Source: Paramecium tetraurelia (taxonomy: Eukaryota). From it: DNA of 64,000 nt. Below the pieces are notes generated by a model. That model saw only the letters and a list, made by a program, of their open reading frames with translations, was not told the DNA's origin and did not search any database. Shown one piece after another: positions 1-64,000 of this stretch (position 1 is the stretch's first letter; each line of letters starts with the position of its first letter). Both the position numbers and the translations under genes were made by a program. The stretch covers positions 62,001 through 126,000 of the forward strand of contig CT867991.1 in the NCBI GenBank assembly GCA_000165425.1, given 5' to 3'.

Positions 1-2511
1 GAAAATGCCGCCAATTAAAATGAGGAAAATTAAGAAAAATAAATTAAGGAAAAACCATAAAAATAAGTTAAGACTAAAAAGAAAGGAGTTGAAAACAATG
101 AGAAGACTATTGAAAATTTGCTAAGCAAAAAGTTTATCTAAGCTGAGGAAGAAGATGAGCCACCAAGAAGAGAAATGGAAATAGAATATGAAAGTAATAG
201 AAATGAAAGAGATACTTTTGGAGTTGATAATAAACAGAACAAACGAAAGGCTTAAAATGCCAAAAATATCAATTAACTAATTAAAAATAGACATAAATTC
301 TTTACTGAATTTGAGGATGCTCCAATTGAATTTTAAAATGAAAACCCAAATTATTAAGAAATTGACACCGATTAATTTGAACTAAAATTTGAGAAACAAT
401 AAGTCGAAGAAAGTGCAATTAAATAAAAAGCAAAACGAGACATGTTAAACAAAGTTTAATAATATAAATAAAATGTGCTTGTTTTTGGCGATCAACAGAA
501 ATCACAAAAGTCATTAATCTCAAGTACCATCCTTCCTTCATAGGACTTAGAATCAAATGGAAATAATGGAACTACTTAAAATAATTTACCCAAATTTCCA
601 TAAATAATTAAAGCAGCTTCGTTTATTTAGGAAGAGTAAAATTAGAAACTAGATGGAGAGTCCAGAAATTCTTTGTTAAGAAAAACCTATTCTATGGGCT
701 TAAAAAAAGGATTATCCTAAGAAGATATTGAGGATCCAGAGTTGTAATTGTTCATTCCCAAAATTAATGGTGCAAAAGATAAGATCTTCGAAAATACACT
801 ATTTCTGAATAAAATAAAGTAAAAGGGATTTGATAGGGTTGTTCAAACATCTTCAAGTTTAAATAATAGCAATAAAGCTTATTCAAGAAGTGAGTTTTAA
901 TAATTATTGCAATAAAAACAAGTAGAACACAAAGCAAACAAAATAAATTTATCATTGAATGAATTAATGAATAGATTTTAAAGTACCACTTTCGAATAAA
1001 TAGAACAGAAGAGGCAACAAAATTAAAAGGCAAATAATGGTTAAGATGATGATGATTCATCACCTGATGAAGATTTTGTGCCTTAATAAAATGAACTTAA
1101 TTAAGAAAGTGAGGATATTGATGATGGAAGTAGTTAAAGTTGTGATGACAATAATAAATTGATAGATGATAAAGTTAAGGAATGTAAGTTAACTGAAAAA
1201 GAAATTGAAAAATAAGAAAAGAATGAAGCTGAGAAGGAGAAAAATTATGGTACCATAATAGAAGAGAAATCTGATGCAATGAGTTAAATTGATGATGAAG
1301 AAAGGTAATAACTTCAATAAATTAAATCTGGAAAGTTTAATTAAGAAAAAGATTACAATCTCTCAGATGCTGATGAAGAAGATGAGGATTAGAATGAAGA
1401 TGATTAAGAGGAATAGGAATAGGAAGAAAATAAGCAAGATGATGATTTAAAGAAAGAAGATCATAAAGTCTAAGAAAACAACAAAACCAATAAACTTGCT
1501 CTAATTGATTCTAGCGATGATGATTAATAAGCAGAAGATATAAATGAGGAAGATTTGAATATGTTTAGACGATTGAAGAAGGTTTCGACAATGTTTAAGG
1601 ATAGAAAGAGAAAGGAAAAGGAATTAGAGGAGAAGAAGAAATTAAGATTAGAGAGATAAAAAGAAAGAGAGAAAATGAAGAAATTTATAGAATCAAATTT
1701 AGTGGAGGATTAAGCAGAACAAGGATCTGATAATGAATCTCATGATGATGTTGTTAAAGAGATCAAGGATGATGATGAAGAGGAAGATAATGAAGTCATA
1801 GAAAAAGAGTTATTGGAAATGATTGATGATAAGATAGAAGACTTAGATGAAGAAAATGAAATAAGAGCATTTCAAATATTTATGGATAGAATACACAAAT
1901 AAGAAAAAGATGATATTAAGAAGATCCTAAAAGGAGAATTCAAAAGAAGAGATGGAAAAGTATCAAATATTGATTTACTCAATATGGAATAGACTGAGGA
2001 AGAGAAATAAGCCAGATTAATGCATAAGTTTGAAGAAAGTGAAGAAGAAAACTATGATTCAGATTTTGAGAACTACTTGAAAATGAATAAAGATCAAAAA
2101 AATGAATTTCTAAAAGAAAAACGATTATAAAAGATCTTATAAGCTCAAAAAGAAATGAATTAGTAAACGAAAAAAAATAGATTGCAAGAATAATAATTAT
2201 TTTAACCAGATCTTCTAAAAATTGTAGAATAAGCTAGAAAGAAACAATAAGAGGTACTACAAAAAAAGATTAATTAAAAACCACCTTCATTTGGATAATC
2301 TCTATAATAACAATCAAAGATCAATGAAAATTCTAATGCTCAAAATTCTAACTCAGTATCCTTGTTAAATGTCTAAAAAAAAGATAACAAATAATAGTAA
2401 AATAAAACAAGTTTTGCAATAAATAGACTGTTTTCTGCTAACTTAAATTCAAAAGGATAATAATTATAAAAATCACCTAATAAAGCAATTTTGTTGATGA
2501 AAAAAAAATGA
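1..2511 (+). CDS. 5'-truncated acidic low-complexity protein with a Mrc1/Claspin-like C-terminal domain
   Basis: Frame 1 reads to TGA 2509-2511. Segment ~1675-1955 reads MKKFIESNLVEDQAEQGSDNE...LLEMIDD...DIKKILKGEFKRRD. Confidence 0.75.
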
Positions 2512-2577
2512 TTTATATATTATTCTTCTTATATCATAATATTTATTTAGAATATTCATATAAAATGAAATTAAACA

Positions 2578-4115
2578 TCACTCTAAATTGATAAATCCAA
2601 TTAATTTAAAAGCTAAAGTTCTTGTTAATTCATCTTGACTATCAAGATATTAACTTATGATCTGTTCTCCTGAACAATTTTAGATCAACTACTTGACTTA
2701 ATCCAAATTGATGGAAGAATCAAATGAAAGTAATTGGTACAAGGAACTTAATATATTGTTGATGATTTCTGTTTGGCCAACTGTATCTGTTAATGAATTA
2801 ACCAAGATTTCAATCCCTCCAAATTTGATCACAACTTCAGCAGATTCTTAGAAGTTTGTCAGTAACACTTAAATGGCTCCGAATGCCTCATTTCTTACCT
2901 CTAATTTATTAGCACCTGTGCATCGATACAATAAATCTTTGATGAGTGGCAGCTACTGCTAATTTAAAAATTATGTTATTAATTCTTCATCCTCTGCCCC
3001 AAAGATATTCCTAATGCATCCAATGGTCTCCTCAATTACTTCTTGATTATTGCTGGACATTAATTTCATAATCACTTCACTTAAACCAAGTGAAAGGAGT
3101 TGTTCAATTACATCATCCTAACCATATAAAAGATTTCGAAGAACTTCAGCCTATTCCAAATGTACTTTTGGATCCCAAGGATTTGAAATCAAAAAAATGA
3201 GTAATTAGATATGTGTAGCAAATAATTCACTTATCTCATCTTCTGTCATGTGTCTGGTTATAGTTGATAATCCTTGTAAGAAGTCTTAGCATATTTGGAA
3301 TGAAATATCATTATTATTGGTTTGAAACTTTTCAACGAAACTGATGTTCATTTATAGGATATCAAAGAATTAGAAATAAATATTGTTCGATAATTGGCTC
3401 AAATTTCTCAAAACCCACATTAAACCATGAATGAAATTCACTGTTGGATTTATCTTAATATTCTGTTAAAGAATTGTAAGGTCTATTAAAAACTATTGAT
3501 ATTATTGAGTTATGAATGGATGTTTGAGAACTAAAGCTTTTTCACTCAAAATATTTGCAATAGTAAACAATCCAAAAGCAGCAACTTCTAGTTTTTCTGC
3601 TCTAACAAAATCGAATGTTGAATCCTTTATATAATAATACAATTCCTTGAAACCTGTCATGTTGTAAAATAAAATCAATTATTATTAATCTAAATAATAA
3701 ATGATATTTAATAAATGATAATACACCAGGTATGACAAGTACTCTTCTTTAGTTGATAATACTCCTACAAAAGGAGTGATTAATTCTAATAATTTAGATT
3801 AGAGTAGTTTGTAAATTTTTAATTGCTTCCTCTTTTCATTTAAAATTTTTAAGCCTTCCAAAATATATGGCAATTGATTATTAGGATTCAATAGCTTTTC
3901 TGTGACAAATACTTGAATCTCAGCTTCTGGAATTGACTCCAAGAAATTTTCAGGCACATACTTATATAATGTTGCTTATGATGCAAATTAATTTCTTTTT
4001 TAATTAAATATTGCTAATCTGCTCTAGTTTCTAATTTCGACAGCATAGTTTTCCCTTTTAGCTTTCACACGATTCTAAATTTACAATAATTATATACATC
4101 TTCCTATTGAAACAT
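2578..4115 (-). CDS. Importin-alpha-like ARM-repeat protein (divergent)
   Basis: MFQQED|NRVKAKRENYAVEIRNQSRLAIFNQKR is an IBB-like N-terminus. One 23-nt intron, then helical repeats; ~504 aa. Confidence 0.8.
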
Positions 4116-4482
4116 AATTAATTTAATAATAAATTAGCGCTATATATTTTTTTAAATAAAGAATCATAATAGTATTGGACTATTTAACATTAAATATAAA
4201 TATGTATGAAGTGCTATTTAAAATCTAGCCCTCACATTCATAATAATTTAATTATTATATAAATAAGAACTCTAATATTGCAATAATTTAAGATTAAATA
4301 GAAAGTTAAATTTATGACAAAATAAATCCTAATTATGATGTGATCATTATGTTTACCCTTAACCTGATACCTTATGTTTCCTTTCATCAGTATCTATCAG
4401 CACAATGTTATGATATATATCTACAGCACTAGGACAAGTTATTTCTACTTCTCCATTCTTTTATCTTTAGTGAAATTGTCTA

Positions 4483-4740
4483 TCAAACTTGTTATTACAT
4501 TCCTTTATATTTTCTTCTATCTTTGTTATGCAATAATACCCCTTCATTTAGATCTCCTTCAATCCATTTACCATTTTATACTTTGCAGTCTATCCAATTA
4601 TACTCTCCATAGCCATTAAACTACTCAGCTAACAAGTCTCCATCATAATAAGATCTGTCAGCCCATCTAAACTGTCCTCTACCATTCTCTGCCCTCTTAA
4701 AAAAGCCTTCGAAAAACACCTAGTTTCCCAATTGATTTAA
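4483..4740 (-). pseudogene. Degenerate MORN-repeat fragment
   Basis: FEGFFKRAENGRGQFRWADRSYYDGDLLAEQFNGYGEYNWID... with no in-frame ATG, bounded by TGA codons. Confidence 0.5.
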
Positions 4741-4890
4741 CCTAGTTTTAGTAATTGCATAACAATTAATGACTAAAAAAATCTTTCTTTTTGCAGCCAA
4801 TCATTTAATTAAGGTAATAGATTTGAAAACGTAGTTTTAATTTAAATATATATTGAATAGATACTTGATAATAATGTGCAAAAGTGTTAA

Positions 4891-5664
4891 TCATTATTTA
4901 GAATGCTATGCATATGAACTACATTTACTACATTTGTTATTGACAAATGTATGTCCAATCAATTTATTACAAACTGATTTGTTGAGAGTTTAAGTTTCTA
5001 TTTTCTAGCATTTTTAATCAATTGTTTGACATATAAATGTATTCCCTTAATTATTCACATATTCTCCATCACATTCTTTATTGCTGAGGTCTTCGCAGTT
5101 GATTTATGAACAAGCCTTATTATGATATCTACATCCAGCTTGTTCACAAACTTCTTACTCATTTATTTATTCGCAGTTTTATATCAATGATTTTCTTTCT
5201 TTGCAAGTGCCATCCCAATAACAAAATGATTCTAAAGAGAGTGGATGACTCTATCCTATGACATATCTATTGCAAGTCTCTTTATCATATATTTGATCAC
5301 ATTTTTCTGCATTGAAACAATAACCACTTACTAAATCATAGGCGCACTAAAATAATTAACATTTCTCCCTTGCAATTTAAGGAGAGTCAACTATTTACAA
5401 TTATTCACAATTATTTAATTCGACACAATTGCCATTCTTAACATAACAATATTTTGGATTTGAGCTTAAAAATTATGAAGCCTTTATGCAATTATCTAAT
5501 GATCTCTCGTTGCATTCAGATATTCTACATTTATTTTGGTTCCAAAAACATTTATGTGCTTCACATGATTCTTATGTATCATGCTCATTGCAATCACAAG
5601 CTGTTGGATAATTGATTGCAGCATTAATACAATACAGAATTGCAAAAAGGATATAAAATTTCAT
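4891..5664 (-). CDS. Secreted cysteine-periodic surface (mini-antigen-like) protein, 257 aa
   Basis: Signal peptide MKFYILFAILYCINA, regularly spaced Cys with CxW motifs, intronless, TGA at 4891-4893. Confidence 0.85.
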
Positions 5665-6229
5665 AGATAAATTAATTTTATTATTAAAATAATCTAATAC
5701 AAACTATTCTTTAATCAATTGAAATAAGATAATTTAATAACTATTTCATATAATTTACCTGAATTAATGAATTAAGAATACATACAATAACAATTGTCTA
5801 ATTTTTAAATTCAGTTTTACACTTATTATTTTAGTTAAACATAGGATGAGGATTTAAAGTAATATAATTTTTAGTGTTTGAAATTAAGATTTTAATGATA
5901 TTGTTAATCAATTTATTTTTCATATATCTAAGATTATTTAATTATTATTAATCAGAACTTTAGGAAAAATTAAAGAAAAGGATGGATTGATTTTCAGTTT
6001 ATTGAAATAATTAGACTCTAGATATATTTGAAAATAGATAAAATCAGGGCACTTATTTATATTTAATTTGATCTAAAGATTCTAATAATAATTATTGTCA
6101 TTATGTGCTTAATAGTAAGAGGTAATTTTTGATTGGTTATGAGGAATGGTGGTCGATTTTCAAAAGTATTAATTTGTGGAGTATTATAATATTGGATATT
6201 GTTATATATATTTATTTTAAATAATATTA

Positions 6230-7467
6230 ATGGGTTGTTGCATGAAAAGAAAGGCTCATGTGGCAGCCAGTTCTTTAAATCCAAGTCTAAGATAGACTAA
6301 GAAATTCGATACTCAACGTTCTCGAGTGGATGAAATGAAGTCTGAAGTGTATGAGAAAACGATGTATGGGAATGAAGATAACTATTATGATTCAGATGAA
6401 TTACTTTGCATTGATCGCAATTAACTATTGAGTCTGATTAAGAGTGAACCCAAAAAGATTCGTTGGACTCCAGGATAAGTGATTGGGTAAGGTTCATTCG
6501 GAAGAGTGATAGAGGCGATGAATCTAGACACTGGGCAATTGATGGCAGTTAAGCAGGTAATGGTTGATGTTCGAAATGAAGATCGCATAATAGCACTTGA
6601 AATCGAAATCGACTTGCTTTCTTTAATCAATCATAAGAATATAGTTTCATATTATGGGATGGAACGCACAGAGAAGACATTTAAATATCTTCCTGGAGAG
6701 AGTTGCAGGAGGATCCTTGAGTTCAATGCTTCAGAAATTCGGCCCTTTTAAGGAACCTCTGATCAAAGTTTACATGCGCTAAATTTTATTGGGATTAGAA
6801 TATTTGCATCAAAATGGCATAATGCATAGGGATATTAAGGGTGCAAATGTGCTGGTTGACAATCAAGGAGTTTGCAAGTTGGCTGACTTTGGGAGCAGTA
6901 AGAAGATTGCATTAAATAGCAATAGCACTATCTTTGGAACTCCCAATTTTATGGCTCCTGAAGTGGTAAAATAATAAAAATCTGGGAGGAAGGCTGATAT
7001 TTGGAGTCTAGGATGCACCATGATAGAATTGGCAACAGGTAAGCCTCCATGGTATCAATTAAATAATCAATTTGCAGTGATGATCAGGATCGGGAAGGGA
7101 GAAATACCAGAAGTTCCAGAAGGATTTTCGGAGGAAGCCAAAAACTTTGTTTCGCATTGCTTAGAGTATTTAAGAGAGTAAATGTTTTATTAGGGTTGAT
7201 GAACACAAACGCTGGAATGCGACAAAACTATTAAAACATCCTTTCCTGATCCAATAGAATAAGCTCGAAATTCCATAAGGAAGGACTCCTTTACGCAATA
7301 CGCCTGGGAGCAAATCGAAATAGTAATAGCGATCCTTTAAATATCCAGAATAGGAAACTTCTCATTCTCCTGGTTAATTGAAAGAATTTGATTAACAGCA
7401 GTCAGACAACCCTCAACCCATGATAGATAGTTCCTTTGTTCTCAAATAGAGAAGGTAATAGGAATGA
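6230..7467 (+). CDS. MAP3K (STE11/NPK1-like) kinase with MGCC acylation motif; 1-nt frameshift at ~6680
   Basis: [42 protein letters not shown]. Intron 7166-7193. An extra T in ACATTTAAAT breaks the frame. Confidence 0.9.
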
Positions 7468-7559
7468 TAAAAACTACTTTGTATTTTAATTAGTTTTTTA
7501 ATTAAAATTATAATCCGAATAAAAATAATAAATTAAATTATAATTAATTTAGTTTTTGT

Positions 7560-8061
7560 ATGCACCAAGAGCTCTAAAAATTGGAATAGTTGAATAGTTA
7601 AGAATTGGAATTGGTAAAATAGGTATATGAATAAAAAGTAATGCTTAATTTAGTATGATTAGGTTGTTTATTTAAATACTAAGATCTACATGCTCTCCAA
7701 AGAACTGGAGTAAAAAACATCTGAAGTGTCAAAGATAAAAAGGAGTTAAATTGTTGTTTAAGAGGATCCAATTCAAGAAGACAACTTAATTGAAATAGAA
7801 AGAGCTAAGACTTAGGATTTAGTAAAGGAAACTAAAGAATAGATGGAATAAGAGTTGCTCGAAATAAGGTCTCAGTACTCTAAGGAAATATTAGAGCTTT
7901 AAAAGCAGCTCAGAAAGAGAGACTTAATGATAGAGTAATTAATGATCGAAATATAAATGTATAAAAATTGTTAAAATTAAAATCTCGACAAAATGAAGGT
8001 AGAATATCTTTCCTAATTGATTGAGATTGTTTAGGATATCTAAATATAAATTTAGCAATGA
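7560..8061 (+). CDS. Small coiled-coil hypothetical protein
   Basis: ATG 7560, one intron, E/Q/K/L-rich heptads, TGA 8059-8061. Confidence 0.7.
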
Positions 8062-8449
8062 TGATGTATTTAATTTATTTAATGTTTGATATTTTAAAAT
8101 ATTACATTTTTGACTTATGACTGATTTGATGTTATTTAGAATCACAATTTTTTGATCAATTCTACTAGAATTATGAATGGTTTAAACAAGATAATACTAA
8201 AGTAAAGGGAAACAAAGGCTGTAAATTAATGAAAATTTGGATAGTTATAAATTTAAAGAAGTTGAGTAATAAGAAATGGATGTAAATATATAAAGTAATA
8301 AAAATCTGTTATGATAACTGAATCTAAGATTTTAATTAGAGTAGTCGTTAATACTAAAATTTGATTATTAACAATCATAATTAGATTCAATAAACTATGA
8401 TACTTGATACCATTTATTTTGTTTTGCAAGATTATTAATATTATTATAA

Positions 8450-10277
8450 ATGCAACCATTAGCTAAATAACCTCAGAAGGAGGATGAGCACTGTTAAGTG
8501 GAAGATCACATCCTCAGGAAATTTGAACTGCTTGAATTTAAAGGAAAAGGAGCCTACGGAGTAGTTTGGAAGGCAGTTGACCGTAAAACAAAATAGATTG
8601 TTGCATTAAAGAAAGTACATTTAACTGTAAAGTTGTAGATTTTCGATGCATTTCATAATGCGACTGACTCACAAAGGACATTTCGCGAGGTAATATTCCT
8701 AGAGTAGTTGGTAAACCACGAAAACATCATCAAATTAACAAGTGTCATAAAAGCAGAAAATAACAAAGATCTGTATATGGTGTTTGACTTTATGGAAACA
8801 GATCTTCACAAAGTATTTACATTTAATATTAACTTTAAGGTGATAAGAGCAAACATCTTGGAACCCATACATAAAAAATATATAATATACCAAATACTCA
8901 AAGGTCTCAAATATCTTCACACTGGTGAACTGATCCACAGAGATTTAAAGCCTTCCAACTTGCTAATTAATTCAGAATGCAAGGTCAAAGTAGCTGACTT
9001 TGGTTTGGCAAGGAGTGTGGCTAAGCCAGACGACAATAGTAAATGTTATTATGCTAACAATGCTTAGGCAATCCAATTCTTACTGAATACGTAGCTACAA
9101 GATGGTACAGAGCTCCAGAAATATTGTTGGGTTCTTAGCATTATTCCAAAGCAGTTGATATGTGGAGTCTGGGTTGTATTTTGGGGGAAATGATAATAGG
9201 GAAGGCAATATTCCCTGGAACTTCTACTCTTAATTAAATTGAGAGAATTATTGAGTTGATTGGAAGACCTAGGCAGGATGAATTGGATGCTATTCAAGCT
9301 CCACTGGCTGAATAGGTGATTTCGAGTATCTCTACCCAAAAGAGGAAAAGCATAACTCAATTATTTGCATCAGGTCAAGAAGAGGCCATTGATTTCATCA
9401 GGTAATAAAGAGGATAATAAAATTAGGTAAACCCTCATTTACAATCCGTATAAAAGAATGACTGTGGAATAAGCTTTGAATCATCCTTATGTCAAGGAAT
9501 TCAAAGGAACCGAAGATGAAATTTCAAGAGGTATATACATTGATATTCTTAGAAAGTCCTATTGAAACTTATATGGATGACAATCATAAATTTTAAGTCA
9601 ATTAATATAGAGATGCCCTTTACTCTCATATCATGCAAAAGAGAAAGTTGGAACATAAAATTTTGATTCGTGATCTGAAAAATGTTCCAATTAACGTAAT
9701 TTCTGATAGCTCTAAATCTCCCAGCAAGAAAGACCCTTTTCCCAAAAGAAGCAAAGATTCAGAACCCTCTAATGCCGATATTAGTGATAACAAACTCTAT
9801 GAGTCTCAACATGGTAATCGAACCATTCATAAGGGTCCATCTTATACATAATAACGCAAAAATACTACATCATAAGAGCATAACTACAACAATAATAATA
9901 ATAATAATAACAATAATAATAACAATAACAATAATGAACATACCAATCAATTCATATATCAAAGTCCAAGTATGATCATGTAGAAAAAATAATCGTAATC
10001 CATTTTTCCTAATGTTGATAGTGGCAGTCCTATAAAAATAATCCCAAGAAAATAATCAATGTAAAACATTTAAAATAGTGTCTCGACAGTTTTATAAAAT
10101 ACATTATCATAAAACCTATAAAGTCAAAATGCTTTGCAGGTCTCTCAACATTAACTCCCAAGAAAAGGCTCCTAAGGTAGCATTTAGAAATCGTCCTCTT
10201 ACAAAATGTCGGCAACTAATTATAACTCAACTAATTATAGCTCAGCTTTTTAACAATTAAGTAAAATCAGAAAGTGA
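8450..10277 (+). CDS. MAPK15: MAP kinase of the ERK7/ERK8 (MAPK15) subfamily
   Basis: [50 protein letters not shown]. Five tiny introns and a long low-complexity C-tail. Confidence 0.92.
9888..9935 (+). repeat. (AAT/AAC)n microsatellite encoding a 16-residue poly-Asn tract in the MAPK tail
   Basis: aacaataataataataataataacaataataataacaataacaataat is in frame with the kinase. Confidence 0.9.
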
Positions 10278-10404
10278 TAATTTACACATAGACATATTAA
10301 TAAATATAATTTATCTTTATTCTTTCTCGAAATTACATAATTTCTGTGTGCATTATTATTTTTCAATAAATCTAAATTTCTATATTATTAATTTATCACA
10401 ATCA

Positions 10405-11810
10405 TCAAAAAAATCCGCCCGACTTTATTTCAGTTCCTTAAATATTCGATTTCAATGATTAAGCTATAGATTTTGGCCCAGATTTATTAGATTTAGAGAT
10501 AGACTTTTAGGATTTCTCACTTCCTTATCTATGTACTTATGGGAACCTCACTCTCCCTTAAGATTCGTTTTGATTTTGACCATTATCTTTAAAATCAATG
10601 CCTTCAGGGATACTTACCTCATGAATTGGAGCATCTGACACTGACTTAGTCATCTGAACCTTATCCCAAGAATTTAGAGGAGGTTTCGGTGGCAATGCCT
10701 TAACAATATGATCAATTTCTGGCTTCTCCAAAGTAATGATATCAAACTCTATATATTATTTGTTAATAGCTATTACCCTTATCATATTTCTTGATCAAAT
10801 CATCATACTTATGTCTCTTTATCAATCTGTCTTGAGTTCTCAATTGATCTTAAAGATCTCGTTCTCTATATTCATTTTCCAAGACATGCCTTACTTCATA
10901 ACGCTTCTTGTGATTTCTATTAATTTCATCTATCATCTTGATTTCCTCAGGGATCTCCTTCGTTTAATCTAAATAAACTGATTCTCTGAACTTCCAAGAT
11001 GGTGGAAATCTATCGTTAAAGTGCTTGCCATGATTTAATTAGTCCTGCTTCAATTTCCTCATTTTTATTGGATAAAATACTATTGATACTCCCACTCTTG
11101 GTCATCATTATAAAAAGATCCTGCCACAATATCATAGTTTCTGACTCTTTTACATTTATCATTTATATCTGACATTACAGCAGCCTCCTATTCTAATGCT
11201 TTTATTTCATGATTATCCAAAAACCTGTATAATTTTAATTTCGAACTTGTTTGTAATGATATTGAAATCTCGCTTATTTCTATTTATCACTGGCTTCTCA
11301 TGAACTCGCTTCTAAACAACTACCTTCATGTTTTTGTAATATTCTTCACTCTTCTTCTCATTTGTTATTATATTATAATCATTAAAATTGGGTGGTAACT
11401 AACATATAATCAAATCCCATACTAAACATTATTTTGTTTTCTCTCTCTCATCAGGTCTCTCTATTCCTTAAACTTGCTCCAAATTAACTAAATCATATTC
11501 GTGCAAATATTTCTTAACCATTTCCTATCTAATCTAATATCACAATACCATTTTCTTTTATGCCAATGTAGATGTCTTCTGAAAATCTTTTTCCTTCTCC
11601 TTTACATCCCTTTCTTGATTTTAGTAAGTCTATAAAACAGGATTGAATTCAGTCTGTTTCAATTTCATTTCTTTTTATGTGAAAATCTTTGGTTTCTAAA
11701 AATCCACTTTTTGTTTCCTATTCCCTTGATATCTGCAATGAAATTAATGCAAAATCTTACTCCTTCAATTCTTCAGCCCATGCTTTCGTGTCTGCTGGAT
11801 CAATATACAT
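10405..11810 (-). CDS. Hypothetical hydrophilic protein with repeated [FY][ND]xx[TN] motifs, ends IKSGGFF
   Basis: MYIDPADTKAWAEELK start, several tiny introns, TGA at 10405-10407. Confidence 0.75.
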
Positions 11811-12381
11811 CAAGCAGTTATTAATTTATTACTTAAAAAGATAAATAAATAATTAACAATGTGCTGATATTCAGCTTCTATTGACCATTAGAATTATTTA
11901 TAAACTAATTCAAATAAATGGATTAATCTAAATTAGTTTTTAATACTCTTACGATTTTTCATTAATTTTTACAACGTAATAAGATGATAACTAAATTGAT
12001 TATATTTCTAAAGAAATTAAATTATGTTTCTTATAATACAATTTCATAAGTATGATTTCGTAATCAATTAGAAACATTTCAAGATATATTTTTCATGAGT
12101 AATGTAATGAAAAAAATACAATTCTACATATATGTCGATTGTGAATTAAATTTTAGTCAATCAGAATATCTCTATTTAGTTATTTCATACTTTACTTAAT
12201 TTTGTGTAAAGGAATGCGATTTGGGAGGGTTGTAGAAGAATGTTGAATCAGAGAAATTTGGATCCAAATAGGGCATTTAAAGCATTTAAAAATTTTTTGG
12301 ACATTTTTATAATAAATTATTTTTTAATATAGATTATTTTCGGAATAGTACACAATTCTTTATTCAAATAATATAGAAAAT

Positions 12382-12675
12382 TCAGATTTAATCATTGATC
12401 TATTATCTATCTTTTCTCTTTAATACTCTATTAATTGCTCTTTCATTTCCCCAGTTATTGAATTTTCCACCATTTCCTTGAAAATTATTCTAGTTTTTGT
12501 TGCCGGATCTGTCTCTTCTATGTACATCTTCAAGTGATTTAATCTTGCTTCTTAAATTATTTTTGGTTTATTCCACCTTTTCTTATTCTAATTATTTTCT
12601 TGCCCTCTCTCTAATATCCGCATCAAAGTGATTTTTTCTCTGGTACTTATCACCATTCATTTCCTTATAATCCAT
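12382..12675 (-). CDS. Small charged hypothetical protein (97 aa)
   Basis: Intronless ATG..TGA ORF, MDYKEMNGDKYQRKNHFDADIRERARKQLEQ. Confidence 0.55.
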
Positions 12676-12775
12676 GTAAATAATTTAAATTAATAAAATT
12701 TCCAAAAATTGAATTAACTCATAAATATAAAAAATTTCTTTAGTAATATATTGTTCTATTTAAAAATTGAATTAA

Positions 12776-13700
12776 TCATATAGATTTCCGACAGAATGGA
12801 CAGGTATTGTTGATATTAATCCAAGACTGAAAATTGAAAATAACTAAAATACCATAATACAGGTTTCATGGTAATGATGCAATTTTGAGCATTTCAGGAC
12901 AACGACTTCCTCATTTAATTCATATGGACATCTACAAATGCAGCATTCTTGCTCTCCTTCTATTAAATTTGGTTTATATTTGATTGCTTACAATCGAGTT
13001 CTAATCTCATTTCGTTATTGTTCTTTGCCAAACCTATTAAATTAAGTAAATTTTGTTACAAATTTGCGCAATAATAACAACCAAAGATAAGCAAAAATGG
13101 TGAACCTAGGATTGCAAAGACTAATATCAAATAAAGATCAATGTATTGATAAAGAGAGATTATAAGGATTGCACATAAAAAGTAATATTAATTCATTAAT
13201 TCTGCTGATCTCACACTGTAATATATACAAAATAAGTATACTCCATAACCAAAAATAAGTTAATAAATAATTGTAATTATTCTGCAACACCATTTGCCAA
13301 AGATAGTTTATTTTGCTATTTCTAATTTAATTTGTCGTGATAATATATTTAATCTCCTTGATTCAATTACTTAATCAACAATTGGACCAGCAACAATTTA
13401 ATCTAATTTATATGCCAATATTCTTTTATTCATTGTCAAGTATTTTAAGTGATTCTTGTGAGCGATGATCATAATAAATGCATGGAACATGATTGCAAGC
13501 ATCCAATAATTCAAATCAGTTTATTCATGATTCATATACAATAATGCAAATCCGCATCCAATTTTCAAAGAGTTAAATGAAATAAAATAATATTGAGTAG
13601 TCCGAAAATGACTCACAGCCTCTTTATAAATAGGGGTTTCTAAATACATTTATTATTCCTCCTGTTCATTTTGATTCACTTCTCTATAATCGCTATTCAT
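12776..13700 (-). CDS. Multi-pass membrane RING-H2 E3 ubiquitin ligase
   Basis: Hydrophobic helices, then CCICRCPY...LKCSKLHHYHETCIM|SWININNTCPFCRKSI* (intron inside the RING). Confidence 0.88.
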
Positions 13701-14063
13701 TTTTATATTAAAGTATTAAAACGAATTTTATCAAATAAAATACAAAATTATGTATCTATATTCCGTATATTTTCTTTGTTTTCCATTCATAACCCCCAAA
13801 ATACATGGTAATTTTGATTCTTTTGAAATGTATTTTTTCATTCCTGATTTTGGAGACTGAAAATAATTTTTTGGTAAATTATAAAAAAATGAAAATGCAT
13901 ATATAAAAAATTTTATAAAAATTTTAACAATTGTATTATTTATGTTCGACAAAATATTAAAATTAAAATTTTAATGAACTCAATTATGACGTTATGATGT
14001 TGAATTTTAAAGAAAATGCAGAATATTGTTTGTTTAATAAATAAATTTTAAATTGGAAATAAG

Positions 14064-14264
14064 ATGTCTGCAAGACTATTAACAGCTGCCTTTAGAGGAA
14101 TTAACATTCAAACTTATCCTGCTTCAATTTATACTTTGTCTACATAGAATGAATAATAATAACTGGTGAAAGTTATAGTTCCAAAAAATCTCTTTGAGAT
14201 GCCAGTCGTTCACTACGCTGAGTAGTCCATAGCTATACTTGATAAGAAACCAACTCCTAAATGA
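14064..14264 (+). CDS. 66-aa microprotein with a mitochondrial-presequence-like N-terminus
   Basis: MSARLLTAAFRGINIQTYPASIYTLSTQNEQQQLVKVIVPKNLFEMPVVHYAEQSIAILDKKPTPK*, flanked by AT-rich non-coding DNA. Confidence 0.6.
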
Positions 14265-14877
14265 ATTATTATATATATTATATAATATACTAACCCTTAA
14301 GAATTTCTAGTTTCCTTAAAAAGAAATCTCACTTTTTCATTAAAATGAAAACAAATACTATGATCAGATTCAAGAAATCATAATAAAAGCCTCCCGTCAG
14401 GTTTTATTACTGAGAGTATCAAGTTGGTAATTTAGGAATCAGAAATTCAAATCGATATGCAAATTCTAAAAAGTATCCAAATGTACTTCAATGATAAGCA
14501 ACTTGAATGCATTACACATACGCAAACAATGAATTGCATGAAGGAATGAACTAAAATGGTGGAAATTCACATTTTGGAGGATGAGACTAAATTACAAAAG
14601 TCATACACGAGAAAGATGTCAGTATAATTAAAATTAAAAAGTTTTCAGTTAAAACAATAATCGACTACGACATCATTATCAGGTAGAAACAAAGAATTAA
14701 GAAAGATTGGAATTTTGATTGTCCTTATAGTTATATTTGAATCTTTATCTGAATTCCAAAATATACATCTTATTTGGATTGAAATTGCAGTATTTCAATT
14801 GAATTTATAAAGTGTCAATTATTCTAAAAATGTATTAGATATTTTCTGACTACCTTCAGTTTATATAATATTAAGAA

Positions 14878-17800
14878 ATGAATTAATAGAAAAAGACTAT
14901 TTTTACATAAAAAAAAGCTGTCTACGTTTTGGAGGAATAATTAGGATAAGGGACCGGAGGCTATGTTTATAGGGCGTATAAAGTTTACAATAATTAAAAA
15001 TAATATGTCGCGTTAAAAGTTTAGTCTAATTTAAATTATACAGAATAATAAACTTTAGAAATACTCACAAGATAAAATTTGAACCATGTTGTTAACATCT
15101 TGGACTTAGATTCATATAATAATGAGATAATTATTACAATGGATTTAGCTGATGGGTCATTTCAAAAATTTTGGTCATTATCAAAAATAAATAATGCTGA
15201 AGAAATACTACGATATTTCATTTAGGTATTCATTAAATATTATGCTTTAAGATTGCTAAAGGAACACTAGAATTACATCAATTATATTTGATTCATAGGG
15301 ATTTAAAATTGGAAAATGTAGTTTATTAGGAAATAAATAATGTGAAACATTTAAAGTTGTGCGATACTGGACTCATCAGACAACAGAATGGGATGAAAAC
15401 AATGATGGTAGGGACACCATACTATATGCCACCTGAATAAATCAATAAATAGATATATGATGAAAAAACTGATATCTGGGCCCTGGGAATGATACTCTAT
15501 GAAATGTTGTCAGGAAGAACAATGGTGAGAGGTATTTAATAGTATAAAATTATAAAGGAAATAGTGTTTAAGAAATATTGAACAATATTTTAAATTTGAG
15601 TTAGGCCTCTATTAACTTTCAAATTGATTAATTAAAAATTAATAAGCAATAAGGGGTTAATGATATCAAGGGCCTCTTAAGATAGATGATAGTTAAAGAT
15701 AGCAAATAGAGAGTTGATTCCTAATTTGTCGTGACAGAACTAGAGAGAATCTTAAATATTTAGTCTTTGTAAGTTTAGAATGGCTAGAACATTATGCAAA
15801 TAGTGAGGCCTGAAATAAGGGAATAAATTAGGTTAGAAATATAAAAAGAATTTGAAATAAAATTTTAATAGGAATAAGATAAATTAGCAGAATAACAAAA
15901 ATTAGATATGGAACAGTTTAAAAATGAAATTATGGAGTATTATCAAAAATAAATAATTGAGTAGACAATTAGAGTTCAAAAAGAAACTGAAGAGAATCTA
16001 AAAGCTTAATAATAAAAAGAACTATAAATATTGTAAGAAGAATACGATAAAAAGATTGCTAATTGCAATTAGCAGTAAATAGAAGAGTTAAAATATCAAT
16101 ATTAAGAGGAAAAGTAGAATATTATAACATAGATGGAAAAAAACTATTAAATTAGATTCTAATAAGAGGCAAAAAATAAAGAAATTGAGCTTTAAAAGGA
16201 AATGGAAATTCAGATATAAACTTAATTGTAAAATCGACAACAGATTAGTAAACTGTTACTTTAAGAACAATTAAAGTAACACTATTAAGAAGAGTTTGAA
16301 TAGAAATCCAGAAATTTAGCCTAATATTAACAGCAACTGACGAGTATTTAATAGAATTTAAATAGAAATAAAATCAATATCGAAATGTAATAAAAGGATT
16401 TGATTAAACACTCAACACCTAATTAGTCCTAAAAATTTTTAAAATCTATATCGGAATATAAGCAACAATTATAATAAATGCTTAATTAACTAGAATCAAT
16501 TAATAAGCAGCTTTCTGAATTAGAAATTACTTCTGACGTTTTATCTTAAAACTAGTACTGTAATTTGATTGAAGAAAATCTTTAAAAATTAGAATAAATT
16601 AAAAATCTTTATTAAGATTTGATTGTACCTAATTTGGTTGAAAGTTTTATACAAAATTGGAATTAACTATTCGATGATATTAGAAGAGAATAAAAATAAT
16701 AAAAGATTAAAAATGAAGAATCACTTTTAAAGCTCTAATAAGAGGATTCTGAAAAATTGACAAAAAAATTACAAGATCTCTTTTTGGAATTAAAGGAAAA
16801 ATTAAAGAATGTTAATGAAATGATAGGAGCTTTAAATTAAAAAAATAGTGAATTTTTGTAATAGTATGAAACCTTGAATTAATAGCATAGCTCACTTTAT
16901 ATAGAATTCTAAATTCTTTAAAACTCAATAAAGTTAGCAAAGGAAGATTAAAAATTGGATATAATTGAAAAATAAAATAAATAAATGGTTCATTTATTAG
17001 ATAAGCTTAAGAAAATTTAATTTGATTTAGAATCATTTATTTCCATTGTCTAATAATATAAAGCCAAAGAGCAACAAATGATTCAAGATCAATTATAGAA
17101 TTTTATTGTGATAATAGATGATTGGGAATACAAAAGAGATCAAATTAATTATTAATAGTAATCATCAAACCTCTTAATAGAGTTAAAAACATAATTGGAA
17201 GAGAGAAATAAAGAATTAGAAATATTGAAGGAAATAAAAAATAGGATAATCTAATTGATAAATGAATTAAAATAGAATAAAAATTAGAATTTTTACAAGC
17301 AGTTCTCTGAAATTGAAAAAGAATTTCAAATTTCAACTATGAAATTAAATTTAATTGAAAATTATTATAAAAAAGAGTAAAGGCGATCATACTTAAAGCC
17401 TAAAGTATAATAATATGCTTAAGAGGAATAGAAGAATATTAATTCTAATTTAAGATAACTTTTTGATTCTGTTTCAAAGAGAAGGAATGATTTATAAAAT
17501 TAATTATAAAAGTTATAGAATAGGTGCAATGACAATATTTAATAATAGCATATCTTCAAATAATTGGAACTGATTAGATATATTTGTGAAAACCAGAAAT
17601 AGATAATTTAAGAAATTGAAATGTGTATCAATAAATTTTAGATATCAAATTTTTAGTCAATTGATGAAATTAATCTAGAAAATAGTAAAATAACTTACTA
17701 AATTAAAATGTTCTCTTAGAATCTTGATCCTTTATTTGAAAGTTTGAATGAAATTAAAAAATAAATGACATAGCCAGAGGATAAATATTGGGATAATGAT

Positions 17801-18878
17801 TTTTAAACTTTAAAAAATTCATTTTAAGAAATTAGAAATTAATTGGAAGATGTTAAATTAAATTAAAAAGAAGAAGAAATTTACAACAAATTAAATGAAT
17901 CTAAGTAGCAAGTCAAGCAGAATATAAAAAAATGTTTAGAAACATATAAGAATGCTATTTGAATAAAATGAAATATAAAGCTAATTGTTTTCATAAGTAC
18001 TTAAAGACAATAAGTAAAACGAAAAATGTTTAAAGGAAAAATTTTTAAAAAAATCCCAAACCTACATAGCATGGGCTAAAGAATAATAGAGTAGAATATA
18101 AGAAATTGAAAATTAAATTAAACAATAGGAATAGTAAAATACAGATGAATTTGTAGGTAAATTCATCAAAGATTATAAAGAGATAGCATCTTTGTTAGAG
18201 AAATTAAATATTAAAATTAGTGAATTGGAGCTATAAAAAAATAGAGATCAATTTAATAAATATAATGAATTAGCCTAGTAATATCAATAAAAAATAAATG
18301 ATTTAAAATTTGAAAAACAATAGAATTAATCTTCTTTTTAAGCTCTTTACTTTTATATTTAACAAAACTAAATTATCAACTGTGCTGATGCTCTTTTTGA
18401 ACTTTATTGCTTAAATAGAAGATTTTAAAATCATTTATAAGACTAAAAGAATTATATTTAAAAAAAAATTGAAAATAAAGAATAACAAGTGGAAAAAAAT
18501 GTACTTGAATTATCAAATACTTAAAACAATCTTGAAAAAATATAAGTTTGCTTTAATATACTAAAGATGAAAGAAAATGAATTCAGTAAGGTGGACATAT
18601 TTATTAAATCTATAAAAAATGACCTACTGAGCTTGAAAGAACAGTTCGATGAACTTGATTTTGAATAGTAACTGAAAAAATTACACGAAAAAATTAGAGA
18701 TCTAATTTAGGATTAACAAAAAAATATCTAGATAAAGAATAGTGTCAAATTAAAAAGTAAATTAAGAAATAAAAATTCTGTTAAAGAAATTCAATAAAGC
18801 ATATTAGATTACATTCCTAATTCAAAAGAAATGACTAATAGTCTAAGTAAAATGATGTAAGAATAAAGAAAATATTGA
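14878..18878 (+). CDS. Ser/Thr kinase with ~1000-aa coiled-coil tail; 1-nt frameshift at ~17930
   Basis: LGQGTGGYVY, VALK, HRDLKLEN, KLCDTG, VGTPYYMPPE, DIWALG. Two introns. The Q/E/K-rich tail resumes in a shifted frame after an A7 run. Confidence 0.85.
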
Positions 18879-19048
18879 TGTGATTGTTTGATTTGAAAAA
18901 TTTAGTTTATTTAAATTATTTTATGCTTCTTACAGAATTGATAATAACGAGTAGTATTCTCCTTTGTAATAGCAGGTTTCTCACATAATAATTCAGCTAT
19001 TTAATTTACTAATTTTGGATACCATCTATAAACTGCATACATTTTGAG

Positions 19049-20885
19049 TCATCCTTAGTTCTAATAACTAATTAAATCATATTAAGGTTGAATTTTTTAC
19101 TTAATTGGAAGATGATAATTTTCCTGAACATTTATTTAAGATAATCGTTCTTGGTGCTCTTTCGTTAGGAATTTTGAGTATATTTGATATAATATAACTT
19201 TGCTTTCTAATTATGTGGATCTTTTCTTGGCAGCAGAGTCAGATTGTGTTAGTTTAAATATCTAAGATTTCAATAAATCTAAGTAACACATTTATAAAAT
19301 AATTCATGGTTTTCTAGTTCTTATATTCTTCACAGCTAAATTGAGTGCTACTTTACAGATTTGAGAATCTAGTGTATTAGTTAATTTCATAGATTTTCCT
19401 AATGATTTAGCAGTGGCTGATTTTTGATGGTGAATTTGTTAAGATATAGATTATCCATTCAGCAGTTTTTATGAAATAGTTGCCTATTAAGAATTCATAT
19501 CTTATCTAGCTGATTAAGCTGGCTAATATAAATTAATTTTATGTTCACTGGTTATATTTATGCTTAAAGGTTTATCATTAGAGTTAGATTTAAAATTAAG
19601 TTTGCGAGGAGGATCACGATTCGATAAGGGTTCTTAGATCTTGACTCTTCTGAATTAATTAAGTTCTTTAATATTCAATTTTTTCTTTGTAAATTGTCCA
19701 TTGGTATTATTGGCGGATTCAAACCTCTATGTAAGGCTTCTAGGATCTTAGGCCAAAGATAAACTATCAAAATGGACGGTGCTATATTATTTGGAATTTC
19801 TGGAGTGCTTTTTGGCAAGTAGAGTTTTTAGATCAGACATCACTTTGATTTCTAGTTGTTAAACCTTTTTTGGTAGATAGGGACTCTATTGGGGTGCTCT
19901 TGGAGTAACACATTTCGGGGATTTCAAAAGGGTTGCAATTCTTTATTAATTTGGTAGTAGAGTGCTATTAGTCGGTGATTTAATATCTATGTTTCTCGGT
20001 GTCTAAATGATAATATAAAACCAATATCTATACTATATGCAATTAGTCTGATTTGATGGATGGATTATTCTTTTTAACTGCTGTCTATGGAACTTTTTTC
20101 TTGAGCATATTAAGAATATTGGTAATACTGGATTTGCGTTATTATTTATCTGGGTTATTTGGTTTCTGAAACTAAATTGCTTACTATTTAATTTGGGGTT
20201 TGTAATTTTCATATTTGAAGTTTGGAATTGTTTATTATAATATTTGGTATTGTTAGAGTTACTATTTGAAATTGACAAATTATGGCTTGGTCTCAATGAA
20301 ACTTATGCCTTCAAGGATCTTGTCGCATTTAGATATCGGCTAGATTGAGGTGCTGTTATACTTCATCAGAGGAACTCGCTTCCTAAGCCGTCAATTATTG
20401 GCTGGAATAAGGCAATGGCGAGTCGCCCACTATGCCCTTTGGAGGTTTATCAGGATTGTTCTTATTCTCATTTGAAATGAGTTTGGCAATTCTATAGTAC
20501 TCTAATCTTCTCTTCTTATCATGGTAATAATTAAGGGGAATAATGGCTGGCATCATAAACAAGCGTGGAATATCATTGTGAAACTATAAGTAGAATTGAT
20601 TGGTACTTTGTAATACTCACCCAACATTTGCAGTTTTTCATATAAAATAGAGATGTGAAACACTTTACAAAGCAGTTCTTCTGGTGTATCGTAAAGCAAT
20701 ACGTCTTTATAAAGAATATTATTAGATGTGCGAAAGTTGTGCAATATTTCACTAATACCTTTAGTGTAATGATAATTTTAGGATTAAGAGTATTTCAAGA
20801 ACAATGAATGACGCATAATATCTATTAATAACATATTAAATCTACCTATGATTGGAGTAGTCTCTTCACAAAAATCACATTTCAT
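19049..20885 (-). CDS. Hypothetical protein with a structured N-terminal domain and low-complexity tail (3' end approximate)
   Basis: MKCDFCEETTPII|..YYK|FHNDIPRLFMMPAIIPLNYYHDKKRRLEYYRI, then an S/P/Q-rich tail. Confidence 0.7.
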
Positions 20886-20919
20886 TTGAATTTATGATAA
20901 TTAAAATATATATATATAA

Positions 20920-21528
20920 TCACTAAGACTTCTGAGTCATTTTCTGAATTACTTTATCGTCTTTGCCATCAATGATAAAGTCTTTCTTGGGATTGTACCT
21001 ACACTTCTTGAGAATGTTCTCAACTTCAGGTTCACTTGGTGTTCTTAAGATTGAACCGTCGTATCTGTAAATAATAGATTTCACAGGTTCATAATAACCT
21101 TCACCAACATCTGAAACTCAATCTCAAAAACTCATACCGTATGTGCCTTCAGGAATTTCAATAAGAATATCATCCTTAGTCATTTGAGTGATTCCTGCTG
21201 GTTTTATACTCTGTTTGATTTCCTGATGAAATCGTCTGTCATCTCCAATACAATATTTCCAATCCATTGGTTCATATTTCAGATGGTCTTCAAAAAAATA
21301 GGTACCATCAAGCATCTTCCCTCTCTCCCATTTAGCTTTGTATTATCCCTACAGGAATATAATTTTATCTACCCCATTTGGAAATATGAGAGTTCCATCT
21401 CCATGAAATTCGCCCTTAAAAAAATCACCCTCGTAGATGACCCCATTACTAAAATAATATTTGCCCTTTCCATGAAACCAACCTTCTAGCTGCTCACCCT
21501 CATATTTGCTCTCTGCCCACTTTGACAT
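20920..21528 (-). CDS. MORN5: MORN repeat-containing protein 5
   Basis: YEGEQLEGWFHGKG..YEGDFFKGEFHGDGTLIFPNG..WKYCIGDDRRFHQEI..IKPAG..IPEGTYDVGEGYYEP matches the MORN5 pattern. Confidence 0.88.
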
Positions 21529-21743
21529 AATAAATTATTAAAATAAGTTATATGTTATACAAAAATCCCTGTTTTTCTAAATAATTGAATTCAAATTTTA
21601 ATACAATGTTAATTGGATCAAATTAAATTGCATTTTCTCACCTAATTTGGTACCAAATTATCCAAGACTACCAGGATTAAGTTTGTTCAAAACATTTTAA
21701 TTTTGGTTAAGAATTAAATAAAAATATTATACCCAATTAATTT

Positions 21744-22781
21744 ATGTTTCCAAGTAAATTGTATGATTTATAATTGACACCCTCATTGAACAAACTAAAT
21801 TGCGATTTGGAGAGTGCCAAATTAATGGAATCATTCAGAAAACTCCTACTTGAGGATGACAAAGAAATTTTGACTCCAGCCTTGGTAATTTTAACATTGA
21901 TGAGCCTAGGACTTAATGAAAGCCATATCACATGCACTTTATGGCACCATCGTGTATTGGAAATCCTTAAGTGATAAATGCAAGGATGATGACCTTAACA
22001 CTTTAAGTTAGCAATTTCAAAGGAAAATTGTGATTTATGATATGTGCGAGGATAAAGATCTGAGGTGTTAAATCATCAACTTTGGTTATAAAAAACGCAT
22101 TTATCTCGCTCGGTATCTCAATTACTTTTATGTGGTTGGCAAGAAAGGCAGCGAGGAAAAGCATAAATTGATCAAAGACATACTGTTGGATGTAATTAAT
22201 GACATTATAGGTTTACCTATAAGAAGACACAAGCGATCATATTCAGATCCTTTCAAATACCTTTCTGATTAAAAAGACAATCGAATCAATAAGCTTAATG
22301 TCAAGAATGTACCTCTCTCTCCATCCAATATATCCAGAACAAGCTTACAGATGCAACTCTTAGATGAAATCAATCAAGACGGAGATCTGCTCATGTAGGA
22401 ATGCAATTCAGTCATCAACTCATCCACTACTTAAAATGATCTTCTGCAATCTTTGAATCTGAATTTATAAGAAGGCACAAATATTCTCTCAAATGTAAGT
22501 CTATGAGATGCAAATATTAGATTAGATATTTTGGTACTCTTAAGTTTTATGACGAAGCCAGATCATATGGATTCATTATTATGGATTAAGACGGAAGTGA
22601 TTTATTCGTTCATTGTGATGATCTAACTAAAGCAGGAATGACAAAGGATTTCTTAAGAACTGCAAAACAAGGTAATATCATTAGATTCTCATTTTTGATA
22701 CTGGAATATTTTGGTAAATACAATAAGAGTAGAAAAGCGGTTGACTTGTAATTTATCCAGGGTTAACCCTATTTCATGTGA
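21744..22781 (+). CDS. Cold-shock-domain protein with a degenerate OTU-like N-terminal region
   Basis: C-terminal RYFGTLKFYDEARSYGFII..DLFVHCDDL (RNP1/RNP2 of CSD). Two introns. Confidence 0.8.
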
Positions 22782-22868
22782 TATAATATTTATATATATA
22801 TATCTACTAACATATCGTTTATTTGTTGATTATATTTCGAGGGATTTATAATAATTTCGAATAGAATA

Positions 22869-23454
22869 ATGAAATCAAAATCAGATTACTTATATAAAGA
22901 AAAAATTACTATAATTATTCAGTTATCATAATTTTGCAGAATCAGCCATCTCTGGATATGAAGTGATAATGAAACTGATTTTCTCTTACCATTCGAAAAA
23001 AATTTAAGCATAATCATGAGCCATTATTTATTTATATTATGATATCCGAATACAAAAAAGGATATCCTTAAAATCCAAATTCGATTAATGATATGATCAA
23101 CAATGATGTGCTGGACTCAAGTCTTGACAATCTAAAGATGGATCCTTACTGTTGTGTTGATGATAATTTCGATGAGATTGGAGAGTAAGAAATTGGCATA
23201 ATAATTGATTCTAATTTACAGGTTGAAAATCCTCTAAATTTTGCAAAATTAAAATACGATAATCCGAACAAAATAAGCAATATGAAATCAATTCGTCAAC
23301 GGCTTAAGCCACTTAATAGGAGCAGTAAGAAAAACAGTAAAATTTGCGAAATGAAGATTATTGGAAAATCAAAAACACCTAGTAGGGTGAGGATAGAGTA
23401 CTTCAAAAGAAATAGGAAAAGAATAGAGAAAACTTTGATTGAATGCAAGATTTG
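22869..23454 (+). pseudogene. Broken or short hypothetical ORF
   Basis: Coding-like sequence with TGA in all frames in the 5' half; an open frame runs from ~23093 to TGA ~23454. Confidence 0.3.
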
Positions 23455-23659
23455 ATTTTTTTAATTTATATGAATTACTAATTATTATAATTTATAGTTA
23501 AATTTGTCATTTAATATTTATGATTAAACTCAATGCATCAGTTTAATTATTGAAGCGATTTGTTCAAATTAGGATTGCTTCTAAAGGTTCTAACCACAAT
23601 TGGGTTGCTTTCAATATTAAATCAGCATTTTTGGAATTAATTTTTAATATATTATTATT

Positions 23660-25233
23660 ATGAATTATATTGATTAAGGTTCGGCTCTGTCTAGGAATGT
23701 TCCAAATAGAAAATTATCAAAAAAGAATTCCTTATTTTATTAGGTATGATCATGGCATTTTACAAAATTAGTAATCAGTATTGGAGAATGAAGAGTTTCT
23801 GTTAAAGTACTAGAAGAATGTCGATTAATTGCAGACAGTAATTGAAGAGCCTGAATTGAAGGAAGTAATACAGAGTAGGAATGAGAAATTTTTTTAAGTT
23901 TTGGAATAAATCATAAAGGTTGAATCATCAATAAAGGACTTTGCAAAAGGGTAAAGCAATAGGTTTATATAGATATCAAAAGTTCGGATTTGTAGTATCA
24001 GATAATGGAATCACATATAGAGAATGGGCTCCAAATGCTAAAGAGTTGAAATTGAATGAGTACAGTTGTACCACTGACAACGGTGGTAATTGGGAAGTTT
24101 TTATACCAAAAGATGACGATGACAATCACTAAATAGTGCATGGAAGTCCATTAATAACATATTGCAATGATTTATAAAGAGTATCAGTTTGGAGTTAGGT
24201 TAAAAAAGGAGAATAAGCAATATTTTGGAATCCTGAAAACAAATATGAATTCCAATAATAATAGTTATAATAAAAATAACAAAGTAAAGGATTGAAAATA
24301 AATAAACAGAGAATTAATCAACTAGAGAACATTCCTGGATATAATGCAATATTAATTACCGAACAAGTCTTAATGGCTCTAGACATAAATTAGACTAATC
24401 CTGATGATTTGAAAAAGACCATTGATAATCTTCATCAATAAGGACTCTCAGTTCTGATGGAAATAGATCATCAACTGATTGGATAGCTATTAAAAAATTG
24501 GGATGGTGGTGAATTCCAGTATGTTCGTGAGGGTACAGATTAATTGGATTACAGCAAATGGGAAGTATTGAGATTACTACTCTCGAATATTTCCTTCTGG
24601 ATCACAGAGTATTAGATAGATGGGTTCAAGTTTTCAAATATAGATCTTACTGACGATATTGATATTGCTGTTTATTTGATGTTGGCAAATGATTTAATTC
24701 ATGACATATTGCCAAATGGAATTAGTGTCATTAATAGTTTTGAATACCCAGCCTTATGCAGAACTATCAAGGAAGGTGGATTAGGGTTTGATTTCAAAGT
24801 TTCCTAATCTCAAACAAAATAATATTTGCCAAAAACACTTTACGAAATTCCATTGGATGCATCACATTTATAACAACTTAATGGCTTAGTCTTAGGATAG
24901 GTAATTCTTAGTATAAATAATCTTAGGGAGTGATCACAAATGGAAAAGATAATAACTTATTGTTACTGGAATCTTAGCTTGGGTGGTTGGAGACTGAGTT
25001 TGCCGAAGTTAATGTTATTGACTTTGTGATTGAAGTTAAGAGATCAAAATATATATTTTTGTTTAATCCCACTGATTAAGTAAGAGCTAATTTCCATATT
25101 ATAGAATAGAACAATTAAGTTGAGTTACACGATAAATAAAGTCATAAATCATGTAGGATACAAGTGGACATAAATTGATGACAATAATACCGAAATATAA
25201 ATTCAATCAGAATAGGGATTGATCATTGAGTGA
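23660..25233 (+). CDS. Truncated, catalytically dead 1,4-alpha-glucan branching enzyme (GH13_8) homolog
   Basis: [62 protein letters not shown]. Four introns; ~490 aa. Confidence 0.85.
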
Positions 25234-25385
25234 TAACCTTTAACTATCTGAATTAATAGAATGTGTAAAACAAATATCAATTATTTATTAATATTATATT
25301 TTATCATCAAATCTATGTTGTAATAGAATTAATATTAAAAACTATCTTCCTTATCTTTAATAAAATATATAAATATAATAATGCT

Positions 25386-27312
25386 TCAATATTGTAAGGC
25401 TTCTTAAACATAGAACTTGACATCCCTATCTGGATCATCTAACATCTCATTTAAAGATCTATTCTAAATTCATATTTACTATTTTATTTAAATCAACACA
25501 TCTTAATTCTCAATCTTCTTCATTAAAGACTTAGCAACTTTCAAACATACAAATCTTATATTTGGAATCGGATCCTTTAAGTATTTCTATACAATTGGCC
25601 ATAATCTTTATTCAACCTGATGACTCTCAACAGCAAATGAAATTTGTTGAATTGCATAAAGAGCATTTATTCGGAAAAAACACCCATTATCTTTTTCTAG
25701 AATTTCCACACATTTTTAAAGAAAACTACCCAAAGCCCATTCCTATTTATATACTGCAATCAATTCCGATAAGTAGCTTAATCCAATAGATCTGACTTCA
25801 GCAGCTCTATCTCTCAGAAACAATAAAAATGCTTATTCCAATTACTAAGTGAAAGTATCTAATTGCTTAACGGACCTATTTATAATTTTAAATAAGATCT
25901 ATACAAGGCTAATTAAATAATAGTTTTAATTGTCTCCTTCCTTACTCTCCATTTAGGATCAATCATAGATTTCTTTAGATGAGGTATAAATTAATTTAGC
26001 TCTTCAAATCCAATTGCAATAACAAAAATTCCAGCAGATTTAATTGCATTTCTTCTAACCTCAGTATTTTCATCGCTCATTAATTCAAATAAGCATTTTT
26101 GTAATTTATTCTAACAATATTCTTTTGGTAATAAATTAGCTATCTATCCAATTACCTCGCAAACATTTTCTATATTTACACAAATCTAATACATTTCACT
26201 TAACAAAACGAATCTTCAGATAAAATTTATAAATTTGGAACTATTAAATTTAACTTTTCTGGAGATATGAATTTTATAAATCTCAGCAAACTTTTCACTG
26301 CCACAAGTCTAACATCGCATTGAGTATCCTTTAATAAATTTGAAAAGATCGGAATTAGTTAAAAATCAGTAATGTCCTTGCCGACTGCTATGGCTAACTT
26401 AAATAATATATTATAAACTACATCTGTAAAAATTTAAGCCAAAGCCATTCGAACCTTCCAAGATTTATCTTCAGCTTATAAAATAATTAAAGGGAGTATA
26501 TATGCTTTGATTTCATTGAAATTTAACATTTGTGAAATACTCATTAAACTTTGAGCACATAATAATCTAACAGAGTCTTATTCATCATAACAAAGATCTT
26601 TAACTGCTGGAAGTAGGTCTCCAACAACATGAGATTTTTCCATTGACTGTGCGATTTCTCCTATTTTACTAGCAACTGCTCTTCTAACCATTATAGCGTC
26701 TTCCTTACATAATTCAGCGAATTGTCTAGTTATTTCAAAACTAGCCTTACAATCTCATATTTTCTTGTTAAGTTCCTGCTCTTGCATATATTGGAGACAT
26801 TATATTGATAGCAGATATTCTACATGTGAAAATTGTATCATTTTATGCTAATCTTAACCACTATGAATTTTATAAAAGAAATTAATTATACCATTGGGAC
26901 AATTACATTTACAATCTCAAGATCACTCAAAAATTGACAGACAAATGATATAGATTTAACTGCTTGTTCCCTTACAACTGTTTCATCAAAGCTTGCTAAT
27001 TTTTCCAATAGATTGAGCAAACAAGAAGACTAATTAGGAATTATTTCCCTAGTTTTAATTTTGAATTCTACGCTATATTGCCCAGTTCTTCAGCCATGGC
27101 GAATAACACTTCGTCATCATCTTTCTTCAACAGGGCTTATCGTTAATTAATTATAATTAGTTACAATCTAAGTAAGGTAGCAATTAAGATTTAATTTGAT
27201 CTACTCCAATTAATGTGCAAATAATTCGAACTCTATGCATGGCATTCACTCTTAAATATACTTCTTCGTTTTCCATATCTTCTTTAAATACTTCAATAGG
27301 ATTTTCGCTCAT
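25386..27312 (-). CDS. PPP2R1A: PP2A scaffold subunit A (HEAT repeats)
   Basis: MSENPIEVFKEDMENEEVYLRVNAM..DDDEVLFAMAEELG..DETVVREQAV..DKSWKVR..DPDRDVKFY. Several tiny introns. Confidence 0.9.
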
Positions 27313-27581
27313 ATTTTAATTAGAATATTTATATAACCAAGAAATATTTCTCTCGAATAACAATGATTTTATTTATGCTTATAATAACAACTAGTATTAT
27401 AAAATTACAAACAGATAACTATTTTAAATGGTTTATCAACGCTCAAATAATAATACGCATTATTAGAATAATTAATATTATCAAAAGAAATTTGGAAATT
27501 CTGTGTATAATTATTATAAAATTATGTATATTTTCTAATCTAAAATTAGGTATTCAAATAAATTATTATAAAATAAGATTT

Positions 27582-28892
27582 ATGTATTGCGATTCAATCT
27601 CTGATGGTTTGGTGGCTTTGGGAGTATTTGACGGATCCCTGGGCATAGTGTCGTTAGTTTTATCGATTATGTTAGAAGGAACTCAAGAAAAAATATACAC
27701 TCTCATGTGTACGATTACTGAATTCTGGTGGATTTGGCTGATTGTAAGCATAATATATAAGAAACTTTCAGTTGGTATCAATTCAACTTATTTAGGTGTT
27801 GTTTGCTCTGTGAAAGAGGTGTTGATGCTCCCAGATTATCAATTCTCTAGATACGTTGCTGCAATCCTTTCCCTACTACAATTTTCAATGACAATATGCT
27901 TAATCAACAGTGATGATGTTAAAAAGTTCACAGGAGAAAGTAAATTATTTTTATGAATATTTTAGTGTTGGCATTGGCTATGCTTGTTCCAGTTTTCTGC
28001 TTTTTTAAAGGAATAGCATTAATATTTGTTCTTCTTTAATAAATATTCTTTATATTTACAGGAAGAGAAAAAAATCAATACTTTACTTTAATCCAAGAAT
28101 AACAATCAAAAAAATAAGTTATTTTCTTGGGAATAGTATTTTTAATTATGACATCACTTTATTACTTTTTAAAATCATTGTTTGTATTCACTATCTATAA
28201 CAATTTCGACGATCTAAGCACTAAAATATTCACTTTAACAATAATAACATAATCACTTTTTCTAATCATTTTCAGTTCTTTTATGACTTACTAGTTGATT
28301 ACAATTTTAAAGTAGATTCCTGTTCATGAAGATCCACATTTAATGAATCCTAATTAAAAATGCTATCGTAACTGGTTCATTTTAATTAAGTCAATTTATT
28401 TTAGTGATAAAATGAGATGGCTAAGAAGAATTACTTAATGCTTTTGGTGTATATAATGTGTTTATGGATTGATACAATTCCCATTTTTCAAACTAATGCA
28501 AATTACTTAATAATAACTCTATACTCAAACCTCCTTTATGTACTTCGATACTTTTTTATTATAAGGCCTAATCATAACTTAAATCATTTTAAATATGGCC
28601 AAGAAGTACCATTAGATATAAGATGATGAAGATCCATTTTTATTTAATATCAAAGTATTAATCATTTTTAATTATTTAGTTTGCTAACGAGGATTCATCT
28701 CGAGCTGAAAAGAAATAAAAAACTCTTGATAATTCTTAAATTCAATGTGGAATTTGTCTTGAAGACTTGAAAGCCGGGTAGATAAGACAGAAGTTAACAT
28801 GCCATGAAACCCATATTTTTCATCTACTTTGTATTTAAAAATGGACCCAGACTTAAAACGTTTGCCCAATCTGCAGAACTCCTTGTGATTGA
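27582..28892 (+). CDS. Multi-pass membrane RING-H2 E3 ubiquitin ligase
   Basis: Many TM helices and three introns. Ends CGICLEDLKAGQIRQKLTCHETHIFHLLCIQKWTQTQNVCPICRTPCD*. Confidence 0.82.
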
Positions 28893-29346
28893 AAGTTTCG
28901 AAATGATTTATTCAACAATAATTTATATTGTAACATACTTAAATTATTTAAAATTAATCTATGTAGTTTATAATAATATCTTAAAGAATAAGATGTTCTT
29001 AAATGGTTTATTAATATAATATAGATCTAAAATGATTTGCTGAGTTTAGGCCTCAGAAATAGTATGATTTATAATGATGATCGCGAGTCTACCTATTTTT
29101 TTGATATATCTGTATCATTTTCTAACTAAGATCCCTACACTTTTTTGGGAAAATACAAATCTTATTAATTCTTCTTTGGATCTTTATCAAAACCCAAATT
29201 AAAAAAGAATATAAGGACTTCAAATCAGAGGCAATGTCTGAATAAACAGATTTGATACTCATTTTACCATTTTGATAAGAACAAAAAGAACTTTGAAAAA
29301 TCAATTAAGTCTAATACTAATTATAACTAACAATTTTATTGTTAAA

Positions 29347-30685
29347 ATGTAATTCAAACCCGCACCATCTAATCTGAATTAAATCAGAGCACAAAAGGTA
29401 AAATTTGATGATAAAGAATTAACATATTTAAAGAAAGAAAAAAAACTAGAGCAAAGGATAACTGAATTGATGTAGGAATTACAATAGATTCCAAAATTAT
29501 AAGAATAAATAAAAGCTTTGAATGAATAAATTTCTAAATAAGATAACACTATATAACGATTCAGGTTGGTACAAAGCAATGAGAGAACATTGAATGAAAG
29601 GATTTAGAATAAGGAAATTACAATATAAAACCAAGAACATGAAATTGAATAATTGAATAAAAAAATTGACCAACTTTAAAAGGATGTATGCTATGAAAAG
29701 CAAAATAAGTAAATTACTTTTCAAATTAAACAACCAGTTAAATCTTTAACCGTTCAATAAGAATAGGAAAAACCAATCAGAGTGTAAGAACTTGAAAAAT
29801 AATTACTTTATAAAACAACTGCAGTTCTAAAAGTACAAGAGAAAAAAAGATAAATGAAGAAACAATTCAAAAATAAAATTGAATAGTTAGAACAAGAATT
29901 AAAAGATTACAAATATGGTTATGAGTCATATTATGAATAAAATGAATAACTTACTGAATAATTAAGAGAGACTTCTGCATTATGTATGATGTATCAATTA
30001 TCATTAAGGTGGCAAATTGACAAGTGAAAACTAATCTTTAAAAGATTAATTAGAAATCTTTAACTGCGTCCCTTCCGAGTAGAGAGACAAAAATTAAGAC
30101 ACAAAATACATCATTGAAATTTAAAATTTAAGAAACCGAAACCTACAATAACAACAATAGATATCCCAATTATAATATGATATTAGTGAGTTGAAAACTT
30201 AGAACGGAATTCTGATTGAAAAGCTTAAGACTATAGATTCTGTAAAATAGAAGAACGATAAATTGCAAGGAGAACTTATGCTTTTAGAAACAGAAAATGA
30301 AAGACTTAAGAGGAAGAATCTCAGTGACTTAGATCACATTGAATAATAAATAGTCTAAATAAACTTAAAGGAGTAACAAATAAAGGATAAAAATTATGAA
30401 TTAGAATTGAAGTAGATCAATTTGCATTAAATGATTAAGTATACGAATGGTATGAAAGAAGAAAATGAGTAGTTAAATGCTGAAATAGTTATTTTAAAAT
30501 CATAACTTTTGGATTTGAGGAGACAATTTGAATTTGTGGAAGAAAAGCATGAAGAGGAAATGAGAATTTTAGAAGAAAAATTAAAATTATTATAAACTTA
30601 AACAAATTTTAGAATAATTAATTAAATCCCAGTTTAAATTAATTCACCATATTAGATACCTTAAATCGAGCGTCATTATTTATGA
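29347..30685 (+). CDS. Coiled-coil hypothetical protein
   Basis: MQFKPAPSNLNQIRAQK.., long E/K/Q/L heptads, one intron at ~29980, TGA 30683-30685. Confidence 0.75.
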
Positions 30686-30706
30686 AATACATATTAATTT
30701 AAATAA

Positions 30707-32500
30707 ATGTTATAAAAACTCATAAGATATTATTAATCCTACTATCATGGGGTTTCCAGTGTTCCGTTAACTTATAAGACAATTGGGTAACAACTACAAG
30801 ATATCAGTGAGAAATACCCTGATAACAAGGCTGTAAGTACTTAGTTTATCATAGATCATTTCTTAATTACAAGGAATAGATATGAAATACTCTGAATTAT
30901 ATACAAGGAGCAAAGAACTTGCAGCTGCATTCATAGCTTTAGGATTAGAAAAAGGAGATAGAATTGGGATTTGGTCACCTAACAATGTGGAGTGGGCATT
31001 GACGTAATTCGCTGCTGCTATGGCCGATCTAATTTTAGTCAATATTAATCCAGCATACCAAACTTCGGAATTAGAATATACACTTAATAAAGTTGGTTGT
31101 AAAGCTTTAATCATGAAGTCCTCATTCAAGCACTCGAACTATGTTGCTATGCTAAAGGAATTGGCACCAGAATTGGATATTCCTGGACATCTTTCATCAA
31201 AGAGACTACCCTATTTAAAATGTATCTAAAAAATTATTATAAAAATTAGCTGCTATAATTATAGATAACATTCACAAACATGGTTTTTATAACTTCAAAG
31301 ATATATTTTCTCTAAGCAATGCAGATCACCTTCATTAAGTCGATATTAGAATGGAAAAATAAGATCCAGATGATATAACAAATATTTAATTTACATCTGG
31401 AACAACAGGTTTACCAAAGGGAGCATCCTTAAGTCACATCAACATTCTAAACAATGGTAAATATGTTGGAGGAAGAATAAACTACACTGAAAAAGACGTT
31501 GTGGCTATCGCAGTTCCTTTATACCACTGTTTTGGAATGGTACTTGGAAATTTAGCCTGTATAAATTATGGTTCGACCATGGTCTACCCTAGTGATGGGT
31601 TTAGTGCCGCTGCGACTTTGGAAGCTGTAACTAATTATAAATGCACATCAATTTATGGAGTTCCTACAATGGTATTTAATTATTTAATATTTTTAGTTTA
31701 TCGAATATATAAACGAGTATGAGAAGCATAATCACAAATACGATGTATCAACTTTGAGAACTGGATTAATTGCTGGATCTTTGGCTTCTGAGGCACTCAT
31801 GAAATAAATTATTAATGTCTTAGGAGTTAAGGACATTTCAAACTGTTATGGCTAAACAGAATGCAGTCCTATCACATGCTAAAATAAACCAACAGATTCA
31901 TTTGAAATAAAGACAACCAAAGTAGGATGTCCACTAAATGCAGAGGTGAAAATAGTTGATTCAAATGGAAATGTAGTACCATATGATACACCAGGAGAGT
32001 ATTGTGCTAGGGGTTATAGTGTTATGAAAAAATATTGGGAAGATGAAAAGGCAACAAGAGAGACTATCGATAAAAATGGATTCTTGCATAGTGGTGACAT
32101 TGCTACAATGGACAAAGATGGATACATAGCTATTGTAGGAAGGAACAAAGATATGATAATTAGGGGTGGAGAAAACATTTATCCAAAAGAAATAGAAGAA
32201 TATTTGTCTCATATGAATGGTGTAGAATAAGTTTAAGTAATTGGATGTAATGATGAAAAATATGGTGAAGAGGTTGTTGCACTAATAAAAATGAAGAAAG
32301 ATGCAGAAGAAATATCAGGACTGGATGTCTATCAATATTGCCATAAGAAAATAGCTTATTACAAGATCCCGAAATTCGTTAAGTTTGTCAATGAGTTCCC
32401 TTAAACAATCACAGGAAAACCTTAAAAATTTAAGATGAGATAGGAAATAAATAAGGAATTAGAAGACCCTAAATATGTAGAACTCTATTAGATCAGATGA
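30707..32500 (+). CDS. Acyl-CoA synthetase / AMP-binding enzyme (ACSF2-like)
   Basis: [64 protein letters not shown]. Three introns. Confidence 0.95.
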
Positions 32501-32552
32501 ATCATTTTATATCAAAATAGTAATCTATAATTAATCAATATTATTTTCAATT

Positions 32553-33293
32553 TCAATCATCATCCCAATCACTATTTTTCTTGGGTTTATATTCGATTTA
32601 TTTATCATAAACAAATCCTGGATCTCCAGGTTTCAGAAGATTCTTGACATATTTTACATCCATCTTCTCCTTAACTTTCTAAACTTCCTCAACATTTAAT
32701 TTATTTAAATTCAAATTTTCTATGTCAGATTCTGGTTGAGATTCAAAGTCATCTTAGTAATTTCCAGAGTCATCATCTTATTAATTTTTATCGTCCTCAT
32801 CAGAATTAATATTAATTTCTTCAAAGACATGAGCTTTAATAGACTCGAATTAGTTTTCTCTTAGTTTGCTTGTAGAACTGCTTTAATTAGGCTATACCTA
32901 TTGTGTTTTGGTAAACGGATTTATGTTTGGTGTTTTAGAACTAGCATATTTTCTTCCAATTTCAGATTATTGCTTGCTGTCAGTTGTCTTTTTTTGAGAT
33001 TAATCACTTAATTTATCCTTAAGCCTTGTTATTAGCGCTAAATTGTTTAGATATATTTTACTTTCAAGCTACTCGTCTAAAAGTTTTGAATTAGAAACAT
33101 ATAAATTATGCCTTTTTTTAATATATTCGACAAAATCAGCTGTGTTGGACTTGCTAGTTAGACGCATTAACTTTATTTTATGACGATAAGTTTTTCTTTA
33201 ACTGGGAATCCAATATTCAATTACAATCGTAGGAGGATTAAATTGTAGCCCAACCCTTTAGGGCATATAATCTTTAGTGTTAAATACTTACAT
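32553..33293 (-). CDS. CEP19: Centrosomal protein CEP19 homolog
   Basis: RVGLQFNPPTIVIEY at the N-terminus and NLNKLNVEEVQKVKEKMD...KPGDPGFVYDKQIEY..SDWDDD at the C-terminus; intronless, 246 aa. Confidence 0.85.
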
Positions 33294-34382
33294 TATATTA
33301 TAATGTGCTATAAAATTATAAAATTATTTACTTTTATTTTTCAGCCAAAAAGTACAATGGTTCTTTACATTTTTTCTTTGTCTATTAGTTTGATGAACTC
33401 TCTTTAAATGTTATATACTCTGAAGCAAGACACAGAAATTGATAATTTAATAAAATAAGGCATTTTTAGAAATTTTTATATTAATAGTCTTGATTAAGTA
33501 AACTTTAGAAATTGAGGACCAATAATTTATTTAGAAGATCCTCCTAAATATTCAAACTTATCTTATGTTTAATATATTTATTTATCTTGCTAATCTATTT
33601 TGACATCAAATTTTTTCTTTTTGTTCTAAACACAATGGTAAATAACTGTCAGATGATTTGAAAAAGGAAAAAGCAATATTTCTTATTTAGATGGATTTTA
33701 ATAGAGATGTGTGAGCATTCTAATTTAAAAGATTTGTATTTCGAGTAAGAATGAAAGAAAGTCAATATATCTTTAAATATTTTGACTTATTTTGAGGTAT
33801 TAAATGAACATTTGTGGACTAACAACTAACTTTAGGATTCATAGTCTAGAAATTTTGATTGAATTGCAAAGCAGATTTTTCATTCAAAAATACTGATTAA
33901 ATTTAATACTTCAACTATTTAATCTATTTTATCAATAAAATCTAACATTTGCTCACCTTTTTTAATTAGATAATGATAAACTACATAGACCTTTCTTTTT
34001 TAGATAGAATTCTCAAATAAAGTGTATTAAATTCATATAGCTTTATGTAAATTAAGAAATATAATAAAGAAAACATTTAAGATAATGGTTTCTTAGAAGA
34101 ACCAATAAAAATCTGCATAAATATTTTAACCTAGCAATTATAAATCTTACTATTAATATGTATAAAATACTTTTATTTTGCATTTTTATGAAAAATGCAA
34201 TTTTTTGATTTGATAGAGATTACATTTTACTATCATCCAGATAAGGCTATATAATTAAAACATTTTATTTATGAATTTTTAGAATGATGCATCAAACAAT
34301 CTCCTTTTGAATGATCATTTCTAAAAATTTCTAAACAATTAAAAACGAATATTTTATATATTATCAAGTCATCAAAAAAGTG

Positions 34383-37300
34383 ATGGCAAAAAACACAGTC
34401 ACAATGTTTTTATGCTTATTAATATTGACGAGCCATTGCAGCCTAAAAGATTTGGTTGATAATCCTCAACAACATAGGGATAGAAGAAAAAAGTTGTGAT
34501 AATTGTATTATTTTAGTAATTTGAGATCAAATACCTATAAGGAAAATTTATTGCAGTTTGATTAATATTAACGAAGCTTTCTAATTTCTGAGAACGTCCT
34601 TAGTGCTAATCAATAAGAGGTATAAGTCACAAAGGAAAAATTGTTTGCTAACTAAGAAGCTATTAAAAATTTAGAAGATAAAAGAGAAAATAATGTTAAC
34701 AGAGAGGTTGATAATGAATTCAAAAACAATGCCGATTAAGCATAGTCATAAAATAATAATAGTAAATTTGATTAATCAAAATAATAATAATAATACTATT
34801 AGTAGGAAAATTAAGCTTAAGATTTAGATAACATAGAAGAATAAACATTACATATAGAATAATAAGACAGCGACCATAATATTAAAAGAATAAACAAAAA
34901 CTATGCTATGTAAGATTAGTAAGATGGGGAATAAGATAATAATGAAGACGGGTAAGGACAAGATGGAGATACATAAGATGAGCCTCCTGCTGATGAAAAT
35001 AAAGAAGATCCACCAGCAGAAGAACCAAAAGAAGATCCACCTGCTGAGGAACCGAAAGAAGATCCCCCAGCTGAAGAGCCAAAGGAAGATCCCCCAGCTG
35101 AAGAACCAAAAGAAGACCCCCCAGCTGAAGAACCTAAGGAAGATCCACCTGCTGAAGAGCCAAAGGAAGATCCTCCTGCTGAAGAACCAAAAGAAGATCC
35201 ACCTGCGGAGGAACCTAAAGAGGATCCACCAGCTGAAGAACCTAAAGAAGACCCACCTGCTGAAGAACCAAAAGAAGAACCACCAGCTGAGGAACCTAAA
35301 GAAGAGCCTCCAGCTGAAGAACCGAAAGAAGAACCTCCAGCTGAAGAGCCAAAAGAAGAACCACCAGCTGAGGAACCTAAAGAAGAGCCACCAGCTGAGG
35401 AACCTAAAGAAGAGCCACCAGCTGAAGAAACCAAAGAAGAGCCACCTGCTGAAGAACCTAAGGAAGAGCCACCAGCTGAAGAACCAAAAGAAGAACCACC
35501 TGCTGAAGAACCAAAGGAAGATCCACCTGCTGAAGAACCAAAGGAAGATCCACCAGCCGAAGAACCTAAGGAAGATCCACCTGCTGAGGAACCGAAAGAA
35601 GAACCTCCAGCTGAAGAGCCAAAAGAAGATCCACCTGCTGAAGAACCAAAGGAAGATCCACCTGCTGAAGAACCAAAAGAAGAACCACCAGCAGAAGAGA
35701 CGAAAGAAGAACCTCCTGCTGAGGAAACAAAAGAAGAACCTTCCCTGCTGAAGAAACTAAAGAAGAACCTCCCGGCTGAAGAAACAAAAGAAGAACCTCC
35801 TGCTGAAGAAACTAAAGAAGAGCCTCCTGCTGAGGAAACTAAAGAAGAACCACCAGCTGAAGAGACTAAAGAAGAACCACCAGCCGAAGAAACTAAAGAG
35901 GAGCCTCCCGCTGAAGAAACAAAAGAGGAACCACCAGCTGAAGAGACTAAAGAAGAACCACCAGCAGAAGAGACTAAAGAAGAACCTCCCGCTGAAGAAA
36001 CAAAAGAAGAACCACCTGCTGAGGAAACTAAAGAAGAACCACCAGCTGAAGAGACTAAAGAAGAACCTCCTGCTGAGGAAACAAAAGAAGAACCTCCCGC
36101 TGAAGAAACAAAAGAAGAACCACCTGCTGAAGAAGAAAAAAAATCAGAAGAAGAAACAAAGCCTGAAGAAGAGGCGAAGCCTGAAGAAGAGGCGAGGCCA
36201 GAAGAAGAAACAAAAGCTGAAGAGGAAACTAAACCTGAAGAAGAGTCGAAACCAGAAGAGGAAACAAAGCCTGAAGAAGAGGCTAAACCCGAAGAAGAAG
36301 CAAAAGCTGAAGAGGAAACTAAGCCAGAAGAAGAAACTAAAGCCGAAGAAGAAACAAAAGCAGAAGAAGAAGCTAAACCAGAAGAAGAAACAAAACCTGA
36401 AGAAGAGGCTAAACCTGAAGAAGAAACAAAACCTGAAGAAGAAGCTAAACCAGAAGAAGAAACAAAACCTGAAGAAGAGGCTAAACCTGAAGAAGAAACA
36501 AAACCTGAAGAAGAAGCTAAACCAGAAGAAGAAACAAAACCTGAAGAAGAGGCTAAACCTGAAGAAGAAACAAAAGCGGAAGAAGAGGTTAAACCTGAAG
36601 AAGAAACAAAAGCGGAAGAAGAGGCAAAGCCAGAAGAGGAAACTAAGGCTGAAGAAGAAGCAAAGGCAGAAGAGGAAACTAAAGCTGAAGAAGAGGCAAA
36701 GCCAGAAGAGGAAGCGAAACCTGAAGAAGAAACAAAAGCAGAAGAGGAAGTGAAACCTGAAGAAGAGGCAAAGCCAGAAGAGGAAGCGAAACCTGAAGAG
36801 GAAACTAAAGCAGAAGAAGAGGCCAAACCAGAAGAAGAAGCAAAGCCTGAAGAAGAGACAAAGCCAGAAGAGGAAACTAAAGCAGAAGAAGAAACAAAGG
36901 CAGAAGAAGAAGCAAAGCCAGAAGAGGAGACTAAGGCTGAAGAGGAAACTAAGGCAGAAGAAGAAGCAAAGCCAGAAGAGGAGACTAAGGCTGAAGAGGA
37001 AACTAAGGCAGAAGAAGAAACAAAGCCAGAAGAGGAAACTAAAGCCGAAGAAGAGGCGAAGCCAGAAGAAGAAACAAAAGCTGAGGAGGAAACTAAACCT
37101 GAAGAAGAGTCGAAACCAGAAGAAGAAACAAAACCTGAAGAAGAGACTAAACCAGAAGAAGAAGCAAAAGCTGAAGAGGAAACTAAGCCAGAAGAAGCTA
37201 AACCAGAAGAAGAATCTAAAGCAGAAGAAGAAACAAAACCTGAAGAAGAAGCTAAGCCTGAAGATGAGAAGCAAGAAGAGGAGGCGAGCTAAAGTGAACC

Positions 37301-37661
37301 TGCCTCTGAGCCAGAATAAGAAAGTGAACCAGCCTCAGAGCCAGCATAAGAAAGCGAACCTGCTTCTGATGAGGATGATGATGGTGGCGATGATGGTAAG
37401 GATGATGGTGATGATGGTAAGGATGATGGTGATGATGATAAAGATAAAGATGCAGGCAAAGATGAGGACAAAGAAGAAGATAAAAAAGATGCTGATGATA
37501 AAAAAGATGATGAAGATGATGATATGGCATAACTAGCCCTAGCTCCAGAAGTTGATTTAGCAAAACAGTAAGAAAATGCATCAGAAGGAGATAAGAAGTT
37601 ATCATAATTCGGGTATTAATTAGGCATGTGGATTGTAACCATATTCTATTTGGCTTTATGA
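34383..37661 (+). CDS. Secreted, putatively GPI-anchored Glu/Pro-rich tandem-repeat surface protein (~1080 aa)
   Basis: Signal peptide MAKNTVTMFLCLLILTSHC, 24-nt intron 34493-34516, EEPKEDPPA / EETKEEPPA / EEE[TA]K[PA] arrays, hydrophobic end SQFGYQLGMWIVTIFYLAL*. Confidence 0.88.
34980..36130 (+). repeat. 27-nt coding tandem repeat (~42 units, EE[PT]KE[DE]PPA)
   Basis: Units such as gaagaaccaaaagaagatccacctgct, varying mainly at third codon positions. Confidence 0.95.
36147..37262 (+). repeat. 18-nt coding tandem repeat (~60 units, EEE[TA]K[PA])
   Basis: Units such as gaagaagaaacaaaacct and gaagaagaggctaaacct. Confidence 0.95.
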
Positions 37662-38559
37662 TTTATAAGCTCAAGAGAAATTAAATATCATCACTTAGTA
37701 CATAATTTTAATTATATATTTTTATTCTTATCTACGAAAACCAGATGCCATACTTTTCTATTTAACTATCTTGGCTTTAAATAATTAGAGTGAGAAATAA
37801 AGTATAAGTAAGGTTTAATGTTAAAGACTTTAAAGTCAAGACTAAAATAAATAAGACAAGAGCAAAATATTAAAAGTTAACATAGAATAGTTGGATAGAG
37901 AATATATGAAATAAAGATATATCATTACTTAAAAGGAAGGGAGATATGAAGATAGAGAGAAATTTAAAATTCATAATAGAATCATTTCATAAAATACCAC
38001 CAAAAATAAAAGTGAACTAATATATAATAGTTTAGGATTAATTATCTATTATAATGAGTAAGAATCTGATTGCAAGAGGATTGATGTGCAATTTAAGGAA
38101 TTTAATTCTATAAAAAAAACTGCTGCTATTGATGATGGACTTAAAATTAAAGAAATATAAATCAATAAGTCTTAAGGAGGGAATATAGATTAGAACACAA
38201 TAAGTAAATATTGAGATATTAATAATCGGCAGTATTAAGACGTAGATTTCTATCTACACGATTTAATTGCTGGCTTATAAAATCAGCAAACATAAATAAT
38301 AAAATCTAATTCTCCTATCAAGAAGAACAATGATGGATGATGAGCCGAATAGGAGAAACCTTTAGATGAACTTGGATGAAATCCCTTGTACCAACCTTTT
38401 CAGAATGATTTTATGTAATATATGGTATAATAATTTTGTAAAAGTTGTATTTATTTGAATAATTTACATAATAATTTGTATTAAATAAAAAGCGCTATAA
38501 TTAAGAATATTTTATTAATTTAAAATTAATTAAGTTTTACTTCACTCTAACATATATTA

Positions 38560-39341
38560 ATGATTCCTGTACAAGTATTGAAAACCATTTAAAATCAGAA
38601 TATTTAACTTCATTAAACAAACCCAGCCTTTCTTAAATCAAGAAAACACTCTCCTATTAACCATTTAATCGTTACTCGTCATCCAAGGGTAAGCCATCAA
38701 ATCAAGGAGTAGTCAAATTCTTTATAAAAACATTTAAAGACCTCCTCTCAATATAATAAGTGTATCTAATCCGTTGAATAATTTCAAAGGCTACCAACTG
38801 AAGCAAATGGGGAGACTAAAAATAGACCTGCAATTCAAATTTCGAGTGCTCTTAAAATGTCTTCCTCAAAACATCCTTCTGAATAATATTACGACACACT
38901 AAAATTTTCTTCTTTTGTAAATGAAAAAGTAAATGATTAATTCGTTTATACTAATATTGGAGAAGCTAAAGAAAATGAGAAGGAATTTAGTCAAGCTAAA
39001 ATTGTTAATGGAAGTGTGGACACTTTCATTGTACATAAGACTGTTTTGAATTGGAAAAATTTAGAAATCTAAAAATTAGAAAAGGAGTTAGAATAACTGA
39101 AATAAGAGAATGTATTATGTTATTGATCATTTAGAGAAAATATCAAAATTTAGAAATTGATTACTAAACTTTGTTGTAGGAGAATTCAAAATTAAAACTA
39201 GTTGTATAGACTTAATAAATAGAAATAAATTGTTTAAATCATCAGTAGACATTTACTTAACTTGGAAAATCTTCTGATTACGTGAGTGCTTTGAGTGATT
39301 CAGATAAATTAAAATTACAGTCTTTAATTGAATGCGATTGA
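38560..39341 (+). CDS. Hypothetical protein with C-terminal coiled coil
   Basis: MIPVQVLKTIQNQ.., one intron at ~39112, TGA 39339-39341. Confidence 0.7.
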
Positions 39342-39386
39342 TAGGAAATAAATTTATATATATTCATTACTGATATATGTGAATAT

Positions 39387-40145
39387 TCAATTCCATTATA
39401 TTTTATTTCCTGTCCAAGCCTTTGGATTGTGTATGTTATATAGCATAACATAATTCTTAAATTTAAGGTAATCCTTAATGTTTTGTTTTTTGCTTGACAA
39501 AATCTGTTTGGTTGCAAGCGTATTTAAATACCAAACCAGAACCTCTTTAAATGCTTTCTTACGATTCTGATTTTGAATGGAGTCACCATCATAAATTAAT
39601 TCTTTTTTCAAAGCTTAGTAACCCATAATCAAAACTCTTTATTTTGTGTAGTATTGAATGAAGTCATTGTAGTTGAATTAAAATTAGCTGCAAATACTTG
39701 AAATGGTTTCAGCGAATTAGTTATTTTCAATTGTACGAAATGCATATAGGAGTATATATCTACAAAAGTTTTTGTCAAGAAATTTTTTTGGTCTTTGGGG
39801 TGGTTCTTCTTTAATCTTAATTGGATCATATTTTTGTTTGGACTCACTATATTGATCATGAAACAAATTTAAGGAGTTGTCTTCCTCTTCTATAAATGCA
39901 AAGCTTTCATTGTCAATAATTTAAATAGATTTCTATTTTTCCAAATCCCCATTGCGAAAGACTATATATCCATAGTCATCGAAGAGTTGTGAAAAACCCT
40001 TCTGTGCCTAATTCATGTCTTAAAGCTCATTTTCTGGGTTATAAATTGAAATTTCGGAATCAAATGATTTCTTCACGCTTAACAATTCTTCATCGTTAAC
40101 CGGACTAGAACACTAAAACTGAGGGTGATAGGTTGTTTTTGACAT
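39387..40145 (-). CDS. Hypothetical protein (acidic N-half, helical C-domain), 252 aa
   Basis: Intronless MSKTTYHPQFQ...AFKEVLVWYLNTLATKQILSSKKQNIKDYLKFKNYVMLYNIHNPKAW. Confidence 0.75.
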
Positions 40146-40264
40146 CTCATGCAATTAGTCAAAAAAAGAAAATAATTAAAGTTGTATAAGAAAATAAATT
40201 ATTAGGATAGCTTACTTCACAAATAAATATTGTGAGGATACTGATAAATTCTGAAACAATTCTT

Positions 40265-41060
40265 TCATAATTATTATTTAAAACAATTGAATCCATCTGT
40301 CCTTCTTCTTTGACTACTTTGTTACTCAGCCTCCAATCTGACGAGAGTCTCTTACTATAGATGATATTATTTGTTCAACTTGAGGAATCTAATTTTCCAC
40401 TCTTAAGCTTCAACTTCAAATTAGGGGAGCTATTCTATATATTTTCGTTGCAATTCAGATTGTTTCTCAAGGTTTTAAATTCTATTAAATTGCAATAATG
40501 TTTACTTGAGGAGAAGTTCTTTTTTTTCTTAACTATATTATCTAATTTATTATTAATGTTTTATTTATTATTATTCAATTTAGGTTTGCATTTGTTAAAT
40601 TTGAGTAGTTTTATCCTAAAGATCCATATAAAGATCCATGTTTTTGGATTCCAATTCAAACATGCTAGAAATGAGATTGAAACTATTGATTTTATTGTCG
40701 ACTGCAACACAATCGTAGCTCTTTCGCTATGTTTGAAATCCCAATTAAAGGTTTTTGTTCTCATCGATTTCAGTTTTGAAAACGACTCGATTGACTTTCT
40801 TTTTTTTGGTTTGATCAGCCTTGCATTTTTGGATGGGGGATTCCTGCAATTTCACTGACTAAAGGGATTTTGTAATCATAAAATAACTAACTTATAAATA
40901 CCTAATTACATAATTAATGGTCTTATAATGGCAATTCTTTCTTCAGAATTCCTGATTTTTGAGATGTATTGTAATTAAATATTTTAGCAATATAACTTTC
41001 ATGTTTCGGAGATGGTTTTGCACCTGCTTGGGATTCCTTTTTAATTGTCTAGAATTGCAT
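40265..41060 (-). CDS. Coiled-coil hypothetical protein
   Basis: MQFQTIKKESQAG.., intron, ..EWKIRFLKLNKQYHLQQETLVRLEAE.., TGA 40265-40267. Confidence 0.7.
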
Positions 41061-41153
41061 TTTGAAATTAATTATTAAACAACTCAAATTCAAATTTTGA
41101 TTTATTGCTAATATTTATATATATATATATTAATACTTATATACATAATTTCT

Positions 41154-44100
41154 TCAATAATCACTCATAAACTCAATCAACTGTTGGTATTTTTGATTCA
41201 TCTATGCTACAGTATTCAAATAATTGTTGAGCTTTTCCCTTTTGAAAAGTAAACTGCACGACCACAATTTGCAATTCTAATACCCAATCGAGCAGCTTTT
41301 ACATGACGAAGTAATATTGGCCTTATCTATTTCTAGTAGATTTTGTTTGTATTGCAATAGAAACAAGGCTGTTCTACCATCCTGGCTACATGATTTACAT
41401 AACTATAAAATAATTTTAATTTAAATGTACTTCATATTTTGACTCTTCTCCACAAAGCAAACATTACTGTATATTAAGATATTTAACTAGTGTGTATTGA
41501 GTAGCCTTTGTTTAATGAGCATTGCTATAAGTGAGATGTTGTTTAAACTGGTCTCTTTTCGCAAGCATTTTTGGAAGATTACTGTACCAATCAGCTATGT
41601 CAATATCAAAGCACGCAAATAATCTACCAACTGCTGCATTAATCTACTTGATGTAGTAGTGTGGATTCAATTTCATAGTGCTTTAAAAATCATAAATGTT
41701 GACAACTAAATCAGCAAGTTTGGATGTGCCCTATGCTTAAATGACTACATATGGAACTCTTTCTCCTCCTTTTGGTCTTCGCATAGGATCCGAGTTCATA
41801 ATTTTAGTAGCAACTACTGCATGAGCAGGTAGTCTCCCTTCCTTATATGATCCTAATTTGACTTCTTTTGCCATGATGTAATCTTAAATATCAACGTGAT
41901 CTTGGAGAATTTTAGCCCATTATTTTTACATATATAATTTGAGTTGAGACAGATCTTTAGTCTTAAATAGAATATTTATGGCTTTTTTTTAAATTTTTTA
42001 AAGTGCAGGGAATCCATCTCTTCTGATTATTTCAAGCCCTTTACCATCCAATTAAAATTCTCCTTTTTCAAATTTATTACCAACATATCTCTTTTTAGCT
42101 ACCAATAACGCTTCCGAATAGACCTTTTCAAACTTTAATTCAATTGGATGCGGATATAAGCTAGTACAATGTTATGCAATCTAATTTCCAATCAATAGAG
42201 CTTCATTAACTGTTCTGCCAGGAAGCATCACAAATAAGCTGTCTGTATCACCATATAAAACTTTGGCTTACCATGCTGGATTTGTGTTTATGCATTCTAT
42301 ACATTAGTTTAGAATGGTTCTTCCTAATTCGACAACGGAATCAGCTATATCGCCAGAAGGCATTCTACCAGAAAAGGATGCTCCACAATACCCGTACATC
42401 ACATTCATAAATAGTTTAATGGCCAATTATCTGAACCCATGTTACTTCTGTATTTTAGGGTGTTTATCATAAAGTGAAGTAGATTTTTTGATCATAATTC
42501 TGGTCATTAGAAATTCATTCAAAATTTATGGTATTATACCTACCCTAACATCTTTTGTAAGGAAAGCAACATTATTAGGAGTAATTAAAATATGTTTCAT
42601 CAATTCTTCTTGGTTTTAATACTTTTGTAGCAATGATTCGAAGTCAATGTCAGTTGCAACTACTCCAAATCTCTTCTTACCTCCTTCCTAGAACTCTTCT
42701 TTTATGCTTCCTAAACAAGTACTAAAGCATAAGTTATATGCAATCATAATTGAAGGGTATAATGACTGGAAATCAAGGACTATTAAAGGACTTTTAATAA
42801 CAAATATTAATACTCTACTGTAAATATTTTAGGAGGCTCAACCACTAGAGGCATACACTCTAAGATTTTCTAAGTTGAAACCTGTACTCTTGTTGCTGAC
42901 AGTAATAGGTAATCGTTTAGTTTTGTCACTCTATTGAGAATAGATTCAATTTTGAATTAACTTCCTCTAAAACCAACTGACTCATATTCACAACCGAAGA
43001 GTTTGGCTATTTCAATAGTTCTAGGGATTAGACCAATCATTTCTAAAATATCAAATGTCATATTGATTCTTTTAGCGTAATATTAGAAAACAAGGAATGT
43101 CTCTGATTTAAACCATTGTGAGAGAGTTTAATTATGTATCAAAGCATTTTTTTGTTTAAACATCTAAAAGTAAACATTCTCTATGGAATAATCTATAATT
43201 TTGATGTCTGTAGCTACATTTCTCCAAACATTGATTAAAACTCTTCCAACGACAAATGTTATAAACCTGAGCTTCTTCCTTCTACTATTAATTTAGTTTA
43301 GTTTTCCTTTAGAGTTATATGATTTCGTCTTCGCATCTTAATTAAAGCTCTATTTCTTACTGGCTGTCGGCCTTTACATACGATAATCCATGTATTTTTA
43401 TAATTTCTCATTGATAGGTTATGGCTATCCAAAGTTAAACAAGATCTCATCGATATCAAATATTTCAATCAATTTGTCATAAGTTGGTTACCCTCTACTT
43501 ATTTCTGTCAAGAAGTCATAGCCAATGAACTCTGCTCTATTTGCAACGTAATAAAGGCTCCTAGTTTCTAAATCATATCCTGATATGAAATCAGGATCAA
43601 TGAGATGTACAATTAATGTAAAGGCTTTCATAAGATTGATCTCATTCTAAGTCAATACTATAGTGTATTCAACAGGAGCATTCATTCTTTCAAAATAACC
43701 ATTAACTGCCTTCAAATAATTCTCCTCATTCTGGATTATAAGCATTTTATTCATGATCTTTGAACTCTTAACGTTGTAGGAGTGTAGGATAATAAAAGAA
43801 ATTTCATCTTTTTCTGGATCCGGTAATAACTTTGAATCTTTATAAGAAAATATTTCAAATATCATCAGCACTAAATCTTCTTGAAATGTAATATCGTCTT
43901 CACTTAAAATTGATAATGGAGTTGGATAAAAATACTATGATGTTTCAATGATTGAATCTAAAGGATCATTTCTCATAGCTGATCTTCTCTTAATGTCTAA
44001 AACAACCTCTTAAACAGCAGGAGGTTCATGTTAATATTGATACTGTCTTAAATTGCAATTATATTATTATTCTTTAAATACGTCTAGTTTATAGGATTAA

Positions 44101-45910
44101 GGTAGCTTAGTTGAATTTTGGATACTTATGGCATAAAATCTATTTTCTGGAATTTTAATGCATTATTAATCTAAAAGCAAAGCATACATATGATTTTACG
44201 GAAGTTGTTTATGTTTGATATTGTAATGCTTGTACAAGTCTTTAATGTCTCCAAAATAGGCATATTAATGTTCACTTAATTTCATTTGCTTATGTAACTA
44301 TAGGTATACTTCATTTGGAGAAGGTGGCTTTACTTTGTATTGATAGATTTAACTCTTATGACTTTTTGGGATGAGTAGAGAATATTTTTTCTATTTTTTT
44401 TCAATGCAATTGCACATGAGAAAGTTACTGTTGCAGAACTCACAAATTTAGAACATTTGGCCTAATTTGATATTATTTTTGTTTGCGTGATATTTCTTTC
44501 TAAATCTATTTTTATCTTAAAGTTTTTGGTTTTCTTTCATGATATCAAATACATTCTTTTCTTCTTATGATTTAATAATGCTTTCAGCATCTTCGAGATC
44601 TTCATCTTCATTATCTTATTAGAGATCTTACTGATCAATAAACTTATCATCGAAATCGTATTCATAATCAATGTTACCTTCTTCTTTGATAAGTTCAAAT
44701 AGATCCTTTTTTCTGGTTTTATACTCTTGGAATCTTTGGATGATGGATTTCTTACACAACTCCATTTCATCCTATTAGCCATTAAAGAACATTTGTGCAA
44801 TGTTTTGATTAATGATACAAGAGTTAATATCAAATTTGATATGATTCTTCTTAGCATCCTCGTATAATTGAAAATACTGTTTCATGAATTGCTTATTCAA
44901 GACATTAACAGAAGGATAATGTTCCCACAACTACCCTTCTTTATTTTTTGATTTATCCACGATAAAAGAGACTGGTTGATTGAACTTAAATCTTGCTCTA
45001 TTAATTTCCTCGTCTGACCAGAGCTTATTAAGAGATGGAGTTAATTCTACTTCAAATTCTTTGTTGTGCGTGAATGCCCGAGCGATTTCCAACCTATCCT
45101 TCTCATCCTTGTAGCGTTCATTGAGAATGCAAGTATAGTGACAATCTATTTCTAAGGGACAAGTGGTAACCCTGTAGAGATGAGAATACTAGCTTGCGTG
45201 CAAATCTCTAAATAGAATTGGTTTTGTCAACAATGATTCTAAATCTTTATCGAATCTTTTTCTGTATTTCAATTTCAATATCTTGATTTGACTCATTCCG
45301 AATAAATTAGCATCGCTATAAAAGTGCATGAAGTATGTGAGATGAGACTTAAATTACATTATATATATAGTCTTACTTCATATGACTAAAACTTGTAATT
45401 CATGATGGCTCCACTTGCTAATAGCATAACCAATTAGGACATGTATTGTTTGTCATACATGAACAATTTTAAAAAGAGTTGCTTCTACATATGAAACCCA
45501 TAAAAATCCAATTTCTGACATAATTCATATTGGTAGATGATTTTGAATTTTTCTTGAGATTTCTTTGGGTAATGAGCAAGGAAGGTGGAGGCATACACTT
45601 GATGCACTTTGTTTATAAAATCCTTCACAAAGTCAAGATCTGTGAATAAATGTCTCAATTCATCAACTTTGATGTAAAAGTAAGGAAAATAGCCATGAAC
45701 ATGTACGCACATCCGTTCTTTGGTCTTAGGCTCATATCCGAAGAGACGTATAACTGGAGCGAATTGGATTGGGCGATCCAAGTAATCTGTGTTTGAGTAT
45801 TTGAGAGTTTCAAAGAGGGTTTCTTGGTTTGGTTAACTCATTTTGGTGCCTGGAGCTGGCAGATTCATGATGTAATAATCATGTGCGAAAGGGATAAAAT
45901 CAATTTCCAT
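41154..45910 (-). CDS. REV3: DNA polymerase zeta catalytic subunit
   Basis: [80 protein letters not shown]-terminal CysA/CysB. Three introns identified. Confidence 0.95.
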
Positions 45911-45920
45911 AATAAATAAA

Positions 45921-46755
45921 TCAAAACCCAAAATCAGAGGGCAATTTATATGTCCCAGGTCCTGGGGAGCGATTATGATTATCAGACATAGAACGCTGCG
46001 CTCTTGGAAATTTGTTGCATTTGCTTGCACTATACTTTGAGCAGAAGTATGTTCCCAAAGGGTCCATGTTTCCAATCTATTTATATGAGCCAGGACCAGG
46101 GGTAGTATCCTTCATCTTCCTCTCTGAATGGGTTTTGGGAGGAGCCAAGACTATGGCTCCGGAACTAGACGTAATGAATAATGCACTTAATACTTTCTGT
46201 ATTGACTAAGAGTGTATACCCCTCTGCTATTAATACTGCTTGGTAAGTTGTAGTGACCTCTAAAATAAATGATTACCCATACGGTCCAGGTTTTCGTTCT
46301 TTCTCTTTACGACTCGACAATCTCTGTCTGATGCTGTAACGAACAGGAGAGAGGGAATCTTTGAATTTATAAGTCCCAGGTCCTGGAGTATTTTGGACTA
46401 GTCCCAAGAATATGCTCTCATATTTGTTTGCATGCTATCCATTATAACGAAATGCTGCTTACATCTCTTCCTAATCCCATGGTCCACCCATGTTCTTGAT
46501 TTTGATGGACCTAATAGAAATTGGGAGCTGGCGTGATGGTTTCGTGAGTGAGATTCACTTTCTTGCCGTAACCAATGCCTGCTGCTCTTTTGCTTAAAGT
46601 AGTTGGTAATTAATATATTGGAGGACATCTAAGTAAGATGCATTCGCTTACAGATTGTCCTTTAAATCAACCCACCGTTTGGCTTTGGGGAAGGTGTACA
46701 TTTATTTGCTTTTGCTAGTGTTCAATGGAGAACTATTGACAAAAGATCTGTCCAT
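45921..46755 (-). CDS. STPG/SHIPPO (PGPGxY) repeat protein
   Basis: TPGPGTY, PGPYG, TPGPGSY, SPGPGTYKLPSDFGF*. One intron. Confidence 0.85.
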
Positions 46756-46778
46756 AATGTTATAGATGAATATTTATA

Positions 46779-47380
46779 TCAATTATTAATAATCTGCGAT
46801 ATGAGTTTAATGTCTCTTTCGTTATCTTCGTTTAGGTAGAATTTGCTTCTTTCAATAAACATCTTGATATCAAAATACAGATTTGAGTATTGTTGATAGA
46901 ACTGCCCCATTTTCAATTCAAACAAGTCGTAAACTAATGTAGAATAATAAGTCTTACGTTCTAATAGATTATTTGGAAATGATTGCGTTTTGAAAGAATT
47001 CAATTGAGTGATTAGCTCTTGGATGCGCATGAAAGTGAACTTGGTTAGATAACTATATTTCATTTGAATGTATACACCATGTTTCGTTATAATGATTTTG
47101 AGAGCTGAAAACTTTTTTCGATTTTCCTTTCACACATCGTTTTCATCTAATTGAGATGATTAATCATTTGATCAATCTGAAATTTGATGGATTGCTTCTC
47201 TTACTCTACTTACTTGTTTCTATAAAAAAAACTTGGAGTCTCGATTCTCTCTTGATTTTTCTCAGAAAGCGAAATGTTTGTCTTTTGAGAATCGTTGGGG
47301 TTTTGTATTCTATTCAATTCCTAACCATCATAATCATTCACCTGGATGTCGTTTCTAGAACACTAAGAAGCATCAATCAT
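46779..47380 (-). CDS. Hypothetical protein
   Basis: MIDASQCSRNDIQ.., 23-nt intron, ..RDIKLISQIINN*. Confidence 0.7.
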
Positions 47381-47409
47381 TTTAGATAATATTAAAATAA
47401 TACAACAAT

Positions 47410-50400
47410 ATGAATAATTGCACTCACGTGACTCTGTTGTTAGACATGTCACCTTCCTTGGCCAAATTTGAAATGTTCACGTCCTTGGACTTCAAGTACG
47501 AATTCCTCATTGAAGCCCTGACATCTCTCATAAAGATGCTGACCAATCAATTATTGAGCATATTCATCATCAAGGAGGAGAGTGTTATTACATTCCTGAG
47601 AAATCACCCAGCCACCAATTTGCCCCTCCTAATTGAACTCCTTACAGAGTACATTCGCAATCATTATTCGAATCAAAACATATACATCAAGAAAACAATC
47701 CAATAGGCTATTGATATGACCATCTCCTAATTGCGGTGTCAACAATAGTCCTATGACAACAAGAAATACATAATCTTTAGTGATTTCACTAATTTCAGTT
47801 ATGGAGGGTTCTTGGCCTTTGATTTATGGGACACCCAAGGGTACACATTCTCATTCAATGCTGTCTTGATTGGATCCCAGAAGTTGAATGGCTACGAGTC
47901 ATTCAAATTAGTTATAGATCCGCAGGTGATTTCAGATTACATGGAAAACTTGAATGGGGAACTGTATGACATCAACCTAAGAAATAAGAATGGCGTGCTG
48001 ATGGACATAGATCAAATTATAGTGCCAATCAGTAGTAACAAGCAGGTGTATAACACGAGATAATAGGTGGGAGAGTATATCAACAAATACCCTAAGGAGA
48101 TGCTGGAAATGAGGAAGAAAGAAGGGTTCAAGGAGGAGAACTCACAGACCTTAAGCATTAGAGTGAACGATCAGATGAGGCTGCTCTATCAGATTGGGGA
48201 AGACAATGTGGCCATCTATTTGGAGCGCAATTAGTTGATGGATCGGCCACAGAGTCCCTAGAAGAAGCAGACGGAGTAGGATAATGAGATCAACACGAAT
48301 TGCAAAATGCTGTTTGAGATGTATAAGGAAAGGGATCAGCTGCAGGAGATTGTTTTGGACATGCAATTGTAGAAGATATCCATAGAGGAGGGCATGGGTT
48401 TATTGGTGAAGAGGAAGGCCTTTGAGAGTCAGAAATTTATCAATAGAAATTTCAAGCAAATCTCGTTGGTTTATTTGATACGACCGATTGATTTTAGGCA
48501 GTTCTAAGAGGAGGGAGAAGAGTTCAACAAAAACCAATTTTACCATTACATTCGCTAAAAGTTGCAGGAGGTTTCAACAAAGCAAATACAGAATTGTTTA
48601 TTGTATCAGTAAGACTAGGACTTTGTGATGATCAGAATCCTTTGGCATTCCCATACGATTATTAGATTGATATGCATTTATAATGATTCCAAAATGCTGC
48701 CCATATTGTCCAATAGGATTAAGGAGGTCTTCAGGAGTAATTAAATTCTGAGAAATTCCCTTATAGAATTCGATCATTCTTTGAAGAATCTGCTAATCAA
48801 GAGCGAGACTCACGTTTTGAAGAAGAACCCAGAACTGTATGTCTTGGAGAGGTGTTGGGAATGGAAGAAGGAATTGATTTGGGATTTGCAGTAGATGTAC
48901 AAGATCCTGACGAGTGTGAGGATTAAGTCAAATTATTGGAGAGTGCCCTCTTTGAATGACAGAACTAATAAGTTCTTTGTTGCTCAATTGGAATTGGGAT
49001 AGAAGATTGTCATAGTTCAGAATTTGATCTTGCAGGAAGATCGAATCATTTGCAATATATTCACAGAGAATATCATTTCGGAGGAGAGGAATGTGCTAAT
49101 AGAATATTTTGATAAGATAAAGGAATTTGAAAAGTAAATAGTTATCACTCTCCATACCACTCATAGTATGTACAGACAATCACTCATCAAGAAATAGAAC
49201 AGTTCCTAAGTGGACTTCTTCACTCTGCAATTCATCACGAGACAAGGGAAGCTATTTCAAACCAAAGAATAGGTGAGTAAGTAATTCTTGGAGTATGCTC
49301 AATCCTAAGCGACGTATTATCCAACTCCTACTAATCAATTGGATTACAATTCCCTATTTCAGAAGGGGTACTTGTATTATGAAATTAAGCAAAAGTAATT
49401 AGATGAGGATTCCAGGAATAGATTGAATACGGGGTATCTGCAAGTCTTGCAATAGATAGCTAATCACATAGTACTACGATAATAGAGTCAATTGGACTAA
49501 GACTTGTTGTTTATTGTGGTTGGTCCACAGAGATTGTTGATGATTGCCTTCACATTGGAGAACACAGCATTTTATTTGATTTCCTTGGAGTAGATAGAGC
49601 GTAATCATACATCTCATCCATTTTTGAATGCCAATCAAGAGAAGAAGGTGGATGCCTTAATAAATTTTGTGCAGCAGGAGTACAATTCTGTGTATGCTAA
49701 GGAGGTGCATCAACAATTCATGAGTAGCAGCTTTACATGTCGATTACAGGAGGCCATTGAAGGATGTCAAATAGAGATACTTGATGTGGATTTGAATCAA
49801 GCTCAGCAGGATCTTAGATTGCTATTTGATCTGTAGGCAAGGAAGATTCAGAAGAAATCGTAAATTGGCGAAGAAACTCAAAGTCCGAATAAATAGTTTA
49901 GAAGACAGAATTATTAATAACGATTAAGTGATATCAAATAATAGTTTGTTTAGAAGCAATGTTAGAAATGGGATGAGAGATTACTGAAGTTAATGAATGA
50001 TCACAAGATCAGTATGAAGCAGATTGAGGGTTCTCAGTAATGGTATTATTATGACAACAAACAAGAGAAGAAGGAAAACATTCTATTTCTAAGTGTTAAG
50101 TTTAAGGATGGGGAGTCAGAATACTCAAGTATTTAGCAATTGATCGAAAATTTTAGGTAGAAGCAAAAGAGATTGAAATTGACCATTTCCTATTTGATTT
50201 ATTATTACGATAAGAGAAGTCTAATCAAGATCTTGAATGAAGGTCTGGACTTTCTACAAGCTAGTCAGACTGACGAGTTGACATCAATTAAAATAAAGAT
50301 TCAGAGGTGGTCGGATCCTTTCAGGAAGTACAACAATGAATTTATGAAGAAGTTTCAAATGGAGATTCAAAGATTGTTGCCAATTAACGAGGACAATATC

Positions 50401-53400
50401 AAATTGATATACACTATGATTGAGGGAATGGACAACAAATCTGTGGAGTATAAACAATCAGATCGAAAATATGATAAGCATTTTGCATCCTAATTTTCTG
50501 ATGAGATTCGCAACACTTCAGAGTAGAATTAATTGTTTAAATACATAAACTTATCAGATGAATATTATGTGTTCATATTGACAACTGAGAATTGCAACAT
50601 GCCTTAATTTGAGGAGTTTGAACTGGAAAAAGAGTTCTTGGCAGATGAACCATAGGTGATTCCCTTCTGGTTCATCGTCAGAGTTCAGGAATAAAACTTT
50701 TCTATTGTGTGGTATTCTGAGTATCAATTTGAGTCTCTGAAGTAAACAGCAGAGGAATTGAAAGAGTTGATATTGGAGACTATCGACAGAACTTTATTGT
50801 TCTTGATAATAAGGAAGGCCACTGAATCCACAAATAGAGTGAAGTTGATCCTAAGTCCTTATTTTGAAATAGATGAAGAGACTCCAGCCTTAGAGCAATT
50901 CAAGCAAAATCAGAATCCCGCTCCTGCGCCTTCTATGTAGAAGAATGTCTCAATGAGACAAATGTGGAAAACAAAAACTGTAGTTGAAACTAAAGTGCAG
51001 GAACAGAAGGAGTATAAAATACCCTTTGTTGGATGGAAAGTGTTTCATCCTTATCAACCCAAGAAACCATTCATTTAATACCTGATCAATAATACTATTT
51101 TGATGAACCATCAAATAGATTCCAATCAATATTATGGGTAGTTGGACAAATAGTACTATCTATTCAGCTTTTAGAATGTGAAGAATATCAGCAATTACGC
51201 TGAAAAGTACCCTGAATTATGTTCAGACATTATACCTGGTCAACTGTCCATAATAATGAATGTGTATTCCACCAACAAGAATCAGAAGAAGATTAAACAA
51301 GATATCGACTATTACTATGAACACATCAAGAGGAACATGGATGAAGACACAATCAATGCCTTGTCTCAGGGTGTGATTCGTAATCCCAGATTGAAGGAAC
51401 AGGAGTTCTATTTGATTCAGAAGGGTGAACACAATTACATTGAGATTTTGTTGAATAACAACATAAAGGACATGTTGGCATTTTCTACCTTCATGAGACA
51501 CAATCTGGAGAAGACCTTCTGCAAGTATGAGGTTCAACAGTAGGAGAAGGGTAAATTCGATGTCCAAAGGGATGATCTCAGATACATAGTAGATCAACAT
51601 GAGAATTCATTCATCTTCTCCAAATACAAAGTGGTCTATTCCCCCAATGTAAACATGTCCAATTTCTTTGGTCAAGGATTGTGTTTGTTAAACTTCTTAT
51701 ACCAAGTCGATGGTGAAATTATCACTTCCTACCAATTTCCCAAACAGCCTAAGTGCGTTCAGCAGGAGGATCTATTGGTCATTCCTGCCTCATTGCCACC
51801 TCTGCAATTCTATTAGGGATCTAGGACACACAGAAGTGAGGTGTGTTATGATATTAGTAAAAATTACAATGAGAAATTCTTAATAATTGACGTGATTTCG
51901 AGAGGACAATTGGAATGGAATGCTTTTAAGGAGTACTTCTCAGCCTTGGTCAGATAGGTGGAATTGGAATACCAGATTGAGGTAATCTAATTAAAGGGTA
52001 AAAATAGAGATAACCTTTAAGAGATACAACAAACCTTTAAACAATTGAAACATTATAGTTTTAAGATGCATCATTTTGTGTATCCCTTGCATTACGATGA
52101 GATTTTGTGGAGCAGTGTGATGGGACAACTAAAAAATAAAATAATTGCGGAATTCGATAAGAAAGGAATAAGTACTCAACTCTCTCAACAATTTGAACAG
52201 CAATTTTCAATATCGCCAAGTGCCTAATTAGATCATGGTTCGATGGTTTACATTATAAATGATGGACAAGATTACGAATAAGCAACCCTTTTGGATGGAG
52301 TGAAGCATTTCGCATCGCAAAAACAAAAGAAAAATGACCCAATTGATTTGTATCATAGAAGTTTATTGGTGTATGTGCATTTGTCTAATCAAACCTTAGA
52401 AGTGTTCCTGTACAATTTAAATTGCGATGTTGCTGCCAATTTGAATCATCAATTTGGTATATTATCGAGGTGGTCGATCATAAGAAATCTGGTGGCCTAG
52501 AAGATGAAAAACGATCTTTGTGGCTGTTATAATGTTAGGTTGTCTCCACTGTATGAGGAGATATTTATGACTAAACACAACATCTATGATCACTCGATCG
52601 TTAATGATTTGCTTAGACTACGAAGTTAGGATCAAGCCAATAAAAAGGTGAAGAAGGAGGATCAACCTGATCAGTTCCCAACGGTCTCCAAGGCTATTGA
52701 TACAATTGTGACGTAGGAGTTCCCTCCTCAAGATATTTAATTGTTTGAGTTTGTGAAGCATCTGGAGAAATTCTTTAAGCTCAACTTCAGCGTGGTTAAG
52801 CCTAAGAAGTTGAACATCGATCAGAATCAGCAGGGGGATTTTCTACAGAGGGAAGGCAAGGCGTTTTTGGAGTTGATTAAGGACTTCTATAAGAATTACA
52901 TTCAGACCCAATTGATCAAGTATGTGAAGAAGATGAAGGTATCAGGAGACACTTAGATTGCTTAGTCGAAACCAATATTGGAGAAGATACTGAACTAGAG
53001 CAAGAGTCGTGTGCAATCATTTCCACTGTACATATTCAGAATGAAGGAGAAGTCAGAACTGAAGGGTAGTTTGGATTTGGAGAAGGAATTCCAGTCTTTG
53101 ATCAATCAGGGTTACAGGAAGGTGTTGAAATAATCGAACTATGAAATATTCTTGGGAGATGACATCAAGATGGATGATATTGATGACCAGATTATGGATG
53201 ATGAGCTAAAGAAGAATGTTCAGTTGTTGAGTGAGGAGGATGCAAAGAGTCTCATGTAATAAGTGGATTTGCGTCTGTATTACAATGAAAACATGTTGAA
53301 CCACATGGATCATCATGCTCAAAGTTCAGATTTGATCAGAAGGGTGAATTACTTAAGGAGGAAGGACAATCCATCCATAATTAAGATGGTTGCTCTTCTG

Positions 53401-54439
53401 TCCTTTAAGTGTCCATTCATATTCGAAAAGATGTATTGTCTGCCTGGGGAAGAGTTGCCGCAAGAAGAGAAGGGGACTGAGAACTTCATCAATTAGAAAT
53501 TGGAACAGTTCCATTCCAAATTGATAGAGTAACAATGGAAGAAGAATGAAATGCAGATAGATTTATACATGCTCATCAATGGGTACACAAAGATCTATCA
53601 GAGATTCAACCATTAATACCCTAAGATAGACAGGATCCTATACAGAATCTCCGTGGGATTTGTGTTGGATTGGATTAAGATAGATGGGTTCATCAAGTTC
53701 ATATTGGCAAACAGCAAGATATATTATTTGAACAAATTGCATGGGTTCTACGTGTATGACAATCAGCATGTGCTTTAGAAATCAGAGCAGCTCCAACTTT
53801 CTCTTTACATAAATTTGCTGAGTCAAAATGACTTGGTTGACTTTAAGAACATTATTGAATTGGAATTGGATGAACAACAACAGGGATCGAAGTAGCTGTC
53901 TTTGGTTGCTAATCTGTTAATCAATAGTCCGAATATCGATTAATTCTTGCAAATATTCTAGTTGAGTCTTTTGGAGACCTTGAAGCGAGCTCACAAGAAC
54001 TTTATGGCGTATGAGTGGTGGAACAAGATCAAGATCAACAATCAATTAGGGGCTCAAGACTTAGCGTTTTTGATTCCGTATTGCTAGTAGATTCAAACAA
54101 AGGTATTTTATGCATTTTAAATGAAAATAGAAATTGGCCAAGGAAATAAGATTTGAATAATTGGACGATTCTTATAAGATGAAACGTCTCCCCGTAGAGC
54201 AGTTGCTTCTGAAGTTGCCTCAGATTTGCTATGTGGTGGACAATCAGAGATCCATTCTCATAGTGAATAATACTCAGGATGTACTTTATTTGATCGATTT
54301 GATGAATGGGATGATTGACAACATTCGAATCCTGTATTTGATGATGGACAATCCGCAGTATGACCAAGAGAAAATGATCAAGCCGCATTATGATTGGTGT
54401 ACTAAGCAAATAAAGTAATGTATGGATGAAATGATTTGA
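47410..54439 (+). CDS. SZT2: Very large (~2330 aa) SZT2-like (KICSTOR scaffold) protein
   Basis: One reading frame for ~6.7 kb, then one intron (54103-54130). N-terminal VTLLLDMSPS and EMLEMRKKEGFKE resemble the SZT2 LDLSPS and RLREGY motifs. The CDS is well supported; the identity is inferred. Confidence 0.65.
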
Positions 54440-54457
54440 AAATTTATTTAAAATTTA

Positions 54458-55105
54458 ATGTTCGAAAAAGAAATCGTAATCGATGGCAAAGGACACTTGC
54501 TCGGTCGTTTAGCCTCATACATCGCCAAAGAGTTGTAAAGAGGTTAAAGAATCGTCGTCGTCAGAACTGAGTTGATTTAGCAATCTGGTATCACGCTCAC
54601 AATATTCTAGGTTCTCTCTTCAGAAACAGAGTCATCTTCGAAGAATACCTCAATAAGAGAATGGCATTCAATCCAAGAAGAGGATACAAACATTACAGAA
54701 CACCTTCCAGATGTTTTTGGAAAGTTGTCAGAGGCATGCTTCAATACAAATCCAAAAGAGGAGCAGCTGCTTTGGAAAGATTGAAGATCTTTGAAGGAGT
54801 CCCACCTCCCTATGATACCAGAAAGAGACAAGTCATTCCAGATGCCATCAAATTGATCAGACTCAAGAATCACAGACCTTTTTGCACTTTGGGTGACTTA
54901 TGCGCATCAGTTGGATGGAATTCATAATCTGTTGTTAACAGACTTGAAGAGAAAAGAAAGCAAAGGTATCGTGCATTTTAACACTTCCATTAGAGGTGCT
55001 GCCTACTATAAGAGAAAGGTTGCCAGAGAAAATCTCAGAAGAAAAGCCATCGGAGCTAAGGAACTTACTTCAATCAATTAGGAATTGGAGAAATTGGGCT
55101 ATTGA
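54458..55105 (+). CDS. RPL13A: 60S ribosomal protein L13a (uL13)
   Basis: [55 protein letters not shown]. Two introns. Confidence 0.97.
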
Positions 55106-55556
55106 TAACACATATTATAAAAACATGTACATTTAATTTAGTAAATTCAAAATTTAGACAATATTCGATTCATAAATTATATATATTATATATTATAGAT
55201 ATAGATATACATCCCTTATTATTTAATCCATTTTAAATAGTTATCTCATTTTTAGTTTCTTGATCATTATATTCATAGAGAAGGCATAATAAATTAAAAC
55301 AATTATTGTATCTCTCCACTTAAATAATGATCAAATACAAACAAAAATTAATGAGTTAATGTTGCTATCTATTTACAATGTTTCTATCTTACTATAAATA
55401 GATTATGGTTTATTTTAAGGAACCTCAATGCTTTCTTTAGGAGAGAGGCATTTCTTTAAATCATAAGTGTGCCTTCATGATCAAAGGTTTTTGGATTGAA
55501 ATTAGGACATTTATATATTTGTTTATTAAAAATATGAATTAACATTTATTTCTTAT

Positions 55557-56208
55557 ATGAATTAACTCTTTTTATTCATAACCATTCTTGGAATCGTAAC
55601 AGCCATTCCTAAGAAATTTATGAAGATCGAGGAATCAAACTCAAATGAAAACTAAATTGAAGTTAAAGATTCTATAGATAAGTAGAACAAAATTACATAG
55701 AAATAGAATGATATTATATTAATCGATCAGATCACGGATTGGGAACTGGCAAAGAAAGCCTTTGTTAACCAACTTCAGGACATTTATGATTATTGTTAAG
55801 TTATCCTACTTAATCAAGAATTGGTTGGATTCATTTTAGTTTTAATTATTAGCTACTCGTTTTATTTGATGATTAAATAAGAAGACATTAAATTAAAGCA
55901 AAAGAGCAAGAATTCACAACAACAGCAACAAAGAAAACTCAATAGCAATCCATAAACTATTTAAATTCTTTCGGATTCCCTTGAACAGAAGAATTAAGCA
56001 TTACCACAAATGTCAACTATACATGGCTCAATTTGTTATGCTGAAAGAGTGTTTATATTTTTACAATATTGTTTTTAGAAATAAAACCATCGATGACTTG
56101 ATTGTTAATGAAAAAGGAATCCTCCAAAGGTCCAGCTCCCATCCACTTTTGAATAAGCAGGATCAATCAGTCGAAGAACTTAATTGCCTATTGAGAGATA
56201 TAAACTGA
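55557..56208 (+). CDS. Type I membrane hypothetical protein
   Basis: Signal peptide MNQLFLFITILGIVTA, TM LVGFILVLIISYSFYLMI, one intron at ~56051-56078. Confidence 0.7.
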
Positions 56209-56221
56209 AAGAAAACAAAAT

Positions 56222-56817
56222 TCAATTATAATACATTTCCAAGCACATTTCATGCTTTATTTCATAATCCTCTATAGTGATATGATCCTTAAACACCATA
56301 TGTTATTTCTATAGTCTGATCTTCTCAGGTCTAACACCAATCTTGGCAGCAATCAATTTTTTGAGATCTCCAATCTTGTCTTGAGGACAACACTTGATTC
56401 TCTCCTTCTTGCCCAATCTGTCATTGACCAAGATTTCGATCATCCTGGGTGCCTAAGGATTGTTAAGTAAAGAAGGATTGACTGCCTTCACAGGAGCCAC
56501 AATGTTCTTTTTCATAATCTATGATAATCAAATGATTTTCGTACTTCTTCATAAATATTCAAGGGAGTCTTGACTTTTAGTCCAGTGTATCCAACCTTCT
56601 TTTTCCACTGTTCTAATTTTTCTTCATCCTCTTGCCTTTCCTTTTTGATAATTTCCAAAACATCTAATCCTGCTTATACTGACTTTTATCCTATGTCTAC
56701 TTTATCTTTTCTCCAATCCTTAGATTCATTCTCACCATCTTTTGGTTTTTATTTGTCAGATTTATGTTTCTTTTTTTCATGCGATCTTGATCTGCTTCTA
56801 CTTTTGTGTTTGCCCAT
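56222..56817 (-). CDS. UBL5: Hub1/UBL5 ubiquitin-like domain with a 116-aa N-terminal RS/charged extension
   Basis: C-terminal 73 aa [36 protein letters not shown]...[23 protein letters not shown]. The upstream frame is open to [12 protein letters not shown] via intron 56519-56544. Confidence 0.9.
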
Positions 56818-56850
56818 TTGAATAAAATTAATAATTAAAAATACTATATG

Positions 56851-57627
56851 TCATTCTAGATTCAATGCTATTCTCTTCTATATTATCAATTCCGATTGCT
56901 CCTTTTCAAATTCTTCCATCCTTTTGAGTTTATTTTACCCCTCAATCAGCCGTTCATGCATCGCTTAAATCTTTTAGTTCTCCTTCTACAATTTCATTCT
57001 AATTTATGACTTTAATGAGATGATCTCCTCCAAGGCCAATTACAATTGATTTATGTCTATTTTTTATCTAAAAATTTCCCGAATGATTTTTAGTTCTCTG
57101 CAATTATGAACCTAACAAAACCCTTATGTGTTTTTATCCGAATGTTCAATAATTTCATGAATTGTCTCTGAATTACTACTCGTTAAAGAGGCGAATGAAA
57201 TATCCGAGAAGTCGTCCTCCTTCAATAAATATATTTATTAAGGATTTTAGTCTGGTTGGAATTTAGCCTTAGTTTAAATACTGCATTCGTTTTCACTCGA
57301 CTGCTTGCTTAATTTCCTAATTGTATTTTTTGATCTTGATTAATCACTTATCTTTGATAGCGAATTTTTATGCATCCCTGTCAATTACTGCAATCGCTCC
57401 TTGTATAGAGCATAGTCCCGCTGAGAATATCCCTTTCTCCAAAGTTCAACGACTTCCTGCGAAAATTCTATTAATCTCCTATTCAATTAATTAAAATCTA
57501 CTTTCAAGTCAGCCAACTAAATAGTTCTTGACATTACACATACCTTTTCAGCCTCCATTTAGGCATTATGAAGTTAATCTATAACCTTATTGATCAGAGA
57601 CATTCTTAAATTGCTGTCATAAAGCAT
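56851..57627 (-). CDS. Coiled-coil hypothetical protein
   Basis: MLYDSNLRMSLINKVIDQLHNAQMEAEK| intron.., TGA 56851-56853. Confidence 0.7.
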
Positions 57628-57868
57628 CTTTGTATGAATATTAAATTTATTTCAAAAATAATATAAGCACATCTTCAATGCGTATAAACTAATATTTTAA
57701 TATAAATATTATATTAATATTATAATTTTTATAAAATAAACTTTTTGTTTACATTAAGATATAAATAAATAATGCGAATTTAAATGCAATTTTTCTATTA
57801 GACTTTGATTCAAATGGGATAACAAATTAAAATAATCTTAATAAATTAAATATTTTTTATTAAAACTC

Positions 57869-58084
57869 ATGGACCAATAAAATAAAAACAATCAAAGCAA
57901 AAATGACAAAAATGAATAATAACCAAAACAAAAGGATGAGCCTATCAAGCCTCAAAAACGTGAAAGAATGGTAATGAAGATGCAAACTGGTATAGACGGT
58001 ATGAACTTTGAGGGAATGGCTGAAGAATCTGAATTAAGGGATAAAGTATCAAAGGCCGTTCAGCAAGTTCTTCAATCATCGTGA
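57869..58084 (+). CDS. Small hypothetical protein (71 aa; 3' end uncertain)
   Basis: MDQQNKNNQSK...RMVMKMQTGIDGMNFEGMAEESELRDKVSKAVQQVLQSS*. Confidence 0.5.
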
Positions 58085-58421
58085 GAAATGAATTATAATA
58101 ATATTTTACATATAGAAAAATTTAAATCACATAAGGTTTTCTTTGGCTACAATCTGCTTGCATAACATAATATTATAGAATCGATTTATCAGAATTGAGA
58201 AGAATAGGATTCTGAGAGTAACATAATAGCTTGCAATCTTGGCATCTATGAGACCAATAAATATTTTAGAGCTATTTCACTATTATTTAAAATAATTATG
58301 ATACCACATATTAATGTTAATATATTATTATATAAGAGATTAAGGCTTTAATACATTTATAAATTTATTCAATTAATATTTATTCAAGGATATGTGTAAA
58401 CAATATACAAATTTTATTGGA

Positions 58422-59234
58422 TCATTTACAGAAATTCGAGTAGACTCTTTGCATTCTCCTGTCTACTTATAATAAAGGAGGTAATCTATTGATTTTAGCA
58501 GCTTGTTAATTCACTTTTAATGGGGATTCCGCAATTGATGTCGGAACGCTGTTATTCCGAATTTTGAGCAATCTGCAGATCCTTACATCGTTATATTTAA
58601 ATGATTAATAAACTGGGCTTTTCTTAAATTTATCATCTTCTGATCTTTTTGTTTTGGATTCTTGTTTATCTTATGCATCGATATATTCTGCGAATGTGGA
58701 TAATTTAAATTAATTTTCGCCATTTCTTCTTCTTCGTTTGGTGGTATCAAGATGGATCTTAGGAGTTCCCAAATAAAGGAGTCTGGTTTAGAGATTTAAT
58801 TTTAATTGTTCTTATCGATGTTTTTAGTATCTCATTAAAAAAATAACGAGGATTATATATCTTCTCCATAGTTTTCTAATTCCTGCTCTCGAATGCATTT
58901 TTATGGAATGATAAGGCAAGGATAGAAGAATGTGAGAAATTCTTTAATTGAGATGACCTTCTTAAGAATTTTGGGAACTTCTAGATCTTACATAGTATTT
59001 GATTCTATATATATATCTGGATGAATACTTAGAGAATTTCGAAATCTTATCGTTACATTCAAATAGCTTATTTAATTAAGATTACAATGGTATATTAACT
59101 TTTGACAACTGTTTTTTGATAACAAAACGAGATTTCTGGTTGTTGCATCTTAAATTGATGGAGGATTTATTAAATTGTTTCAAAAACTGGTAATCAAGAT
59201 CCTTCTGATACTATTGTCTCAGCTTTCTGAACAT
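58422..59234 (-). CDS. Basic hypothetical protein
   Basis: MFRKLRQQYQKDLDYQFLK.., one intron, IRKLWRRYIILVIFLMRY, TGA 58422-58424. Confidence 0.7.
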
Positions 59235-60043
59235 AATAATTATAAAATAGAATATGAACGTAAAATATTATTAATGTATTATATTTTAATCGCGTCAGCC
59301 GATTACCTTTTCAGTTCTTTAGTAATACAAAGAGCAATGTATCATTTTGGTTAGTTATCGTGAAACCTGAAAAATATTAACAAATTCTGAATTTTTAATT
59401 ATTTCTTTATGATATAAGGAATATCAGATTACATTTCTAAGCTCTATTAACTGGAAAATTTGTATTAGATCGATTTAATTCACTGTATAAAATCTGTTCA
59501 TAAATTGATCATTTTATTAATTCAATTAACTTATTGAAATCTAGATGTTTTTATTATCTGAATTATTGAATTAATAGACCTAGAAATGGATACACATCAT
59601 TTGTGACTAATTTTCACTGATCTTTTTAGAAAAATATAATAAAATTGAATAAATAAAATAGTTTTAATTGAGAATTAAAAGAATATTGATTTCTTCAATT
59701 TTGATTAATATTAGTTTATCGATATAATTTACAAATCCTCTTTGAATTAAATGTTCTATAATTCAAATATAGAAAATTCACTTTGCTTCCTTCTTTGCAC
59801 TTGTTTTTTTATGATTTCTATTAATTATAAATTTGATTTACATACTTAGAGTATGTTGCATGAAAAAACCCCTATTTTATTACAATGAACTAGTAAATGG
59901 CATCACTCTCATATTTTGGAATTAATTTTAACAAGAATTTGTTTGTATACAAATTGATAACTGTTTAATGTGATATCTCAATATTATGTAACAAAGAAAT
60001 AATAAACTTATTTATATATTATTGTATTGTACAATTATGTAAA

Positions 60044-60458
60044 TCATTAGACTTTTGTGATTTCTGTTTTAAGGTTTGCGAATGAATCTACTGGAACGTG
60101 CTATGCAAGGGTATAGTATTTTCCTTTTCCATCATCTTCTTCCTTCTTCTTTCTTTGGAGTCTGCATAGGATAAGTCAATTGAATATACCTGACTCTGAT
60201 TCTTCTTGGCAAATTGCGGATTCCTGTCTTCCAAATTTCTTCATTCAATTATGGATCAACTCTTACATCTTCTGTTAACATATTTTTTTGAGCTTTTCTA
60301 TTAATCTTGACTCACATACCAAATCTAATAATGTGACTGACAGCACGGGGAGCCTTTCTCTTGAAAGTTTCCTTGTGAACAGCCTTGTGAAGATTAATAG
60401 TATAATCTCTGCTCACTTCGCCTAGTGGATTTTGCTTTCCCTTTTCCTTTTTGCCCAT
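60044..60458 (-). CDS. RPL31: 60S ribosomal protein L31 (eL31)
   Basis: [53 protein letters not shown]. Two introns. Confidence 0.97.
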
Positions 60459-60569
60459 AAATTAAAATAAAATCTTTGATATATTTTTTAAATTTAATAG
60501 AGTCTTATACAAGAACTCATTCAAGGGGAGTGTGGGAATCATCTAAGATCTAAGTAATAAACAAATTAT

Positions 60570-62888
60570 TCATTTTTCAATCTGCTATTTGAAGTCCTTA
60601 ATTTATTATTCAATGTGTGAGATCATTTTCTTTTTATCCTTCCTCCTGAAGAATGTCAGAATACCCAACAATAATGACTGTTCCTAATCTAGGAAATAGA
60701 TGTGGAACAGACTCTAAATCCCTGATTGCATTTCAACATAGTGAGTTTGAGATACAAATAAACCAATGGCGAATCCCATGGCCAATCCTGGATAGATTGA
60801 AAATAACTAATCAGAATACAGCAATCTCTAGATCACATAAATTATCATAGTAGCAAGCAAACTGATAAAGTATTGATTGAGCTATCCATACACTTGAGAC
60901 ATTTAAATCATTCTCTTCTGATGGACAGGCAATATCATCCCATTTAACTGCTCGACTATCTCGATGGCATGTTTGAATGTGCAATTCTTAAGCGAAAGCT
61001 AATAATAGGATTGAGTGTGTTACAATAGTGGAGAATTAATTCAATGAAGAATAATGATTGTAATCCTGCAAGTAAAATTTTAATTTAAGTTTCTTGTTGA
61101 TCATACTAAACAGATTCCAGACATTAACAAAATAATCTGTGAAGAAAATGATCGAACTTTAAGCTACTACACTTCCCAAATTATAAATTAGTGTTTTCTT
61201 TTGAGGAATTTTGAAGTTTTGTGTTTAGTCCAATTCATTCTATTGAATTAATGCTAATCCATACCATTCCAAAAACAATGAACTTGTAAAGAAACTCAAT
61301 AAATTATCAATCAAAAAATAACAGTATTTCAGTGAGACTATTAGATAAATGCCCAAACAATATTGAGTAAAGGATAAAGCATTCGTAAATATTTGTTTAT
61401 GATTTCCAAAATCTGGTGGAGATAATGTAGCCATGAATGTGTAAAAGTATGATATGAAGATTAAAAACTTTAGAAAATTAGTGAATATCAGAACTGAGAC
61501 CATTCTCTATGATTTTTGAAATTTCCTCATCAATTTCAATCCAATAAACAACAATTTAATTTCATTATTCAGCTTATAAAACAAATAAGCCATTATATAG
61601 AAAACCATCACAAGAATGATTGACATCAATAAGGCCAATGTTGGATTTGGTTTTGAAGTATGCTCCAAAACAAAGGCATAATCAACTGTCATGGTAGCTA
61701 TTTATCTATATAAATAATAAAGAATCAATTTACGTGTCGAAAGATCCTATGTTAATCAACTTTATGAATTTATGAAAAAAATAGATTCCTGCAATGCCAA
61801 TCAACAGAATGAGTAAAACACATGACACATATATTTTTTACATTCTTACCTTTATCAATTTGTCCAATATTACTTTTAGAAATATAGTCACCAAATAAGT
61901 TGCGAACACTGGATATCTCATTACCCACAAATCAGAGATGCATGATTAAATCAACTCAAAATTGTAGATTTCCGAAGTCTAATAGAAGTAATTCATAGTC
62001 TTCGGAATACAAACACTGTATTAATCTAAATTATATATAAGGATCAATCTACATCTGAAAGTCGAATATATAATGAAATCCTTGTTTGGATTTGATATGT
62101 TTATCTGTGAATTGCATGTCTTGATTAAATGATTACTCAAACAATCCACCTACTTCTGTTCGTCATCTGGACATTGTGATACACACACTCTTTGATATAA
62201 ATACTCTTTCATTGGATTGTTCAAATAAATGAAGGGATAGCTTTCTGCTTTACCATAACCACAAAGCGTGCCTAATTTAGATAATACGATATTACCATCC
62301 AAATCAATGCCTTTGTTCCATCTTCCCAAATACTAATATCCTTAGTTATTGAGAATATATGTACAGTATAAGACAGTTTAGAAAACACTAATCAGAATCA
62401 AGAAATAAACCCATTTGATATCTCTTTTGTAAAATTAGTTAGATTTGTATTAATTGAGTAAGTTATTCCTATAATCTTGATATAGCTTACTAAAAATTAG
62501 TTTAAGATCTATCTGAGCTATGAAACTCTCCATTATAGACTGCTTATTGATATAATCTCTGCTGAAGATAGGTTTTACCTGTAGAATCAATTAGATGATG
62601 AGCACTATGATTTTATAATGTAAGTTGAGGTTCGAAAACATGAATTGATGGTGGTGTTGATCGATTCAAATTTTGGTTAGCTTATCTCTGCACATCTTCG
62701 TGTTTCTTATCAGTTTCGATGACCTTGATTAAATCAATTTTTGTTTGCTTATTGTCTGAAATCTCAATAAATAAATTATTCCCTGATGGAGTCTATTGAA
62801 TCACTGTTTTTTCTTGAAAGAGATACTGCGATGAATTTTCGAATACTCTATGAGAGATCTCTTATTCTACGATTTATTCAGGTTGCAT
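60570..62888 (-). CDS. Choline transporter-like (CTL/SLC44) multi-pass membrane protein
   Basis: GIDLDG|TLCGYG..YPFIYLNNP..RVCVSQCP ectodomain, many TM helices, several introns. Confidence 0.75.
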
Positions 62889-63167
62889 TCAAAAATATAA
62901 ACTCGCTAATGAAAATTAAAATATTGTTATTTATTCATTAATTTGTAATTCATATGCTATTAAACAGTTATAAAGAATTTTCATTTTTCATAAGCCATTA
63001 ATTAGAATGAATATCATGAATGTGCAGCATTGATGATTGGATTCAAAAGTAGAGGGGGGAAATGAAGCAGTTTAGGAAGAACAGAACAATAAATATTTAA
63101 ATTTAGAGGGAACATTTTGTATTAAATAATATTTTAATAATTAAAAGTGCAATTATTTCTTCTATTG

Positions 63168-64000
63168 ATGTTACCAACAAATAAAATTGATTAAGGAGAA
63201 ATTATGCTGCAGATATCGCAAAGAGAACAGGAATTGTAAAATCAACAATCGAGTGCTTTAATTCAATTCTCATCTAATCCTATTTGCAATGATAATGCTA
63301 CCATTTAAATCTCCAGGTTGGATCAAGAGGGTGAGACAATACAATAGCATTCTCATCAAGTAGAAACATAACATAAAGAAGGTTTAAATGATAACTCATT
63401 GGAGAACTAAAACATTGATTTTGATTCTGCAAGCTACTCTCATTTATAAGTCGCTGATGAGCAGAATCAATACAATACAAAAAGATAAGAGTTACAATAG
63501 GCAGTCAAAAAGGAAGACGTACAAATTCAATTCAATATTGCAACTAACAATCTTTAATAGAGTAATAGTCAGAAATCCATATCAATTATAAAATTTGATG
63601 ACAATTCCGAAGTTAGGAACAATGGTTAAACAGGTAAAACTTAAGTTAATATCCAGAATCAAAACCAATTGCACATTATATCTTGATTCCAGTTTATTAA
63701 AGAAAATAGAATTTTCAAGACAATAATCCATAAGAAGAATCAGATTTTCAACAGCTTGACTAAAATCCAAATTGTCCCATTTGCAGTTCAAATTTTGAGA
63801 GAATCGTCAGACTTTTAGAATGTGAACACATGTTTTGCGAGTATCAATTTATCATATTCCAAAGGAGTTGCTACAAAGAATACTTAGAAGACAGAATCAA
63901 AATTGCCAAAATACATAATATTCCTTGTTTACAAGAAGGATGCACAATCCTTTTTTCAGAAGATGTGATTAAATCCATTGTGAGTGAGTAGAAATTCCAA
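63168..64000 (+). CDS. RBR (RING-IBR-RING) E3 ligase, 3'-truncated; start uncertain
   Basis: CPICSSNFERIVRLLECEHMFCE|SCYKEYLEDRIKIAKIHNIPCLQEGC is an RBR RING1. Confidence 0.8.

What the first reader, a model, noticed from the sequence alone, without database searches (positions are those of the whole stretch)
56222..56817. Hub1/UBL5 fused behind an RS-rich, charged 116-aa N-terminal extension
Seen: a full 73-aa Hub1 domain (YY-x end, Asp22 kept, His63 changed to Lys) is preceded in frame by [22 protein letters not shown]...[19 protein letters not shown]. The extension has its own 26-nt intron, and no AT-rich promoter-like gap precedes the internal Met. Known: Hub1 is usually a free ~73-aa protein that binds the Snu66/SART1 HIND element via Asp22 and Prp5 via His63 to promote use of non-canonical splice sites. 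Inference: a lineage-specific SR-like Hub1 fusion, possibly tethered to the spliceosome and adapted to ~25-nt introns, or a precursor that is cleaved. This is my best candidate for an undescribed system in the window.
Basis: partly seen in the sequence, partly recalled or inferred. Interest (0 to 1): 0.72.

Follow-up and report, generated by a model that had tools for sequence, protein, structure and literature searches.

The report
Ciliate Hub1 with long charged tail
In Paramecium the small splicing helper Hub1 is made with an extra 116-residue charged tail, other ciliates have similar tails, and its usual docking site on the partner protein Snu66 is missing, so the tail may be how it reaches the splicing machinery instead.

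Summary
The gene (P. tetraurelia GSPATT00028334001, 189 aa) is the only intact Hub1/UBL5 found in this genome. RNA-seq covers extension and domain as one stranded block, and a few reads span the 26-nt intron. Residues 44-116 are as conserved among P. aurelia species (92-96%) as the Hub1 domain, and P. bursaria keeps them. Tetrahymena, Ichthyophthirius, Pseudocohnilembus, Pseudomicrothorax and Streblomastix also have charged, RS-bearing extensions. So it is not a response to 25-nt introns, and His63Lys is common in ordinary Hub1.

New here: Paramecium Snu66 begins at about human residue 250 and lacks the RS domain and HIND. Five ciliate-like metagenomic Snu66 genes begin at the same point. No HIND was found in Prp38 or elsewhere in the genome. 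The MFAP1 residues that dock Hub1 in human B complexes are kept, which explains the retained Asp22. Separately, 26 marine Prp38-Hub1 fusion sequences all lack Asp22.

Best reading (0.5): an uncleaved Hub1 whose tail takes over targeting or tethering from the lost Snu66 N-terminus. This compensation is inferred, not shown; no binding partner was tested. I found no description in the searchable literature. New variant of a known kind.

The parts
56818..56850 (-). 33-nt AT-rich gap (9% GC) between the upstream gene's stop and the Hub1 ATG; likely transcript start region
   Evidence: composition; RNA depth falls to 0.6-2.5 in 56811-56850
56545..56817 (-). Exon 1, residues 1-91 of the extension
   Evidence: RNA depth 9-51
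56758..56817 (-). Basic N-terminus with a short RS run and Lys/His cluster (residues 1-20); candidate nuclear-import/speckle signal (inferred)
   Evidence: sequence; residues 1-13 are 92-100% identical in aurelia orthologs; similar start in Tetrahymena P0217/P0322
56593..56715 (-). Predicted long charged helix, residues 35-75; candidate binding element
   Evidence: AlphaFold2 helix 35-75, block pLDDT about 56-83; helix 63-94 in the Tetrahymena model; weak similarity between the two, p=0.007 before correction for 21 comparisons
56444..56688 (-). Conserved core of the extension, residues 44-116 (spans the intron), ending in a Pro two residues before the Hub1 Met
   Evidence: 92-96% identical among six aurelia orthologs; kept in P. 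bursaria P0055 and unnamed P0137, P0279, p=0.001 each; no Pfam, PDB or Atlas family
56519..56544 (-). 26-nt GT-AG intron inside the extension
   Evidence: depth dip and 3 junction-spanning loose ends
56222..56518 (-). Exon 2: residues 92-116, the Hub1 domain and the TGA stop
56225..56443 (-). Hub1/UBL5 ubiquitin-fold domain (73 aa): N7, R9, K13, K17, D22 kept; D21Q, W47Q, Y48H, H63K; YYN end without GG
   Evidence: Foldseek top hit human Hub1 4PYU, target TM 0.96, rmsd 0.7; phmmer to Hub1/UBL5 E 2.6e-23 to 6.4e-22; residues

Best explanation
This is the ordinary, single Hub1/UBL5 of Paramecium, made as one uncleaved 189-aa chain. SHOWN: gene structure, transcription through the extension, purifying selection on residues 44-116, no second intact Hub1, a Snu66 that starts at the Prp8-binding segment and lacks RS domain and HIND, no detectable HIND in Prp38, and an MFAP1 with the Hub1-contact residues. 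INFERRED from human structures: the ubiquitin-fold domain docks in the B complex between MFAP1, Prp38 and Prp8, holds the end of the 5' exon through N7/R9/K13, and uses its Asp21/Asp22 face for MFAP1 Arg358, which is why Asp22 survives without a HIND. INFERRED, untested: the tail does what the lost Snu66 N-terminus does elsewhere. Its basic RS start brings the protein to the nucleus and splicing-factor pools, and its conserved helix and linker bind a tri-snRNP or B-complex protein, so Hub1 is recruited without a HIND.
For: One intact copy; the ohnolog on G000:C38 is decayed and also began with the extension. RNA. Conservation. Extended Hub1 in every named ciliate hit seen: five P. aurelia species, P. 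bursaria, two Tetrahymena species, Ichthyophthirius, Pseudocohnilembus, Pseudomicrothorax. Paramecium Snu66 (469-475 aa, four species) matches PF03343 only from position 86 and human SART1 from residue 264 at query 13; Plasmodium Snu66 gives HIND at E 1e-9 and 1e-8 in the same scan. Five distinct ciliate-like metagenomic genes start 6-12 aa before the same motif, at profile position 81-84; 0 of 58 upstream ORFs hit HIND or SART-1. No HIND in own genome: PF19252 0 matches at E<=1, patterns at chance level (7 vs 5 control; 29 vs 32), none in Prp38A or the Prp38B C-terminal frames. Human Snu66 has an RS domain (41-108) just before the HIND (PMC4141198 section 5), and 248-358 binds Prp8 (PMC11143319 passages). 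MFAP1 Y335, K340, R358 are kept; R358 contacts UBL5 D22 (PMC10943123 section 12) or D21. In yeast, hub1(D22A) works again when fused behind Snu66, Prp38, Prp8, Prp3, Prp6 or Prp31 (PMC12830679 passages), so an N-terminal tether is tolerated and sufficient. Natural Prp38-Hub1 fusions lack Asp22, Lys17 and Met1 in 26 of 26 sequences.
Against: No partner of the tail was identified. Both traits are seen in the same organism only in P. aurelia species; Snu66 of Tetrahymena, Ichthyophthirius and Pseudocohnilembus was not retrieved, and the metagenomic Snu66 loci are not linked to any Hub1. Human D22A Hub1 still reaches speckles and partly rescues viability and splicing (PMC4141198 passages), so HIND loss may need no compensation. 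The tails of different ciliate-like groups share no detectable homology (hhalign probability under 3%), and Ichthyophthirius has only 46 aa as annotated, which fits a generic charged tail as well as a specific tether. The model shows no confident packing of tail on domain (pTM 0.40). HIND searches in the genome score only a few first-look candidates and could miss a divergent or intron-split motif. In X21, 5 molecules end at 56445, two bases before the internal ATG (1 of 3 RNA runs).
Confidence: 0.5

Rival explanations
1. The tail is only a generic localisation or solubility module (nuclear import, speckle-type partitioning). HIND loss is independent, and Hub1 is recruited by MFAP1 and Prp8 alone.
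For: Tails of different groups are not detectably homologous and vary from about 46 to 170 aa. Human Hub1 D22A localises and partly works without HIND binding. MFAP1 contacts are intact.
Against: Residues 44-116 are as conserved as the Hub1 domain (92-96% vs 96-99%), while residues 14-43 are 70-83%; the core survives in P. bursaria and two more distant sequences. That is more constraint than a plain charged tail needs.
Confidence: 0.25
2. A divergent HIND still exists in an unrecognised Paramecium protein (for example a split-off Snu66 N-terminal gene), so recruitment is canonical and the tail has another role.
For: All HIND-contact residues of Hub1 listed for human (M1, V16, K17, C18, D22, K29, L30, A33) are kept or conservatively changed, except N19C. 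Plants moved the HIND to Prp38 (PMC7615767 passage), so it can move. Genome searches score few candidates.
Against: PF19252 search, two DNA patterns and a Plasmodium Snu66 query found no N-terminal piece. The same Hub1 surface is needed for MFAP1, which explains its conservation.
Confidence: 0.12
3. The chain is a precursor that is cut before MIEIL, or translation starts at the internal Met, giving a standard 73-aa Hub1.
For: Met1 is kept in 33 of 33 charged, Pro(-2) extended forms. Pro at -2 recurs (34 of 50 charged tails vs 17 of 125 low-charge ones, redundant sets) and could be a protease or structural signal. Five fragment ends at 56445 in one run.
Against: No GG motif; the residue before Met varies (R, V, F in named ciliates). 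Met1 is part of the binding surface. Related forms have Leu or Val in place of Met1 (P0279, P0222, P0248). RNA depth does not rise below the internal ATG. A second in-frame Met (93) lies upstream.
Confidence: 0.08
4. The extension is an adaptation to splicing ~25-nt introns.
For: Paramecium has tiny introns (26 nt here); its Hub1 has lost W47, which contacts Prp8 in human, so its spliceosome core is altered.
Against: Tetrahymena and Ichthyophthirius have extended Hub1 with mean introns of about 160 and 150 nt; Streblomastix, not a ciliate, has one too.
Confidence: 0.05

Closest known systems
Hub1/UBL5 (yeast Hub1, human UBL5; PDB 3PLU, 4PYU)
   Same: Ubiquitin fold, YY-x end without GG, N7/R9/K13 exon-contact residues, Asp22 face.
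   Different: 116-aa conserved N-terminal extension; D21Q, W47Q, H63K; no HIND partner detectable in the genome.
Engineered splicing factor-hub1(D22A) fusions in S. cerevisiae (PMC12830679, citing Mishra 2011)
   Same: Hub1 sits at the C-terminus of a longer chain and can work without HIND binding.
   Different: Here the N-terminal part is not a recognisable splicing factor and Asp22 is kept. The natural Prp38-Hub1 fusions found here (P0014-P0018, P0020) match the engineered design more closely.
Snu66/SART1 N-terminus (RS domain 41-108, HIND, Prp6-bound helix 200-219)
   Same: RS/basic stretch followed by helices; it is the part that ciliate Snu66 lacks.
   Different: No detectable homology with the Hub1 tail.
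Plant and Plasmodium Prp38-HIND
   Same: A lineage-specific change in how Hub1 is recruited.
   Different: There the HIND moves or is doubled; here no HIND is found and Hub1 itself is longer.
SR proteins and Sde2 (definitions recalled, not from a call)
   Same: RS dipeptides (SR proteins); a ubiquitin fold inside a longer splicing-factor chain (Sde2).
   Different: No RRM and only a short RS run; the ubiquitin fold is C-terminal and has no GG cleavage site.

Membership tests
Hub1/UBL5 | Ubiquitin (beta-grasp) fold closest to Hub1 | tested here: met
   Foldseek ranks 1-6 are Hub1 structures, 52-59% identity, against about 29% for ubiquitin
Hub1/UBL5 | C-terminal YY-x, no di-glycine | tested here: met
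   ends YYN
Hub1/UBL5 | Asp22 and the HIND/MFAP1-binding surface | tested here: met
   M1, K17, C18, D22, K29, L30, A33 kept; V16I, N19C, D21Q
Hub1/UBL5 | 5' exon contacts N7, R9, K13 | tested here: met
Hub1/UBL5 | His63 (Prp5 surface in yeast) | tested here: not met
   Lys63; not universal in the family: Lys in 59 of 182 other domains
Hub1/UBL5 | Free ~73-aa protein | tested here: not met
   At the gene and RNA level it is a 189-aa ORF; protein processing not testable. Typical of the family rather than defining.
Hub1/UBL5 | Binds a HIND in Snu66 or Prp38 | tested here: inconclusive
   No HIND detected in either protein or in the genome; binding itself not testable
Hub1/UBL5 | Needed for splicing of particular 5' splice sites | not testable with these tools
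   needs silencing plus RNA-seq
SR proteins (definition recalled) | One or two N-terminal RRMs | tested here: not met
   Pfam scan at E<=1 shows no RRM
SR proteins (definition recalled) | Long RS domain (about 50 aa, over 40% RS) | tested here: not met
   6 overlapping RS/SR dipeptides in 116 aa
Sde2-type cleaved ubiquitin-fold precursor (definition recalled) | N-terminal ubiquitin fold followed by a GG cleavage site | tested here: not met
   fold is C-terminal; junction has no GG
Snu66/SART1 N-terminal fragment | Match to PF19252 or PF03343 positions 1-85, or to Snu66 N-termini | tested here: not met
   Pfam; hhalign probability under 1% and shuffles p>0.35 against four Plasmodium N-termini only, so a shallow test

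The most novel reading that the evidence does not exclude
Ciliates rewired the pre-catalytic spliceosome: Snu66 dropped its first ~250 residues (RS domain, HIND, Prp6-bound helix), and Hub1 took that module's job onto its own N-terminus, possibly by capturing that piece of the gene, becoming a self-recruiting Hub1. A marine lineage solved the same problem by fusing Hub1 to Prp38 and discarding Asp22. HIND would then be a replaceable delivery tag, and Hub1's conserved work would be at the MFAP1/Prp8 5'-exon channel.
Probability: 0.35. Interest if true: 0.78.

Novelty: new variant of a known kind. Interest (0 to 1): 0.62.

Why it matters
Hub1 is described as a small free protein whose contact with a HIND in Snu66 or Prp38 is conserved across eukaryotes. 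A lineage with no detectable HIND, a Snu66 cut at the start of its Prp8-binding segment and a Hub1 with its own conserved tail would be a natural experiment on an open point: whether HIND binding or MFAP1/Prp8 docking is what Hub1 needs to steer 5' splice-site choice. Paramecium and Tetrahymena allow silencing and complementation, so tail deletion, D22A and tail swaps are direct tests. The Prp38-Hub1 fusions are natural copies of a yeast engineering experiment and have lost exactly the residue that experiment made dispensable.

Tried and rejected
Short Hub1 paralog: own-genome searches with the domain and with a 73-aa Hub1 gave only this locus plus weak 32-37% ubiquitin-like hits; the DNA search found a decayed ohnolog. 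HIND in own genome: family search 0 matches; pattern hits at control level; 32 of the 36 pattern hits came back as loci and were read in context, the two best being a 37-aa open frame at a contig end and a 58-aa one, both 7 bits on a four-sequence Plasmodium profile; rejected as chance. Tail as an intramolecular HIND mimic or a Snu66 piece: no support. Atlas searches of two tail types gave no usable hit; PDB sequence search of residues 92-116 gave none. A 127-row tree of the 73-aa domain did not finish its careful search and is mostly unresolved (68 of 124 inner branches open), so the number of origins is open; Streblomastix grouped away from the named Oligohymenophorea. Many N-terminal extensions are low-charge and unrelated to each other; I judged them mispredicted starts and did not count them. 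Complex prediction (extended Hub1 with Snu66 1-200 of P. octaurelia) was not available; nothing was folded. Metagenome records could not be searched whole for HIND. No indexed run was on record as RNA; the three laid RNA runs were raw-read additions. Mishra et al. 2011 is not held; its alignments and supplement may bear on ciliates and were not seen. Supplements: Stentor paper, 1 file, no hits; P. bursaria spatial proteomics files unreadable; bioRxiv supplements closed. PMC11354881 lookup timed out, not read. Earlier scan findings: none.

Full report
OBSERVATION. The window is G000:C8:62001-126000 of a 72.1-Mb genome read with NCBI code 6. On the minus strand an ORF runs from ATG 56817 through a 26-nt GTA...TAG intron (56544-56519) to a TGA at 56224-56222. 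It gives 189 aa: 116 aa of extension and a 73-aa Hub1 domain from 56443, with Asp22, Lys63 and a YYN end. Both exons are identical to P. tetraurelia GSPATT00028334001 (P0023), annotated only as 'unnamed' or 'ubiquitin-like domain-containing'. The domain folds as Hub1: the AlphaFold2 model has pLDDT above 90 there, and Foldseek ranks 1-6 are Hub1 structures.

EXPRESSION. Three oligo-dT RNA runs and one contig set were laid on 56051-57250. Depth on one strand is 9-51 over the extension, 13-31 over the Hub1 domain, dips across the intron bins and falls to 0.6-2.5 at 56811-56850; the upstream gene reaches at most 8. Three reads leave exon 1 at 56545 with 11 letters equal to the exon-2 edge. No plain skip joint was listed, so read support for the junction is thin; the frame and the orthologs carry most of the weight. 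Against a single start: five fragment ends at 56445 in one of three runs. These are fragmented libraries, so such ends are not start sites, and depth does not step up there.

COPY NUMBER AND CONSERVATION. The domain, the extension and a 73-aa Hub1 each found only this locus as a real match in the genome. A DNA search found the syntenic ohnolog on C38; it keeps the ATG and the start of the extension, then has a stop and deletions, and only a C-terminal Hub1 remnant. Six orthologs from four other P. aurelia species are all 189 aa. Identity by segment is 92-100% for 1-13, 70-83% for 14-43, 92-96% for 44-116 and 96-99% for the domain. P. bursaria (P0055) and two unnamed sequences keep the 44-116 core (p=0.001 each against window shuffles). 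The model predicts a long helix at 35-75 and a short one at 88-95, with no confident packing on the domain (pTM 0.40).

DISTRIBUTION. Every named ciliate Hub1 that the searches returned is extended: Tetrahymena malaccensis and utriculariae (118-aa tail with an RS start, His63 kept), Ichthyophthirius (46), Pseudocohnilembus (159; its first part may be a merged gene model), Pseudomicrothorax (112-113, transcriptome). Streblomastix, an oxymonad, has a 173-aa RS-rich tail. Unnamed sequences form at least four more tail families. These families are not detectably homologous (hhalign under 3%); only the Paramecium and Tetrahymena helices align weakly (p=0.007, one of 21 comparisons). Most share a Pro two residues before the Hub1 Met (34 of 50 charged tails, 17 of 125 low-charge ones; sets are redundant). 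I did not see the Hub1 length of Stentor or of spirotrichs by name. Mean introns are 153 nt in Ichthyophthirius and 163 nt in T. thermophila (PMC3341644, passage), so the tail does not track tiny introns. Lys63 occurs in 59 of 182 other domains.

THE PARTNER IS CHANGED. Paramecium Snu66 (two ohnologs here; 469-475 aa in four species) matches PF03343 only from position 86 and aligns to human SART1 from residue 264 at its own residue 13. It has no HIND, while two Plasmodium Snu66 in the same scan do. The upstream neighbour is a DUF1765 gene. A metagenome scan returned 9 Snu66 loci. I examined 6 for the start motif; two of them share the same upstream DNA, leaving five distinct genes. The other three were dropped: two begin inside the gene and one looks non-ciliate. 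All five start 6-12 residues before the same motif, at profile position 81-84; four read through only with code 6. None of 58 upstream ORFs from these loci and the two Paramecium loci hit HIND or SART-1 (58 of the 80 listed, the nearer ones). Calling them ciliates is inference from code and similarity. In human, Snu66 41-108 is an RS domain directly before the HIND (PMC4141198, section 5), helix 200-219 sits on Prp6 (PMC10943123, passages) and 248-358 binds Prp8 (PMC11143319, passages). So these genes keep the Prp8-binding part and lack everything before it. Prp38A and the C-terminal frames of both Prp38B copies have no HIND. Genome-wide HIND searches were empty or at control level, with the caveat that they score few candidates. 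A Stentor survey also lists Snu66 as not found (PMC9505925, table passage).

WHY ASP22 STAYS. In human B complexes UBL5 docks on the MFAP1 C-terminal region through the HIND surface (PMC8431670, passages). MFAP1 Arg358 contacts Asp22 (PMC10943123, section 12) or Asp21 (PMC11143319); the two papers differ. Paramecium MFAP1 keeps Y335, K340 and R358. The Hub1 domain keeps N7, R9, K13 and D22 but has D21Q and W47Q; W47 touches Prp8 in human, and is Trp in only 7 of 33 charged, Pro(-2) tails against 148 of 182 others.

A SECOND SOLUTION. Six clusters of marine proteins are Prp38 fused to Hub1. All 26 distinct full sequences lack Asp22, Lys17 and Met1 but keep N7, R9, K13, W47 and H63; they are closely related, so this may be one event. 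In yeast, hub1(D22A) is inactive when free and active when fused behind Snu66, Prp38, Prp8, Prp3, Prp6 or Prp31 (PMC12830679, passages). The fusions show that covalent tethering replaces HIND binding in nature.

MECHANISM. Best reading (0.5): an uncleaved Hub1 that docks on MFAP1 and Prp8 as usual, with the tail supplying the targeting or tethering lost with the Snu66 N-terminus. Gene structure, expression, conservation and the truncated Snu66 are shown; docking is inferred from human structures; the tail's role is inferred from co-occurrence and from the yeast fusions. Against it: no tail partner is known; both traits are seen together only in P. aurelia species; human D22A Hub1 still localises and partly rescues (PMC4141198, passages); the tails differ between groups. 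Rivals: a generic localisation tail (0.25), a hidden HIND (0.12), cleavage or internal start (0.08), tiny-intron adaptation (0.05). Origin of the tail from Snu66 itself is not detectable, but was tested only against four Plasmodium N-termini and Pfam.

NOVELTY. Nine full-text searches were run. One search (Hub1, N-terminal extension, splicing, Snu66) returned 0 papers; in the others I read listings, and passages of the papers cited above, of PMC7615767, PMC10158995 and PMC3424538. None described an extended Hub1, a HIND-less ciliate Snu66 or a natural Prp38-Hub1 fusion; they place the HIND in Snu66, Prp38 or both. Mishra et al. 2011 could not be read, subscription journals are not searched, and unseen supplements could contain such a remark. 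The SR-protein and Sde2 definitions are recalled. Verdict: a member of the Hub1/UBL5 family in a new architecture; new variant of a known kind; interest 0.62.

Noticed in passing
P0014-P0018, P0020 and cluster members: Natural Prp38-Hub1 fusion proteins of about 305 aa from unnamed marine eukaryotes; all 26 full sequences lack Asp22, Lys17 and Met1. Host lineage and whether it has a free Hub1 or a HIND are unknown. Worth a finding of its own.
   Followed up: partly
G000:C447 and C313 (L010, L011); L022, L024/L025, L027, L028, L029: Snu66/SART1 truncated at the start of the Prp8-binding segment in Paramecium and five ciliate-like metagenomic genes (379-475 aa where the frame is whole).
   Followed up: yes
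G000:C38, L057 about 1400-1750: Decayed ohnolog of this Hub1 gene next to an intact-looking ohnolog of the upstream gene (77% nucleotide identity).
   Followed up: yes
window 56545-56627: RNA reads that carry the exon 1 end and jump back within exon 1 at 8-9-nt microhomologies (joint 56605 to 56545 in 5 reads; loose ends at 56627 in 9 reads). Probably template switching in library preparation; small circles not excluded.
   Followed up: partly
P0137: A 9-residue insertion at the position of the Paramecium intron; may be an unspliced 27-nt intron at a conserved site in a distant relative.
   Followed up: no
P0011 (Streblomastix strix), P0003, P0004, P0009, P0113: RS-rich extended Hub1 grouping apart from the named Oligohymenophorea in a poorly resolved tree; possibly an independent origin.
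   Followed up: partly
L004 1456-2223; L005, L006: Paramecium Prp38A ends in an RS/His-Lys run much like the start of the Hub1 tail; Prp38B has a long Ser/Lys-rich C-terminal part and a weak Tudor-like stretch. Low complexity, no homology claimed.
   Followed up: no
window 56851-57651 (-): Upstream gene, about 256 aa, coiled-coil-like, no Pfam family over cut-off, low expression; two A>G differences in RNA reads at 56988 and 57020 (likely alleles).
   Followed up: no
window 54440-55105 (+): Intron-containing, GC-richer gene that reads like ribosomal protein L13a/uL13 (label recalled, not tested).
   Followed up: no
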